From contig CBDCGL010000011.1 of NCBI GenBank assembly GCA_965216755.1, positions 2,976,001 to 3,040,000 on the forward strand: 64,000 nt of DNA, in the 5' to 3' direction. Position numbers and translations under genes: made by a program. The DNA comes from Alphaproteobacteria bacterium. Its GTDB lineage: Bacteria; Pseudomonadota; Alphaproteobacteria; UBA7887. Under the pieces are notes generated by a model, which saw only the letters and a program-made list of their open reading frames with translations, was not told where the DNA came from and made no database searches. The first letter of the stretch is position 1. The number at the start of each line of letters is the position of its first letter. This document shows, in pieces, positions 1-64,000 of the stretch.

Positions 1-300
1 CCGCCGAAGGGCACGCGCAATTACGGTCAAATCGGCGCGGAGTAGGCGTAAGGGCGTAGGCCGTTCGTGTCCCACCGACGCGAGTCACGACCGCTGCGGT
101 CCACGGCGAGACGGGCGGCACGCAGGTGACCCGCCGGGAAAATGGTTGACCGTGTCTGAGCGACAATTGAAAATCTTTGCGGCTGAATTCACATGAACGT
201 GCTGCGACTTGCAGTGTCGCATCCAGTGGATGGTTGCTATCAGCCGCAAACTGAGCCAGGAGACGTATGCCAATCTAAGACAACTGGGAGGAAAAAAGGG

Positions 301-2001
301 ATGAAGTGGTGGTCCCCGCGATGTTTCATCGCACCAATGGCGCTAATCGTGCCGATTGTATCTGTTGGGATTTCGGCAGAGCTTCAGGCCGGGCCGGTAC
401 GAGATACGGATTTGCTTGTGCCCGCCGGAGAAGAATGGCTGCATGTAAATGGCAATGCCGAAGGCACGCGCTATAGCACGCTGACGCAAATAAACGCAGG
501 CAATGTCGGCGAACTGAAAATGGCTTGGCTGTTCAGCACGGGCGGCGATACGTTCCACCAAGCCACGCCAGTGACCCATGACGGCATTGTGTACTTCCCA
601 CAGTCCTACTCGGTGTTTGCCATCGATGGCCGCACCGGCCGCCGTATCTGGAAGTTCCACGAAGATCCACCGGAGGATTTGGGCGGCGACAATCCCGATC
701 TGTTCCGTGGCACGCATCGCGGCGTGGCGTTGTACGGCGACAATGTCTACTACCTGACCCAAGACAATAAAATTATCGCGCTTGATCAGAAGACCGGCGA
801 CGTGGTCATGGAAACCGACCGCCTGCGCGATTATGCCAAGGCCTACGATATGGCCGAGGACGCCAACGGCTATTGGTCGACGGTGGCGCCCATGGCGATT
901 CCGGGTAAGATCATCGTGCCCATGAATGCCACCGATACGGGTGGGCTGCCCGGCTTTGTGATCGGCGTCGATCCTGATTCCGGTGAGACTCTTTGGGAAT
1001 CCAACATGATTCCGAAAGAGGGCGAGCCGGGCTATGACTCGTGGCCAGGCAACAGCGCCGACTATGGCGGTGGCGGCCCCTGGCTGACCGGATCGTTCGA
1101 CGGGGAAACCAACACCTATTTCACCGGGACGGCCAATGCCATGCCGTGGAATCCCTATGGGCGCGGCGATGGTATGATGGATAATGTTGGCGCGGCAAGT
1201 ATCGTCGCGGTCAACACCGACACGGGCGAAGTCCGATGGCGTTATGTGGTAGTGCCCGGCGATCCGTTCGATTACGACGTGCCGGGTGTGCCAATGATCA
1301 TCACGGTCGGCGGCAGCAAGACGATCGTGCAGCCGAACAAGACCGGCTACATGCATTATCTGGACGCCGCCACGGGTGAATTCCTTAGGGTCGCACGGAT
1401 TTCGGACAAGATCACTTGGGCCGAAGGCTATGGCAAGGATGGGCGGCCGATCAATCAAGTCACGCTGCCGAAAGAAGGCGATCCCCAGATCGAAATCTGG
1501 CCAAGCCTGCTTGGCGCCGTCAATCTCTATCCGAGCGCCTATAATCCGAATACCGGCATGATCTATATGCCAACCCGCCACAAGTCGATGCTGTATGGAT
1601 TCGAAAAGGTCCAGTATCGCGCCAAGGCGGCTAATTTTGGTGCAGTGTTCGAATTCCCGGAAGGCGGCAACGAAATCAATCTTGCCTATGATGTCGAGTC
1701 GGGAACCGAAGTTTGGCGTGACCACAAAGCGACAGACGGCTATGCGGGCGGTATGCTGACCACCGCCGGCAATCTCGTTTTCTATGGCAGCCAAGGCGGT
1801 ATTTTCCACGCTGTCGAGGCCACCACGGGCGAGGTCCTTTACACCTTCAACATGGGCACAACCTTCAAGGCGGGGCCGATGACGTACATGTTGGACGGCA
1901 CCCAGTATGTGGTTGGTTTGGCAGGCCACGTGCCGGGTCTTGGCAATGAAGATCATCCGCTTGAGCCGAATGGCGGCTATTTGTACGCGTTCACGCGTTA
2001 A
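301..2001 (+). CDS. PQQ-dependent dehydrogenase, alcohol/methanol-DH-like beta-propeller (atypical active site)
   Basis: Signal peptide; motifs RYSTLTQIN, ATPV, GGGPW, GTANAMPWN, DPFDYD, TTAGNLVF, PMTY-DGTQYV. ATG 301 follows GGGAGG; the ORF track starts at 193. Confidence 0.9.
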   Translation: MKWWSPRCFIAPMALIVPIVSVGISAELQAGPVRDTDLLVPAGEEWLHVNGNAEGTRYSTLTQINAGNVGELKMAWLFSTGGDTFHQATPVTHDGIVYFPQSYSVFAIDGRTGRRIWKFHEDPPEDLGGDNPDLFRGTHRGVALYGDNVYYLTQDNKIIALDQKTGDVVMETDRLRDYAKAYDMAEDANGYWSTVAPMAIPGKIIVPMNATDTGGLPGFVIGVDPDSGETLWESNMIPKEGEPGYDSWPGNSADYGGGGPWLTGSFDGETNTYFTGTANAMPWNPYGRGDGMMDNVGAASIVAVNTDTGEVRWRYVVVPGDPFDYDVPGVPMIITVGGSKTIVQPNKTGYMHYLDAATGEFLRVARISDKITWAEGYGKDGRPINQVTLPKEGDPQIEIWPSLLGAVNLYPSAYNPNTGMIYMPTRHKSMLYGFEKVQYRAKAANFGAVFEFPEGGNEINLAYDVESGTEVWRDHKATDGYAGGMLTTAGNLVFYGSQGGIFHAVEATTGEVLYTFNMGTTFKAGPMTYMLDGTQYVVGLAGHVPGLGNEDHPLEPNGGYLYAFTR

Positions 2002-2016
2002 ATCGGATGGCATGCG

Positions 2017-2055
2017 GAAAAGGGCACGGGTGCGTTTGCGCACGTGCCCTTTTTC
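2017..2055. terminator. Intrinsic (possibly bidirectional) terminator/stabiliser hairpin
   Basis: GAAAAGGGCAC-GG-GTGCG-TTTG-CGCAC-GTGCCCTTTTTC immediately after the PQQ gene stop. Confidence 0.7.
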
Positions 2056-2116
2056 TCGCCATCGCCAGCCATCGGGTAACCGACCTAAGGCCGATCAAAC
2101 GAGGATTGATGGAACG

Positions 2117-2545
2117 ATGACGCAAAAGTCTCGCCGAACCGTCCGGCTTGTTATTTTGGGATTCTGTGTTGTGGCCATGGGCGCGTGGTCGATCGCCGGA
2201 CGCGTGCACGCCTCACCATCTGAGGTTGAATCGTCAAATCCCCTCAGTGGTGACGAAGACGCCATTGAGACGGGGGCACAGCTGTTTGCGGAAAACTGCA
2301 CCCTCTGTCACGGGCGCAAGGCGAACGGCAAAACCGGTCGATGGGCCTCCGCCGATCTGACCAAGTACAGAAAAGGCTATACCCGGTTTCTCAAAATCGT
2401 TCAAAAGGGTGTCGAGCCAAAGCGCGGATCAAACAACCAAATGCCGCCGTGGGAAGAGTTTCTGGATGAGACACAAATCGGAATGATTGGTGCTTATTTG
2501 GAGACTTTGGCCGCGCGCGGCGCAAAGTGGGTTGATCCGAAATAA
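2117..2545 (+). CDS. Periplasmic cytochrome c, likely electron acceptor of the PQQ dehydrogenase
   Basis: Signal peptide, NPLSGDEDAI, CTLCH haem motif, distal MPPW; GAGGA upstream of ATG 2117. Confidence 0.9.
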   Translation: MTQKSRRTVRLVILGFCVVAMGAWSIAGRVHASPSEVESSNPLSGDEDAIETGAQLFAENCTLCHGRKANGKTGRWASADLTKYRKGYTRFLKIVQKGVEPKRGSNNQMPPWEEFLDETQIGMIGAYLETLAARGAKWVDPK

Positions 2546-2547
2546 AA

Positions 2548-3009
2548 GTGAGCCGCCGTGTTGCGGACTCGACCGACGCAGTCAAGAGGATCAGAACATT
2601 GGCCACGATCGATGAACGCCTTGGGCGACTGGAAAGACGGGTCAGGTTTTTTCAAGCCACAACGTGTATTTTGTTTCTTTTGGTGACCACGCCGATCGTG
2701 CTCGGCGCAACAACACAGATACCAGAGGTGATTCAAGCGCGCGCCTTCGAAGTGGTTGACGCAAGCGGCAGACCGGTCGTGCAACTGGAGTCAAAGGACG
2801 AAGGCGGCCGCGTTTGGGTGTGGAACAAACGCGGCAAGGTGACGCTTTCGCTGTCCAACGACGAAAACCAAGATGGCGTGTTTCGACTCTATGCGCACAA
2901 GGGCAATCGCGGTTTGCCCTATGTCGTGATTTCCGCTGACGCCGCAGGCGGACGGATCACGATCGAAAGCGACGGTGACGCCCAACGGGTCATCGAACCC
3001 GGCCCTTGA
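2548..3009 (+). CDS. Hypothetical membrane-anchored beta-rich protein
   Basis: Starts 2 bp after the cytochrome c stop; short coiled coil, one TM helix, then EVIQARAFEVVDASG and beta-strand-like repeats. Confidence 0.65.
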   Translation: MSRRVADSTDAVKRIRTLATIDERLGRLERRVRFFQATTCILFLLVTTPIVLGATTQIPEVIQARAFEVVDASGRPVVQLESKDEGGRVWVWNKRGKVTLSLSNDENQDGVFRLYAHKGNRGLPYVVISADAAGGRITIESDGDAQRVIEPGP

Positions 3010-3055
3010 ACCCGGCGGGCGGGCCCCATCTGTTCGGCCGGGCTGTGCCCGGATG

Positions 3056-4372
3056 TCATACAAGGACCAAAGCCAATTCTGGCACCAAGATAATCAATAC
3101 CACGACAAGAAGCATGATCACGGCAAACGGAAACGCACCCGCAAAAATATCGAACAAACTGATTTCGTCTGTGGAAAGCGTGCTCTTGATCACGTAGGCG
3201 GCGATGCCCAAAGGCGGGGTCAACAAACCGATTTCAACGCCGATCACTGTGATCACGCCAAACCAAACCAGATCAACGTCAAACGGGGCCAGCATCGGCA
3301 TGAACAACGGCACCACGATCAGAATGATCGACGTGGAATCCAGCACGGTCCCAAGCACCAACAATATGACGACGTAAACGGCGAGCAATCCGTAAAGGCC
3401 GAATTCCGCCGTGGCCACGGCAGTGCCGAGCTGTCCGCTGATCCCTGACAACCCCAGCATGCGGCTGTACATGCTTGCGGCGATAACCAAAAAACAAATC
3501 GACGCGGTGATGTGTCCGGTTTCAATCAGCACATGCCAAAACGCACGCAGATTCAACTTGCCCTTGGCCAACGCGATAACCAGTGCGCCGAGCGCGCCGG
3601 CGGCGCCGGCCTCAGTTGGCGTGAACACGCCACCGTAAATACCGCCGATCACCAGTGCCACCAACAGCCCGATGGGCGCTAGCTTGCCGGCGATTTCTGG
3701 GCCGCTTAAATGGCCGGCATCCGGCGCACCGGCGGATGCCAGCGCGCCGCCGACATAGCCGGGCGTGAATCGCGCCATGGCGATGATCGCCAAACAAAAC
3801 GCCGCCGAAAGAACGATGCCCGGAACGATGGCCGCCAAGAACATATCGCCGACCGATTGCTCGGTCAGCACGGCGTAAATGATCAACAGCAGACTTGGCG
3901 GAATGAGCATGCCGAGGATGGAGCTGCCGGCCACGACGCCGACGGCAAATCGTGGTCGGTAGCCGAACCGCAACATCTCGGGCACTGCCACGCGGGTGAA
4001 GATTGCCGCCGACGCGATGCTGATGCCGGTGATCGCCGCGAACACCGCGTTGGCCGCCACCGTTGCGATTCCCAAGCCGGCGCGCACACGACGAAACGCC
4101 TGATTGGCGACCGCGAACGCATCGCTACCCATGTCGGCGGCGCCAACCAGCAGCCCCATCAAAACAAACAACGGGATGACGCCAAAGATATAGCTAGAAA
4201 TGCTATCCGACGCGGCCAGCGTCAAAAGCTTGACCGCGACGGTCAAGTTGCCCTTGATTGCCCAAACGCCCAGAAACGAAACCAGGGCCAAGACCACAGG
4301 CACATACATGCCGAGGTAAATCAGCGCTAAGATGAGCGCGATGGACGCGACCCCGATTTCAATCCCGGTCAC
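3056..4372 (-). CDS. dctM: TRAP transporter large permease
   Basis: Highly hydrophobic 438 aa; IPLFVLMG, LGMLIPPS, GVFTPTEAG, IGLLTPPLG. Confidence 0.95.
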   Translation of the reverse strand: MTGIEIGVASIALILALIYLGMYVPVVLALVSFLGVWAIKGNLTVAVKLLTLAASDSISSYIFGVIPLFVLMGLLVGAADMGSDAFAVANQAFRRVRAGLGIATVAANAVFAAITGISIASAAIFTRVAVPEMLRFGYRPRFAVGVVAGSSILGMLIPPSLLLIIYAVLTEQSVGDMFLAAIVPGIVLSAAFCLAIIAMARFTPGYVGGALASAGAPDAGHLSGPEIAGKLAPIGLLVALVIGGIYGGVFTPTEAGAAGALGALVIALAKGKLNLRAFWHVLIETGHITASICFLVIAASMYSRMLGLSGISGQLGTAVATAEFGLYGLLAVYVVILLVLGTVLDSTSIILIVVPLFMPMLAPFDVDLVWFGVITVIGVEIGLLTPPLGIAAYVIKSTLSTDEISLFDIFAGAFPFAVIMLLVVVLIILVPELALVLV

Positions 4373-4947
4373 GGGCGTGCGTCATCCCTTGGCCGATCCA
4401 CGCGCGGCGCGCCGTGTGCCAGGTCACGATACAAGAGCAGTGCAAACTGAATCGCCAAGGCCGCGCAGCCGACAACAATGATCAATCGCACGGGCCAAAC
4501 CGGGGCAACGAATATGCCCTGATTGCCGACATAGTGGCCTTTTGTCCAAGCTTGGGTAAAACGCGGCACGCTGCCGTACAGGATAATCAATGACAAAAAC
4601 ACGCCGGTGGCGTTGAACACCGCCGAAAGACCGCGCGCGATTGTCGGCGCGCGATCGCCAATGCGGCTGAATGCTGCATCGGAGCGTGTTAGGCGACCGA
4701 CCCGCAGGGTGTGCGGCAACTGCAGAAAAACGATTCCAACAATCGATAGCTCGACATTTTCCTTTACCCCTGGCACCGGACTGGACAAAAGAAATCGGCC
4801 AAAAATATCGAGGTTGATCAAAACCATCAGGCCAAAGATGCAGGCCGTGCCAACCGCATTGAGCGCGGCGACCACGCCGGCAAACGACCACGGTCGCCAT
4901 GGCGCGGGCGGCGCGGATTGGCTGCCGGTAGATGGCGCGGGGGGCAT
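4369..4947 (-). CDS. dctQ: TRAP transporter small permease
   Basis: 4 TM helices; DIFGRF...PVPGV.E; overlaps the dctM start by 4 bp. Confidence 0.9.
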   Translation of the reverse strand: MPPAPSTGSQSAPPAPWRPWSFAGVVAALNAVGTACIFGLMVLINLDIFGRFLLSSPVPGVKENVELSIVGIVFLQLPHTLRVGRLTRSDAAFSRIGDRAPTIARGLSAVFNATGVFLSLIILYGSVPRFTQAWTKGHYVGNQGIFVAPVWPVRLIIVVGCAALAIQFALLLYRDLAHGAPRVDRPRDDARP

Positions 4948-4962
4948 CGCGATACCGCCGCG

Positions 4963-6057
4963 CTAGCGATCCCAGTCGCGATAGATCGGCTGATCGGCGG
5001 CGCGCATGCTGTCCATGTAGGCTTCAAGTATGGCCCGACCCGGCAGGCCTTGAGATTCCAGGTCATCGGCCCATGCACCGGCAATATCGGGCAAAGCGTT
5101 CGCCCATTGCTTGCGCTGATCCTGCGCCAATTCGAGGATTTCACCACCATTGTCGGTATAGGCCTGCATACCCTTTGTGGCCGTATCGACGACGAATTTG
5201 GCCGACTCATCGCGATAGTCGATGGCGACGTCCCGCAGAACTTCTTGGACGACGGCGGGCAACGTGTCCCACACGTCTTTGTTGACCGTCACGGCGAACG
5301 AATTGACCGCGCCCAGATCGGCCTTGAGGTAATAGGGCGCGACTTCATAGAGCTTGAAGTTGCCGGCGGCTTCCGCCCAAACGATGCAGCCTTCATAGAT
5401 GCCGTTCTTGATGCCGTTGTACCATTCGGCTAGGGTTGAATTGACTCCCGTTGCGCCGATCCCCTCCAGCCACAGCAGGTTCGGTCCCGCGCCGCCGATC
5501 TTCATGCCGTCAAAATCCGCGAGCGCCCGGATCGGTGTCGCGGTCACGACCTGATAGGTGTCAACCGTACCCGTCGCCGCCAGATAGACCTGGTTGTATT
5601 GGTCCCAGCTCTGTTGCATTTCGGGAAAACGCGCCGTCAAGGAATCGATCGTGCGCACCACCAAAGGCAAATCATCGGTCACAAATGGCGTCACGAAGGC
5701 GACGTTGTAGAGCGGCAGTTTGTCGACGTGAAACGGTGTCACAACGATGCCGATATCACCAATCCCGGTCTCGATCGCTTCGAACTCGCCGCGCGGTTTG
5801 ACGACGGTCCCGCTGAATCCCTCGGTCCATGCGATGTCATAGTCACCACCGCGTTCGGCCAGGCGCCGGTCAACTTCGGGCATGAAATAGGCCTGAAACA
5901 TGTGCACCCAAGACGCCACCGGCGAATAGCCGGAAACCGCGGTCAAGCTGATTGTCTCGGCGCGCGCCGCCTCTATGGCCCCGGTCGATAGGGCCAAGAG
6001 CGCCAATCCAATTTTGGCCAGACGCGCCGCATATTTGTTGGCTGGACAATGGCTCAT
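4963..6057 (-). CDS. dctP: TRAP transporter substrate-binding protein (DctP family)
   Basis: Signal peptide; DIGIV, DFDGMKIG, LYEVAPY, VNKDVWDTLP; operonic with dctQM. Confidence 0.9.
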   Translation of the reverse strand: MSHCPANKYAARLAKIGLALLALSTGAIEAARAETISLTAVSGYSPVASWVHMFQAYFMPEVDRRLAERGGDYDIAWTEGFSGTVVKPRGEFEAIETGIGDIGIVVTPFHVDKLPLYNVAFVTPFVTDDLPLVVRTIDSLTARFPEMQQSWDQYNQVYLAATGTVDTYQVVTATPIRALADFDGMKIGGAGPNLLWLEGIGATGVNSTLAEWYNGIKNGIYEGCIVWAEAAGNFKLYEVAPYYLKADLGAVNSFAVTVNKDVWDTLPAVVQEVLRDVAIDYRDESAKFVVDTATKGMQAYTDNGGEILELAQDQRKQWANALPDIAGAWADDLESQGLPGRAILEAYMDSMRAADQPIYRDWDR

Positions 6058-6134
6058 GGAATCCTTCCCTACGCGCGCGGCCGCCCGCCCGCGGTCAATG
6101 GCCACTGCATTTGCAAGGGGCCCGAACCGTATCT

Positions 6135-7046
6135 TTAGGTCAGCGTGCCTTTCAGCCAGGCAGCCTGTGAGCGGCCCACCTTCGCCAAGTGGTCCTCATC
6201 TGAATAAAGGCTCATATGCGATACGCCCTCGACCACATCCAAGACTTTGTTGGGGTTGGTGATCGCATTGAATGACTGAATCTCCAGATCGGCTGAGGTG
6301 ATGTTGTCGCCTTTCGCAACACTCATCATGACGTCGGTGTCGATAATGCGTTCGCAAAATGGATCGACATTGTAGTCCAACAGCAGTTCGACGGACTCAA
6401 TCGTGTTCCAATGTTCGTGATTGGGCGCTTCGCGCTGTTTGATTTCGTTGAAGATCCGACAGACATGCGGGTACGGCCAAGAACTCAATTCGTTGTAGGG
6501 ATCCGCCGACGACATCGGCATCGTACCGCCTTGGCCGGATTCGAACCGGCGCTGGCGATCTTCTGCGATGGTGGCCATAAGCTCGGCGAAACGGCGTTCG
6601 CCGTGGCAGCGGCGCATGGTCTGGAAGCCGTTGACGACCGGAATCGTGGAAATTGCCCATTTGGCGCGACGATCAGTGGCTGCGGCGACCAGAACATGAC
6701 CGCCGCTATAAGAAATGCCCCATATGCCGACCCGCGCGGGATCACACTCAGGCAGGGTATGGGCAAAGCTTATCGCGTTCTTGTAGTCTTCAATTTGATC
6801 CCACGGATTGATGTGCTGGCGTGGCGCGCCGCCCGACTCGCCAAATCGACGATAGTCGAACAACAAAGTTGCGATCCCAACTTCGTGAAAGAACTTGGCG
6901 TAGTAGGGCATGACAATTTCTTTAGTATAGCACCAACCGCCCGCCATCACCTGCAAGGGCACCGGACCCGATACACCGTCTGGGATCTGCAGCGTGCCGA
7001 CAATATTATCGCCGCAGCTCTTGAATTCGATACGCTTTTCTTGCAT
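6135..7046 (-). CDS. Alpha/beta hydrolase (peptidase S15-like)
   Basis: FDYRRFGESGG-PRQ, nucleophile elbow GISYSG, D (GDNIT) and H (GVSHM); GGGAGG before ATG 7046. Confidence 0.85.
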   Translation of the reverse strand: MQEKRIEFKSCGDNIVGTLQIPDGVSGPVPLQVMAGGWCYTKEIVMPYYAKFFHEVGIATLLFDYRRFGESGGAPRQHINPWDQIEDYKNAISFAHTLPECDPARVGIWGISYSGGHVLVAAATDRRAKWAISTIPVVNGFQTMRRCHGERRFAELMATIAEDRQRRFESGQGGTMPMSSADPYNELSSWPYPHVCRIFNEIKQREAPNHEHWNTIESVELLLDYNVDPFCERIIDTDVMMSVAKGDNITSADLEIQSFNAITNPNKVLDVVEGVSHMSLYSDEDHLAKVGRSQAAWLKGTLT

Positions 7047-7295
7047 CGCATGGACCTCCCAGTTCGTGTTCAGCGACCGGCCACCGGCATCGCCGCGCAC
7101 GCCCTCGCCTTTGGCTTGGCACATGCGCGCCGGCAGCAACCAATCGTGCCACAAGGTTGCGGATCAATTCGTCGCAACTCTTCGTGCGCGGCTATTATGG
7201 CACGAACGCGAGTCAGAATCGGCAGCAATTTGCTGGGGTGTTTCGCGGTCGGTCCTGTCGACGTCAAAACCCGCCCACTCCACCACTGTGCCGCG

Positions 7296-9194
7296 TTACT
7301 CGAGGCCGGCGGCTTGTAGACCTTGGTCGAGAACGGCGCGATGCTCGGCGTCGACGAAATGAGCGGTGAACTGCTCAATGCGAAAAAACGGCCAGGCGGC
7401 GCGCACATCACGTGCGGCCGCCGCGGCGCGATCTTGTTCGCCGAGTTGGGCAAGGGTCGCGGCAAGAACCGCCGGCCGATAATATGGTGGCACGGAAGAA
7501 TCCTTGATCGCGCTGCGCTCAACGGCCTTGAGCGCGTCGGCAAAGTGACCTTCGACATAATGCGCGAGCGCCAAGTGGACCAGCCATCCGGTGCGCAGAT
7601 TCGGATCCAATTTCAAAGCCGTCTCGAGGGAGTCGATCGCGTGCGGGGCGTCGCCCATGTACAGGCGCACAGTGCCGCGCACCGCATGGCTTTCCGCATG
7701 ACTTGGATTGAGAATCACGGCACGATCGACACTATTTAAGGCGCCGGCATAGTCGCCCTTGCCCATCAGGGCCTCGCCCAGCAACCGATAGGCTTCGGCG
7801 TGGGTATCGTCGATGGCGATGGCCTCGCGCGCGAGTTCTTCGCTGCGGTTCAGGCTTGCCTCAAGAAACTCGGTCCAACCGCGCGAAAACGAGTCCTGGT
7901 ACACCTGCCCGAGCCCGACATACGCGCTGGCGTAGTTGCGATCCAGCGTCAGGGCTTGTTCGAAAGCCTTGCGCGCCTGTTCGTTCGCCGCGCGCGTATA
8001 TCGCGAAAGATAGGCCCAGCCATGCAACGCATAATCATAGGCTTCAAGGCTCTTGGTCGGCTTATCAAACGCGCGGTCTTGTTCGATCTTAGTCAATCGG
8101 CCGACCAACGTTGCCGCGACGCGTTGGGTAATTTCTTTCTGAACATTGAACACATCCGCCAGTTCGGCGTCGTAATCTTGCGACCAGAGCAGCAGACCGC
8201 GGCGCGCCTCGGTCAGCTCGACGCTGATCCGCAGGCGCTCGCCGCCGCGCCGGACGTTGCCTGTCAGCAGATACTGAACACCAAGTTTGGTTGCGACTCG
8301 GTCAAGGTCAACTTTGGTGCCCTTGTATTGACTGACCGCGTTGCTGGCGATCACCGCCAGATCGGGATAGCGCCCCAAAGCGCCGATGATATCTTCGGTC
8401 ACGCCATGGCTAAAATAAGCCTGCTCATCATCGCCGCGCATGTCCGCGAAGGGCAGCACCGCGATAAAGGTGCGATTTTCGATGTCACCGATGGTGGCGG
8501 CGGTGTGGGGAGGCGTGAATAGATCGAACACAGTGGGGCGAAGCGCCCAACCCGTAATCAATAGCGCGACAATGGCGGCGATCGCGGCCAGCGCGGTGCC
8601 GAAACGCCGCGGGAGTCGAGGCGTGGAGGTCCGTGGCGCGGCCGTGCCATCGATATCTATGCGATAAACACCCACCGGCTTGGCGATGTTCTTGACGGAT
8701 TTTTCGCCCAGGAAATCGAAACGCGCTTGGACGTGACCATCGACAAAATCGCGAACATTGTTGGACACGCAAATCCCGCCCGGGTCCGCCAGCGCTTCCA
8801 TGCGCGCCGCGATATTGACACCATCGCCATAGACAGTGCCGTCGTCCTGCTCAATCACGTCACCCAAATTGATGCCGATGCGAAACAGCATGCGCCGATC
8901 GGGGGGGAGCGCTTCGTTGCGGGCGCGCAAGTCGATTTGAATGCTGATGGCGGCACGCACCGCCTCGATCGCACTCGGGAACTCGGCCAGGATCGCGTCA
9001 CCGGCAAAGTTGACGATTCGCCCGCCATGGGCCTCAACATGGCCCTCGATTGCGGCCCGACGCGCGGTCAAGGCATGAAGCGTTGCCTCATCGTTGTCGC
9101 CCATCAAGCGTGAGTAGCCGACAACATCTGCGCTCATCAGCGCTGCGAGTTTCCGCTTGGTTTGGCGGCCGCGATCGTAGCTCTCTGATTTCAT
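7296..9194 (-). CDS. Class III adenylate/guanylate cyclase with TM, TolB-like domain and TPR repeats
   Basis: ADVVGYS, AGDA, RIGINLGDV, GDGVNIAAR; IAVLPF; C-terminal TPRs. Confidence 0.92.
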   Translation of the reverse strand: MKSESYDRGRQTKRKLAALMSADVVGYSRLMGDNDEATLHALTARRAAIEGHVEAHGGRIVNFAGDAILAEFPSAIEAVRAAISIQIDLRARNEALPPDRRMLFRIGINLGDVIEQDDGTVYGDGVNIAARMEALADPGGICVSNNVRDFVDGHVQARFDFLGEKSVKNIAKPVGVYRIDIDGTAAPRTSTPRLPRRFGTALAAIAAIVALLITGWALRPTVFDLFTPPHTAATIGDIENRTFIAVLPFADMRGDDEQAYFSHGVTEDIIGALGRYPDLAVIASNAVSQYKGTKVDLDRVATKLGVQYLLTGNVRRGGERLRISVELTEARRGLLLWSQDYDAELADVFNVQKEITQRVAATLVGRLTKIEQDRAFDKPTKSLEAYDYALHGWAYLSRYTRAANEQARKAFEQALTLDRNYASAYVGLGQVYQDSFSRGWTEFLEASLNRSEELAREAIAIDDTHAEAYRLLGEALMGKGDYAGALNSVDRAVILNPSHAESHAVRGTVRLYMGDAPHAIDSLETALKLDPNLRTGWLVHLALAHYVEGHFADALKAVERSAIKDSSVPPYYRPAVLAATLAQLGEQDRAAAAARDVRAAWPFFRIEQFTAHFVDAEHRAVLDQGLQAAGLE

Positions 9195-9273
9195 GAATCT
9201 TTCCGAAGGGTGCCCGCTAGTCTACAATCAAACGCGTGATGGATGAAGCGCGTCAAAACGCGCGGCATCGAGG

Positions 9274-9831
9274 ATGGCTAATAGACTCCGGAGAACGATT
9301 ATCGCTTCGTTGCTAAAGACAGCGATCGGGCGCGTGTTCGTGGGGGCGATCGTAATCTTTGTGGCCGTGATCGCGGTTGTTCTTGTTTTCACGTGGGGGC
9401 CGGAAAGCGACGCCATCGAGAGCCCGTTTGTGGCATCGGTCTCAGGCGTCGCGATATCCGGCTATGACCCGGTCGCCTATTTTACCGAAGGTCGACCGGT
9501 GCAAGGGGTGGCCGAGCACGCGGTGATCTGGCGCGATGCGCGATGGCAATTCATGAACGCTGAGCACAAACGCATGTTCGAACAGAACCCTGAGCGTTTT
9601 GCACCGCAATTTGGCGGCTATTGCGCGGCCTGGATCGCCAGTTCGGGAGAACGGCTGCGGGCGGATCCCGAAGTGTGGACCATCGTCAACAACAAGTTGT
9701 ATCTGAATTTCGATGCGGCGATGCAGCACGAATTCGAAGCCAACGAAGGCACAAACATCTCTAGAGCTGAACGCAATTGGACGGCGCTCGTGCAAAAAGA
9801 GATGCAGCAGACCGACGACGCGGGAAGATGA
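9274..9831 (+). CDS. YHS-domain protein
   Basis: AISGYDPVAYF, PERFAPQFGGYCA, KLYLNF; N-terminal TM. Confidence 0.88.
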   Translation: MANRLRRTIIASLLKTAIGRVFVGAIVIFVAVIAVVLVFTWGPESDAIESPFVASVSGVAISGYDPVAYFTEGRPVQGVAEHAVIWRDARWQFMNAEHKRMFEQNPERFAPQFGGYCAAWIASSGERLRADPEVWTIVNNKLYLNFDAAMQHEFEANEGTNISRAERNWTALVQKEMQQTDDAGR

Positions 9832-9917
9832 CTCCGCATTGCCTGCGTGGCTATGATCGACGCTGAGGTGGAGCGCGCTGGCGATCGACAGCTGTGGTTC
9901 CGGAAAGGGTTAGAGAT

Positions 9918-10382
9918 ATGAGAGTTGCGGCGCCGTTCGAACCTGGCATCTCGGTGGTCGATCTTGACCGCACTGTCGCGTTTTATCGTGATGTGCTGGG
10001 CTTGTCGGTCTACAACATTCTCGATGTGCCGCCTGAGAAAAGCGCGCCGCCGGGGCTCGCGGCTAACGGTTATCGAATCGCCCGCTTGGAGACCAGCGAT
10101 GGCCAGCGTCTCAAATTCGCCCAGCCGACCAATCCGCCCGCGTCCGCCAGCACGCGGGACCATGTGCTGGACCGTCAAGGCGGCCCGTGGATCACGTTCA
10201 TTGTCGAGGACCTCGCGGCTCTGGTTGCGCGTCTGAAGGCCGCCGGCGTGCCCTTATTGTCCGCGGAGACTTTCGAAGTTCGTTCGGGCGTCAACATTAT
10301 TTTCGGGCGCGATCCAGAGGGCAATTTTTTGGAATTCGTCGAATATGACGACATCACCAGCTATCGCCCCAAAAACGACTGA
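9918..10382 (+). CDS. VOC/glyoxalase family protein
   Basis: V.DLDRTVAFYRDVLGL ... RDPEGNFLEFVE. Confidence 0.88.
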   Translation: MRVAAPFEPGISVVDLDRTVAFYRDVLGLSVYNILDVPPEKSAPPGLAANGYRIARLETSDGQRLKFAQPTNPPASASTRDHVLDRQGGPWITFIVEDLAALVARLKAAGVPLLSAETFEVRSGVNIIFGRDPEGNFLEFVEYDDITSYRPKND

Positions 10383-10451
10383 AACACAAATACCGGCAAA
10401 CGTTTGCCCCTCTGTTGCCGACGCACACCCTTCGCGCGCCTGGCTGCTATA

Positions 10452-10550
10452 TTTCGGTGACAGTTTACTAAATACACAATATGGCGCACCTCCACCAGTT
10501 AGGCATGTAACATATAGTGTATTTAGTAAACTGTCACCGAAACACCGAAA
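10452..10550. repeat. REPIN-like inverted-repeat doublet, copy 1
   Basis: TTTCGGTGACAGTTTACTAAATACAC (10452-10477) and its exact reverse complement (10517-10542), 39-bp spacer, then an 8-bp stutter CACCGAAA; between convergent genes. Confidence 0.9.
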
Positions 10551-10566
10551 TATGCATTGCGATGCA

Positions 10567-13365
10567 CTAAGCGACGGCGGCAGCCGACCGAGGCCGTGGG
10601 TCTTCGGCTTCTGCTGCCATGGCACCAAGCATTGCCGACAGTGCATCGAAGCTGACCGGTGGGCTGAACAAATAGCCCTGACATTGATCCGCGCCAAAGG
10701 TGGCGATGCGCTCGAAATGCTGCTCAGTCTCGATGCCCTCGATCACGACGCGCAAGCCCAAATCGTGCGCCATATTGATGGTCGAGCGTACGATCACGGC
10801 ATCGCCCGTATCATCGAGCAAGTGCGCGACGAAGCTCTTGTCGATCTTTAGTTCATCAACCGGCAGGCGCTTCAGATAGGACAGGGATGAATAGCCGGTC
10901 CCGTAGTCGTCGATCGACAGGCCGACGCCCAAATTGCGCAGGTCGTTCAGCACGGCCAAAGCCGCGTCTGGATCGTGCATGACGGCGCTTTCCGTCACTT
11001 CCAATGTTAAGAAGCGCGGATCAACTTTGTGATGTTGAAGCAGGTGCTGCAATCGAACGACGATTTGCGGATCGAGGAGGGTTCTGGGCGACAGGTTGAT
11101 TGCGGCTTCCAGCGCCAAGCCCTGCCCGTGCCATTTGGCCAAGTCGCTCAACACGGTTTCCAAGGTCCACCGGGTCAGCGGCTCGATCAGGCCTGTCTGT
11201 TCAGCATGGATGATAAATTGTTCCGGCGCGACCGGGCCGTGGGTATCATGGGTCCAACGTGACAATGCCTCAACGCCTTTGATCCGGCGGCTCTGAACGT
11301 CGATCTTGGGCTGATACGCTATATCCAGCAGGCCGCTTTCGATGGCCCGGCGCAGTTCACCGGTCAGTGTCAGGAAGCGCATGCTGTTGTGATCCAAATC
11401 CGCATCGTAGCCGGCAATGGTCAACTGCTGACCCTTGGCGATGTACATGGCGACATCTGCGCACTGCAACAGTCTGGTCGCGCTGGTCGCATGTTCCGGG
11501 TACACGGCAACGCCGACACTGCCGCTGATGTCGAGATCCAGGCTGGCGACATTAAATGTCGGCACAAGGCTGTCGACAAGATCTTGCGCGATCTGCCAGG
11601 CGCGCGCCGAGTCGCAGGGTGGCGGCAAGGCCACGGCGAATTCGTCACCACCCAGGCGGCCAATAATGTGCCCCGCCTTAAGTACCGATTGCAGTCGCTC
11701 CGCGACCTGGCGCAACAGTGAATCGCCGATGTGATGGCCGAGCGTATCATTGATATCTTTGAACCGGTTCAGGTCAATCAACAACAACGCCATCGATTCA
11801 CTGCGGGCCTCGGCCGCCACGATCGCTTCGTTGATACGTGTCAGCAGCAGGCGTCGGTTTGGTAAGCCGGTCAGGTCGTCGTGGGTCGCTTGATGTGAAA
11901 GACGTTCTTCGTGCCGTTTCCGTTCGGTGATGTCACGAACGATTGCGGTGACCAACTGTTCGTCCTCTAAGGTGACGTGGCTGATCGAAACTTCGGCGGG
12001 AAAGGTCGTGCCATCGTGCCGACAGGCGATGGTTTCGCGCGATCCCAATTCGGGAGCCGTGCCCGATCCCTGATCGAACGTGCTTGCGAGCTCGGGCAAC
12101 AGACGCTGGATTCGCTGTGCTTCGATTCCCTTGGTATGGCAAGCGAACAGACGGGCTGCCGCCGCATTGGCCGTTTGCACCGTGCCGTCTTGCCGGCATG
12201 TTAGTATGCCGTCGAAACTGCTCTCGACGACATTGCGCATTAACATATCGGCCTGTTGCAATCGCACGCCTTGAGCCAGCAAGGTGAGCGTTTGATCGTC
12301 AATGCGACGCGTCAAGCTGATCACAAACAAGGCAATGGTCAGCACCAGCGTGGGGCTCTGATCGACGATCACCGCGCCGGCCGATTGCATGATCACGCTA
12401 CCCAAGCCTACCACCAGCGGCACGGCGACGGCGATGACCAGCGCCCGCTTCCACGGCCACCGGTCCATGCGATAGGGCAGCAACACCGTCAGCAAGGCCA
12501 GCAGTGCGAAGATCGAAATGGCATGAATGGGGCGCAACGCGCGGCCTGTCACCAGTGATTCGAAACCGAGTGCATGGACAAAAACGCCGCTCAGCGCCCG
12601 ATGAACGGGCACGGCAATCACGTCCTGCAACTCGATCGCCGTCGCGCCAACCAATACCACTTTGTCTTCAAAGGCATCCGGCGCAAAATTGCCATGCAAA
12701 ACATCTATGAACGACACGATTGGGATTGCGTCGACATCGATGCCGTAGTCCAAATAAAACGAAGGCCGTTGATCGACATTGGCCAGTTCCGCCGCCATCG
12801 ACGGCATGGCGCCCAGCGGCGAGCTTTCCCACACGCGCATGGTCCGGACCAGACCGTCGCCCGCCGGCTGCACGTTGATCGACGCCAACCGGGTATGCTG
12901 GCGAAAGCGCTGCAGCGGGCGAACGAAAGTCATAGCTGGTCCGTCGGCGCTATCGACGACATGCTTGAACACCGGCAAGATTACACGGCCGGGATTGGCC
13001 GCGAGTGCGCGTTCGAATGCGGCGTCATCTGTGGCCCCGGACGACGCACTGAAATCAACGTCAAAGCCGATATCGCGCGCGCCTGCGCCGAGCAAGGCCT
13101 CGACAAGCTGGGCGTGATAGCGGCGCGGCCACGGCCATACATCAAGGGAGTCTAGGCTTTTGCGGTCAATGGCAACAACAACCAGATCGCCCGACGGGGC
13201 GTGTTGCGATAGCCGAAAGCGCAGATCTTCAAACGGCCGGTCAATAAAAGCAAGCGAACCGACCAAATACAACACGCCGGTTGCGCACAAGACCAGGCCG
13301 GCGGACAGCCAACGCCGTGTCCGCGACAGGGGTCCTACCGGCCGATTTATCAGTCCGCCCACCAC
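10567..13365 (-). CDS. CHASE2-PAS-GGDEF-EAL diguanylate cyclase/phosphodiesterase
   Basis: CHASE2 (VVVAID, WPWPR, GFDVDF, KVVLVGATA), 3 TM, PAS, DLNRFKDIND/RLGGDEF, EAL, DDYGTGYSS, EGIE. Confidence 0.95.
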   Translation of the reverse strand: MVGGLINRPVGPLSRTRRWLSAGLVLCATGVLYLVGSLAFIDRPFEDLRFRLSQHAPSGDLVVVAIDRKSLDSLDVWPWPRRYHAQLVEALLGAGARDIGFDVDFSASSGATDDAAFERALAANPGRVILPVFKHVVDSADGPAMTFVRPLQRFRQHTRLASINVQPAGDGLVRTMRVWESSPLGAMPSMAAELANVDQRPSFYLDYGIDVDAIPIVSFIDVLHGNFAPDAFEDKVVLVGATAIELQDVIAVPVHRALSGVFVHALGFESLVTGRALRPIHAISIFALLALLTVLLPYRMDRWPWKRALVIAVAVPLVVGLGSVIMQSAGAVIVDQSPTLVLTIALFVISLTRRIDDQTLTLLAQGVRLQQADMLMRNVVESSFDGILTCRQDGTVQTANAAAARLFACHTKGIEAQRIQRLLPELASTFDQGSGTAPELGSRETIACRHDGTTFPAEVSISHVTLEDEQLVTAIVRDITERKRHEERLSHQATHDDLTGLPNRRLLLTRINEAIVAAEARSESMALLLIDLNRFKDINDTLGHHIGDSLLRQVAERLQSVLKAGHIIGRLGGDEFAVALPPPCDSARAWQIAQDLVDSLVPTFNVASLDLDISGSVGVAVYPEHATSATRLLQCADVAMYIAKGQQLTIAGYDADLDHNSMRFLTLTGELRRAIESGLLDIAYQPKIDVQSRRIKGVEALSRWTHDTHGPVAPEQFIIHAEQTGLIEPLTRWTLETVLSDLAKWHGQGLALEAAINLSPRTLLDPQIVVRLQHLLQHHKVDPRFLTLEVTESAVMHDPDAALAVLNDLRNLGVGLSIDDYGTGYSSLSYLKRLPVDELKIDKSFVAHLLDDTGDAVIVRSTINMAHDLGLRVVIEGIETEQHFERIATFGADQCQGYLFSPPVSFDALSAMLGAMAAEAEDPRPRSAAAVA

Positions 13366-13462
13366 GATCGCAACCTTCCTCGGCGCGGCCTATGCCCGTT
13401 GGCGAAAGACCAAAGCGCGCGGCCCGATTGGACTGGGCCACGTGCCCGCGACCCGAATGATC

Positions 13463-14434
13463 TCAGGTACCGTCACCACTATTGCCGCCATTGCCATTGC
13501 CGTTTCCTTGACCCCGGCCTTTGCCGTTGCCGCCGGCATTCGAATGCGGTGGCGGGCCGCCCGCATGGGCGGGTTTGGCGCCGTGGGCCATGCCGATACC
13601 GGCACCAGGACCGCTGTCCGCACCGCTGTTGACGCCCAGTGCATTCTGGACCGCGGCGGCGAGACCGCCGGGTGTCGAAACGGCGCTCTCGCGATCAATC
13701 GAGCCCATCACTGGTGCACCGTTGCTGGCGAGGCCGCCTGTTGCGGCCGCAACGTCGAGGTCCGTTTGGCCCATGGTTTTGCCCAGCCCGCGGGAATCGG
13801 CGTTGGGCCCGGGACCGCCATCATCGGACTGGTCCGACCATGCACCCGGCGATCCGGCACGGTTACCGGAAACGCCGACACCGCGTCCGGCGTCGGAGAC
13901 CGTCGCCGTTTGGCCCGGACGGACCATCTGAACATCTCCGGTCAAGGGTGCGCTGACTTCGACCGCGCCATGCATCACGTGCACGGCGGCACCGACGCTG
14001 TCGACGCTGACCGAGAAGCTGGTACCTTTGACCACGGCGGCCAGATATGGCGTTTGCACTTCGAAATGCTGTTGGGTGCGGCGTTGGATATCGAGAAGCA
14101 GTGTGCCGAGTCTTTGAAAGATGGTGGTCCGCTGTGACGTGCTATCCCCGGCAATTTCAATACGCGTGCCGGGCGCCAGCTCCATTCGAGACTCACCACG
14201 GACCAGCACGGCGCGGCTATGGGCGCCAGCGGTCACGGTGGCGCCCGTTGCGACCGTGTCACCCACTGTGAGCGCGACCTCTGCGCCGCCGAGGCTTGAA
14301 ACCACGTGCCCATTGGTCTCGTCGACCGTCCAGTCGGAGTCACCGGCCTGTGCCGGCTTGGCGCACACGGTGATCACGGCCAGCACCAACAGTGCCGGAA
14401 TTGCGGCCCATTTTGTGGCGAGCATCGTTCTCAT
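13463..14434 (-). CDS. Secreted FecR-domain protein with a Gly/Asn-rich low-complexity C-terminal tail
   Basis: Signal peptide; FecR-type FEVQTPYLAAVVKGTSFSV, V.HGAVEV, V.PGQ; GAGGAG before ATG 14434. Confidence 0.88.
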   Translation of the reverse strand: MRTMLATKWAAIPALLVLAVITVCAKPAQAGDSDWTVDETNGHVVSSLGGAEVALTVGDTVATGATVTAGAHSRAVLVRGESRMELAPGTRIEIAGDSTSQRTTIFQRLGTLLLDIQRRTQQHFEVQTPYLAAVVKGTSFSVSVDSVGAAVHVMHGAVEVSAPLTGDVQMVRPGQTATVSDAGRGVGVSGNRAGSPGAWSDQSDDGGPGPNADSRGLGKTMGQTDLDVAAATGGLASNGAPVMGSIDRESAVSTPGGLAAAVQNALGVNSGADSGPGAGIGMAHGAKPAHAGGPPPHSNAGGNGKGRGQGNGNGNGGNSGDGT

Positions 14435-14646
14435 ATTGTCTCCTCGGCGCTGTCCGCGCGCATGGTCCCTCCCCGGTCCCAAGCTCGTGGTTAACAGAGA
14501 ATTAGGATGATTTGGCGGTAAACAAGGCGCGTTGGTCCACATGGACCCTTCCAATTCGTGACCACCGTCACCCCGGGGGCGATTGGCTTGTCGATCAGCG
14601 GCACGGCCCGCGGATCTCCTTCAGAATTGAACAAATCGAAAGGAAA

Positions 14647-14662
14647 TGTGACCAAGATCACG
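14647..14662. promoter_or_regulatory. CRP-family binding-site-like palindrome in the fecR/shlB divergent promoter
   Basis: TGTGA-CCAAGA-TCACG, 9/10 match to TGTGA-N6-TCACA. Confidence 0.45.
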
Positions 14663-14770
14663 GCGTTCTTCGCAACAGGGTCCGCGTTTGCAGATGCCGA
14701 CAAATTGCAGAAAATACGCGTCGCATTTTTTGCATATACGACATGCAGGCCGCGTACGGTTGTGTGTCTA

Positions 14771-16540
14771 ATGAACGCCGTGCGTGTCAAAGCCATGCGG
14801 CGTCGCGATGCGGCTTGTCGGCCCATTGTTGGCTGTTGTATTGCCATGGTCGCGGCGATTGGCGCATTGTTGGCGACAGACATTGGCGCGGTGTTTGCGC
14901 AAGCGTCGCCGTCCAATTCGGCCGATCCGGGCGAGATTCGGCGCCGCATCGAACAGCAGCAACTGCCCCAGCCACGGCGCAGCGCCGATCCGGGGCGTCG
15001 CATCGACCTGTATGGTCGGCCGCCGGTCGATATCGCGCCGCGCTGGATGACGCCCGACATCGAACCCCTGTCATTTGTGCTTGCCGCCGTCGTGATCGAC
15101 GGTGCCACGGTATTTTCGCCGGAAGACTTCCGGCCACTTTACGGGCCGCATATGGCCAAACAGATCCGCGATCGTGAGGTCGAAGAGATCCTGGCCGCGA
15201 TCACGGCGCTCTATCGTGACAATGGCTATTTCCTGTCCCGCGCGGTCGCGGCACCGCAGCCGCTCGACCACGGCGTCTTGCGGATTTCGGTGATCGAGGG
15301 CTATGTCAGCCATGTCAGTTTCGACGGGACCGTGCCAGACATGAGCCGGCTCCACCGCATCGCGGCAAAAATGGTCGGCGAGCGGCCGAGCCGACGCGCG
15401 ACATTCGAACGGGCCCTCTATCTGATCAACGATTTGCACGGGCTCTCCGCCGAAGCGGGCTTCACCCCGCATGACGACGACCCGCAGCAGTTCGCAGCGA
15501 CATTTGCCATCGAGCACGATGTTGTCGACGCGGCAGCAGCGATCGACAATCGGGGCACCCGGGCCGTTGGGCGCGACCAGGCCTGGTTGATCGGCGGCCT
15601 CAATGGCGCGTTCGGCCACAGCGAACGTCTGCAATTGCGGTTCTCATCCGTGCCGAGCGCGCCGCGCGAGCTGCTCTTTCTGGAGCTTCTCTATGATCAG
15701 CCCATCGGTGCCGCGGGGACCAGTTTGAGTGCGACCGCGTCGGCCAGCCAGGTCGACGCCGGCGCGGACCTCGCGTTGCTCGAAACCGAAAGCGAATCTC
15801 AATTTATCAGTGTCGGCCTGTCACATCCGTTGATCCGTTCGCGCCGAGAGACACTTTGGCTATCGGGGGCGCTGGAATATCTCGATCTGCGCGAGGAGCG
15901 CCTGGGTCTCCTGAATTTCGAAGATCGTGTTCGATCGGCCCGGTTGGCGCTGCGCTATGTGCGTGACGATGATTTTGACGGTACCACCAGCACAAATTTA
16001 AGCATCGGCCAGGGCCTCGACGTGTTCGGCGCTTCCAAACCCCGCGCCGCCGAATTGTCGCGCCCCGATGGCCGCAGCGATTACACGACGTTCGTCGGCG
16101 AAATCCGTCGTGACCAACATATTTTTGACCAGCTTTATCTTCACCTTGCGGCAACCGGACAACGGTCGACGACGCCGTTGCTGACTTCGGAGGAGTTCGC
16201 CGTCGGTGGCGCCGTCTATGGCCGTGGCTACGATGTCTCCGAGATCGTCGGTGAGCATGGCGCTGCCGCGATGACCGAGCTGCGCTACGGCTGGGAGGTC
16301 AATAGCCGTTGGCTGCAAGCCCTGGAACTGTTTGGGTTCTACGATATTGGCGCGGTCTGGAACGATGGCGATGGCGGTACCACGCGAACGTCCCTGGCCT
16401 CGGCCGGTGGCGGTGTGCGGGTATTGTTTGATCCGTGGGTTTATTTGTCGATTGAACTGGCACAGCCACTGACCCTGACCCCAGGCAACGAGGGCGACAA
16501 GGACCCACGCGTCTTTTTCTCCGTGTCCAGTCGCTTCTAA
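14771..16540 (+). CDS. ShlB/FhaC/HecB (TpsB, Omp85 superfamily) outer-membrane protein
   Basis: POTRA motif YRDNGYFLSRA...GVLRISVIEG, DNRG, loop-6 GRGYD, FYDIG, C-terminal Phe; start uncertain. Confidence 0.9.
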   Translation: MNAVRVKAMRRRDAACRPIVGCCIAMVAAIGALLATDIGAVFAQASPSNSADPGEIRRRIEQQQLPQPRRSADPGRRIDLYGRPPVDIAPRWMTPDIEPLSFVLAAVVIDGATVFSPEDFRPLYGPHMAKQIRDREVEEILAAITALYRDNGYFLSRAVAAPQPLDHGVLRISVIEGYVSHVSFDGTVPDMSRLHRIAAKMVGERPSRRATFERALYLINDLHGLSAEAGFTPHDDDPQQFAATFAIEHDVVDAAAAIDNRGTRAVGRDQAWLIGGLNGAFGHSERLQLRFSSVPSAPRELLFLELLYDQPIGAAGTSLSATASASQVDAGADLALLETESESQFISVGLSHPLIRSRRETLWLSGALEYLDLREERLGLLNFEDRVRSARLALRYVRDDDFDGTTSTNLSIGQGLDVFGASKPRAAELSRPDGRSDYTTFVGEIRRDQHIFDQLYLHLAATGQRSTTPLLTSEEFAVGGAVYGRGYDVSEIVGEHGAAAMTELRYGWEVNSRWLQALELFGFYDIGAVWNDGDGGTTRTSLASAGGGVRVLFDPWVYLSIELAQPLTLTPGNEGDKDPRVFFSVSSRF

Positions 16541-16808
16541 CGCGCGCGCTGGACGTAAGATATATCCCCCGAATCAATGACTTGTGCGGATAGACCCAAA
16601 GCCGGCGCCGCGCCTGTGGCTGGCCTGCAACGGCCGTCTCGCAAGGCGCTGGCGCGCGCCACAAAATCGCATGGCGATTTCACCACAATGTCGTGCAGGG
16701 CATTTTAGCCTAGAACTTGCGCATGAACGCAAGACCCGCCGCTTCGGGAACCCCAGGTGAGCACCAGTCTCGGGGAGCGGTCGATAGAACAATATGGAAA
16801 GCCTAGTC

Positions 16809-16943
16809 ATGCTACGAACAATCGTATTTTTGGGTGTCCCTCTCATTGCCCTCTGCGTCACGCTTGCCGGCTCGCCCGAATTGGGTGTGGTGACGGCCGT
16901 CACCGGCGGCGGCTGGCTGTGGGCGACGCGCGGAACCGTTTAA
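16809..16943 (+). CDS. Putative 44-aa small membrane protein (below the ORF-track cut-off)
   Basis: MLRTIVFLGVPLIALCVTLAGSPELGVVTAVTGGGWLWATRGTV; GGAAAG upstream; sits in an otherwise empty gap. Confidence 0.4.
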   Translation: MLRTIVFLGVPLIALCVTLAGSPELGVVTAVTGGGWLWATRGTV

Positions 16944-17031
16944 CCGGCGGGTTCGGAACGCGTGTACAAATACGTCGCTGTGGCTATTCGCGGCATTTCA
17001 GTCGCGGATAGCCATGGCCTCCCACGGGCGG

Positions 17032-18015
17032 CTACGCGATGCTGTCGGCCCTGATCAGGCCGCGATCAAGCAACATTTGAAACCTGTGAAATGTTTGGCG
17101 AATGCCCTCATCCATGGACACGGCGCCATAGTCTCCGATCGCCGCGCGAAGTGGCGCATCGGAAAGATCCATGGGAAATGGCAAGGCCGCGCCGTCGCAA
17201 CCGAGATCCACGTCGGGGGCCAACGACCGCAAAATATCTAGCCCATCTTCGACGGTCGATGCGCTGCCGTTGATATCGAAAACGGCAGCGAAATCAAGGG
17301 GTTGAGATATCGCCTTGATGAATGCCGCCGCCGCTTCGCCAGCGTGAATATAGGAAACCGGACCTGTAAAGGGCACGGTGTAGGCAGTGCCTGCTGCCGC
17401 CGCCAGGATCGCGACGGTGGTTTTGGATGTCAGCCCCTGGTCGCGTGCCACGCCATAGACCACACCGGGCCGAAATCCGACGCTCGGCACGCCCCAGTCG
17501 GCAAAATAGACCCGAGCAATCATTTCATCACAAAGTTTGTATGCACCGTACAGGGTCGCCTGATAGGGGCTGTCCTCGGCCATACCGTGGGCGGCGATCG
17601 AACTGGCATAGGCGACTCGCGTGATTTCGTGCTGCCGGGCGGCTTCCAGGATGTTTGCTGTCCCGACCACATTGGCGCGCGCGCCGGCGATCGGGTCGGC
17701 TTTGCAAAATGGCACTTGCAACGCGGCCAAATGAATAATCGCCCGAATTTCATGTGTGGCGACCGCGGACATGACCGCATCGCTATCGCCGATGTCGCCT
17801 GTTTGCCACGGTATTTCGGCGAGCGTGCGCTCATCCAGCAGCAATTTGGGCCGGCGTTTGTTGTCGGACAGATCGAACGCCACGGTGGGGACCCTGGCGC
17901 GGGCCAGCAGCGCCAGCGCCCAGCTGCCGATACAACCGCCGGCGCCTGTCACCAGCACCGGCCCGTCAAGATCTTTAACTGAGACCGGAAAATGTTTGAT
18001 CAAACTGTCGCTCAT
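17032..18015 (-). CDS. NAD-dependent epimerase/dehydratase (extended SDR)
   Basis: VLVTGAGGCIG, IIHLAA, YGAYK. Confidence 0.92.
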   Translation of the reverse strand: MSDSLIKHFPVSVKDLDGPVLVTGAGGCIGSWALALLARARVPTVAFDLSDNKRRPKLLLDERTLAEIPWQTGDIGDSDAVMSAVATHEIRAIIHLAALQVPFCKADPIAGARANVVGTANILEAARQHEITRVAYASSIAAHGMAEDSPYQATLYGAYKLCDEMIARVYFADWGVPSVGFRPGVVYGVARDQGLTSKTTVAILAAAAGTAYTVPFTGPVSYIHAGEAAAAFIKAISQPLDFAAVFDINGSASTVEDGLDILRSLAPDVDLGCDGAALPFPMDLSDAPLRAAIGDYGAVSMDEGIRQTFHRFQMLLDRGLIRADSIA

Positions 18016-18155
18016 GGTGATGTCCCTCTCGCTTGGCGTTGCCCCCGGTCGGGTTGCATTCGCGCCCCATTTAGGGCATCACCGGCCGCGGAACACGCGC
18101 CGTGACGCCTGTTGTCTGTCGGCGTGACTTGCCCTGATACACATGGGAGTGGCCT

Positions 18156-18500
18156 ATGTCGACGCGCCCGCCGCCGGAAATCAAAGGCTATCACGCCCAC
18201 GTCTACTACGATCCGACCAATCGTGCGCCGGCCGCCGACCTGCGCGCCGCCGTCGAGGGCCGGTTCACGGTCGAAATGGGCCGCTGGCACGACAAGCCGA
18301 TCGGTCCGCATCCGCGCGCCAGCTACCAAATCGCCTTTGCCCCCGATCAGTTCGCGACTTTGGTGCCGTGGTTGGCCGTCAACCGCGCGGGCTTGACCGT
18401 ATTGGTGCATCCACGTACTGGCGATGATCTCGCCGACCACAGCGCCTTTGTCATGTGGCTGGGCGACTCGGAGTCACTCGACCTCGACAAGCTCGCTTAG
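18156..18500 (+). CDS. DOPA 4,5-dioxygenase family protein
   Basis: YHAHVYY, GPHP, WL..NR.GL.VLVHP.TG, DH...WLG. Confidence 0.9.
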   Translation: MSTRPPPEIKGYHAHVYYDPTNRAPAADLRAAVEGRFTVEMGRWHDKPIGPHPRASYQIAFAPDQFATLVPWLAVNRAGLTVLVHPRTGDDLADHSAFVMWLGDSESLDLDKLA

Positions 18501-19730
18501 CGCCTTTGCCGCCGGGCATGGCGCGGTCGCCGTCAAGGCACCGGCCAGATCCCGTTCGAGATCGGAAATGTGCTCCAATCCGACCGACAGGCGCAGCAAG
18601 TTGTCGCCGATCCCGAGCCGCCCACGTTCGGCAGCCGGCAACGAGGCGTGGGTGGTGGTCGCGGGATGGGTTATCAGGGTCTTGGCGTCACCCAGGTTGC
18701 TGGCCACATCAATCAGCCGCAAGCTCGACAGGAAACCGGCCACCGCGGCCGCGCCACTTTTGAGCGTGAAACTCATGACGGTGCCGCCGTGCCGCATCTG
18801 GGCCCGCGCCAAAGACGCTTGCGGATGATCGGCCGTCCCCGGGTAGTACACTGTCTCGATGGCAGGCTGGACGCGCAGCCAACCGGCCAAACTTGCCGCG
18901 GTCGCACTTTGCCGATCCACGCGCACCGCCAAAGTCTCCAGCCCCTTAAGTAGAACCCAGGCATTGAACGGGCTTAAAGCCGGCCCGGTGTGCATCAGGA
19001 ACGTGCCGAGCGGTCCACTGCAAAACGCATTCGACCCGAGCACCGCGCCGCCCAGGCAACGACCCTGACCATCAATATGTTTGGTTGCCGAGTACACGAC
19101 GATATCGGCACCCAATTGCAAAGGTCGCTGGCCGCCTGGCGTCGCCATGACATTATCGACGATCACCACGGCGCCGGCCTGGTGCGCCAGCTTCGCGACC
19201 GCCTGAATATCGACCAGTACCAAGGTTGGATTACTGGGTGTTTCGAAAAACACGCAGCGCGTCCGTGGCTGTAGCGCGGCGCGCCACTGGGCAAGCGCGT
19301 GACCGTCGACGAATGTGGTTTGGATGCCGTAGCGGGGCAGCAGCTCGGCCAACACATAGTGGCACGATCCGAACAGGCTGCGTGCCGCGACCACGTGATC
19401 GCCATAGCGCAGCTGACTCATCAAGGCGGCAAACACCGCGGCCATGCCCGTGGCGGTCGCACGGCACGCCTCGGCGCCCTCGATCGCCGCAAGTCGTTGT
19501 TCAAACATGGTCACGGTCGGATTGCCACAGCGCGAATAGACATAGCCCGGCGTGGCGTCGTTGGGGCCCGGATCGTTGTTCGACGGCCGGTTGACGAACG
19601 CGGCGCTCAGCGCCAACGCCTCGCTCACTTCGCCGAAATCGGACCGTATGGCGCCGGCGCGCACCAGTTGGGTTTCAGGGTGCCAACTCTCAGGCGCTCG
19701 GCGATTGGTTTGATTTCGCGGCTGTGTCAT
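18474..19730 (-). CDS. metZ: O-succinylhomoserine sulfhydrylase (trans-sulfuration PLP enzyme)
   Basis: YSR.GNPT, ATGMAAV, LFGSC, ETPSNP, YSATKHIDGQGR, NLGDAKT, RLSVGLE; SAM riboswitch upstream. Confidence 0.88.
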   Translation of the reverse strand: MTQPRNQTNRRAPESWHPETQLVRAGAIRSDFGEVSEALALSAAFVNRPSNNDPGPNDATPGYVYSRCGNPTVTMFEQRLAAIEGAEACRATATGMAAVFAALMSQLRYGDHVVAARSLFGSCHYVLAELLPRYGIQTTFVDGHALAQWRAALQPRTRCVFFETPSNPTLVLVDIQAVAKLAHQAGAVVIVDNVMATPGGQRPLQLGADIVVYSATKHIDGQGRCLGGAVLGSNAFCSGPLGTFLMHTGPALSPFNAWVLLKGLETLAVRVDRQSATAASLAGWLRVQPAIETVYYPGTADHPQASLARAQMRHGGTVMSFTLKSGAAAVAGFLSSLRLIDVASNLGDAKTLITHPATTTHASLPAAERGRLGIGDNLLRLSVGLEHISDLERDLAGALTATAPCPAAKALSELVEVE

Positions 19731-19780
19731 GTGACAGCTCCCCGTTGGACAACACGGGCCCACGGGCGCTCTCCCGTGGC

Positions 19781-19830
19781 GCTTTAGCTTTGGTGTCGCG
19801 GTGCAAGCTGCCCGATCAAATGCCGCGGAT
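19781..19830 (-). ncRNA. SAM-II (SAM-alpha) riboswitch
   Basis: Minus strand CGCGG-C-ATTTG...CTTGCA-CCGCG...GCTAAAG fits the SAM-II pseudoknot pattern; 5' of metZ; followed by a CCACGGG/CCCGTGG hairpin. Confidence 0.85.
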
Positions 19831-19916
19831 CCAATTCCGGCATGACGCGTTTCGGCGCCACCCAGGGCTGGTCAAACCCGGCGCGCACGTCACACTGTGT
19901 ACGCCACGCGTTTCCT

Positions 19917-19944
19917 TGATGACGAAGTTACCACAGACTGTCAA
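19917..19944 (-). promoter_or_regulatory. Putative sigma70 promoter for the metZ leader
   Basis: TTGACA on the minus strand at 19944-19939, with a weak -10 element, upstream of the riboswitch. Confidence 0.35.
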
Positions 19945-20181
19945 GTTTGGCGGGAGATCGCGATTATGCGGATACGCTAATAATTAATAAGCTATTGCGT
20001 CGGGCGGCCCCGAAGGCGGGAGCGATTAGCCTCCGGGGCCGTGACGGACTCTCATGATGCGCAAGCACTATACCCCACCATGTGGCGGTGCCGGCGTGAC
20101 ATTGCGGAATCAAAAACAGGCGCCGGAATGCAGGGCCTGTGACATGGCGGGCGGCGCCGCACGCCGGCCAAATACGGCAAG

Positions 20182-20197
20182 TGTGGGGCTTGTCACA
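20182..20197. promoter_or_regulatory. CRP-family binding-site-like palindrome
   Basis: TGTGG-GGCTTG-TCACA (9/10), about 60 bp upstream of the enoyl-CoA hydratase start. Confidence 0.35.
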
Positions 20198-20258
20198 TGA
20201 CCGGCGACAAGTGCATGGTGCTGAAATACCGGGCAATGGAACATAGAGGAGGCTGACG

Positions 20259-21014
20259 ATGGGGTCCGTGTTGGTAGCGTCGACGCCGCGGCCCGGCGTG
20301 CGCGCTCTGGAAATCAATCGGCCGGAAAAGCGCAACGCACTCAGCAACACCGTTATCGGCGCGTTGGCCGACGCCATCACCGTTGCCCAGGACGACGATG
20401 AACTCGGGTGTCTGGTGATCAGCGGCCGCGGTGGCGTTTTTTCGGCCGGGGCGGACATTGCCGAAATGAACGCGCGCGGTGTCGCCGCGATCGACAATCG
20501 GGTACGGATGGACGGTTGGCACATTATTGAGAATTGTCCCAAACCCGTGATCGCGGCGGTTGAAGGCTATGCTTTTGGCGGCGGCAACGAATTGGCGATG
20601 ACCGCGGACTTCATCGTCGCGGCGGCGGATGCGCGGTTCGGTCAGCCGGAAATCAACCTTGGCATTCTGCCGGGTGATGGCGGCACGCAAAGATTGACTC
20701 GCGCTGTCGGCAAGGCACTGGCGATGCGCATGATGCTGACCGGCGAACCCATTGACGCCGCAACCGCCCAACGCGCCGGCCTGGTCGCCGATATCGTGCC
20801 GGCCGGTCAGGCGCTGAGCCGCGCCCTTGACGTCGCCGAAGTGATCGCGACCAAGAACCCTATTGGCACCGCCATGGTGAAACAGGCAGCCACGGCGGCT
20901 TTCGAAGTGCCGCTGACGGCGGGCCTCGTCGCGGAACGCCAAGCCGTGCGGGTGGCCTTTGCGCGTGGCGCGCACGTCGACGCCATGGACGCGTTCGCCA
21001 GCAAGCGCCGCTAG
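20259..21014 (+). CDS. Enoyl-CoA hydratase/isomerase (crotonase family)
   Basis: NRPEKRNAL, FSAGADI, GGGNELA, FGQPE; GAGGAG RBS. Confidence 0.95.
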   Translation: MGSVLVASTPRPGVRALEINRPEKRNALSNTVIGALADAITVAQDDDELGCLVISGRGGVFSAGADIAEMNARGVAAIDNRVRMDGWHIIENCPKPVIAAVEGYAFGGGNELAMTADFIVAAADARFGQPEINLGILPGDGGTQRLTRAVGKALAMRMMLTGEPIDAATAQRAGLVADIVPAGQALSRALDVAEVIATKNPIGTAMVKQAATAAFEVPLTAGLVAERQAVRVAFARGAHVDAMDAFASKRR

Positions 21015-21057
21015 CCGGTGCTGGCTTGTGTATTAACGATAGGAACGGACGAGGGTG

Positions 21058-21498
21058 ATGAGCGAATTCCATGTGCAAGTCGGCGATACGGTAACCTTCA
21101 GCAAAACCGTGGGCGAAAGTGACATCTATCTGTTTGCCGGCATTACCGGCGATCTTTCCGGCAATCACGTGAACGAGGAATATATGCGCGATTCGTCCTT
21201 TGGGCGGCGCATCGCCCATGGTGCGCTGATGGTCGGTTTCATGTCGACCACGTCGACCATGATGATCGAGCGCAGTGTGCGCCAAGGCATCAACGAAACG
21301 CCGGTTTCGCTCGGCTACGATGGCATTCGATTTTTGGCGCCGGTCTATATCAACGACACGGTCACCGTGACCTACACGATCGATTCGATCGATCCATCCA
21401 AGCGCCGGTCGCGCTCGCGGATCGAGGTGCGCAACCAGAATGACGCGCTGGTCGCGGTCGGCCAACATCACCTGAAGTGGGTGGCCAACAGCGCCTGA
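21058..21498 (+). CDS. MaoC-family (R)-hydratase/dehydratase
   Basis: FAGITGD...H, RIAHG, RFLAPV. Confidence 0.92.
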   Translation: MSEFHVQVGDTVTFSKTVGESDIYLFAGITGDLSGNHVNEEYMRDSSFGRRIAHGALMVGFMSTTSTMMIERSVRQGINETPVSLGYDGIRFLAPVYINDTVTVTYTIDSIDPSKRRSRSRIEVRNQNDALVAVGQHHLKWVANSA

Positions 21499-21613
21499 AT
21501 TCGTGCCATGCATCGTGGTAGGGAGGTGCCGTGGTTGGTTCGGATCATGGCGACGTCGCAGCGATCAATGATAATTGCCGAAAATTAGCAATAAATGAGA
21601 TGGAACGACGGCA

Positions 21614-21802
21614 ATGTCTTGGCTTGCGGCCTTCTTTCGAGACGACTCTGGTCTGACATCGACCGAATATGCGTTTATCGCCGCATTGGTCTCTGTCGCC
21701 GGCATCATCGGCTATCAGATGCTCGGCGGTTCGGTTCTCGCCACGATGCAAGGAATCGTCACCAAACTTTCGGCAGCCGAGCAGACCGCGACGGGTCCAT
21801 AG
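21614..21802 (+). CDS. flp: Flp/Fap type IVb pilin
   Basis: Prepilin motif DDSG|LTSTEY followed by a hydrophobic helix; 62 aa. Confidence 0.88.
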   Translation: MSWLAAFFRDDSGLTSTEYAFIAALVSVAGIIGYQMLGGSVLATMQGIVTKLSAAEQTATGP

Positions 21803-21871
21803 CCCAAGTCGCGCGCGCCGCGAAGCATTTTTGTCAAAAAAATGAAATTGGCGTGTCGGCGGACACCGGCG

Positions 21872-22372
21872 TTACGCCGCGTGACGTGACGCCAGCTCGG
21901 CGACCAGCGACTGCAGGTCGCCGGAAATGAGGTTCATCAGCCGGGCGCGTGTGCCGGGCTCGGCGAAATACCATCCGCCGCGCGCCAGGGCTTGGTTGTC
22001 GGCCTGGCTCTGTTCCAGGCGCGCCTGGCGCCAAGGTTCCCACCGCGCGGGGTCCGCCGCAAAGGCGGCATGAGCGCTGGTTTGGGCTTCGGCCAGTGCG
22101 GCGCCGGCGTCACCGCCGGTATCGCGCACCTCGCGGTAGTCACAAAGGGCTGCGGGGGTCAAATCCAAGGCACGCGCCAACGCTTCGTCATAGCTGTCGT
22201 TGGGCATGCACAGCCCGGCCGAATCGAGTAAAAACATCAGGGCGCGTTTGATCGTTTCGGCATCCGCGCGACGGTCCGGATCGGCCAGCTCCGCTTCGGC
22301 TGCCCGGGTGGCAAACGCGACGTCCAAGAGCAGCAAGCGCTCGATCAGGGCATCGGGCACGGTCGCGACCAT
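21872..22372 (-). CDS. Hypothetical alpha-helical protein
   Basis: Ala/Leu-rich ORF with GGAG before ATG 22372; no recognised motif. Confidence 0.6.
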   Translation of the reverse strand: MVATVPDALIERLLLLDVAFATRAAEAELADPDRRADAETIKRALMFLLDSAGLCMPNDSYDEALARALDLTPAALCDYREVRDTGGDAGAALAEAQTSAHAAFAADPARWEPWRQARLEQSQADNQALARGGWYFAEPGTRARLMNLISGDLQSLVAELASRHAA

Positions 22373-22554
22373 CGGGCACTCCAAAAGAAATCGAGGCACG
22401 GACCGACACGATGGCAGGCAAAACGCGACCCTGCCGCCATGTCACCGGTCATGGCATCAGACACGCGCAGCGCCCGGCAGGTGCCGGTATTGTCGATGAA
22501 TATTTGGCCGGTCCCGAGCCTTTCCCTATGGAATTGCGCCCAAACTCGATCGCG

Positions 22555-22570
22555 TGTGATCGGCGTCACA
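22555..22570. promoter_or_regulatory. Perfect CRP-consensus palindrome upstream of the second flp
   Basis: CG-TGTGA-TCGGCG-TCACA-CG. Confidence 0.6.
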
Positions 22571-22691
22571 CGGAATTCCAGGTTGAGCAGGCATCATTAG
22601 TGGGTCCGGTTGCATCGCGCCAAGAAGCCCATGCGGTTTTACCGCCGCGATGGTGTCGTGATCGCTATCGACCAAGGGATGGAGACGCAAA

Positions 22692-22892
22692 ATGCCACGC
22701 CAATGTTATCGCCAAATAGGCGCCGCGTTTTCTCGGTTTTTGAATGATGAAGCGGGTGCGACGGCGCTCGAATACGGTTTTCTCATCGCCTTGGTTTCGA
22801 TTGTCTTGATCAGCGCATTGCAGTCTTTCGGATCAACCTTGATCGGTGTGTTCTTGCCGATCGGAGATGAATTGAGCAACTCGGTATCCTGA
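22692..22892 (+). CDS. flp: Flp/Fap type IVb pilin
   Basis: FLNDEAG|ATALEYGFLIALV; GGAG RBS; 66 aa. Confidence 0.9.
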   Translation: MPRQCYRQIGAAFSRFLNDEAGATALEYGFLIALVSIVLISALQSFGSTLIGVFLPIGDELSNSVS

Positions 22893-23210
22893 TCCTTTGG
22901 CGGCGGCAAAATGCCGGGGTCGCGGCGTGCCGATACGCTGGCGGGGGCCCTGAGTCGCAAAAATCGGCGGTTCGCGGGCGGTATATCGGGCCGCCAATCC
23001 ATGCAATACGCGCATTCAACACGACATGCTTGGCATTTGCCGCAAGACCCGTACTCTCCACATACAGACGGTTGCGGTGCTCCCTTGCCGCTGCCGGTTC
23101 ATCATAGACGTATCGCATCATTTTGATGTCGAAGGCGCATATGCTGTGCGTCACGGTGGAGTGGACCCTGTTGCGCTGGGAAGGGCCGCAAGGGCGCCGG
23201 AGGCTTCGGA

Positions 23211-23522
23211 TTGGCAAATCGACCAGACAAGAACGACGAAGAACGGCTCTATCAGAAATTCCAAGAACAGGATTGGATCAGTCGCGGCAAGGCCCAGGCC
23301 AGCCGCACACAGCCGCGCGCCGACGAAACGCCCGCGGTCCCAACGGCACAGGGGGCGCCATCGATCCCGGATGCGGACTGCGATAGCCAGATCGATGCGG
23401 CGGAACCAATCCTCGACAAGTATATCGCCGCGGCACGATGGTCGGCGATTGCCGCAAGCGCGTGCGCAGTCGCAGCCTTTTGCGCGGCCATCTCGGCAAT
23501 ATTCACAATCGCAATATCTTAG
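23211..23522 (+). CDS. Hypothetical protein with C-terminal TM anchor
   Basis: GGAGG before a TTG start; charged N-terminus, hydrophobic C-terminus. Confidence 0.5.
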   Translation: MANRPDKNDEERLYQKFQEQDWISRGKAQASRTQPRADETPAVPTAQGAPSIPDADCDSQIDAAEPILDKYIAAARWSAIAASACAVAAFCAAISAIFTIAIS

Positions 23523-23821
23523 ATTCGTTGATGCCAATTGCGTTTCATGCGAACGCCTATACCAACGCATCATGCATTCTAAAGATGCAAGTAGTGTAAG
23601 AGCTGCGCGGGCGGAAATAGCACCTACGGTTCATTGAATTCGCCGAACGAATTGTTTTCCGATTTTCGGAGTTGGTTGATTATCGCTCCATTGGATTGAT
23701 TGTGTTGCTTTTGCAGCACGTTTGGGTGCATTTTTCGAAATGAACATATGCGCAAAGTGGGTACTTCATGCTGACGAATCAGGATTATGTTCCGGCGAAG
23801 AAGAGCCATAGGCAGCTTGCA

Positions 23822-24496
23822 ATGCGAATTTTGGTTGCGGACGATCACGCGATCTACAGAGCCGGCTTGACGCCCCTGCTCGATCAGCTCGGCGATGATG
23901 TCGAAGTCCGGGAAGCCGGCAGCTTTGACGAGGCCGTGGATTTGTTGGCCAAGGATTCGGGCTATGATTTGATTGTTCTGGATCTGCTAATGCCGTCCAT
24001 GGGGCGTTTCGAAGGTCTGGAGGCGGTGCGACGCGCGGCCCCGGATGTGCCGTTAATTGTGGTGTCGATGATCGAAGCACGGCGCGACGTGTTGCGCGCT
24101 GTTGAGCTGGGAGCCATGGGATACATCCCGAAGACTGCCAGCGGCACCGACATTCTCAAGGCCGTGCGCCGGGTGCTGGACGGCGAAATCTGGATTCCAA
24201 AGGCGCTGCTGGAAGGCGAGGATGAGTCGCCGCCGCTGCCGATCCAGGAGCCAGCACTGACCTACGACGAACTGCCCGAAAATGATCCTCGTGCCCGGCT
24301 GACCGGCCGCCAGCGGCAGGTCTTGTCGATGTTGGCCGAAGGCATGCCGAACGCCGAAATCGCCGACCGTTTGTCTTTGTCAGAGAACACCGTCAAGCTC
24401 TACGTGTCGGCAGTTTTGAAAGCGCTGAATGTCTCCAACCGAACGGAGGCGGCCTTGTTGGCCGCGAATTTGGAGAAGAACGTGCGGCGCCATTAG
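23822..24496 (+). CDS. NarL/LuxR-family response regulator
   Basis: ILVADDH, LDLLMP, GYIPK; HTH LTGRQRQVL...NAEIA..L.LSENTVK. Confidence 0.95.
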   Translation: MRILVADDHAIYRAGLTPLLDQLGDDVEVREAGSFDEAVDLLAKDSGYDLIVLDLLMPSMGRFEGLEAVRRAAPDVPLIVVSMIEARRDVLRAVELGAMGYIPKTASGTDILKAVRRVLDGEIWIPKALLEGEDESPPLPIQEPALTYDELPENDPRARLTGRQRQVLSMLAEGMPNAEIADRLSLSENTVKLYVSAVLKALNVSNRTEAALLAANLEKNVRRH

Positions 24497-24508
24497 ACTT
24501 TCAGTTCT

Positions 24509-24606
24509 CTCGGTGACTCGGTGACAGTTTACTAAATACACTACGTTTTGGGTATCGAGTTTGTTGTCCACCATATTTGGTGTATTTAGTAAACTGTCAC
24601 CGAAAT
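24509..24606. repeat. REPIN-like inverted-repeat doublet, copy 2 (opposite orientation to copy 1)
   Basis: TCGGTGACAGTTTACTAAATACAC (24518-24541) and its exact reverse complement (24580-24603), 38-bp spacer, 8-bp stutter CTCGGTGA; between convergent genes. Confidence 0.9.
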
Positions 24607-24613
24607 TTTGGAA

Positions 24614-25780
24614 TTAGGGGTCGGCACGCACCGCGGTTTCTAACGCTGTCCGTAATCTCGCCGGGTCAATTGGTTTTTGAAGGACCAGAATATCGGGGTC
24701 TTGTTCGTCGTGGTCGACCGGGTCGCCGGTAATGATTAGGGCCGGGATGGCGCGGCCCGCCGCCCGGCGTAGGCGGTGAATTGTTTCCAAGCCTGAGGCA
24801 CCGGGCAGGCGCCGGTCCGCGACGACCACGTCCAACGGTGTCGTCAGTGCCGCCGCAGCGGCGAGAGCCTCCATCGACGACGAAGCTGGAACGACGACGG
24901 CACCCCAATGCTCCAGCAGTGTGGTGGTCGCGTCCAGCACCGCGCCGTCATCTTCAACGACCATGATTGTGCGTCCGTCAAGCTGACCCGCGCGGGCCCG
25001 CCGCAGTTGCGCAACATGCTGGTCTGGTGTGCCACGGTCGACGCACGGCAGACGCAGGGCAAAAAGCGACCCACGGCTCGCTACGGAACGGACAACGATT
25101 TCATGGCCAAGTAATTCGGCCAAACGGTCGGCAATGGCCAAACCCAAGCCGAGACCACTTTCGGCCGCCGTGGTTGGTAGGCGCCGAAAGGCTTCGAAGG
25201 TCGTCGCGATCTTGTCATCCGGAATGCCGATACCGGTGTCCCAGACTTCGATTTGGCAGCTGTCCCCGTGACGTCGCAAACCCACCAATATGCGCCCGCG
25301 ATCGGTAAAACGAATGGCATTGGCGACAAAGATCGCAATGATCCGTTCGGCCCAAATTGGATCGGAATCAAGCACCAGGCGCGACGGTACAGTGCGCAGC
25401 GACAGTCCCTTGACCTCGGCGCGGCCGCGATGCGATGCGGCGATACCATCGAGCAGACGTTGTGCCCGGAACGGCTCGACATCGGGTTGGATCGTGCCGG
25501 CTTCAAGGCGGCTCAGATCGATCAGCGACGTGAGCAGCTCATCGGTGGTTCGGGCGGCCAACTCCATGCGATCGAGCAAACGGTTCCGCGCGGTCGTGTC
25601 CATTTCGTTGCGTGCGGCGTCGAGCAGCAAATGCACGGCCTGAAGCGGTTGACGAATGTCGTGGGCCGCGGCCGCGAACAAGCCCAACCCAGCCGTCGCG
25701 GTATAGCCACTTGTCGCGTCGGTGCCAGCGTCGTCTCTTGTCGGCATTTGCGGATCGCCTCTGTTGGGATGTTGTTCCAT
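24614..25780 (-). CDS. Cytoplasmic hybrid histidine kinase (HisKA-HATPase-REC) with no sensor domain
   Basis: AHDIRQPL H-box, NAIRFT, DTGIGI, GLGLGLAI, REC domain VVEDD...ADRRL...KP. Confidence 0.9.
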   Translation of the reverse strand: MEQHPNRGDPQMPTRDDAGTDATSGYTATAGLGLFAAAAHDIRQPLQAVHLLLDAARNEMDTTARNRLLDRMELAARTTDELLTSLIDLSRLEAGTIQPDVEPFRAQRLLDGIAASHRGRAEVKGLSLRTVPSRLVLDSDPIWAERIIAIFVANAIRFTDRGRILVGLRRHGDSCQIEVWDTGIGIPDDKIATTFEAFRRLPTTAAESGLGLGLAIADRLAELLGHEIVVRSVASRGSLFALRLPCVDRGTPDQHVAQLRRARAGQLDGRTIMVVEDDGAVLDATTTLLEHWGAVVVPASSSMEALAAAAALTTPLDVVVADRRLPGASGLETIHRLRRAAGRAIPALIITGDPVDHDEQDPDILVLQKPIDPARLRTALETAVRADP

Positions 25781-26057
25781 ATGCGTAGACGGTCGCGCCG
25801 TTTCTACCTTGATCTAAGTGTGGGTAATTCGGCGGGCACCGGGCCAAAAGGATCACGTCTCCGGGTACAATTTGCGCAGAGCAGAGGCAACTTAGGCGCG
25901 CCGAGCATGGCTCCCCAGCGCAATCGATCAGTTGATTTGCGGCCGTCAGGTAAAGTATCACCCTCGCGCAGACGTGCTGCTCTGCGTATTTTTCGACCGC
26001 CGCGGACACGCGGACTTAGAGTGAGCAACGTACAGCGTGCCCGCAGAACTTCGCATA

Positions 26058-27743
26058 ATGGCTAGGCTCCATGGTCGGGCCTCCAACCCGGGCGGCGCCG
26101 AGCGCGCACGCCGCGCGATGTGTGCGGCGGCGTTGGGCATGGCGCAATGGGTTGTCCTGCCGCCGGTATCCCACGCCGACGATGCCGCCCTGCTGCGGCG
26201 GATCGAGGAGCAGGATCGCACCATCGCCGACCAAGATGCGCGCATCGAAGAGCTGGAGCGGACGCTGCGCCAAGTCCTCGATCGTTTAGATGACGATGGT
26301 GCGGCAGTGGCTCCGGTCGCGGCGCCAACACAACAACCATCACAGCCGGCCCCCGAAGTCGCTAGGCCCGCCGAACCCACGCCATCGCAAGGCCCGCAAG
26401 GGACGCCCGCGCCAACAGCCGTGGACGCCGAAGCCACCGCGAACAAAGACGATGAATTTGATCCGTTCGCTCAGCCCACCGCGGCGCGCGCCTATGATCC
26501 AGAGCGAGGCTTTTTCGGCCCCCTGCCGCGCCTGAAAACAGATGATGGCCGCTATTCGATCGGTCTGTTCGGCTTGTTGGAGACCGATGTGGCGTTGTAC
26601 GACCAAGACGCCCAGGGCGACAATGAAACCACGCAGTCCCTGGCCGCGGACCTGTCCAGCGGGAGTGGCCTCAGGCGCGCCACGCTGGGCGTCAGCGGCC
26701 TGATCGACCGCGACTGGATTTACGCGTTTTCCTATGACTTCGCCGATCGTGGCGAAACACCCGCAGATGGCATCCGCGCCGGTTTGGTCATTTACCGCGG
26801 CTTCGACCCGATTTGGCTGGTCGCCGGTCAACAGGGCAATAGTGTTGGCATGGACGCTTCCACGCGATCGCCCGGCCGGCTGTTCATGGAAGCCGCGTCG
26901 CCCGCCAATCTCGCGTTTGCCGCCGGCACGCCGACCCTCGGCTTGTCCGGTGTGCTCCGTACCAAAAACTATTTTGGCCGCGTGGGCGTGTTCGGCGAGC
27001 CGCTCGACAAGACTTCAGACAGTGACGAGGGTTGGGGCATCCATGGCCGCGGCGTATGGATACCTATTGCTGATCGGAACCGTACACTGGCACTCGGCGG
27101 TTCCGCCTTTTGGCGTGAACCCAATACCGAGCGTGGTGTTGGGAATGTGGGCAATGTCAGCGGCTTTCAGATCCGGTCACGGCCCAGTTTCACGATCGAT
27201 GACACCCGTTTGGTCGATACCGGCATTATTCCGCGAATAGACGATTACTACTATCTTGGCGCCGAAGCCGCCGCCGTTTATGGACCGTTCTCGCTGCAAG
27301 GCGAATACGCACATGTCGGCCTCAATCGCAAGAATGGTCCGAATGAGGTCGCGTTCCAAGATCTTGCTTTCGACGGTTACTATGTTCAGGGCAGCTATTT
27401 CCTGACCGGCGAATCGCGCAATTTCTATCCCCGGTTTGGGACGTTCTGGCGGGTTCAGCCGGCTTCCGACTTCAGCTTGTCGTCCGGCAATTGGGGCGCG
27501 TGGGAAGTGGCGTTGCGTTATAGCTCGTTGGATTTGGACGACGGCGTCGCCAACCTGGCAGGCGGTGGCATCCGCGGCGGCGTTTTGGAGAACTATTCCG
27601 TCGGGCTCAATTGGTATTTGAATGCTTTTGTGCGTGTGATGATGAACTACGTCCATTCGGACGCAGACAATCTCAGCGACACAGGCCTGAGCGAAGGCGA
27701 CGTGGTCGATTCCTTTGGCGTGCGTTTGCAAATCGAATGGTAG
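26058..27743 (+). CDS. OprO/OprP-family (phosphate/anion-selective) porin with N-terminal coiled coil
   Basis: Coiled coil plus Pro-rich linker; RRATLG, GPFSLQGEY, GYYVQGSYFLTGE, GAWEVALRYS.LDL, GLNWY; C-terminal Trp; start uncertain. Confidence 0.9.
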   Translation: MARLHGRASNPGGAERARRAMCAAALGMAQWVVLPPVSHADDAALLRRIEEQDRTIADQDARIEELERTLRQVLDRLDDDGAAVAPVAAPTQQPSQPAPEVARPAEPTPSQGPQGTPAPTAVDAEATANKDDEFDPFAQPTAARAYDPERGFFGPLPRLKTDDGRYSIGLFGLLETDVALYDQDAQGDNETTQSLAADLSSGSGLRRATLGVSGLIDRDWIYAFSYDFADRGETPADGIRAGLVIYRGFDPIWLVAGQQGNSVGMDASTRSPGRLFMEAASPANLAFAAGTPTLGLSGVLRTKNYFGRVGVFGEPLDKTSDSDEGWGIHGRGVWIPIADRNRTLALGGSAFWREPNTERGVGNVGNVSGFQIRSRPSFTIDDTRLVDTGIIPRIDDYYYLGAEAAAVYGPFSLQGEYAHVGLNRKNGPNEVAFQDLAFDGYYVQGSYFLTGESRNFYPRFGTFWRVQPASDFSLSSGNWGAWEVALRYSSLDLDDGVANLAGGGIRGGVLENYSVGLNWYLNAFVRVMMNYVHSDADNLSDTGLSEGDVVDSFGVRLQIEW

Positions 27744-27753
27744 TCGCGGTCCG

Positions 27754-28284
27754 CTACTCACCACCCAAATAAGGTCCCTCGCCCGCCAAACGGGCGAATT
27801 GGGTCGCGAAATTGGCCAGTGCTAGGCGTCCGGCTCCGGTGCGCGACAAGACCTTGCGGACGGTCCTACTGGCCTGGTCTGTTAGCCATACGCCGCGCAA
27901 CGCCTGATCTTGCGTCGAGGCGTCGACGGTCGCGCGCGTTGCCAGCGCGTTGGCCGGGAACGTCATGTTTGTGCTTGCGCTGGCCGCCGTGACGATCCAG
28001 GCCTGCGTCAATTCGCCAGTGTCCAAGGTGCGGTTGCCGTTGAAATCATAGGCCTCAAGCCAGCGTAACGGTGCAATAACGGTCGGCAGATAAAGCCGCG
28101 CGCTCGGCAGAACCGGATCACCGAAACCAATCTCGGGCAATGGTGCAACCACATCTGCCCACGCTTGCGCCGCACCACTATCCCCCGACAGCCACAGCGC
28201 GTCGACATCCAACCGCGGGTAGTTCTCGACCGCCACGCAGCCGGTGCCCAGCAGCAACAACCCGGCGACCACAAACTTCGTCAT
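27754..28284 (-). CDS. Putative lipoprotein with one EF-hand-like loop
   Basis: Hydrophobic signal ending GTG-C; loop DFNGNRTLDTGE has D1/N3/N5/D9/E12. Confidence 0.6.
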   Translation of the reverse strand: MTKFVVAGLLLLGTGCVAVENYPRLDVDALWLSGDSGAAQAWADVVAPLPEIGFGDPVLPSARLYLPTVIAPLRWLEAYDFNGNRTLDTGELTQAWIVTAASASTNMTFPANALATRATVDASTQDQALRGVWLTDQASRTVRKVLSRTGAGRLALANFATQFARLAGEGPYLGGE

Positions 28285-28453
28285 TCGCCGCTGGCGCGGC
28301 TGGATCGGTTGTTTTTTCACGCTAGATCCTTGTTTAGGACGAGGTCACAAACGACCGGAAGACGCGGACGGCAATTGCGCCGCGCGACCGATGGGGCAGA
28401 CTAAGCAATTGAACACGCCATTCCTATCGCCTGTTCGCGCCAATCCACTGGAT

Positions 28454-28609
28454 ATGTGCGAAAAGGTGCCTCAGGCATCCAAGTCCACGGACTTGGTGGC
28501 GGCGATTCGGGTTGAGGCCCTGGATCTTGCGGTGATACGCGCGATTCTCTTGGGGCAGGCCGGTGGCGCGGAGATTATTCGTTTTCCCAGGCGGCCCAAG
28601 ACCCCCTGA
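28454..28609 (+). CDS. Possible 51-aa small protein
   Basis: MCEKVPQ...LDLAVIRAILLGQAGGAEIIRFPRRPKTP; protein-like composition, fills the gap. Confidence 0.3.
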   Translation: MCEKVPQASKSTDLVAAIRVEALDLAVIRAILLGQAGGAEIIRFPRRPKTP

Positions 28610-28615
28610 TCGACA

Positions 28616-29137
28616 TCAGAACTTGATCCAACTTTGGCTCTGGTCCGGTGGTCGGCTGAGCAAAGCAATGATGCGCGCGCGCACGGCGTCGACTTCTGAC
28701 GCCATATGCGGGTTATTGCGGCGATAGGTATCGACGTGGTTCCAGACGCGCGCGCGGGTAGCCGGATTCTTGCGCATATGTCGAACCGCATCGTCAATCG
28801 CTATGCGCCGTTCTCGCGTGTTCAAATGAGAAACCGCGCGCAACACGAGGATCGTGCCGGCCATCTCGGGATTGCTTTTCCGATGCGCTCGGTCGTCCTC
28901 ATCGCCGCCGAACCGCCGGCGCACCGCATCGAGCGGCGTCGTGGCGTCGGGCCGATCACGATACGGGTTGGCGAGCAATCCTTCGAGGCTGAGCAGATTG
29001 TCGCTGCCTTCTTTTCCAACTTCGTCGGCCCTGGCGGGTGAGGCGACCATGACTGCGGCGATCAAGGCCAAGTTCCGCAAACATGCCAAAAGGTGTGACG
29101 AGTTGATCAACGGTAACGTCCTGCCGGTGACGGTCAC
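28616..29137 (-). CDS. Hypothetical secreted protein
   Basis: Signal peptide ending ARA|D; helical mature region. Confidence 0.6.
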   Translation of the reverse strand: MTVTGRTLPLINSSHLLACLRNLALIAAVMVASPARADEVGKEGSDNLLSLEGLLANPYRDRPDATTPLDAVRRRFGGDEDDRAHRKSNPEMAGTILVLRAVSHLNTRERRIAIDDAVRHMRKNPATRARVWNHVDTYRRNNPHMASEVDAVRARIIALLSRPPDQSQSWIKF

Positions 29138-29222
29138 GCGGTCCTCTGCCCGTAGGGGCCGGGTCGAGGACCCGCCCTATGGACTTATGCGGTGCGGTGC
29201 AGGCGGACAAGTCGCGCCGGGA

Positions 29223-29945
29223 TCACGATAGCGCCGTGGCGACGAACGCGGGATAGGTTTTGGCCAGCGTCTCGCGCACCGGTCCGCGAATCAGCGCGCG
29301 TTCGGCGTCGCTCACGGCCAGCGTCTCAGGCACGGTATTGGGATACGCGAACGCGAAGCCGGTCGAGTCGATGACCTCATCCAGAGTGACACCGGGATGC
29401 AGGCTTTCCAGGCTGAATGCGCCGGCCTCTTGGTCAAATGTCATGACCGCCTTGCCGGTCACCAGAGCTTCGGGTCCACCGGGTCGATAGCCGCCTGCGG
29501 GGCCGCTTCCGGGGGCGCTGATAAAATCCACCCGCGGCACCAACACCCGGCGCGAATGTTCTTCGCGAAACAAAATCACCCGTGGCACCACGTAGTACAG
29601 GTAACCCGATCCGAACGAACCCGGAAAGCGCACGCGTGTGTCGGGGTAGTCGCCAACGCCAACCAAATTTATGTTGCCGGCGCCGTCGATCTGGCCGCCT
29701 GATAGAAAAAACGCGTCGACACGGCCGCTGCCGGCCAAATCGAACACTTCTCGCCCGCCGTCTGTGAGCGGAAAATGGGTTTGGCTGCCCAGAATGATGA
29801 CCCGGGTGGCCCCCTGGCTTTGGGCTTCGACCAGCAGCGCGGCAGCGGCGGGAATGGGCGAAATGGCGCCGACAACGACCAGGCGCAGCCCGGCAATACG
29901 CCGCGCCAGTATGGCGATCAGAAGCTCGCGATGATGATCAACCAT
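29223..29945 (-). CDS. CoA-transferase beta subunit (GctB/PcaJ-like)
   Basis: FFLSGGQIDG.GNINL, RFPGSFG, VDFISAPG, LESLHPGV. Confidence 0.9.
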   Translation of the reverse strand: MVDHHRELLIAILARRIAGLRLVVVGAISPIPAAAALLVEAQSQGATRVIILGSQTHFPLTDGGREVFDLAGSGRVDAFFLSGGQIDGAGNINLVGVGDYPDTRVRFPGSFGSGYLYYVVPRVILFREEHSRRVLVPRVDFISAPGSGPAGGYRPGGPEALVTGKAVMTFDQEAGAFSLESLHPGVTLDEVIDSTGFAFAYPNTVPETLAVSDAERALIRGPVRETLAKTYPAFVATALS

Positions 29946-29972
29946 CGACCTGGCCGCACGAATTGCCCCGAA

Positions 29973-30812
29973 TTATTCGGCGGCCATTGCGGCACCGAAG
30001 ACGGTCCGATCAAGATAGGCATCGAAACCATCCTGTGTGCGCGCGGCCGCAACGTAATCCTTCATGTGCGCGTCGTCGGCCGGGTAAAGGTCGGCGAAAG
30101 CCAGCGGCCAGGCGCCGTGGTCGGCTTCAGCGACCGCATCGATATAAATGTTTGGCACGGTCCCAGCTGCCGTGACCGGATCATCGAGCAAGTTGCCATC
30201 GACCAGGGTTTCGACGGTGACCAGACTATGGCGCGCGGCATGGGCCATGGTCATCAATTCGCGCCGCAGCCCCACCCACACATTGCCGTGGCGATCGCCG
30301 CGTGGCGCATGAAATAGCGCGATATCCGGTGTGATCGCGGGGATCAGGACGATTGGATCGGCGACGGAATCCTCGGCGAATGGATTGTTGATGGTGCGCC
30401 AATCCGGGCGATGGCGTACCAGATCGGATCCGATCAAACCGCGCAACGGCATGAACGGAACGCCTTTTTCGGCCGCTTGCAAGCCGGCGTGAAGGGCTGG
30501 ACAGGTCGTGTCTTGGACCCGCAACCGGCCGTTTTCCACAGCCGCCCGAAAACGCGGCGCGCCGCCATACTCGCCCAAAGTGACGGCCGCCGTTTCCAAT
30601 CCCGCAACGCAGCCGGCGCCAATCAGCCAATCAGCCATTAGGCCGCAAGTGGGGCCGCCGATTAGATGCAGGTTCTTGGCGCCACGGCGAATCAAGGCGC
30701 CGGTGGCGGCCATCGGCACACCATTCGCATCGGTAGGAGCCACCAAGCTGCTGCCATCGGCGACCATGGCCGCGAGTTCGTCAATATTCACAATAGGTTG
30801 GTGATGATCCAT
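29973..30812 (-). CDS. CoA-transferase alpha subunit (GctA/PcaI-like)
   Basis: LIGAGC, LQAAEKGVPFMP.RG, PDIALFHA..GD..GN. Confidence 0.9.
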   Translation of the reverse strand: MDHHQPIVNIDELAAMVADGSSLVAPTDANGVPMAATGALIRRGAKNLHLIGGPTCGLMADWLIGAGCVAGLETAAVTLGEYGGAPRFRAAVENGRLRVQDTTCPALHAGLQAAEKGVPFMPLRGLIGSDLVRHRPDWRTINNPFAEDSVADPIVLIPAITPDIALFHAPRGDRHGNVWVGLRRELMTMAHAARHSLVTVETLVDGNLLDDPVTAAGTVPNIYIDAVAEADHGAWPLAFADLYPADDAHMKDYVAAARTQDGFDAYLDRTVFGAAMAAE

Positions 30813-31139
30813 GGGGCCTCCGTGGGCGCTAAACCTGGCCGCGCCCTATGGCGTGAAGCCTATGGTTTTCCGGCGCCGTATGCAAATCGTTGTGCGGTGC
30901 GCTTTACGCCGCGCAGCCGCTCGAAGGTCGCAGGGCTGCTCTGCGGCGGGTCACACTTGTGCCTGAAACGCCAAGGATCTAGCTATGTCATAGGGAAGTT
31001 GTTTTGTGCTTTAGATTGAACGCATGTTCGCGCTTCACAGCGCCCGGAGGTAAAGTTTGAGTATGGTCCGGAAAGGTGCGGCGTAGATGGATCGATTTTT
31101 TCGCTTATTCGCAAAAAGGGCTAACGCGAAGGTGATTGG

Positions 31140-32267
31140 ATGGTAAAGGGGCGGAACGTCTTGTTCAGCCTCGGTGTTATCGCAGCCTTGGCCATCGGCG
31201 GTGTTTATGGCGCGGATTGGTGGGAGCGCCAGCAGTACATCGTCACCACAGACAATGCTTATGTGCGCGCCCATCTGACCGTGATCAGTCCGGAAATCGA
31301 CGCCCATGTCGAAACCGTTCATGTGGTCGCCAACGACTTTGTCCGTGCGGGTGACATACTGGTCACGTTTAGCGCCAGTTCATACGAAGCAGCGGTTGAC
31401 ACCGCGCGCGCCGAGCTCGCCGCCGCCGAGGCGGATCTGACCAACGGTCAAGCATCAATCGAGAATGTCACCGCGCGGCGCCAATTGCAGCATGCCTTGA
31501 TCGCCCAGGCCGACGCACGCCTTGCTTCGGAACGCGCCGCGGCGGAGCAAGCCGGCCGCGATCTGGAACGCTATGAACGGCTCATGGAACGGCAGACCGG
31601 CAGTCGGCAAAAGTTCGAAGAGGCCCTGACCGCGCGGCGTCAGGCGACCGCGGCTGTCGCACGGGCTGAAGCGGAGCAGCAGGCCGCGCGCGAAGCACTG
31701 ACGGTGATCGACAGCGAAATGGGCCAGATGGACGCTGACATCGCGCGCCGTCAGGCCATGGTCGCCCGGGCAGAGGCGCGCTTGGACCAGGCCGAGCTGG
31801 CATTGTCGGACACGTTGGTGATTTCGCCGGTTGACGGCTTCATCGGCAATCGCAAGGTCGAACCGGGCATGTATATGGAAGCCGGTTGGCCCATGATGTC
31901 CGTGATTCCAACCTCGGAAATTTGGGTGACGGCGAATTTTAAGGAAACGCAAGTGCGTCGCTTACGGTCTGGCCAGATCGCGGAACTGAGAATCGATGCC
32001 TTTCCGGATCAACCGGTCGAAGGTCGGGTCGATAGTTTGGGCGCCGCCAGCGCCGCCGAATTTAGCTTGCTACCGGCCCAGAACGCCGCCGGCAACTTCG
32101 TTAAAGTGGTACAACGTATCCCAGTGCGCATTCTGTTTGACGTGCCGCCCGCGCTTGAGGGGCGGATTGTCCCCGGCATGTCGGTGATCGTTACGGTCGA
32201 CACGCAAACAGCGCCGGAAGGTGGCGCGTTGGCGAGCACGGTCGCGGCGGTTCCAAACCAGGAATAG
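31140..32267 (+). CDS. HlyD/EmrA-family membrane fusion protein
   Basis: TTDNAYV, ANFKETQ, FSLLPAQNA.GNFVKVVQRIPVRI, PGMSV. Confidence 0.95.
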   Translation: MVKGRNVLFSLGVIAALAIGGVYGADWWERQQYIVTTDNAYVRAHLTVISPEIDAHVETVHVVANDFVRAGDILVTFSASSYEAAVDTARAELAAAEADLTNGQASIENVTARRQLQHALIAQADARLASERAAAEQAGRDLERYERLMERQTGSRQKFEEALTARRQATAAVARAEAEQQAAREALTVIDSEMGQMDADIARRQAMVARAEARLDQAELALSDTLVISPVDGFIGNRKVEPGMYMEAGWPMMSVIPTSEIWVTANFKETQVRRLRSGQIAELRIDAFPDQPVEGRVDSLGAASAAEFSLLPAQNAAGNFVKVVQRIPVRILFDVPPALEGRIVPGMSVIVTVDTQTAPEGGALASTVAAVPNQE

Positions 32268-32308
32268 CTGCCCGGTGGAGCGGTTGGGCGCCACCAAGGC
32301 AACCGTTT

Positions 32309-33904
32309 TCAGTCGTGGCTTTCAATACTCCAAAAGAACGGCACCGGCGACGGGATCAAGCCCGTTAACGATGTCCGATAGGCGATCGGATTGTAGTACT
32401 GGCCCCAAAGACCATGGGTGACCACCTCGAAGGCGCGGGCTTGAACGTCCGCGGCAATCGCCGCGCGAGCCTCGGTGTCGGTGGTTTCGGCATAACGGTC
32501 GCGCAGGGCTTCAATCTTGTCGTCGCAAGGCCACCCGAACCAGGCCCGCGCCGTACAACCGCCAGAGATAGCAATATTAGACACCGGGTCTTGCGCGTCG
32601 ACCGCCATTGACCAGGTGTGGAAAATGTTCCAACCGCCGTCCGCCGGTGGTGCCTGCACCGTGCGCCGCGAGGTCAGCGTACTCCAATCCATGGCTTGCA
32701 AATCCACTGTCATGCCGGCGGCGCGCAGCAATTGGGCGGTGACCAGCGATGCGCTCGACAACACGGCGATGTCGGTTGGCTGCAAAATCACAACCGGTGT
32801 GCCGTCATAGCCGGCCTCCGCCAACAGATCACGCGCGTGCGCCACGTCATGGGCCATCAGCGCCTCGGCACCGACGTCGCTTTCGTGGAGCGTCCCGCAG
32901 GCAAAGATCGCCGGGCAAGCGCGCCAATAGTCCGTATTGCCGACCGCAGCTTGCATATAGGTGTCTTGATCGATCAGCCACAGCACGGCTTGGCGGACGC
33001 GCACATCGTCGAAGGGTGGGTGCAAATGATTCATGCGCAGCCACCCTTGAACGCCGAGCGGATCAAGATTTTCCACAACGACGTCGGGCGCTGTTTCCAA
33101 GATCGGCAGCAAGTCATGGGGCGGCAGCTCGAGATAATCGACTTCACCCGCGATCAGCGCGTTCATGGCCGTCGCCGCGTCTGGAATATAATGCCACTCG
33201 ACCCGGTCAACCTTGACCACTTTGCCGCCGGCGCCGAAGCTCGCTGGTTCGGCGCGCGGCACATAGGCGTTATTGCGTACGTAGACGACCTTGGTGCCCG
33301 GCACCCACTCGGCGGCAACGAAACGGAACGGGCCGGAACCGATCATCTCCGGCACTTGTTCGAACGGATCTGTTGCCGCCAGCCGCGCCGGCATCATGAA
33401 CGGCACGTTGGAGCTGATTTTGCCCAGCGATTCCAACACCAGGCCATAAGGCTTGGCCAGTTCCAGGGTAAACGTATCGGCGTCGACGGCGCGCAGGTCC
33501 TTGGTCGCGTCCATCAACTTTTGCCCCATGCCGTCGCGCGCGCCCCAGCGGCGAATCGATGCCACGCAATCCGCCGCGGTGACCGGCGCGCCGTCATGCC
33601 AGACGAGCCCGTCACGTAACGTAAAAGACCAGACCAGGCCGTCGTCACTGACCGACCAGCTGTCAACCATCTGTGGCTGCACGTCGAGGTTTTCATCGAG
33701 CGCGAATAGCGTGTCGTAAACCATGTAGCCGTGGTTTCGGGTGATATAGGCCGTCGTCCAGATGGGATCGATGTTCTTCAGATCGGCGTGGGGTACGACG
33801 CGCAGCACGCTCTCCGCGGCGTCCGGGGCCGGCCCCCATGGGCGCAAGGCTGCGGCAAGAACGATCGCTGCGGCCCAACAACGTCTGCGCAAACTGAGCA
33901 TCAT
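32309..33904 (-). CDS. ABC transporter substrate-binding protein (peptide/nickel, family 5)
   Basis: DPIWTTAYITRNHGYMVYDTLF, FTLRDGL, GSGPF, PPFDD.RVRQA. Confidence 0.93.
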   Translation of the reverse strand: MMLSLRRRCWAAAIVLAAALRPWGPAPDAAESVLRVVPHADLKNIDPIWTTAYITRNHGYMVYDTLFALDENLDVQPQMVDSWSVSDDGLVWSFTLRDGLVWHDGAPVTAADCVASIRRWGARDGMGQKLMDATKDLRAVDADTFTLELAKPYGLVLESLGKISSNVPFMMPARLAATDPFEQVPEMIGSGPFRFVAAEWVPGTKVVYVRNNAYVPRAEPASFGAGGKVVKVDRVEWHYIPDAATAMNALIAGEVDYLELPPHDLLPILETAPDVVVENLDPLGVQGWLRMNHLHPPFDDVRVRQAVLWLIDQDTYMQAAVGNTDYWRACPAIFACGTLHESDVGAEALMAHDVAHARDLLAEAGYDGTPVVILQPTDIAVLSSASLVTAQLLRAAGMTVDLQAMDWSTLTSRRTVQAPPADGGWNIFHTWSMAVDAQDPVSNIAISGGCTARAWFGWPCDDKIEALRDRYAETTDTEARAAIAADVQARAFEVVTHGLWGQYYNPIAYRTSLTGLIPSPVPFFWSIESHD

Positions 33905-34123
33905 CCAGATCCTCTCACCAGTGGCGACGTCCTCTGTCGGCGCCATGATAGCATTCTGGCGCGCCGCCCACGTCGGACCTGCCCCGGATTTCGGTGAGCG
34001 ATCAGATCAAGGGAGCCGTGCGTGGCGCAACATTGACCCACTGGCGTGTCGGGTCCTAGGCTGCATGACTCGTCCGCGATCAGCATTCACTAGGTGCGAA
34101 CGACCGAAAGGGCCTTGAAGACG

Positions 34124-34558
34124 ATGAGCGAAAAACCACAGAAATTCTCCGTCAGCTACGCTAAGGATGCTGTCTATAAGCCGGGTTTGCGCGACTTCAT
34201 GGAGTATCGCGATCTCGGCATCGATGGCGCCACCCATGGCAAAGTCCGCGCCCATGTCATCCGGGTCAAGCAAGACCAAGAGGGCGATCAGGACATGCAC
34301 ACCACCGGCCCGCACCAGCATTTGCTGGACTTCCAGATGTTTTATGTGTTGAACGGCTGGATCAAGTTCATCTATGAGGGCCAGCAGGGCGAGATGACCT
34401 TCCGACGCGGCGACTGCGTGTTGCAACCGGCCGCCATTCGCCATAACGAACTTGCCTGTTCGGACGATCTTGAAGTGTTGGAGATCTATTCCCCCGCCGA
34501 GCACGAAACGCGCGTCGTCGACAGCGTGCCGGGACACACCGCCGAAGCCGCCGAATAG
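34124..34558 (+). CDS. Cupin-domain protein
   Basis: GLRDFMEYRDLG, H.H..DFQMFYVL.GW, IRHNE. Confidence 0.88.
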   Translation: MSEKPQKFSVSYAKDAVYKPGLRDFMEYRDLGIDGATHGKVRAHVIRVKQDQEGDQDMHTTGPHQHLLDFQMFYVLNGWIKFIYEGQQGEMTFRRGDCVLQPAAIRHNELACSDDLEVLEIYSPAEHETRVVDSVPGHTAEAAE

Positions 34559-34612
34559 AACTCCAAACCCGCCCGGCGCGATGCGTTGGCATCGCGCCGT
34601 CGCGATCTTGCT

Positions 34613-35479
34613 TCAGGTCGCGGCGGCCATGATCACCGCTTCCTGGTCCTCGGGCACATAGAAATACGAGCCCGGGCGGAAGTCGTAACCCAAATCGCCG
34701 AGCAGGCGCCGTTGCCGCGGCGAGCACCGGTCAAGCACGCCTTGCGGTGGCGCGCCAAAGTCGTACCAGCGGACGAACATCTGACAATAGTTGTAAAGCA
34801 AAGTCTTGCGCGCGGTGCCCGAATTGTTGGGCGCGGGCCCGTGCCACAGCGCATGGGGAAACAGATAACAATCGCCGGCCTTGCCCGTCAGCTGCGCGGC
34901 GCCCGGCGCGTGCGGATGCGGCGCGCGGTCCGTGCCTTCCGGAAACGGCCGCATATGGCTGCCGGGAAAGACGGTAAAATTGCCGCTGTCGGGTTCGGTG
35001 ACATCGGTGAGCAAATACATCGCTTTCATCGCCAGCGGCCGGCTGGTCTCGGTCACCCGCACGCGCCGCTGTGCTTCGCCGCCGTCGGTGTGGGTATAAC
35101 CCCGAAACCCGTCGTTGGACGCGCGCACGATCGCCTGCGACATGGAAAACTGGATGTAGGGCCCCATGATGTCGACAATCAGATCGAATACGCCGGGCCG
35201 GTCAATCAAGTCGATGAAGGTTTGGTCATAGGCCAGTAGGTCGCGCCGGTCCATGAACGCGCCCGGGTCAAGGTTGCCATGTTCGACCCAGGCATAGTGG
35301 CCGAGCGGCATTTGTTTGGGCGCCGGTTCATAGCCGGGCAATGTGCGGATTCGATCGATGGCGCGGCTGAAGCTGTCGACTTCTTCCGGACTCAACGCGC
35401 CTTCGAGCTGGATATAGCCGTCTACCGCCCATTGCTCGCGCTGCAAGTCGGTCAGTGTACCCATGCCGTTGTGGCTCAT
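34613..35479 (-). CDS. Phytanoyl-CoA dioxygenase (PhyH) family Fe(II)/2OG oxygenase
   Basis: DGY, HTD, LTD...GN..V.PGSH, AGD...F...LWH, R. Confidence 0.9.
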   Translation of the reverse strand: MSHNGMGTLTDLQREQWAVDGYIQLEGALSPEEVDSFSRAIDRIRTLPGYEPAPKQMPLGHYAWVEHGNLDPGAFMDRRDLLAYDQTFIDLIDRPGVFDLIVDIMGPYIQFSMSQAIVRASNDGFRGYTHTDGGEAQRRVRVTETSRPLAMKAMYLLTDVTEPDSGNFTVFPGSHMRPFPEGTDRAPHPHAPGAAQLTGKAGDCYLFPHALWHGPAPNNSGTARKTLLYNYCQMFVRWYDFGAPPQGVLDRCSPRQRRLLGDLGYDFRPGSYFYVPEDQEAVIMAAAT

Positions 35480-35539
35480 GATGTTCAGTACCTCCGCATC
35501 AATCGGCGATGGACACCGGCGATACCGTGCGGCCAAGCT

Positions 35540-35965
35540 TCAGCTATATTTCTTCGGCGGCTGCGGGTTGTTTGCCGGATTGGTGTCGTGTTTTGATAGC
35601 CTGGTCACGATGTCACCGCCGACCAACGCCAGCAAGTCGGCCTCAAGCGCATCTGCCTTGTCTTGGGCGTAGACCTCGTCGCCGCCAACGTAAAGTGTGA
35701 ACGACTTGATGTATTTCGCTTCCTTGGCGGGGTCCTCGATCGTTGCTTTGGTCCACTTGTAAAGCGGATATTGCGCGACGCCGTTTTCTTCGGCTTCGGC
35801 GACATAGCCGGCAAAGGCATCAAATTGGCATTTCAGCTGGGCGTCGTGCCGGTGCAAGATATCCGCCAGCGGGCGCAGTGACGGATCGTCCGGATCGCGC
35901 CGCGCTGTGCGTGCCGGCTCGTCGTGAAGATAGATCCGCACTTGGTATTGCCAGGTTTCGCTCAT
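35540..35965 (-). CDS. Hypothetical protein
   Basis: AGGAG RBS; globular-looking 141 aa ending HDTNPANNPQPP. Confidence 0.75.
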   Translation of the reverse strand: MSETWQYQVRIYLHDEPARTARRDPDDPSLRPLADILHRHDAQLKCQFDAFAGYVAEAEENGVAQYPLYKWTKATIEDPAKEAKYIKSFTLYVGGDEVYAQDKADALEADLLALVGGDIVTRLSKHDTNPANNPQPPKKYS

Positions 35966-36044
35966 TGCGGGTTGTCTCCTTTATCCGCTCTTGGCACCTG
36001 GCACCATGCTAAGCGGCCCGCGGGCTGGCCTCAAGAGCCCGCGC

Positions 36045-36680
36045 TCAGCCGCCGCTATTGACCTGCCGTTCGGCATCATAGGCACCGGCTGGTAGCTCGT
36101 GGGCGATGCCTTTATGGCAGTCGATGCAGGTTTGTCCCTCGTCGATGGCTTCGGTGTGGCGTCGGCCGGAGCGCGATTCCTGCAAGGTCAGATCCATATA
36201 TTCGAAACTGTGGCAGTTGCGGCATTCGCGCGAGTCCGTGCGCTTCATCGTACGCCACACGCGTTTCGCCATGTCCAGCCGCGCGGCTTCAAATTTCTCG
36301 CGCGTGTTGATTGTCCCGGCAAAGTGATGAAACAGCTCATTGGTTGCCTGAATCTTACGCAGTACTTTGTGAATCCATTCCTTGGGCACGTGACAGTCGG
36401 GGCAGGTCGCGCGCACGCCGGTGCGATTGACGTAATGAATCGTTTCCCGGTACTCGCGAAACACATTTTGGTCCATCTCATGACAACTGATACAAAAAGT
36501 CTCGGTGTTGGTCAGCTCCATCGCCCAGTTAAAGCCACCCCATAAGACCACGCCGGCGACCACGCCAACGCCCAGCAACGTGCCCAATGCATAGGTGCGG
36601 CTCGGCCGCGTCAAGTGAGTCCACGCCCGCCGCCAGCGTCCGTCGCCGCCACTGTCATTGCCATGTTCGTCGTCGCTCAT
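36045..36680 (-). CDS. napC: NapC/NirT tetrahaem quinol dehydrogenase
   Basis: TM plus four CxxCH (CISCH, CPDCH, CRNCH, CIDCH). Confidence 0.97.
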   Translation of the reverse strand: MSDDEHGNDSGGDGRWRRAWTHLTRPSRTYALGTLLGVGVVAGVVLWGGFNWAMELTNTETFCISCHEMDQNVFREYRETIHYVNRTGVRATCPDCHVPKEWIHKVLRKIQATNELFHHFAGTINTREKFEAARLDMAKRVWRTMKRTDSRECRNCHSFEYMDLTLQESRSGRRHTEAIDEGQTCIDCHKGIAHELPAGAYDAERQVNSGG

Positions 36681-36723
36681 AATGCCCCCCTTTGTTCGAA
36701 CCTCGTTTCAGTCCGAGCCGGCC

Positions 36724-37194
36724 CTATTCGATGTCAAAAGCGGATTGAAATCGGTTGCGACGCAATTCGCGCGCGTTCACTTGTGGCACGTGGCATTGGG
36801 TACAGAACCAACGGGTACGTGCGACCTGATCCAGCGCCACGCCATTGCGATCGATATAATGTGTCTCGCTAATTTTTGGCGCGCCCTCTTCAATATTGTG
36901 CGGCCAATCATGGCAGCGCATGCACTGGTTAACTTTGAGGTTGATTTGATATTTCACGATGTTGTGGGGAATCATCGGGGGTTGTTGACGATAGGCGCGC
37001 GCGAAACGGCCGCTGTCGGTGTTCTGCCGCCGCACGTCGTCGGCAGCAGGCAGGTCCTCGATGGCGGCCGGACCACGCAACGAGGTGACCGCGCCATCTT
37101 GTGCGCTGGTCTGCGCAGATGGTATCAGCCAGGCCAGTAGCAGGGCCAAACCTACGGCGACATTTCGTGTTCGCCCATTCGAATGCCTGATCAC
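36724..37194 (-). CDS. napB: Periplasmic nitrate reductase dihaem cytochrome subunit
   Basis: QPPMIPH, CMRCH, ISETHY, CTQCHVPQ; GGAGG before GTG 37194. Confidence 0.95.
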   Translation of the reverse strand: MIRHSNGRTRNVAVGLALLLAWLIPSAQTSAQDGAVTSLRGPAAIEDLPAADDVRRQNTDSGRFARAYRQQPPMIPHNIVKYQINLKVNQCMRCHDWPHNIEEGAPKISETHYIDRNGVALDQVARTRWFCTQCHVPQVNARELRRNRFQSAFDIE

Positions 37195-37210
37195 GGTTCC
37201 TTCCTCCCTC

Positions 37211-38143
37211 TCAGAGTGCCGCGCGCGTGCCTGGATTGACCATGTGCGCGGTCGCGCCACGGGGCGCGGCCGCGCGCCGGTCAAAGCGAGTCCCAAAGCC
37301 AAAAACGTTCTTCGTGCACACATCGATACAACGACCGCACTTGGTGCAATCTGACGACAGAATCAACGGGCTGGCAGCGGCCGTGTCAGCGCCGCGCGCC
37401 AACGCCGACGCGATTTTGCGACGCGCCAACGCCGGCGCGATGACCTGTGGTTCCGGACAAACCGCATAGCAATCCATGCAATCGTCGCAAGCCGCGCGGC
37501 CGGCGGCGCCGACCCGCACCACACTGGCGCGGCCGAGCAAGCCGTAAAATGCGCCGACCGGGCACAAGCGGCCGCACCACCCGCGTCGGCTAACAAACAG
37601 ATCAAACAGAAAAACGGCCACAACGACGGTCCATGCCCAACCGATCCCAAAAATCAGGCCGCGATGCATCATAGAAACAGGATTGATCAGTTCCCAGGCG
37701 ATGGTGCCGGACAGCGCCGCGACAATCACTGTCGCGCCGAGTAGCCACAGGCGGGTTTGACGTCTCGGTTGCCAGCCTTTTTGCTCAAGGCCCAACTTGG
37801 TCCGCAACCACGCCGCCAAATCGGTGACCGGATTGATCGGACACACCCACGCGCAATAGACGCGCCCGCCAACAATCGCATAGCCGACGGCAACGATCAG
37901 GGCACCAAGGATTGCGGTCAGCGCCGGCCAGTGACCGGCGGCAATCGATTGAACCAGCACATAGGGGTCGGTGAGCGGCACTGTGTCCAGCACCAAGCTG
38001 GCGGTCAGGTTGCCCTTGAGCCACCACACACCGAACAGGGGCCCGGCCAAGAACAACGCCATAATGGCGACCTGACTGCAACGGCGGGCGATCAGCCAGC
38101 GATGGCGCGCGAACCAACCGGACTGTGTGTGCGTGGTGCTCAT
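37211..38143 (-). CDS. napH: Quinol dehydrogenase membrane ferredoxin subunit
   Basis: [19 protein letters not shown], two 4Fe-4S motifs; ATGA overlap with napG. Confidence 0.95.
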
Positions 38144-38934
38144 GGTTCGAACGTGCGCACCGGCAGCGCCATCTTGCGCGCGCCAGGGCGCCGATCTGGC
38201 AGGTCGATCACATCGTCGACCAATGGCCGCCCGCGTTTGTTCTTTTCTTCCCAGCCGAGTCGGTAGTGGCTGCCGAGCGCGCCGACCGCGATCGCGTCCG
38301 GCAACACTTTGATCGCGGCCTCGTCCAGCACGCAGGCATATTCGCACTTGCCGCAGCCGGTGCAGGCGTCGGCATGCACGGTCGGTACGAAAATCGCGTG
38401 TCGGCCGGTGCGTTCATTGTGCTGTTCCTCCAACGTAATCGCCGTGTCGAACAGCGGACAGACGCGATAGCACACGTCGCAACGCAGGCCGAGAATGTTC
38501 AAGCAGGTTTCATGGCCGACCAGCACCGCAACGCCCATACGGGCGTCGTCGATGTTGTTCAGACTGTGATCGAGGGCGCCGGTCGGACACGCCGCGACGC
38601 AGGGCACGTCTTCGCACATTTCGCACGGTACCTCGCGTGCGATGAAATAAGGCGTGCCTGTGGTGGGTGGCGTGCCCAGACGGGCGAGCCGCAGTGTGTC
38701 ATAGGGGCAGGCGCGCACACATAGACCACAGCGCACGCAGGCGCCGAGAAAATCGCGTTCCGCGCGGGCGCCGGGCGGCCGCAAAGCCTGCGCCGGCCGC
38801 GACAACGCCTGACGCACCCACAAGGCGAGTGTCAGGCTCCCGATCCCGACCGCGCACAGCATGCGCGCCATATCGCCAAACATACGCCGGCGTGTCACCG
38901 ACCCCGCGCGGCCCGGTGTTGACAATCTAGCCAT
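38140..38934 (-). CDS. napG: Ferredoxin-type protein NapG
   Basis: Twin-Arg leader, [45 protein letters not shown]. Confidence 0.95.
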
Positions 38935-38969
38935 GAAAACACCGCCTCATTTCAGGCCAATACCCGTTG

Positions 38970-39244
38970 CTAGAGCGGTATCCGACAATATTGAACCATT
39001 CTGCCGGAGCGCCTTTTCGCCAAGATCAAGTCGCTGTCCGCAGGGCGTATCGGGAATACGGCCAAGGGCAGCGACGCAGAGATTGGCAAAAAGGTGCCCG
39101 GCCCTGCGGGTTCGCGACCGGCCGGCGACCACTTTGTCGGACGGCTTGCCCGATGCGCCAGCATCGCGCTGCGCCGCCCTTCGCGTGGATCGCCACGCCG
39201 GGCCGCGAACAGAATTGATTCAATATTATCGGACACTGCTCTAG
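38970..39244 (-). mobile_element. 275-bp MITE-like structured repeat, copy 1 (inserted at the napA stop codon)
   Basis: TA-flanked, imperfect ~35-bp terminal inverted repeats GAGC...GCTC; about 90% identical, without indels, to the reverse complement of 54580-54854. Confidence 0.9.
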
Positions 39245-41730
39245 GCCCGCACCACCCGGACGGCGCATTTCTTGAAATCGGTTTCCTTCGAAATCGGACA
39301 AGTGGCATCCAGCGTTAGTTTGTTGACCAGTTGGCTGGCGTCGAACCAGGGCACAAAGACCATGCCGGGCGGCGGCCGGTTGCGGCCGCGCGTTTCGACC
39401 CGGGTGACCAAGGCGCCGCGTCGTGATTCGAGGCGCACCTCCATGCCGCGCTTCAGGTCACGCGCCTTGGCATCGTCCGGATGCATATAGACGACCGCAT
39501 TCGGGAACGCCCGATACAATTCGGGCACGCGCCGCGTCATCGATCCCGAATGCCAATGTTCTAACACCCGGCCGGTCCCCAACCACAAATCGTAGGTCTC
39601 ATCGGGGACCTCAGCGGGCGGTTCGTAGGGCAAGGCGAAGATGTTCGCACGGCCATCGGGTTTGCCGTAAAACGCCACGCCCGCGCCTGCCTCGACATAG
39701 GGGTCGTAGCCTTCGCGGAACCGCCACAATGTCTCTTGGCCGTCGACCACCGGCCACCGCAGCCCGCGTGTCGCGTGATAGAGCTCGTATGCCGCCAGGT
39801 CGTGGGCCTTGCCGCGACCGAATTCGGCATACTCTTCGAACAGTCCTTTTTGGACATAGAACCCAAACCGCTCCGACTCGTCGTTGGCGAAGCCGGCCGG
39901 CAACTGCTCCAACGGGAATTTGTCGACCTCGCCGTTGCGGAAAAGGATCTCGAACAAGGTCTTACCGCGATACTCGGGCTTCATGGCCAGCAATTCATCG
40001 GGCCACACCTCTTCGACCAGAAACCGCTTGGAAAACTCCATGACCTGCCAAACATCCGATCGCGCATCGCCCGGCGGGTCCACCTGTTGGCGCCAAAATT
40101 GCGTGCGCCGTTCGGCATTGCCATAGGCGCCTTCTTTTTCGACCCACATGGCGGTGGGCAAAATCAAATCCGCGGCGGTGGCGGTGACAGTCGGATAGGG
40201 GTCCGAAACCACAACAAAATTGTCCGGATTGCGATAGCCGGGATAGGTTTCCTCCATCATATTGGGCGCGGCTTGCATATTGTTGTTGCACATCACCCAA
40301 TAGGCATTGAGCTTGCCATCTTTAAGCATGCGATTTTGCAAAACCGCGTGATAGCCTGGTTTGCTGGGGATGGTTCCCTCGGGCAACTGCCATTTCTCTT
40401 CCGCGATACGGCGATGCTCCTCCTTCATCACCACCATGTCGGCGGGCAAACGATGGGCAAAGGTGCCGACCTCGCGTGCCGTGCCGCAGGCCGAGGGCTG
40501 CCCGGTCAGCGAAAACGGCCCATTCCCGGGTTCGGAAATCTTGCCGGTCAAGAGATGGATGTTGTAGATCAGATTGTTCGCCCAAGTGCCGCGGGTATGC
40601 TGATTGAACCCCATGGTCCAGTAAGACACCACCTTGCGGTCCGGGGCGGCATAAAGCTCGGCCAGGCTTTCCAAGTCTTGCGCTGGTACACCCGATAGTT
40701 CACTCACTTTGTCGACCGTGTAATCGGCGACAAATGCCTTGAATTCTTCAAAGGTCATCGGCTCGGAGCCGCCGGCCTTGCCCGCATTGCTCGCCGCTTG
40801 TTCAAGCGGATGATCGGGCCTCAAGCCGTAGCCGATGTCGGTATTGCCGCGTCGGAAATTGACGTGGTTGTCAACGAACGCTTGGTTGACTCGCCCAGTT
40901 TGGATGATGTGATTGGCGATGTAGTTGAGAATCGCCAAATCGGTTTGCGGGTGGAACACCACGCCCAAATCGGCCAATTCAAAGTTCCGATTCTCAAAGG
41001 TCGACAACACGGCAACGCGGACATGGTCGGCGGTCAGGCGCCGATCGGTCAGGCGCGACCACAGGATCGGATGCATCTCCGACATGTTGGCGCCCCACAA
41101 AACGAACGCGTCGGCGTGTTCCAGATCGTCATAGCAGCCCATCGGTTCATCGATGCCGAAAGTGCGAATAAAGCCGGCAACGGCCGAGGCCATGCAATGG
41201 CGGGCGTTGGGATCGATATTGTTCGATCGCAGACCGGCTTTCATAAACTTGGCGGCGGCATAGCCTTCCCACACCGTCCACTGGCCCGACCCAAACATGC
41301 CGACCGCCGTCGGGCCCGTTTTTTTCAACGCGGCCTTCCATTTCTCGGCCATGACATCGAAGGCTTCGTCCCACGATACCGGTTCGAATTCGCCTTCCTT
41401 GTCGAACCGACCGTTGCGTTTGCGCAAGAGTGGCGTCGTCAGACGGTCTTCGCCATAAAGGATCTTCGACAGAAAATAGCCCTTGATGCAGTTGAGGCCG
41501 CGATTGACCGGGGCGTCCGGATCGCCCTGGGTGGCGACAACCCGGCCTGATTTCACACCGACCAACACGCTGCAGCCGGTGCCACAGAAGCGGCATGGTG
41601 CCTTGTCCCACCGAATGTCGTTACCGTCGGCGGCGTGCGCCGATCGGTCCCGGGTCAAATTGATGCCGGCGACGGCGGCCGTCGCGGCCGCGGCCTGGGC
41701 TTTGACGAAGTCACGCCTCGATAGCTTCAT
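39241..41730 (-). CDS. napA: Periplasmic nitrate reductase catalytic subunit
   Basis: Tat signal [15 protein letters not shown]...[31 protein letters not shown]. Confidence 0.99.
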
Positions 41731-41983
41731 GTTCCATCTCCTCTGCCGGCTCGGCGTGGTGGTAAACAAGATTGGCGGCAAGGACGCCGGGTATTCGTTG
41801 AATTCGGATCAGGGGGTGGATCGAGCCCGTGGCCGCGGTGCCGTCGATCGTGATTACGATCCGGCCGTCGGGGCTGGTTGAGTGGATTTCGACGCCGGCG
41901 CACCTGGCGAGGGCCCTTTGAACCGCCGCCATGCGTGCCGGTTGGGCCATAACCAAAACACCCGATATGTTGAGGCTGTCCAT
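41711..41983 (-). CDS. napD: NapD chaperone
   Basis: [27 protein letters not shown]. Confidence 0.95.
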
Positions 41984-41992
41984 CGATTCTCC

Positions 41993-42514
41993 TCAGGCTG
42001 AACGAGACTCTGGGCGTGCACGTACCGCAATGGCGCCGACCGGGCACACGCTGACGCAGGCGCCACATCCGGTACAAGCGGTGTTTGTGATGGCGGGCCG
42101 CCCCCCGGCACCCAGCGCGGTATCAAACCGAATCGCCTCAAGCGCGCAGTGCTCCTGGCATGTGCGGCAAATGACACCACGACCGCCCAGACAGTCAGCA
42201 CCGACCTCTGCGAACGCAGTCCACGGTCGGCTGATTGGCGCCGCGTGCGCCAGATGCAGGGCGCCGGATGGGCAAACATCGACACAGCGGCCGCAAAACG
42301 TGCAGGCGCCGGCGCTGAAATCGACAAATGGCAGACCGTCTTCGTCGCGTGCCAGAATGCCCTCAGGACAGGCACTAATACAGCGGCCGGAGCTGTTGCA
42401 CAGCGCGTCGAAATTGCCCTGTTCAGCGGACCAAGGCGGGCGCAGTTGGTGGCGATCACGTGTCAGCCGCCCGCGAATCAAGTCAAATCGGCTGATCGAC
42501 CCCACCGTCGTCAT
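41993..42514 (-). CDS. napF: Ferredoxin-type protein NapF
   Basis: LRPPW, CTFCGRC..VCP, CRTCQE.C, CTGCGACVSVCP; first cluster motif degenerate (CNSSGRC). Confidence 0.92.
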   Translation of the reverse strand: MTTVGSISRFDLIRGRLTRDRHQLRPPWSAEQGNFDALCNSSGRCISACPEGILARDEDGLPFVDFSAGACTFCGRCVDVCPSGALHLAHAAPISRPWTAFAEVGADCLGGRGVICRTCQEHCALEAIRFDTALGAGGRPAITNTACTGCGACVSVCPVGAIAVRARPESRSA

Positions 42515-42609
42515 TCCCGCTGTACGCCCATACCGTGCTGCATTCGTGGCTTATGCGGCCAAAAGAATAGAAACACCACGCATGCTAACGGGGCGACGCG
42601 GCGCGTGCC

Positions 42610-42623
42610 TTGATGTCTGTCAA
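42610..42623. promoter_or_regulatory. FNR/FixK-type box upstream of napF
   Basis: TTGAT-GTCT-GTCAA, 9/10 match to TTGAT-N4-ATCAA. Confidence 0.7.
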
Positions 42624-42766
42624 TCCCGCGCCGGTCGCGTCGCGGGTGCGTCCGTTTGATCATACCCGTCGGCCATGGTGTTGCCCAAGCCGCCGTCGAT
42701 GAATGGCGCGGTGGCACCGCCGCGACGTGCACCATGGCGAAGATTCGCGAGCGGTCCCGTCCGCGC

Positions 42767-43855
42767 CTATTTGATGTAGCCGAGCTCCTCCCACAACGCG
42801 TAGTCCTTGCGAAACGTGCTCAGCGACTCCCAGGCGCGGGCGAAGTCCGCGTCCTTGGCGGCTTCGTCGGCGACCACCTCATCCCACGCCGTGGCAAACG
42901 CCGCCAACATCTCAGGCGACCAACTGTGCAGTTCAACGCCATGGCCCTGCAGGGTCTTGAGGGCGGTGAACTGGGTTGCTTCACCCTCGGCCAGGCTATG
43001 GCGGATATTGTCGCCACATGCCATTTCGATCATGGCCTTTTGGCGTTCCGACAGCGTGTTCCAGCGTTCGATGTTGATCAGAAGCTCGCCCAGACTGGCC
43101 GGCTGATGCCAGCCTGGGAAGTAATAATGCTGCGCGACTTGATAAAAGCCGAGGTCGAGGTCGATCGCCGGCATGGAGAACTCGGTCGCGTCGATCGTGC
43201 CGAGTTCCAAGGCTGGGAATATATCGCCGGGCGCCAGTAATTGTGTCGAGACGCCGAATTTCTCCATGACCAAGGCGCCCAAGCCAAAGAAACGCATCTT
43301 CAGGCCGTTGAGATCGTCGACAGATGTGATCGTGTGGCGAAACCAACCCGACCCTTCCGGTGGGATAATCTGGCAATGCAGCGCGTAGATATTGTGGCGC
43401 TGATAGATTTCACGAAACAGTTCCTCGCCACCGCCATAATAAAGCCAAGCTAAATATTCGCCCGGTCGGGGACCGAACGGGATTGCGGCGAAGATTTGCA
43501 TCGCCGGCAGTTTTCCGGCCCAAAATCCGGGGCTCGAACAGCCGGCGTCGATGGCGCCGGAAGACACCGCGTCGAATATTTCAAGCACCGGCACCAACGC
43601 ACCGGGCTCAAAGAACTTGAGCTCGATTTCGCCACCGGTCGCGGCCACCAATCGTTCGGTGAATTGCAGGCAATGGGTTCCTGCGATCGGCAAAGAACTG
43701 GCGAAGGCGCTGGCCATTTTCCAACGCACCGGTTCGGTCTGGCCGCTCGACGTTCCGTCGGCCTGGTCCTGCGCCGTCGGTGCCGGCTGCAGGACAAACC
43801 GTCCAATGGCCAAACCGATGATCAATGCGGCAATGGCGATCGCCGAAGATTTCAT
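42767..43855 (-). CDS. TRAP substrate-binding protein (TakP-like, keto-acid/monocarboxylate type), orphan
   Basis: WKMASAF, FFEPGALVP, GLKMRFFGLG, IDATEFS.P, YYFPGWHQ. Confidence 0.93.
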   Translation of the reverse strand: MKSSAIAIAALIIGLAIGRFVLQPAPTAQDQADGTSSGQTEPVRWKMASAFASSLPIAGTHCLQFTERLVAATGGEIELKFFEPGALVPVLEIFDAVSSGAIDAGCSSPGFWAGKLPAMQIFAAIPFGPRPGEYLAWLYYGGGEELFREIYQRHNIYALHCQIIPPEGSGWFRHTITSVDDLNGLKMRFFGLGALVMEKFGVSTQLLAPGDIFPALELGTIDATEFSMPAIDLDLGFYQVAQHYYFPGWHQPASLGELLINIERWNTLSERQKAMIEMACGDNIRHSLAEGEATQFTALKTLQGHGVELHSWSPEMLAAFATAWDEVVADEAAKDADFARAWESLSTFRKDYALWEELGYIK

Positions 43856-44100
43856 GATTTCCCTCTCCTGTGCCGCGAGACAAGCGGGCCGTGGCCCGCG
43901 TGTCCACAGTGAGCAACCATCATCACCTGTCCGAAGCCGACCGCAAGCGCCAATGCGCGGTCGGTGGCGTATCCGATTTCTTGATCTGTGATGGCGCGGC
44001 GGTCCGCGTGCCAGCCTATAAGCTCTGCTGGACTTGGTCTTGATCCGTGTCCATAAACACCTGGATCAAGGGCGGAGCCGGGTTTGTTTGGGATGGGCAC

Positions 44101-44223
44101 ATGACAATCCACAGGCGCGTTTTGGAATGGCAAGCCGCGCATCCGACAATCACCTGGATATTTTGGGGAATTGTCTGGCTGATCGTGTTTGTGTTGCTGC
44201 TGTGGCCGCAAACAGCGAGTTAG
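44101..44223 (+). CDS. Putative 40-aa Trp-rich single-TM small protein
   Basis: MTIHRRVLEWQAAHPTITWIFWGIVWLIVFVLLLWPQTAS; stop 4 bp before the cytochrome c start. Confidence 0.6.
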   Translation: MTIHRRVLEWQAAHPTITWIFWGIVWLIVFVLLLWPQTAS

Positions 44224-44227
44224 GCGA

Positions 44228-44581
44228 ATGATGCGCAATTTCGCCAGGTTTCGCGGCGCTTTGGCATGTGCGGCCATTGCGATCAGCGTCGCGGGCGGCG
44301 CGCTGACACTTCGCGCCAGCGGTGTCGGCGACGCGGCAGCGGGGCGCCTGTTGGCGGCGCGCCATTGTGGCCGTTGCCACGGAATTGGCGATGCCACCCA
44401 AAGCCCTTTGCCGCAGGCGCCCTTGTTCAGTGCGATCGCGCGCGCCTGGCCGCCGGATCACTTGGCCGAAGCACTGGCCGAGGGGATTGTGGTGGGGCAT
44501 GCGGCTATGCCGGCCTTCGTTTTTTCGACACCGGAAATCGATGACTTGTTGGCGTACATGAAGGCGATCACCCAGGATTGA
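44228..44581 (+). CDS. Mono-haem class I cytochrome c
   Basis: Signal peptide, G..LA...CGRCH, APLF..IA, H..MP.F.F, LLAY. Confidence 0.9.
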   Translation: MMRNFARFRGALACAAIAISVAGGALTLRASGVGDAAAGRLLAARHCGRCHGIGDATQSPLPQAPLFSAIARAWPPDHLAEALAEGIVVGHAAMPAFVFSTPEIDDLLAYMKAITQD

Positions 44582-44609
44582 ACAGACTCAACGGCGGCTG
44601 CGGCAGGCC

Positions 44610-45308
44610 TTATTTCTGAAAGTCCAACAGGCAATTGTTGGACGGCATATCGATGGCGTCAACCAACCGCAGACCGTGGCGGCGTGCCGCGGCTTCGACA
44701 TCTATGATGTCGCGCACACCCCATTGCGGATTGCGGTGGCGCAGGCTGGAATCGAAATCGATATTGCGATCCGAAAAATGGCGGCCATCGCGCAGGAAGC
44801 AGCCATAGCATAACAGGCGTCCGCCCGCCGGCAACAGGGCTTCGGCACCCGCCAAGATACCTTCGGTGGCCGCCCATGGCGCGATATGAAGCACGTTGAC
44901 GACGACCATGGCGGCAACCGGGACGTCGATCGTGCCCCACCAGCGACTCTGCGTCGCATCGATATTCAGCGGTGCTTCCAAGTTCTCGCTATGCACCTCC
45001 GCCGTCCATGCCGCGATGCTGGCGCGCGCTTCGGAACTGGGATCACTCGGCAGCCACATCAAGTGGGGAAAGGTGGTGGCGAAAGCGCAGATATGTTGGC
45101 CGGGGCCGCTTCCGATTTCCAACACCCGGCCTTGGACGGGTAGGCGCGGTCGCAAGGCTTCGATGATCGGAGCCAAATTGCGCGCCGCGGCTGGCGAAAT
45201 GTGGCGTACCTGGTCGCGGGTATCGCGACTCACCGCCGCCCAATAGGCCGACGGTTCGGACCAGCTGGCCTTTTCTTCGTCGTCCAATTCTCGGCCGCCA
45301 GAGATCAT
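44610..45308 (-). CDS. DUF938-family SAM-dependent methyltransferase
   Basis: SPAAARN, VLEIGSG.GQH, W.PSD, N..HIAPW, N..FD.SL, WGVRD, MPSNN. Confidence 0.9.
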   Translation of the reverse strand: MISGGRELDDEEKASWSEPSAYWAAVSRDTRDQVRHISPAAARNLAPIIEALRPRLPVQGRVLEIGSGPGQHICAFATTFPHLMWLPSDPSSEARASIAAWTAEVHSENLEAPLNIDATQSRWWGTIDVPVAAMVVVNVLHIAPWAATEGILAGAEALLPAGGRLLCYGCFLRDGRHFSDRNIDFDSSLRHRNPQWGVRDIIDVEAAARRHGLRLVDAIDMPSNNCLLDFQK

Positions 45309-45883
45309 TGTCGCGTTGCGGCCGGCAGTGCGGGAAAGCCGGCCCGCATGTAGATAATGGTTTGCCAGATCTCAGGCTCGTCAAGCTTGTCTTTGAACGC
45401 CGGCATGGCCGAGCCGAACGCCGCGCCGCCCTCCGCGATCGACCACAGTAAATAGCCGTCGATTGCCTGCGGCCGTTCGATCATGAAGGCCAGCAACGCC
45501 GGTGAGGGGCGCAAGTCATTGCCGGCATCGCCGTCGCCCATGCCGTTGGCGCCATGACAGGCGGCGCAATGGGCCGCGTATACGGCGCCACCGTCCCCAA
45601 CGAATTTCGATGTCGCCGGATAGGGACTAAAGCGGTTGCGATATTCCACCGGCACGCCGCCTTGAATGAACTCGCGATGGCGCTGGCTGCGTTTGGCCAT
45701 TGCCTCGGCAATTGCCTCGGAATCTGCGTCAATGGCCGTGTCCGGATCGCAGCACCAATAGTCTTGGCCCTCCGCCATCACCGAATCTTGTTGGGCAAAT
45801 CCGCCCTGCGGCGGGAACGCAAACAACCACACGGCACATATGCCGATGACATAGCCGAACCGCCGCAATGCCGCATTTTTCAT
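45305..45883 (-). CDS. Mono-haem cytochrome c
   Basis: Signal peptide, CAACHG..G.GDG, I.EGG..FGSAMPAF. Confidence 0.9.
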   Translation of the reverse strand: MKNAALRRFGYVIGICAVWLFAFPPQGGFAQQDSVMAEGQDYWCCDPDTAIDADSEAIAEAMAKRSQRHREFIQGGVPVEYRNRFSPYPATSKFVGDGGAVYAAHCAACHGANGMGDGDAGNDLRPSPALLAFMIERPQAIDGYLLWSIAEGGAAFGSAMPAFKDKLDEPEIWQTIIYMRAGFPALPAATRQ

Positions 45884-46039
45884 CGCTCGCCGCCGCCTTT
45901 CATTCGTTATCAGTCACGTAACCCTAGCCCGGTCGGCACGGATCATGCCAGACATGGATCAAGCGCGCCCATCTTTCGACGCCCGTGCACGCGTGCGGTA
46001 TTTGCGCTAGCCTTAGAGACAAAAGGTCGGGAGGACAGT

Positions 46040-47314
46040 ATGAAACGCATGGCCATCGGTTTGGTGTTGTGGAGCACGTTCGCGACGGCGGCATGGGCGG
46101 CGGGCGATCCAATGCCGCGCGTGGACCCCGAAACCGTCGGTTTGTCCAGCGAACGGCTGGGCCAAATCACGGCCGTGATCGGTGAAGAAATCGAAAACGG
46201 TGAACTGCCGGGCGCGGTGGTGCTAGTCGCGCGACGGGGAAAGACGGCTCTGTTTGAAGCCATCGGCTTTCGTGATCGCGCGGCCGCGGCGCCGATGACG
46301 GCCGACGCCATTTTCAGAATCTATTCCATGACCAAGCCAATCGTCAGTGTCGCAGCGATGACACTGGTCGAGGATGGCAAGATGCATTTGGCGGAACCGA
46401 TCTCGAAATATCTACCGGCATTCAGTGAGATGACTGTGGCCGTCGCGGGGCAGGATCCCGAGACCGGCGCCGAGACGGTCGACATGGTGGCGGCGGCGCG
46501 ACCGATCACGGTGCAGGACCTGTTGCGCCACACGTCAGGCCTCGGTTATGCGTTTCTCGGCGATCATCCGGCGTTGACCGCGGTCCGCGAGGCCGGATTG
46601 GCGTCGTTTTCGCTCGACATGACCATTGCCGAATATGCGCGGGAATTGGCCGCGTTGCCGCTGGTCTGGCAACCCGGGACAACGTGGGAATACGGCCGTT
46701 CGTCGGATGTTTTGGGGGCCTTGGTCGAGGCCGTGTCCGGTCGACCGCTGGATGACTTCGTTGCGCAACGCATCCTCGGACCGCTCGGCATGGTCGACAG
46801 CGGCTTTTCGGTGCCACCGGAAAAACACCAGCGTATCGCCGCGCCGCAGCCCTATGCCGATACCGGTGAAACCGACAATCTGATCGACGTGACCGTACCG
46901 CCGAAGATGTTCGCGGGCGGGCATGGCATGGTGGCGACGGTTGCCGACTATGCGCGCTTTTGCCAGATGATGCTGAATGGCGGCAGTTTGGATGGCGCGC
47001 GCATTTTGGGGCCAAGGACGGTCGCCTATATCGCCTCTGATCACGTTGGCGAGTCGATCGCCAAGACCGGTACCCGCTATTTACCCGGGCCCGGGAACGG
47101 CTTTGGTTTGGGCTTTGGCGTGAGGGTCGCCGCCGGTGAAGCGGCGCTACCGGGTTCCGTCGGCGGATATTATTGGGGCGGCTATGCCGGCACCTATTTT
47201 TGGATCGACCCGGTCGAAGAGCTGGTCGTCGTCTGGATGTCGCAACGGGTACGCGACCGCCAGCACTATCGTCATCTGCTGCGCAACCTGGTCTACCAAG
47301 CAATCATCGATTGA
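46040..47314 (+). CDS. Serine hydrolase, beta-lactamase class C/esterase family
   Basis: FRIYSMTK, LLRHTSG, PG..WEY, WGGYAGT.FWIDP; GGAGG before ATG 46040. Confidence 0.95.
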   Translation: MKRMAIGLVLWSTFATAAWAAGDPMPRVDPETVGLSSERLGQITAVIGEEIENGELPGAVVLVARRGKTALFEAIGFRDRAAAAPMTADAIFRIYSMTKPIVSVAAMTLVEDGKMHLAEPISKYLPAFSEMTVAVAGQDPETGAETVDMVAAARPITVQDLLRHTSGLGYAFLGDHPALTAVREAGLASFSLDMTIAEYARELAALPLVWQPGTTWEYGRSSDVLGALVEAVSGRPLDDFVAQRILGPLGMVDSGFSVPPEKHQRIAAPQPYADTGETDNLIDVTVPPKMFAGGHGMVATVADYARFCQMMLNGGSLDGARILGPRTVAYIASDHVGESIAKTGTRYLPGPGNGFGLGFGVRVAAGEAALPGSVGGYYWGGYAGTYFWIDPVEELVVVWMSQRVRDRQHYRHLLRNLVYQAIID

Positions 47315-47327
47315 TGGATGGATCAAT

Positions 47328-48368
47328 TCAAGGCGGCGTCAGCATCACCTTGACCTGATCCGACGGCTTTTTCAGCGCCTCGAAGGCATCGGAAAACGCA
47401 TCGAAATCGACCCGGTCGGAGATGAACCGGCCGGGCGCGATGCGGCCATTGCCGAGCATATCGACGACGATCTCAAAGTCGCGCTTGCGATAGACGAAGG
47501 CGAAACTGACATCCAGTTCCTTGACGATGGCGCGGCCGGGAAAAACCGTATCTGACGCCATGCACAGGCCGACAACGACCACACGCGCGTCGAACGGCGC
47601 ATAGTCGATGGCGCGTTGCAGCGATCCCGGCACACCAACACAGTCGAACACCACTTGCGGTCCGCTCGGGCTGATCGCCGTGACGCGACTTTGCACGTCC
47701 TCGCGACTGGCATCGATCGCCGCGGTGGCGCCAAAGGCGGCGGCGGCTTCGGCGCGCGCGGCCAGCAGGTCGCTGACGATGATGTGGCGAGCGCCATAGA
47801 ACCGACACCACAGGGCGACCGCCAAGCCGACAGGTCCGGCGCCGACGATCAGAACCGTGTCGGCGGGGTCGAGGCGCGCCTTGGTGACGGCGTTAAGGCC
47901 AACAGCCAACGGTTCGACCAAGGCGCCTTCTTCGAAGCTGACATTTTCTGGCAGCTTCAACGTCGCGCCGGCGCCGACGCGGGTGTATTCGGCATAGGCG
48001 CCCGGCAGATCCAAATTGGCACGCATGGTGACCTGGGCACAGCGGTAGGCGCGTCCGGCCAGGCATGCCGAACACGCGCCACAGCCGATAAACGGTTGCG
48101 CTGTCACCCGGTCGCCGACCGCCCAGCGGTCGCGGGCATCGCGACCAACTTCAATGACTTCGCCGGCGAATTCATGGCCCATCACCGCACCGGGCTTTAG
48201 CACGCGCCAGCCCCCCTCCGCGCTGCGATTCTCCGACCAATGAACATCGGTGCCGCATATGCCGCACGCCTTGACCTTCAGGATCAGGTCGTCGGGACCC
48301 GGCTCAGGGTCGGCGATATCTTCGATGACAAGGGGCGCGCCATGCGCCTTGAACACGGCCGCTCTCAT
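47328..48368 (-). CDS. Zn-dependent (MDR) alcohol dehydrogenase
   Basis: CGICGTD, GHEFAG, CGACSAC...C, VEPLAV, GAGPVG. Confidence 0.95.
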   Translation of the reverse strand: MRAAVFKAHGAPLVIEDIADPEPGPDDLILKVKACGICGTDVHWSENRSAEGGWRVLKPGAVMGHEFAGEVIEVGRDARDRWAVGDRVTAQPFIGCGACSACLAGRAYRCAQVTMRANLDLPGAYAEYTRVGAGATLKLPENVSFEEGALVEPLAVGLNAVTKARLDPADTVLIVGAGPVGLAVALWCRFYGARHIIVSDLLAARAEAAAAFGATAAIDASREDVQSRVTAISPSGPQVVFDCVGVPGSLQRAIDYAPFDARVVVVGLCMASDTVFPGRAIVKELDVSFAFVYRKRDFEIVVDMLGNGRIAPGRFISDRVDFDAFSDAFEALKKPSDQVKVMLTPP

Positions 48369-48452
48369 GATGGATCTCCATTGCACGCGCGATCACGGAA
48401 ACAGGGTGACGCGCCGTCGGCCGAATGGCAATGGCAACCGCGGCTGTGCCGA

Positions 48453-49406
48453 TCAGAGATTTGCGCGCAACAGGGCGGCGTCGTCCTCGGGCGATGATGG
48501 ATTGACCGCCACGGCGGTGCCGAGCTCGAAGCCGGCCGGCGTGCGAAGGTCGGGAACCAAACGCAGCCGCCAATGCCAGTATGGCGAATCGCCACGGCCG
48601 ACCGGTGCGGAATCGATGACGAAGTTATAGGGCGGGTCGTCAAGCGCCGCGCGGATCACAGCCAGACCGCGCCGCAGCGCCGCCGCCAAGGCAAGCCGTT
48701 GCGCGGAATCACAATCGACGAAGGCGGCCTGGTGACGGCGCGGCAGCAACCACATTTCGCACGGGCCGGCCGCCGCAAACGGCACCAAGCAGACGATGTG
48801 GTCATTCGCGAACACCAGCCTTTCGCCGGTCCGGCGTTCGGTTTCCAGCACATCACAGGTCGGGCAGGCCTGGCGGTCGCGAAAAATCGCCGCAAGCCAC
48901 GTGTCGGTCGCGTCCAGCATCGGCGGCATAAAATCGAGCGCGATGATTTGGGCGTGCGCGTGGGTCAAACTGGCGCCGGCGTCGGCGCCCTGGTTGCGAA
49001 ACAGATGTACGGTTCGCGTGCCGGGGCGCGCCGACAAGGCGACGCTGCGTTGATGATAGGTCTCAACACATGCCGCGATGACCTGCTCGGACAAATCGCC
49101 CAGCGTTTCATTATGATTGGGCGTTTCGATGATCACTTCGTGGCGGCCAGACGCGTTGCCCGCGCTTGAAACGATCGGGAATTTGTTGGCGACCACACGG
49201 ATTTGCCATGATCCGTCGGTCGCGCCTGGCACGTCGGCGATCATCGGCGCCAGCTGCGATTCGTTGCCCGGACAAAACGGGCAGTTGGGGTCGTAGGCGG
49301 CACCGTCGCCAGAGGCACGCGGGCGCCGGTGGTGTGGCCGCTGGCCGCGTTGCGGGGCGATCAGCACCTGCGCACCGGTGGTGATATCTTGGCGCAACTG
49401 GCTCAT
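48453..49406 (-). CDS. GalT-like hexose-1-phosphate nucleotidyltransferase (HIT superfamily)
   Basis: RGQRP, CPFCPGNE, NKFP, GRHEVIIE, AGASLTHAHAQ, AGFELG. Confidence 0.9.
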   Translation of the reverse strand: MSQLRQDITTGAQVLIAPQRGQRPHHRRPRASGDGAAYDPNCPFCPGNESQLAPMIADVPGATDGSWQIRVVANKFPIVSSAGNASGRHEVIIETPNHNETLGDLSEQVIAACVETYHQRSVALSARPGTRTVHLFRNQGADAGASLTHAHAQIIALDFMPPMLDATDTWLAAIFRDRQACPTCDVLETERRTGERLVFANDHIVCLVPFAAAGPCEMWLLPRRHQAAFVDCDSAQRLALAAALRRGLAVIRAALDDPPYNFVIDSAPVGRGDSPYWHWRLRLVPDLRTPAGFELGTAVAVNPSSPEDDAALLRANL

Positions 49407-49415
49407 GGGCGACGA

Positions 49416-50705
49416 TCAGCCGCCGAGCGAAAAACTGGGCCGGAAAGCGCCGACCAGATCCAAATAATCTTCCATCAAACGGGTCATCAAATAACGCGAG
49501 ATCACTGTTTGGCGGGCCTTCTGACCCAAGCGGCGGCGCAGGCCCGGGTCCCTGACCAAAGCGACGATTCTCTCTGCCGCCTGTTCGACTGTGTCGACCA
49601 AGAAACCGCTGACACCATCGTCGATCTGGTGTCGAATGCCGCCGACATTGCCGCCGATCACGGCGCGTTCCTTCCACATCGCCTCGGTGACCGTCAGGCC
49701 AAACCCCTCGCGCAGCGATTTTTGCAACACCACGGCCGCCCTGCGTTGCAGGGCGTTGACCAAAGCGGTGTCCTGGCACGACAGGATAATGATTCGCTCA
49801 CCAGCGCAGTCGCACAGGGACTCGAACACGTCTTGGCCTTCCGGGTCGTCGGTGGCGACATTGCCGACCAAAACAAGCGTGGCGTCGATCTGCCGGCGTG
49901 CCAATCGGAACGCCTCTATCACGCCCGCAGGATCCTTCCAGCGATCGAATCGGGAGATCTGCACGACCAGCGGCTGGTCGGTGGGAATATTGTAATGCGC
50001 CAAACGGTCTTCGATTTCCGCCTCGCTCAGGTCGCGGTTGGTCGATGAAAAAGGATTGATCGCCGGCATCAAGAAGCGCTGGGGAATGTTCAAAGGCTGC
50101 GCGTATTCCGGCAGCGACACCACGGCCGCGTCATATTTTTCGATGAAGCTCGACAGATAAGCCCACAGTTCCGGGTCCGGTTGCGATAGGTCGACATGGC
50201 AGCGCCAGATCCAGGGGCTCTTCTTGCGAAAATGACGAATCAGCGGCAACGGTTGCGGATCGTGAACGATAACGGTGTCGTGGTCCAAATGCATCCGCGC
50301 GGCATTTTCGAACACGACCTCTTCGTAGATTTGCTTCTTCTGCGCCGACAGGTTGATCGTGCCGCCCTGCAAGGCATTGTGCATCTTCTTGGTAACACTA
50401 AAGAAATCCGGCCGGCCTTGTATCACCCGCCAGCCGGTCGGCAAGCCGGCCGCGTTCATCAGCAATGTCAATGACGACAGGATCTCAGCCACGCCGCCGC
50501 CATAGTAGGTGGAGTTGATGTTGACAATGTGGTGGTCACGCAACGCCGTCGCTTTGCCCAGCACGCGGTCAACGGTCGCCGCACCGACATAGGGTTCATA
50601 GGCGGTCACGGTTGGCATGTGGAAACCGCCGTCGACTGGCGCGATCGCGGCGGAGGGCGAAGCAGGGCGTGTGGCCGAGTGGGCAGGATCTAGAAGATCG
50701 GACAT
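49416..50705 (-). CDS. treT: Trehalose synthase TreT-like GT4 glycosyltransferase
   Basis: NSTYYGGGVAEIL, FF.VTKKMHNALQG, HDPQP, WRCHVD, SRFDRWKD, EGFGLTVTEAMWK. Confidence 0.92.
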   Translation of the reverse strand: MSDLLDPAHSATRPASPSAAIAPVDGGFHMPTVTAYEPYVGAATVDRVLGKATALRDHHIVNINSTYYGGGVAEILSSLTLLMNAAGLPTGWRVIQGRPDFFSVTKKMHNALQGGTINLSAQKKQIYEEVVFENAARMHLDHDTVIVHDPQPLPLIRHFRKKSPWIWRCHVDLSQPDPELWAYLSSFIEKYDAAVVSLPEYAQPLNIPQRFLMPAINPFSSTNRDLSEAEIEDRLAHYNIPTDQPLVVQISRFDRWKDPAGVIEAFRLARRQIDATLVLVGNVATDDPEGQDVFESLCDCAGERIIILSCQDTALVNALQRRAAVVLQKSLREGFGLTVTEAMWKERAVIGGNVGGIRHQIDDGVSGFLVDTVEQAAERIVALVRDPGLRRRLGQKARQTVISRYLMTRLMEDYLDLVGAFRPSFSLGG

Positions 50706-50872
50706 GCGTGTTAGGGTTCCAGGTTGCGGGCACGGCGCGGACAAAGGTCATTCACGATCGAAGACCCGCATAATGTGTCCCATTTATTCCGGTTTTCCTA
50801 TGAGGTTGCCACATCCGGACGGTGGTCTCCGCCAAACAATGCTATGTCTTAGTGATTTGCATCAACGCGCCT

Positions 50873-50899
50873 CACGCACCCCACGCACCCCACGCACCC
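50873..50899 (+). repeat. Short tandem repeat (CACGCACCC)x3 abutting the RBS
   Basis: Three exact 9-bp units directly before AGGAG. Confidence 0.8.
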
Positions 50900-50911
50900 A
50901 GGAGACAGCCC

Positions 50912-51466
50912 ATGAACCGACTGCCCGATCTATCGCCTGAGGCGATCACCGACAGCCAACGACAGGTGCTTGACGAAATTCAAGGCGGGCCGCGCGGCAG
51001 CGCCGCCTATGGGCCGTTTTTAGGCTGGCTGTGGAGCCCGCCGTTCACCGACCATGCGCAGCGCATGGGCGCCTATTTGCGCTTTGAGACCGTGCTCGAT
51101 GCGCGCCTCAAAGAACTGGCGATCCTTTATGTCGGACGGCTGTGGACGGCGCAGTTCGAATGGTTCGCGCACAAGAAATTCGCCCTCAACGCCGGTCTTG
51201 GCGCCGACATCATCGACGCCATCGAGCAGCGCCGCCGGCCCGACTTCGTCAAACAAGACGAAGCCGCCGTGTATGATTTCGTCGCCGAACTGCATGACAC
51301 CCGCCGGGTTAGCGATGCCGGTTTCGCCGCCGCACGCGAACATCTGGGCGACGCTGGCGTGGCCGAATTGGTCGGCGTGGTAGGTTATTACACCCTGGTG
51401 TCGATGACGTTAAACGCGTTTGAGATCCCCATGCCTGACGGATCGCCCGGCCCACTGGCGCCGTAA
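50912..51466 (+). CDS. Carboxymuconolactone decarboxylase/AhpD-like family protein
   Basis: GPF..WL.SP, G.YLRF, ELAIL, EW.AH, G.Y..VS..LN.F. Confidence 0.88.
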   Translation: MNRLPDLSPEAITDSQRQVLDEIQGGPRGSAAYGPFLGWLWSPPFTDHAQRMGAYLRFETVLDARLKELAILYVGRLWTAQFEWFAHKKFALNAGLGADIIDAIEQRRRPDFVKQDEAAVYDFVAELHDTRRVSDAGFAAAREHLGDAGVAELVGVVGYYTLVSMTLNAFEIPMPDGSPGPLAP

Positions 51467-51490
51467 GCGCGGGTTTTGAGGACGCCGCAT

Positions 51491-51964
51491 ATGAAACTAT
51501 CGATGACGGACAAGAATCGCGACAGCTTGGCGCTGCTGCTGTTGCGGCTTGGTTTGGGTTGGTTTTTGTTGGTCTGGGCGGTCAACAAGTTCTTGGCGCC
51601 GGGGCAATATGAAAAGATATGGGGCTATTTTTACGGCATCGAAATCGGCCCGGCGATGCCCTATGTGTTTGGCGCGCTGCAGGCGTTGATTGCGATCGCC
51701 ATGATTCTCGGCATCGGCCGTATTATCAGCTACGGACTCGGATTTTTGCTCCATGGGGTCACCGTCGTGGTGATTCTGCCGGCACTGTTGGCGCCGTTCG
51801 TGATCGAAAAAGGCTTCCCGGTGAACCGCAACAATGCGGTCGCCGTGGCCGTGCTCGGCGGCTTGGCGGCGCTGTGGTTGCTGCGCCACCGCGATCACTG
51901 GTCGCTCGACGTGTGGCTGGCGAAGCGCCGTGGCCACGCGCCGTCGGCTACATCGTCAGCGTGA
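51491..51964 (+). CDS. DoxX-family membrane protein
   Basis: LLLRLGLG.F...W...K, 4 TM, WSLD. Confidence 0.8.
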   Translation: MKLSMTDKNRDSLALLLLRLGLGWFLLVWAVNKFLAPGQYEKIWGYFYGIEIGPAMPYVFGALQALIAIAMILGIGRIISYGLGFLLHGVTVVVILPALLAPFVIEKGFPVNRNNAVAVAVLGGLAALWLLRHRDHWSLDVWLAKRRGHAPSATSSA

Positions 51965-52739
51965 CGCCACCGTCGACGACCAATTCGACGCCGGTGATAT
52001 AACGGGCATCGTCCGACGCCAGAAAAAGCGCCGCGCGCGCCGTGTCCCAGGCATCGCCCATGAAACCCATCGGGCATTGGGCGTCGCGCTTGGCGATCAT
52101 AGCGTCGACATCATCATAGGCGGCCGCCACGGCGCCACGGATCAGCGGCGTGTCCATCAACCCCGGCAACACACTGTTGCAGCGAATACCTTGCTTGGCA
52201 TATTGCAGGGCGATGTTGCGCGTCATGGCGTTGATCGCGCCTTTCGATGCCGAATACGACACGCATGGGTAGCCAAGTGAATAAAACGATGCGATCGACG
52301 AGATGTTGACGATCGCGCCGCTTTTTTGCCGCGCCATATGTGGCAGTACATGGCGGCAGGTCAGATACATGCTTTTGACGTTGATATCGATCAGTCGATC
52401 CCAAGCGGCTTCGTCGATCTCTTCCGGGCCGCCCGGTTCGACAATACCGACATTATTGTGCAGCACGTCGACGCGGCCAAAGCGATCGGCGCAAGCGTCG
52501 GCCATGGCCGCGACCGCTTGGGTGTCGCTGACATCGGCGGCAAACGTCTCGCAAACACCGCCTTCGTCGGCGATGATTTGGGCGGTTTCCGCGGCCGCTT
52601 CGGGATTGATGTCCACCGCCAGCACGTTCGCGCCTTCGCGCGCATACAACACGGCCGCCGCTTTGCCGTTGCCCCAGCCCGGCCCGCTCGATCCCGCGCC
52701 GGTGACAATCGCCACTTTATCCTTCAGTCGATCGGCCAT
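51948..52739 (-). CDS. Classical short-chain dehydrogenase/reductase
   Basis: TGAGSSGPGWGNG, NNVG, NISS, YSASK, PG..DTP. Confidence 0.95.
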   Translation of the reverse strand: MADRLKDKVAIVTGAGSSGPGWGNGKAAAVLYAREGANVLAVDINPEAAAETAQIIADEGGVCETFAADVSDTQAVAAMADACADRFGRVDVLHNNVGIVEPGGPEEIDEAAWDRLIDINVKSMYLTCRHVLPHMARQKSGAIVNISSIASFYSLGYPCVSYSASKGAINAMTRNIALQYAKQGIRCNSVLPGLMDTPLIRGAVAAAYDDVDAMIAKRDAQCPMGFMGDAWDTARAALFLASDDARYITGVELVVDGGVTLTM

Positions 52740-52762
52740 TTCGTTCGTACTTCCCCCTGGCT

Positions 52763-53815
52763 TTACGGAATTACCCGCATGTCGCGGAACGATTGAAACA
52801 TGCGCAAAAACATCTCTTCGCTGCGTACCGCTTCGTGGAAACCATGTAGCCTGATCTTCAGCGTATCGGTCATCACGTCCCAATCGGTGCCGAACACATA
52901 GTCGGCGAAGGGCCACGCCGCCATATCTTCATAGCGGTGTGGCTTGAGCTCATGTTTGCGCACAATCTCATCCCACAGTGGGCCTTTGTCGGCCATGAAC
53001 GCGGTCAACGGTATGGTCTGCACATCGCCCAGTTCCATGTCGAAAAACTTGGCCAAGCGTGGCCATAAGTTGCGCCAACGAAAAAAGTCGGTGTTAGTGA
53101 TGTTGAACACCTGATTGGCCGCGCGTGGCTCGGTTGCGCACCACACCATCGCCTTGCTCAGCAAATCGGCGTCGGTGACTTGGTAGACGGCGTTATAGCT
53201 GCCGGGTGTTCCGGGAAAACGGAGCGGCAGCCCAAGTTCCTTGGAAATGGTCGCGTAGACCGCGATCACGGTGGTGATATTCATCGGGTTGCCGAGCGCG
53301 AAGCCGCACACGGTGTGCGGGCGCAGCACCGACCACGACCAGTCCTTGCCCTGTTGATGCAGCCGCAGCCATTGCTCCTGATCCCAATAGAAATTGGGCA
53401 ACATATGGGGCGGGTCGTCTTCGCGCGCCGGGGTCTTGAATGGCCCCAGATGGCTGCCATAGATTTTGTTGCCTTCGATCAAATTGACATGGCGCAACCG
53501 GGTCGAGACCGCTTCGATCGGCTCGACCGCATTGACCAGCATGGCGACATTGGGCGCGTTGTGCTCCGCCCAGGTTGGGCGCGCCTGAAACGCGCAATAG
53601 AAAATGTCGGTGGCGTCACCGAGGCCGACCAACTTACGTTCGGCGTCGGCCCGGTCCAACAGATCAACCGAAACAAACTCGGCGCGGCTGTCGAAATCGG
53701 GCACCCGGCGCGACAGACCGACAATGTCCCAGGCCGGATCCGGTTCCAACAGCTTGACCACGTTGCGGCCGATCACGCCGAGCGCGCCGACCACCACTGC
53801 CTTGCGTTCCGCCAT
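52763..53815 (-). CDS. PRISE-type SDR (progesterone 5-beta-reductase/iridoid synthase-like)
   Basis: VVGALGVIG, GLSRR, G.K.YG.HLGPF.TP.RE.DP, PNFY..QE, LRFPG, FNITN. Confidence 0.85.
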   Translation of the reverse strand: MAERKAVVVGALGVIGRNVVKLLEPDPAWDIVGLSRRVPDFDSRAEFVSVDLLDRADAERKLVGLGDATDIFYCAFQARPTWAEHNAPNVAMLVNAVEPIEAVSTRLRHVNLIEGNKIYGSHLGPFKTPAREDDPPHMLPNFYWDQEQWLRLHQQGKDWSWSVLRPHTVCGFALGNPMNITTVIAVYATISKELGLPLRFPGTPGSYNAVYQVTDADLLSKAMVWCATEPRAANQVFNITNTDFFRWRNLWPRLAKFFDMELGDVQTIPLTAFMADKGPLWDEIVRKHELKPHRYEDMAAWPFADYVFGTDWDVMTDTLKIRLHGFHEAVRSEEMFLRMFQSFRDMRVIP

Positions 53816-53849
53816 GTCGTCCTCCGCTTGGGTGCGCCGCCGCCGCAGC

Positions 53850-53864
53850 TTTACATTTCTTTAC
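53850..53864. promoter_or_regulatory. OmpR-family tandem site identical to the CpxR consensus GTAAA-N5-GTAAA
   Basis: TTTAC-ATTTC-TTTAC between the divergent PRISE and spy-like genes. Confidence 0.65.
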
Positions 53865-53959
53865 GCGGTCGACAAACACCGGCAAACAGCCGCCGCCAAA
53901 TTCCAGTTTGCCACGATGAGTGCGGGCAATGGGACCATCCTCCAGAACGGGAGCTTGTG

Positions 53960-54511
53960 ATGACAGACCAGCAAAATGCGAACCCCTCAAACGATACCGA
54001 TCCCAAGCGCGGCGGCAGCTGGCGGCGGGTGTTTATCGGCGCTGCGGCCGCGGCCGGCGTGACCGCGCTGGTGGTCGGCGGCGCGGTTGCCGTGTCTGCC
54101 CATGGCGGCAAGGGCCATGGCGGCTGGCACGGGCCGGTATCGATCGAGGCCATGCAAGACCGCGCCGAACGTAAGCTCGATCGCATGCTCGACAAGGTCG
54201 ACGCCAACGACGCCCAAAAACAGGAGATTCAGGCGATCGCCGCGGCCCTGATCGAAGAGGTTCATCCGACCATCGATCAACATCGCGAGAACCGGCGCGC
54301 GTTTTTTGCCGCGCTGACCGGGGCCGAGGTCGACCATGCGTCCATCGAGCGCCTGCGTGCGGCCGAAATGGCATTGCTTGATGACGCCTCGGCCGATGTG
54401 GTTGACGCCTTGGCGCGGGCCGCCGACGTGCTGACGCCGGAACAACGCCAGCAATTGGCTGAATGGCGTGGCCGGCACCATCGTCGGGATGGCGACCGCG
54501 ACGCCGAGTAA
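53960..54511 (+). CDS. Spy/CpxP-family periplasmic chaperone/sensor adaptor
   Basis: Signal peptide, His/Gly stretch, helical hairpins, VLTPEQR (LTxxQ) motif; GGGAG RBS. Confidence 0.85.
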   Translation: MTDQQNANPSNDTDPKRGGSWRRVFIGAAAAAGVTALVVGGAVAVSAHGGKGHGGWHGPVSIEAMQDRAERKLDRMLDKVDANDAQKQEIQAIAAALIEEVHPTIDQHRENRRAFFAALTGAEVDHASIERLRAAEMALLDDASADVVDALARAADVLTPEQRQQLAEWRGRHHRRDGDRDAE

Positions 54512-54579
54512 ATATCGAGATTGAGGCGGGTTTTTGCGGCCGATGACGACCGCGAAAGCCCGCATCCGGGCGTCATGTG

Positions 54580-54854
54580 CTAGAGCAGTGTCCGACGATA
54601 TTGAATCAATTCTGTTCGCGGCCCGGCATGGCGGTCCGCGCGAAGGGCGGCGCAGCGCGATGCTGGTGCATCGGGCAAGCCGTCCGACAAAGTGGGCGCC
54701 CGCCGGTCGCGAACCCGTAGGGCCGGACGCCTTTTTGCCAATCTCGGCGTCGCTGTCCTTGGCCGTATTGCCAATACGCCCTGCGGACAGCGACTTGATC
54801 TTGACGAAAAGGCGCGCTGGCAGAATGGTTCAATATCGTTGGACGCTGCTCTAA
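54580..54854 (+). mobile_element. 275-bp MITE-like structured repeat, copy 2
   Basis: C-TA-GAGC...GCTC-TA-A; same length as and about 90% identical to copy 1 at 38970-39244. Confidence 0.9.
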
Positions 54855-54887
54855 GGGTAGCGGAAATTGGACAATCCGGGCGGTGCC

Positions 54888-55586
54888 ATGGCCAGCCGTA
54901 TCCTGATGATCGAAGACGATGAATCGTTGGCGGCGATGGTCGGCGAATATCTCGCCGAAATGGATATGGCGGTGACCGCCCGCCACACCGCCGCCGACGG
55001 ATTGGCGGCGGCGCAGCGTGATGCCTATGACGCCATCGTGCTGGATATCATGCTGCCCGATCTAGACGGCTTCGAAGTGTGTCGCCGCCTTCGTGCCCAG
55101 TCCGATGTCCCGGTTTTGATGCTCACAGCGCGCGGCGATGAAATGGACCGGATTGTCGGTTTGGAACTGGGCGCCGACGACTATTTGCCAAAACCGTTCA
55201 ACCCGCGCGAATTGCTGGCCCGCTTGCGGGCAATTTTGCGCCGACGCGGCGGTAGTGCGCGGCGGCCCGGCGAGATCGTGCGTTTTGGGCGGCTGGAGAT
55301 CGACCGCGACCGTCGCGCCGTGCGGGTCGGCGGCGATGAGAAGTCGTTGACCGGCTATCAATTCGATTTGCTCAATGCGCTGGCCGACAATGCCGGTCGG
55401 GTCATGTCGCGCGATGCTTTGATGGATCATCTCAAAGGGCATGCCTACGATGTCTACGATCGCAGTATCGATGTGCATATTTCGCGCATTCGTGCCGCCA
55501 TTGAAGACGACCCGAAACACCCCACGCGTATCTTGACGGTTCGCGGCACCGGCTATGTTTTTGCGCGCCGGCAAGACGACGGCTGA
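54888..55586 (+). CDS. OmpR/CpxR-family response regulator
   Basis: IEDD, LDIMLP, MLTARG, GADDYLPKPF, DRSIDVHISRIR, TVRG.GY. Confidence 0.96.
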   Translation: MASRILMIEDDESLAAMVGEYLAEMDMAVTARHTAADGLAAAQRDAYDAIVLDIMLPDLDGFEVCRRLRAQSDVPVLMLTARGDEMDRIVGLELGADDYLPKPFNPRELLARLRAILRRRGGSARRPGEIVRFGRLEIDRDRRAVRVGGDEKSLTGYQFDLLNALADNAGRVMSRDALMDHLKGHAYDVYDRSIDVHISRIRAAIEDDPKHPTRILTVRGTGYVFARRQDDG

Positions 55587-55592
55587 ACCACG

Positions 55593-56849
55593 GTGCGGCG
55601 TCTCTACCTTCAGATCTACGCAGCGTTTATCGGCATCGTCGTGTTGTTCGGTGTGCTCAGCGCGCTGACCTGGTGGCTGACCGATGATCGTCCCGGCGGC
55701 CGCGAATGGCGCGATGGCATCGTCTATATCGCCGCGCGGCTGCTGCCGCCGTCCGACGCGTCGCCCGATGCCGTCGACCGGGCCCTGCAAGAGATCCACG
55801 ACCGTTTCGGCGTCGACGTGACTTTGCGCGCCGCAGATGGGCGGCCCTTGGCGGCGGTCGGCCGGCCATTGCCGGCTTTGGATCCGGCGCGCGCGCGCCA
55901 GGGCTGGGTGCGTGATCGCCATGGTTGGCGCCTGACATTGGCATTGCCGGATGGGCGCCGGCTGGCCGTGCGTCGCGATCGACCGCACGGGCCGCGTTGG
56001 CTGGTCATTGTCGGATTGCTGGCGACCGCGATTGCGATTGGTGTCTATCCCCTTGCCCGGCGCATGACGGGACGGTTGGAACGCCTGCGCGCCGGCGTCG
56101 AAGACCTTGGCGCGGGCGATTTGGCGACGCGGGTGCGGGTTGAGGGCTCGGACGAGGTTGCTCACTTGGCGGAAAGTTTCAACGCGGCGGCCGATCGCAT
56201 CGAGCGCCTGGTCACAGCCCAACGTTCGATGCTGGCCGGTGCGTCGCACGAACTGCGCTCGCCGTTGGCGCGCATTCGCATGGCGTTCGAATTGCTCACC
56301 GGCGATGATCGGATCGAATTGCGCCAGCAGGTCGATCACGATATTCGCGAGCTCGACGAACTGATCGATGAGCTTTTGCTGGCCAGTCGGCTGCAATCGC
56401 TCGATGGCTTGGAACATCCCGAACCCGTCGACATGTTGGCGGTGGCGGTGGAAGAAGGCATGCGGGTCGGCGCGGTTGTCACCGGCGCGGCCGCCACGAT
56501 CAACGGCGATCCGCGCATGTTGCGGCGCCTGGCGCGCAATCTGTTCGAGAATGCTCGCAAACACGGCGGCGACACAGCGATCGACGCGACTGTCACGATG
56601 ACCGACGATGGCCAACTGCGGTTTGTTGTGGCAGATCGCGGTCCTGGCATTCCAGATGCGGAACGCGAACGGATATTCGAACCGTTTTATCGGCCACAGG
56701 GCTTGCGCGAAAGCCGTGACCCGGGCGTCGGGCTGGGGCTGGCCCTGGTTCAACAGATCGCCCGCCGCCATGGCGGCCGCGCGGTCTGCCAACCACGCGC
56801 CGACGGTGGCAGCGAATTCATTATTACGTTGCCCATCGACGTGACGTGA
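55593..56849 (+). CDS. HAMP-domain sensor histidine kinase (CpxA/RstB-like)
   Basis: 2 TM, HAMP, SHELRSPL, NL.ENA, D.GPGI, GLGLAL. Confidence 0.95.
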   Translation: MRRLYLQIYAAFIGIVVLFGVLSALTWWLTDDRPGGREWRDGIVYIAARLLPPSDASPDAVDRALQEIHDRFGVDVTLRAADGRPLAAVGRPLPALDPARARQGWVRDRHGWRLTLALPDGRRLAVRRDRPHGPRWLVIVGLLATAIAIGVYPLARRMTGRLERLRAGVEDLGAGDLATRVRVEGSDEVAHLAESFNAAADRIERLVTAQRSMLAGASHELRSPLARIRMAFELLTGDDRIELRQQVDHDIRELDELIDELLLASRLQSLDGLEHPEPVDMLAVAVEEGMRVGAVVTGAAATINGDPRMLRRLARNLFENARKHGGDTAIDATVTMTDDGQLRFVVADRGPGIPDAERERIFEPFYRPQGLRESRDPGVGLGLALVQQIARRHGGRAVCQPRADGGSEFIITLPIDVT

Positions 56850-56952
56850 GCGCATGACCGCCACACCATACCCTGAAGCGCGGGGATAGTTGCGGAGACC
56901 CCGAGCCGCTATCATCGGGCGGCGAGAAAGAGAGACGTGAGGGAGTGAAATC

Positions 56953-57315
56953 GTGCGAGGACGAGGGTGTGGTCCATTAATTTTGAAGCTAATGGTTAGC
57001 TTGATTGTGCTGGCGCTCGGCGCCACGGCCGTGACAGCGGCGGATATCGGCGGCTATGCCCGATGCGGCGCCGACTATGTCGCGATCCCGGCATCATTGG
57101 GCCATCCCGACGCGTGGGGCTTTGCGCAACGAAAAAAGTCACAGATGCGTTTCGGCGACAACTATTCGCCCGAAGAAATCAATGCGCCGACAGCCAGCAA
57201 CGCGGTTTTCGAGGAAACCGCGCTGCGCGACGGTCTATTTGTCGTCGATTGCGCCGATGTGTTGCTGCCGACCGACGGTGCGTGGCAATATTTCGAGGAC
57301 AGCTTCATGGACTGA
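56953..57315 (+). CDS. Hypothetical secreted protein
   Basis: GGGAG RBS, signal peptide, two Cys in the mature part. Confidence 0.55.
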   Translation: MRGRGCGPLILKLMVSLIVLALGATAVTAADIGGYARCGADYVAIPASLGHPDAWGFAQRKKSQMRFGDNYSPEEINAPTASNAVFEETALRDGLFVVDCADVLLPTDGAWQYFEDSFMD

Positions 57316-57928
57316 TCCGCGTCAAGGCGCCCGGTAGATCGACCTTCGTTCAAACGGACTCGTTTGAGCGAAGAAAATTTGATCGATATCAAATAGAATA
57401 CGTGACAACCGTATCTGGATTGTTCTTTCTCAGCCGGCTTGGGATCGGTCCGGCACACTATTCTTGGTGTTGACGCCACGGGCCGACCCGACAGCCGTGT
57501 TTGCCACGCAGCGCCTGCCGCGGCAATCAAGTCATGACGATTGCGCGCTTGGTTGCCTGAGAATGGTGCAAACCGAACGTTGCCGGTGATTTCGACCGCG
57601 TGCTCGCCAGATACAGATTTGTTTTCGGACGGGGTAGACAGTGGAATTTGACCCAACTGAGATGTTGCCGGTGCCAAGTGTCAGTGCGCAAACGCCTCTG
57701 GCCCTGGATCGGGCGGCACCTCCCGGCCACGATCGAATCGTCCGGTCCTCACAAGGATATCGTATGCAAGTCCAATTGGCCCTCGTCAGCGACCATCGCC
57801 CACGATCATTCTCGATAGAACTCGTCAATCGCGACCTTAGAATAAGCCCAATCGAAGTCGTTGCACGCGATCGGAAGGGCCGCGCCGCGCGAACGCCAGG
57901 CGCGACACGAACACGCAAACCGGACGTA

Positions 57929-58384
57929 TCAGGGCTTCAAACTGAGAAACGCCAATCCGCCGAGCAGCTCCGCCGCACTATCCAATTGCTGCCGGCAAGC
58001 GACGAGATGTTCTTCAAAGATGCCCTCAGTATGACGGATATCATCCTGTGTTCCGCGTGAAATTATCTTGGTACAGACCGTAGAACTGAAATCCATCGAA
58101 CGGGAATCAACCTCGAAGTAGGCCCCTTCATCGCCCTCGGGGCTTGAACATTCAACGGCTGCGCCCTCTGTTTCGGACACCCCGCCCCAACCCCGACTGG
58201 GGCCGAAAGCTTGCACGCCACCGATCGACTCACATACCTTGGCTATTTCCTCGGCGGCGAAGCAAGGGCAGGTGTCCTCCGCATATCCGGGAGATGAGAC
58301 GAGCAACGCGGCCAAGACTATCGATGCGCCCAGACGAGCGAGATCGAACAAACGGCCCAAGCACGATATGCGGTGAAACTCCAT
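57929..58384 (-). CDS. Hypothetical secreted Cys-rich protein
   Basis: GGAGG before ATG 58384; signal peptide ending GYA|E; six Cys (CPC...C...C...C...C). Confidence 0.6.
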   Translation of the reverse strand: MEFHRISCLGRLFDLARLGASIVLAALLVSSPGYAEDTCPCFAAEEIAKVCESIGGVQAFGPSRGWGGVSETEGAAVECSSPEGDEGAYFEVDSRSMDFSSTVCTKIISRGTQDDIRHTEGIFEEHLVACRQQLDSAAELLGGLAFLSLKP

Positions 58385-58504
58385 GTGATAACCCTCCGAA
58401 CCGACGCGATTGGAAGCGTGGCAAAAAAGACACACCATTGGGCCAGGGGCCAAATCAATTGTCAATGTGGTCGGAAAGCGCTCTGGCTGCGGTCGGACAC
58501 TGCT

Positions 58505-59239
58505 CTAGCTGGGGCGGCAGGGTGTGTCTGAGACGACGCGGGCGGCCTTGGCCGAGGGCGCAGTCTCGGAGGTACGGGCCGACTTGAGCAGCCACCCCAT
58601 GCCGAGGGTCGCGATCAGGGCGCCGGCCAATTGGGCGACGACGAACGGCGCCACGTGAACCGGCGCGATGCCCGAGAACGTATCGGTGAACGCGCGCGCG
58701 ATGGTCACGGCCGGGTTGGCGAACGAGGTCGAGGCGGTAAACCAATAGCCGGCGGTGATGAATAGGCCGACGGCATATGGCACGGCCTCTGGTCGCCAGC
58801 GCAAGGTACCCAGAATTGTGCCGACCAGCCCCAGGGTTGCCACGGCCTCTGACAGCCATTGTGACGGTCCATCGCGCACTTTGGTCGACCACTCGATCGC
58901 GGCCAACTCGAACATGCCGTGAGCGACCAACACACCGATGAGTCCGCCCGCCACTTGCACCGCGACATAGAGCACGGCGTCGCCCAGCGAAATTTCGCGG
59001 CGCACCAGAAAGGCCAACGTGACGGCCGGATTGAAATGGGCGCCGGAAATCGGTCCAAATACCAAGATCAAAACAACCAATATGGCACCCGTGGGGATGG
59101 TATTGCCCAGCAAAGCCAACCCGACATTGCCGTCGGCCAACCGCTCGCCCATGATCCCAGAGCCGACCACGGTCGCCAAGAGCATCGCCGTCCCGACCGC
59201 CTCAGCGGCCAACCGCCGGCGCGTATCAAAAACTGCCAT
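58505..59239 (-). CDS. MIP/aquaporin of the ars-associated AqpS type
   Basis: Two NPA boxes (SGAHFNPAV, STSFANPAV), VVGSGIM.ERL; downstream of the arsC remnant. Confidence 0.9.
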   Translation of the reverse strand: MAVFDTRRRLAAEAVGTAMLLATVVGSGIMGERLADGNVGLALLGNTIPTGAILVVLILVFGPISGAHFNPAVTLAFLVRREISLGDAVLYVAVQVAGGLIGVLVAHGMFELAAIEWSTKVRDGPSQWLSEAVATLGLVGTILGTLRWRPEAVPYAVGLFITAGYWFTASTSFANPAVTIARAFTDTFSGIAPVHVAPFVVAQLAGALIATLGMGWLLKSARTSETAPSAKAARVVSDTPCRPS

Positions 59240-59255
59240 ATGCGTACGCCGATCC

Positions 59256-59597
59256 TCAGCCTGGTTCGCGCGCCGGTTCGGAAGCCGGCTGGCCAATATT
59301 GTCAAGCCGCGCCTGCAAGCTCAACCGGTCCGGCGAGGCGATCGGCAGATTGATAAATATGTTGACCCGATTGTTGAGCATGCACATGGCATCGACGAAC
59401 GCCGCGCGCTGGTCGGATCGTTCTGATTTCGCAGCAGCCGCAAGGCGTAAGGGGTGGACCGCGCCTTTGGCATGGTTGCCCGCACTATGGCCTTTGAAGT
59501 GGCGGCCACCGACGCGGTTGAGAATTGCCTCGGCCATGATGCTGCGCGCCGAATTGCCGGTACACAGGAACAGAACGTTATACGCTTTGTCAGACAG
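59256..59597 (-). pseudogene. arsC: arsC (LMW-PTP-fold arsenate reductase) remnant with frameshift and internal deletion
   Basis: [14 protein letters not shown]-loop and C-terminal [13 protein letters not shown] present; central segment with the resolving Cys residues and DP motif absent; CTG in place of the start. Confidence 0.85.
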
Positions 59598-59794
59598 GGT
59601 GATCTTGCCCGGTTGCTTGTTTGCGCTGATCCGCGCAAACCAAAAGATGCCGTCCCTGCGTGTGGCCGCGACTTGACTGATGCACCGTATCTTACTGCGG
59701 GAATATTGAGGTTCCGTGGCAAGAGCCGCGCGACGGTGGTGTGGTGGCGGGCCTATCGCTGGCGCGCGCGCCCACCTTGATGTACGGTGTTTTG

Positions 59795-60295
59795 ATGATT
59801 GCACGAATACCGACGATGGTCCGGTGCGGCGTCGTCCTTTGTTTCCTTGCCGGGGCGGCGTCGGCGGCGGATGTCGAAGGCGGCCTGGCGGCCGCGGAGC
59901 GTGGCGACTACGCAGCGGCCAAGTTGGCGTTCGAGTCCGCGGCAGAGGCCGGTGATGGCCGCGGCGCATTCTTTGTCGGGGTCATATATGACACCGGCGC
60001 CGGCGTCGACCGCGATCTCAATACCGCAGCGATATGGTATCGTAAGGCCGCCGAGCTAGACGTCGCCGAAGCCCAATATAATTTGGCGGTCATGTATGCC
60101 AATGGTGAAGGTCTGCCGAAAGATTTGGTGCATGCCTATGTTTGGTTTCGCCGTGCCGCGGATAATGGCATGGACGATGCGGCTGGCCACATTGAGACGC
60201 TGGAAAATATGATGTCCCAAGATGCGTTGGAAAAAGCGCGCGACCTTTTTGGTGCCAAGTCCGACGCGCAACCCGTTGCAAAACCGGATTCGTGA
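59795..60295 (+). CDS. Sel1-repeat (TPR-like) exported protein
   Basis: [26 protein letters not shown]. Confidence 0.9.
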
Positions 60296-60327
60296 CCGAC
60301 GGTTTAGATGGTGCGGACTGCTTGATC

Positions 60328-60723
60328 CTAGTCCGCAATGTCGCTGGCGTGCGCATCGACATTATGGCACGAGGCACACCATTGATGCGCGATCTGCTGG
60401 CCGACGATGGGGCTTGCCGACATGCCGAGCTCGGCCGGCGATAATCCTTTGAGCGTCGCGAAATACGCCAACACGGCTTCCCGTTCTGGTGGCCAAAACC
60501 AGAAGCCCGGCATGTTCATATGGGGTTGTGGGTCTTTGAGGCCGCGCAGGAAAGAATCAATTTCGGCCAACGATCGGCCTTTTGGTCCCGCGATCACGTG
60601 AAATGGCGGCGCATCCGCGGGCGCGGCGGCACTGTCGTCAAGACAACCGGCGTTTCCGATTGCCATGACAGCAAGTATGACGCGCCAATTTTTGCGCTTC
60701 CAGCCGGCCATCGCACCGATCAT
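60328..60723 (-). CDS. Cytochrome c-like protein with permuted domain order (C-terminal CxxCH)
   Basis: Order is leader, DAPPF..IA, PH.NMP.F.F, VLAYF, then G.QIA.QWCASCH, then stop. Confidence 0.7.
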   Translation of the reverse strand: MIGAMAGWKRKNWRVILAVMAIGNAGCLDDSAAAPADAPPFHVIAGPKGRSLAEIDSFLRGLKDPQPHMNMPGFWFWPPEREAVLAYFATLKGLSPAELGMSASPIVGQQIAHQWCASCHNVDAHASDIAD

Positions 60724-60898
60724 ATGAGCCAGTTCCGAACAAGCATCGTGTCACAGGGCGACCGATATCAATCGATCGGACAACACCCATTTTACGGCGC
60801 GCCCACCGCAACGCCATGTCCAATGCGCCACGCGGGCGCTGTATTGGTGGCCCGGATATGTTAAGCGGCAGCGCGCGAGACACGAGACCGAACGCTGA

Positions 60899-61591
60899 AT
60901 GCGCACCGACATGACCGTGCCACCAGACCGTGCAGCGCGTCGACACCCCCGGCAGCCTATTTTCAACGCACCCCCGGCGACTTTGGCGCTGTGCTTTGTG
61001 CTGATCGCATGTCATGTGCTGATGGTCATGGTGCCGGCCGCGCGGCGCGCCGAAATGTACGACTCGTTGTCATTCCAGCCGGCGCGGTTCTGGGCCCAAT
61101 TCGCGGCGGATGGCGGATTGACGCTGGCCGGTGTTTTGCCGCTGATCAGTCATGCGTTTTTGCACGCCGATTTCTTTCATTTGATCGTCAACACTGGTTT
61201 GTTGTTGGCCTTTGCCGCGGTCGTCGAGCGGCGCCTGGGCGCCATCGGCATGATGTCGATATTCCTGGTTGGGGTCGGCGCCGGAGCCGTGGCGCAATTG
61301 GCGGCGGAGGGCGCAATCGCGGCGATCATGATCGGTGCGTCGGGTGGCGTTCACGCTGTGATGGGGGCGGCCGCGGTCATGTTTTATTGTCTGCCCGGAA
61401 CAGGCCAGAGGCGCGCAGCTTTGATCTTCGTCGCGGTAATCGTGGGGCTTAACTTGGCGCTTGGCGTATTCTCGTTGGGTCCGCTTATCGCCGGCAGCAA
61501 AGTCGCGTGGCAGGCCCATATCGGTGGCCTTATCGCTGGCGCCATCCTCGGCTACGTTTGGTTGAGATTACGCTTTTCTGCGCTGGGCTAG
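60899..61591 (+). CDS. Rhomboid-family intramembrane serine protease
   Basis: PIFN.P, H.FLH...HL..N, GASG, AWQAH.GG. Confidence 0.93.
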   Translation: MRTDMTVPPDRAARRHPRQPIFNAPPATLALCFVLIACHVLMVMVPAARRAEMYDSLSFQPARFWAQFAADGGLTLAGVLPLISHAFLHADFFHLIVNTGLLLAFAAVVERRLGAIGMMSIFLVGVGAGAVAQLAAEGAIAAIMIGASGGVHAVMGAAAVMFYCLPGTGQRRAALIFVAVIVGLNLALGVFSLGPLIAGSKVAWQAHIGGLIAGAILGYVWLRLRFSALG

Positions 61592-61621
61592 GGCCGGTCG
61601 CAGCAACAAGGAGGGACGGAC

Positions 61622-62986
61622 GTGAACTTGCACAAGCTCTTGGCCGCCAAGGCCGAAGCCGATCAGCCGGTGCGCGTGGGAATTATTGGCGCCGGCAAGT
61701 TCGGCACCATGTATTTGGCACAAGCGCGGCGGACAATCGGAGTCCACGTGCTCGGCATCGCAGATCTGAACATCGCCCGCGCGCGCGCCGCTTGTCACGC
61801 CGCCGATTGGCCCGAGTCGCAATATGCCGCAACATCATTCGAACAGGCTGTGACCGAGGGGTCGACATGTTTGACCGAATCAGCCGAGGCCCTGATTAAG
61901 GCCGATGGATTGGACGTGGTCATCGAGGCGACAGGTGATCCCCACGCCGGCATGCGTCATTGCCTGTGGGCGATCGATGAGGGTCGGCACATCATCATGG
62001 TGAATGTGGAAGCCGATGTGGTCGCAGGGCCGTTGCTGGCGCGTCGCGCGCAACAAGCGGGCGTCGTCTACAGTTTGGCCTATGGGGACCAACCGGCGTT
62101 GATTGTCGAGCATGTCGATTGGGCGCGCGCCTGCGGTTTTGATGTGGTGTGTGCCGGTAAGGGCACGCGATATCATCCCGACTTCCATCAATCGACGCCG
62201 GAAACCGTGTGGGACAACTTCCGCTGGTCGCGTGAACTTGCTGAGCGTGCCGGCGCCAACCCAAAAATGTTCAACAGTTTTATCGACGGCACCAAGTCGG
62301 CGATCGAAATGACCGCGGTGTGCAACGCCACCGGGTTGACACCGCAGCCCGATGGTCTCGGATTTCCGCCGTCGTCACGTTTCGAACTGGCTGACGTCTG
62401 CAAGCCGCGCACGGCCGGCGGCACGGTCGCGCACGCCGGAACGACCGAAGTCGTGTCCTCGCTGTTTCGCGACAAGACGGAGGTGCCCAATCATCTGCAA
62501 ATGGGAACCTATGTGGTGGTTGCGGCCGCCTCGGACTATGTCCGTCATTGCTTCGAGGAATATGCCCTATTGCCCGATTCGACTTTCGACTATGGGGCAA
62601 TTTATCGCCCCATCCACATGATTGGGCTTGAACTGGGCATCTCGGTGGCTTCTGTTGCTCTGCGCGGCGAGCCGACCGGGGCACCAATCGAGTTCCAATC
62701 GGATGTCGTCGCGGTCGCCAAGCGCGACCTGAAGGCTGGCGACATACTCGACGGCGAAGGCGGCTACACCGTGTGGGGTCGCCAGCAGCCTGCGGAAACG
62801 TCGTGCAGGTCTGGCGCGTTGCCTCTTGGCTTCGCCAACAAAGTGACCTTGCGCCATGATATTTCGCGCAACCAAATTCTCGCCTGGGACGACGTCAAAC
62901 ACGATCCCGCCGATCCGGCCGTGCGTTTACGGCGCGAAATGGAGGCCGCGTTCGGTCGTCGCAACCGCGATCCGGCGGCGGCGTAA
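61622..62986 (+). CDS. NAD(P)-dependent oxidoreductase, homoserine-dehydrogenase-like, with C-terminal SAF domain
   Basis: GAGKFG, NVEAD, AYGDQP, DGTKS, DGEGG.TV, LP.G.A. Confidence 0.9.
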   Translation: MNLHKLLAAKAEADQPVRVGIIGAGKFGTMYLAQARRTIGVHVLGIADLNIARARAACHAADWPESQYAATSFEQAVTEGSTCLTESAEALIKADGLDVVIEATGDPHAGMRHCLWAIDEGRHIIMVNVEADVVAGPLLARRAQQAGVVYSLAYGDQPALIVEHVDWARACGFDVVCAGKGTRYHPDFHQSTPETVWDNFRWSRELAERAGANPKMFNSFIDGTKSAIEMTAVCNATGLTPQPDGLGFPPSSRFELADVCKPRTAGGTVAHAGTTEVVSSLFRDKTEVPNHLQMGTYVVVAAASDYVRHCFEEYALLPDSTFDYGAIYRPIHMIGLELGISVASVALRGEPTGAPIEFQSDVVAVAKRDLKAGDILDGEGGYTVWGRQQPAETSCRSGALPLGFANKVTLRHDISRNQILAWDDVKHDPADPAVRLRREMEAAFGRRNRDPAAA

Positions 62987-63012
62987 GCCCGCCACCGCAA
63001 GCCGATCGTGGT

Positions 63013-63528
63013 TTAGGCGCCGAGCGTGCCGTACGCGCCGACGCCGACAACAAATGGTCCGACCCGGCGCACGAAACTGATCTTCGGGGACACGTCGCCG
63101 GTACAGGGGTGACGCATCTCGTATTCGACCGCGCCTTCGCCAACCGCCGCCGCGACCTGCATCATCTCCCGAACGAAATAGCGACCGCGACGATCCCGGG
63201 CACCGACGGTATTGCTGCCGACGGCCTCGGGATAGGCGCCGCTTGCCACCAATGTGCCGCGCCGGTGAATGACAAACACATACAGGTCACGGTCAACAAA
63301 TTCGCCGCCGGGTTCCATAAAAGCGGTGAAGGCCCGCTTTGGACCTTGGTCTTCAAGAAATTTTGCCGCGCGATCGAGCATGCTCTTGGCGTCATCGAGC
63401 GATGCGATACGGCAAGGCGGCGTGTCGGTTGTTGCGTCCTCGGCACCAACGTTGTTGCTGACCGTCACCGATGCCATGGCGCTGAGCGACAACCCAACCA
63501 GCAGTGAAATGACTCGACAATTTCTCAT
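63013..63528 (-). CDS. Stand-alone secreted Cache-domain protein
   Basis: Signal peptide; G.F.DRDLYVFV, D..G.YFVRE, G.V.Y, K.SFV, VG.G.Y. Confidence 0.85.
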   Translation of the reverse strand: MRNCRVISLLVGLSLSAMASVTVSNNVGAEDATTDTPPCRIASLDDAKSMLDRAAKFLEDQGPKRAFTAFMEPGGEFVDRDLYVFVIHRRGTLVASGAYPEAVGSNTVGARDRRGRYFVREMMQVAAAVGEGAVEYEMRHPCTGDVSPKISFVRRVGPFVVGVGAYGTLGA

Positions 63529-63554
63529 CGTACGAATCCCTGTTCGTGGTGATT

Positions 63555-63758
63555 TCAGCCGCCGGCAACCGGCCACAGCGCCGTGACCGCGTTATTGGCC
63601 GGCACGCGCAAAATGCCCCAAACAGCCACCAAGAATGCGACCGTCAACATTTCGCGCGGCACAATCGCGATCAATGCGGTCCCGCTCAGGAACCAGGCCC
63701 ACAATTCCGCCTGGCTGGCGGGCAGCGCTGCCGCGAGCATCGCCGACCCCACGTCCAT
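63555..63758 (-). CDS. Possible small membrane protein
   Basis: 67-aa hydrophobic ORF directly upstream of the Cache gene. Confidence 0.35.
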   Translation of the reverse strand: MDVGSAMLAAALPASQAELWAWFLSGTALIAIVPREMLTVAFLVAVWGILRVPANNAVTALWPVAGG

Positions 63759-64000
63759 AACCAGAGATTACACCCGACCGGTCGTCGAAGACCAGTCATC
63801 GCGCAACTGCTATGGTGACGCGTTGCGCTGGGGATTGCCGTTAGGGGAATGACACGAATCGTGCTTATTCGGGGATCGTGCGGCCGTCAAAGTTTGGTTC
63901 AACGCGTTGCGGCGGCCGACGTTGTTCACGCTGTTGGGCCATGGCCAACATAGCTGTTGCCGCGCCGCTGACGATGAAAACTAAGCTCATGAGGCGCAAG

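Follow-up and report, generated by a model that had tools for sequence, protein, structure and literature searches.

An apparent natural circular permutant of class I cytochrome c encoded in an alphaproteobacterial genome

The window analyzed here, a stretch of 64,000 nucleotides, carries on its minus strand at 60328–60723 an open reading frame (hereafter the ORF) with an ATG start and a TAG stop, whose 131-residue product we interpret as the precursor of a permuted class I cytochrome c. Its sequence and motif blocks are those quoted in a first-pass annotation of this DNA. Residues 1–26 (60646–60723) make up a signal peptide in which WKRKNWR is the basic n-region and VILAVMAIG the hydrophobic core, and the Kyte-Doolittle maximum in a 10-residue window is 2.28, at residues 15–24. 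Next comes Cys27 (60643–60645), a probable lipidation site within the weak lipobox GNAGC. Residues 31–92 (60448–60633) correspond to the C-terminal half of a class I domain (C-half) and contain a remnant of the loop that runs from CxxCH to APxF, the APPF motif itself (residues 38–41, 60601–60612), two helices, the Met loop and the C-terminal helix. The Met loop reads PHMNMPGF (residues 67–74, 60502–60525), and its sequence suggests that Met71 would ligate the haem on the distal side. Some 10 linker residues (93–102, 60418–60447) then connect this C-terminal-type helix to an N-terminal-type helix, which opens the N-terminal half of the domain (N-half, residues 103–127, 60343–60417). The N-half continues with CASCH (residues 116–120, 60364–60378), the putative haem attachment motif with its proximal His, and with the beginning of the next loop. 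The C-terminal tail, NVDAHASDIAD (residues 121–131, 60331–60363), terminates at the alignment column where the APxF of relatives begins. Having one CxxCH and one Met loop, the ORF does not have the two CxxCH domains of c4 or CcoP-like proteins.

The gene stands alone, as no operon partner was found for it. Its stop lies 32 bp from a convergent Sel1-repeat gene (stop at 60295), and a divergent rhomboid gene is located 175 bp upstream. These 175 bp contain CxxCH in no frame, and neither flank of the ORF codes for cytochrome sequence in any frame, which agrees with the first-pass annotation that no second cytochrome half is present. Synteny was not conserved in 11 relatives, whose rhomboid-gene loci have neither homologues of the neighbors nor a CxxCH ORF. 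On the minus strand at the ORF we found no sigma-70-like promoter and no terminator-like site, neither ATG is preceded by a clear Shine-Dalgarno sequence, and the ends of the ORF carry no meaningful DNA repeats. The hairpin that had been noted across the stop codon (60312–60337, minus strand) exists, with a stem of 8–9 bp, but it folds no better than shuffled sequence (z = −1.09, 33 of 200 shuffles folding equally well) and, having no T-tract, is atypical as a terminator. The codon-usage log-likelihood of the ORF, 0.279 per codon, is the best of the six frames, the reference being 0.308 ± 0.126 for 1400 length-matched gene segments, and both halves of the ORF are gene-like in this respect. GC content is 0.57–0.59 at the ORF and 0.592 for the chromosome. 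The genome also encodes CcmE (123 bits, exceeding the cut-off).

The first-pass annotation held that the two halves of this cytochrome are swapped. We examined the order of the halves with an HMM of 86 profile positions built from 19 canonical-order relatives. As matched by this profile, residues 31–92 of the ORF correspond to positions 27–83 (33.2 bits) and residues 103–127 to positions 4–28 (23.8 bits), with the linker falling in the gap between the two matches. Swapped in order, the two matches together span the canonical profile once. This is contrasted by four canonical or di-haem control proteins, all six domains of which align colinearly over about positions 3–84. The inversion is beyond chance. 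The ORF therefore lacks the canonical arrangement in which CxxCH precedes the Met loop.

The position of the stop codon fits the same picture. In 24 of 25 canonical domains APxF begins 11–13 residues past CxxCH (26 residues in the remaining one), and the tail of the ORF after its CH is 11 residues long; the stop is thus located where the APxF of relatives begins, as had been proposed. Pieces of the CH-to-APPF loop remain at each end of the ORF product. The residues expected of a cytochrome are retained on either side of the linker. When the C-half was aligned with 13 canonical C-halves, A38, P39, F41, H68, M71, P72 and Y87 were invariant, and M71–P72 is unchanged in all 15 rows of the C-half alignment (A4). 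Alignment of the N-half with 13 canonical N-halves likewise gave G108, A112, C116, C119 and H120 as invariant, with the three CxxCH residues (C116, C119, H120) unchanged in 15 of 15 rows of the N-half alignment (A5).

Pfam models score the ORF below their gathering cut-offs (PF00034, 20.3 vs 21.3; PF13442, 12.9 vs 27), which is expected because the domain is permuted. Compared with horse cytochrome c (1hrc), the profile built from the canonical relatives gave a match at E = 9e-8 that spans positions 4–83, almost the whole length, which identifies the parent fold as class I. Language-model features of the ORF are like those of c-type cytochromes (score 0.94, 25 of 30 matches), and unnamed clusters of the ESM Atlas matched it at 0.90–0.91.

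An exhaustive search of 1.84 billion representatives returned 12 matches at E ≤ 0.001, of which a single one, P0004, is full-length and colinear with the ORF. P0004 is a metagenomic protein of 137 residues with 34% identity to the ORF, a singleton from one 7.1-kb contig, and it has the swapped order with a stop 8 residues past CxxCH. Against the canonical HMM its residues 25–85 match positions 29–84 and its residues 112–129 match positions 4–21. It reaches the PF00034 cut-off as a whole protein (22.7 vs 21.3) and misses that of PF13442. Residues invariant between the two proteins are C27, A38, P39, F41, P67, H68, M71–W75, E80, R81, A86, Y87, W115, C116, C119 and H120 (ORF numbering), leaving the CxxCH, Met-loop and AP.F motifs all unchanged. 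At the place of the ORF's linker of about 10 residues P0004 has one of about 26 residues that contains a repeat.

Both proteins also have a 5-residue insertion before PH that is missing in 13 of 13 canonical C-halves, and they are sisters on the C-half tree (support 92/84). The common insertion and the sister position in these alignments suggest shared ancestry of the ORF and P0004; their N-halves are not mutual best matches. The permuted order is retained in this independent homologue and is represented by two sequences in all. It had been said in advance that the permutation would fall if every homologue were a tandem di-haem protein and the ORF a lone truncation, and P0004, which shares the order, shows otherwise. 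The HMM coordinates and P0004 together support the proposal that the ORF is a natural circular permutant with its Met N-terminal to the haem site.

P0004 also bears on how the leader is to be read. The leader of the ORF does end in NAGCL and its Leu codon is CTT, which had raised the idea of a decayed first CxxCH. We rejected this reading since position −3 has no Cys, this part of the leader forms a signal peptide's hydrophobic core, and Cys27 aligns with the lipobox Cys of P0004 (LAAC). Bacterial lipoboxes have the form L-[AS]-[GA]-C. The P0004 lipobox, ALAAC, satisfies what we take to be the PS51257-type pattern, and GNAGC of the ORF fails this pattern at position −3 (Asn) only. From these motifs we consider Cys27 to be probably lipidated, the assignment being firm for P0004 and weak for the ORF.

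Further searches yielded no other permuted member in 845 other genomes. Neither the 22 other genomes of the order nor a whole-genome search of 40 relatives gave any match to the ORF. Among 400 other genomes of the class, 47 had a match at E ≤ 0.01, and the match ranges and stops indicate canonical order or a C-half followed by a stop in all 47; the three class-level matches for which ORF listings were examined (L022, L023 and L024) are canonical. Of 400 other genomes of the phylum, 7 had a match at E ≤ 0.001, all of the C-half type, with 6 reading through a stop codon and the seventh (G600, query residues 61–103) having none. Plasmids searched by tblastn contained no match to the ORF or to P0004. 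In a word-index search, near-length proteins returned the query itself alone (1 of 42 candidates) and longer proteins none at E ≤ 0.01 (0 of 1132), and the same search with profile A1 retained 6 of 706 candidates, namely the permuted pair plus 4 proteins of canonical order. A pattern scan of genome contigs produced 87 matches and no confirmed relative, and a candidate from the metagenome-contig scan (L025) was rejected as a 10-residue identity in a non-cytochrome frame. When the tandem protein P0009 was used as the query, mostly single-domain matches were obtained. A literature search that covered few papers from subscription journals found no precedent for a class I or other c-type cytochrome permuted in nature.

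We also modeled the protein with AF2. With an alignment the prediction reached pLDDT 72.4 and pTM 0.62, with a pLDDT of about 96 over residues 80–120, which comprise the joined helices; from the single sequence the pLDDT was 37.7, too low for use. A Foldseek search with the ORF model, which uses a sequential aligner and cannot judge permutation, gave no match at E ≤ 0.001. VIA-align, likewise sequential and unable to judge permutation, gave a best Z of 3.3, with its cytochrome rows (SoxD 2xts_D, CcoP 3mk7_C and c546/556 8yts_B) at Z of 2.4–2.6 only. When the ORF was split into its halves and these were predicted as separate chains together with haem, ipSAE was 0.35 (0.35, 0.34 and 0.37 in individual runs) compared with 0.02 for the best control; at least 83% of contacts agreed among runs and partner pLDDT was at least 61. 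Among the calibration cases, 116 of 157 solved complexes and 2 of 215 mismatches attained the mark, with scores of 0.60 or less coming from 18 of the 157 and from both passing mismatches. The prediction lends weak support to pairing of the halves, and the pass may reflect mere likeness to solved cytochromes c.

The window also contains a canonical-order class I cytochrome c on the plus strand at 44228–44581 (its frame is also given from 44189), with the sequence that had been quoted for it and Pfam scores above the cut-offs (PF13442, 40.6 bits vs 27; PF00034, 24.2 vs 21.3). It belongs to a LAEALAEGI-type subfamily that differs from that of the ORF. Similarity between the two is weak, with BLASTP aligning 25 residues only (E = 1e-4), and we rejected this gene as the parent of the ORF since a 97/95 split on the C-half tree places it in the other subfamily. 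The best canonical paralogue in the ORF's own genome has E = 0.0013. A second own-genome match, at E = 9.2e-5, is a 227-residue protein without CxxCH and was judged to be due to chance. One frameshifted copy of a canonical cytochrome c is found elsewhere in the same genome.

Taken together, we think it somewhat better than an even chance that the ORF is a real gene whose product is exported, is probably tethered to the membrane and is a one-haem cytochrome c with a circularly permuted class I fold. In this model the precursor would be exported via the Sec pathway and cleaved at or near Cys27, which would probably be lipidated. Haem would be attached by the Ccm system through Cys116 and Cys119, His120 serving as the proximal ligand, and the distal ligand would be Met71, which lies in the PHMNMPGF loop some 50 residues earlier in the chain. 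The usual last helix (approximately residues 78–91) would be linked via some 10 residues to the usual first helix (approximately 105–115). The N- and C-terminal helices pack together in every class I cytochrome c, and since it is these two helices that the linker joins they would become contiguous in the ORF. The new chain ends would then lie in the surface loop between CxxCH and APPF, and the protein may serve as a periplasmic one-electron carrier. Its most likely origin would be a tandem two-domain ancestor from which the first N-half and the last C-half were lost. We likewise estimate at somewhat better than even the chance that the class I cytochrome c fold has here its first circular permutant to have arisen in nature and been kept by selection, a membrane-tethered electron carrier that binds haem, has its Met ligand before CxxCH, carries the haem 11 residues before its C-terminal end and has contiguous helices.

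Other explanations must be weighed against this one. The unusual architecture alone raises the question of an artefact of assembly or gene calling, in which a mis-join or frameshift would conceal a normal or tandem cytochrome gene, and nothing positive speaks for it. The open frame extends just 9 codons beyond the ATG (140 residues from stop to stop) and the flanks hold no cytochrome sequence. Moreover, the window lies within a 4.85-Mb contig, and a contig from a public run spans 59700–61700 with 0 differences, although that contig may be the source of this assembly and so may not be independent. The other contigs aligned to this stretch likewise showed no differences, with X3 and X5 not reaching the ORF. 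P0004 has the same architecture independently. We consider this explanation largely refuted and hardly credible.

It is also unlikely, in our view, that the ORF is an ORFan or a relic without function, left behind when a tandem cytochrome gene was rearranged and open merely by chance, which would be unexpressed or incapable of productive haem binding. The family is extremely rare, and the ORF has no counterpart in any of the order's 22 further genomes. Signals for promoter and translation are weak, the neighboring genes offer no functional context, Pfam scores are under threshold, and the frameshifted cytochrome gene indicates that cytochrome gene decay does occur in this genome. However, P0004, only 34% identical, has likewise stayed open and retains the swapped order, a signal peptide with the aligned Cys and all residues of the haem motifs, which neutral decay would not yield. 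Codon usage is gene-like and specific to the frame in both halves, and with the best canonical match at E = 0.0013 no close paralogue is present as a recent source of rearrangement. A haem-binding permutant might alternatively pair in trans, forming a domain-swapped dimer or oligomer at the membrane that would be multi-haem from a one-haem gene. The pairing of the halves as separate chains is equally compatible with pairing in trans, the linker is not conserved in length (about 10 residues vs about 26 in P0004), and the title of a report on an engineered cytochrome c555 permutant speaks of a trimer and a tetrahedron (Oda et al. 2018, as cited in PMC8565734). Set against this, the AF2 monomer is confident through the linker and a flexible linker of at least 10 residues would be long enough for the helices to pack within one chain. 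We regard trans pairing as distinctly unlikely, and rate as very unlikely the assembly of the permutant through domain swapping into a multi-haem oligomer. Of these explanations we retain the first, that the ORF is probably a functional permutant.

Work on protein folding, electron transfer and haem attachment uses class I cytochrome c as a reference system. Its fold ranks among the most thoroughly studied, and the ORF seems to carry a rare rearrangement of it that arose in nature. Folding is taken to begin with the docking of the N- and C-terminal helices. If the permutation is true, the ORF would offer a ready-made test of folding order, with these helices adjacent in sequence and the chain ends placed after the haem site, as well as a test of how Ccm handles a class I domain in which CxxCH is followed by only 11 residues. 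It would also be a natural case of permutation by duplication and truncation, in which the loop remnants at both chain ends would record a tandem duplication followed by a double truncation. Standard domain models overlook such proteins, as the ORF falls below both Pfam cut-offs and P0004 below one.

Among known systems the nearest to the ORF are canonical single-domain relatives of about 105–145 residues (P0007, P0011–P0016 and 13 genes of class-level genomes), which where named are called mono/diheme cytochrome c family protein and belong to PF13442/PF00034. They share with the ORF the motifs G..(I/L)A..WC..CH, AP.F, PH..MP.F and E...(L/V).AY, and differ from the ORF and P0004 in that the latter have swapped halves and the 5-residue insertion before PH. 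The ORF is colinear with the stretch of tandem di- or multi-haem class I proteins (P0008, P0009, P0002, P0003, P0005, P0006 and CcoP, 6xkw chain p) that consists of the C-half of one domain, the linker and the N-half of the next domain. Residues 47–137 of P0009 align with residues 32–122 of the ORF across such a domain junction, and the best PDB sequence match of the ORF, CcoP (6xkw_p, E = 0.063), also lies across a junction. Truncation at both ends can convert this tandem arrangement into a permutant. Unlike the tandem proteins, the ORF has a signal peptide that directly adjoins the C-half and a stop 11 residues past CxxCH.

Horse heart cytochrome c (1hrc) has the same class I parent fold, relative to which the segments of the ORF are permuted. 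On it the new termini map to what we take, from customary numbering, to be the loop between His18 and Pro30. Class II cytochromes c (c′ and c556) have CxxCH near the C-terminus, and c556 has its Met ligand far upstream, but they are four-helix bundles. They are unrelated in sequence to the ORF, whose two halves both match the class I profile, and its Pfam and NCBIfam matches included no class II family. A further known system is the circular permutant that was engineered from Aquifex cytochrome c555 (Oda et al., Chem Asian J 2018;13:964, as cited in PMC8565734). The c555 permutant differs from the ORF in being man-made, in reportedly having an inserted helical linker and in being described by its title as designed to oligomerize. 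It resembles the ORF in being a class I protein whose native termini were reportedly joined and new ones opened elsewhere, which indicates that a topology of this kind can be made.

The ORF runs on the minus strand from 60723 to 60328, with an ATG start, 131 codons and a TAG stop, in a frame that spans only 140 codons from stop to stop. A basic and hydrophobic leader ending in AIGNAGC (Cys27) is followed by ten residues, LDDSAAAPAD, which directly precede APPF. Next come the half that lies beyond the haem motif in canonical cytochromes c (C-half, APPF-HVIAGPKGRSLAEIDSFLRGLKDPQ-PHMNMPGF-WFWPPEREAVLAYFATLKG), a short linker (LSPAELGMSAS) and the half with the N-terminal helix and CxxCH (N-half, PIVGQQIAHQW-CASCH-NVDAHASDIAD), where the ORF stops. 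The first-pass annotation had described these halves as swapped relative to a canonical-order cytochrome c in the same window (44189–44581, plus strand), and this is borne out by their coordinates on an HMM of 86 positions. We built this profile from 19 canonical-order relatives (13 same-class genome genes and 6 library proteins) drawn from an exhaustive protein search and whole-genome searches. ORF residues 31–92 match HMM positions 27–83 (33.2 bits) and residues 103–127 match positions 4–28 (23.8 bits). The canonical-order controls, the 44189–44581 protein and library protein P0011, each gave one match over about 3–84, and the tandem di-haem controls P0008 and P0009 each gave two over about 4–84. 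Coverage of the profile once, in two pieces and in reverse order, is the pattern by which a circular permutation is recognised, and it supports, at the sequence level, the annotation's main inference of a natural permutant.

The ORF aligned cleanly with 13 canonical C-halves (alignment A4; invariant A38, P39, F41, H68, M71, P72 and Y87) and, separately, with 13 canonical N-halves (A5; invariant G108, A112, C116, C119 and H120). Its final residue falls in the column immediately ahead of the canonical AP.F motif. Of 25 canonical domains, 24 have 11–13 residues between CH and AP.F and one has 26; the ORF tail after CH has 11 residues. About ten mature N-terminal residues before APPF also align with this loop in the HMM match, so remnants of it stand at both ends of the chain, as a duplication-then-truncation route would predict. 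MAFFT (A3) repeatedly paired 'FL..PH' of the C-half with 'WC..CH' of the N-half, which spoiled mixed-half alignments; the faint resemblance between these segments is probably chance.

Downstream, 32 bases beyond the ORF, lies the end (60295) of a convergent Sel1-repeat gene, and 175 bases separate the ORF start from a divergent rhomboid-family gene. As the annotation had stated, no second half follows: neither flank contains cytochrome-like sequence in any frame, which indicates that no frameshift has removed part of the ORF. The hairpin it had placed over the stop codon exists, though it is unremarkable. The gene is solitary, with no partner alongside. Just past the Sel1-repeat gene, at 58505–59720 (minus strand), genes for a major-intrinsic-protein channel and for a low-molecular-weight phosphatase/ArsC-like protein look like an arsenic-type detoxification pair, with no evident link to the cytochrome ORF. 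Short contigs of a run labelled as another organism, from a second study, are identical across the intergenic region and rhomboid gene start (60733–61008); they do not reach the ORF and are too little to judge the gene's presence in another strain.

The ORF also resembles a genuine gene in composition. Its codon-usage log-likelihood is 0.279 per codon, compared with 0.308 ± 0.126 for 1400 same-length gene chunks and −0.14 ± 0.18 for off-frame open stretches. No other frame of the six scores as high, the leader and each half behave alike, and local GC is chromosome-like. The genome encodes CcmE, indicating that System I machinery for attaching haem to CxxCH is present. We found no clear ribosome-binding site upstream of either ORF ATG and no sigma-70-like promoter on the minus strand. 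The ORF lipobox has Asn at position −3, a departure from the standard lipobox pattern.

An exhaustive HMMER search with the ORF against 1.84 billion representatives (E ≤ 0.001) returned 12 matches: the ORF itself, four long tandem multi-haem proteins, two di-haem proteins, three canonical single-domain proteins, a repeat protein rejected as a chance FW.WPP match, and P0004, a 137-aa metagenomic singleton on a 7.1-kb contig. P0004 has a signal peptide whose lipobox (VALAAC) is canonical. After it come AP.F...PHPGMPGFW...ERQQLTAYLTSL, a linker that is longer than in the ORF and includes a short tandem repeat, and AQAWCRDCH, with eight residues left before the end. It is likewise swapped against the HMM (residues 25–85 match 29–84; 112–129 match 4–21). 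The two proteins are 34% identical, with C27, A38, P39, F41, P67, H68, M71–W75, E80, R81, A86, Y87, W115, C116, C119 and H120 among the invariant residues, and both carry five extra residues before PH, an insertion absent from all 13 canonical C-halves. A tree of 27 C-halves places them as sisters (support 92/84, below the tool's star threshold), a grouping we regard as suggestive; in the short N-halves neither protein is the other's best match. In the P0004 linker (residues about 86–111) an Ala/Arg/Pro-rich unit of 9–10 residues is directly repeated in two copies, suggesting that linker length can change freely between conserved halves. The residues after CxxCH form a Pro-rich tail.

AlphaFold2 gave a pLDDT of 37.7 from the single ORF sequence and of 72.4 (pTM 0.62) with alignment A4. 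Confidence in the latter model was about 90 at residues 40–60 and about 96 at 80–120, a region that takes in the C-terminal-type helix (78–91), the linker and, as far as CxxCH, the N-terminal-type helix. Sequential structure searches, which are blind to permuted topology, found nothing significant. When the two halves were submitted to a complex predictor as separate chains with haem, they scored 0.35 (runs 0.35, 0.34 and 0.37; best control 0.02), graded as weak support, with at least 83% of contacts shared between runs and a partner pLDDT of at least 61. The calibration covered neither riding ligands nor user alignments; in it, 116 of 157 solved complexes and 2 of 215 mismatches reached the mark. 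Only 18 of those 157 scored 0.60 or below, as did both passing mismatches. The pass may reflect mere likeness to solved cytochromes c, the very point under test.

The most likely reading, which we consider reasonably probable, is that the ORF encodes a functional, exported cytochrome c that carries one haem, is probably lipid-anchored and has its class I fold circularly permuted. Cytochrome c555 has been engineered into a circular permutant (Oda et al. 2018, cited in PMC8565734), which indicates that such a topology is feasible. That permutant is reported to oligomerise, and for this reason we keep as a rival that the protein works as a domain-swapped oligomer; the split-halves score cannot tell intra-chain from inter-chain packing, and we give this version a small chance. 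It is somewhat easier to imagine, though still unlikely, that the ORF is a non-functional relic. Against this, P0004 keeps the frame, Cys leader, order, early stop and every haem-motif residue despite its divergence, a pattern that would be hard to explain for neutral relics. P0004 also disposes of the possibility, raised by the annotation, of a unique truncation of longer tandem proteins, and an artefactual origin of the arrangement seems barely credible.

The permuted family is known so far from these two sequences. No further member was found among 40 relatives searched with a single protein, in 22 other genomes of the order, in 400 class genomes (47 with canonical-type matches, three of which, inspected by ORF listing, were canonical), in 400 phylum genomes, in a plasmid collection, or in two pattern scans of genome and metagenome contigs. 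The ORF has no close paralogue in its own genome; the best canonical one lies at C11:1722660–1722986 (E = 0.0013). The 44189–44581 protein, encoded between a periplasmic solute-binding-protein-like gene and an opposite-strand 232-aa ORF, is a useful comparison but was rejected as parent, as it falls in another subfamily (LAEALAEGI type; 97/95 split on the tree); with the second domain of P0009 it shares 44% identity. A weak match at C11:3930221–3933469 (ORF residues 31–113, E = 9.2e-5, 33% identity), to a 227-aa protein that lacks CxxCH and lies next to a secA-like 3' end, was judged chance. Outside the window, C11:3662664–3662876 (minus strand) and about 300 bases upstream hold a same-family canonical cytochrome c split by a frameshift, with signal peptide, N-helix and CSGCH in one frame and the C-half (HMM 34–83) in another. 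The frameshift, probably a pseudogene lesion or a sequencing error, falls in the CH-to-APxF loop, the site of the chain ends in the permuted protein.

The canonical relatives carry PF13442/PF00034, and their profile matches horse cytochrome c (1hrc) almost from end to end (E = 9e-8); by sequence, the parent family is class I. We take the new termini to fall in the loop that runs from the proximal His (His18 of the horse protein) to the conserved Pro hydrogen-bonded to it (Pro30). Full-text literature, with most subscription journals outside its coverage, yielded no natural class I or c-type cytochrome in permuted order. Class II cytochromes also have CxxCH at the C-terminus, but they are four-helix bundles unrelated to the ORF. 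The ORF is colinear with the junction of tandem cytochromes, as would be expected of the precursor state for permutation by duplication: P0009 residues 47–137 align with ORF residues 32–122, and CcoP (6xkw_p, E = 0.063), the top PDB hit by sequence, is likewise matched across its junction.
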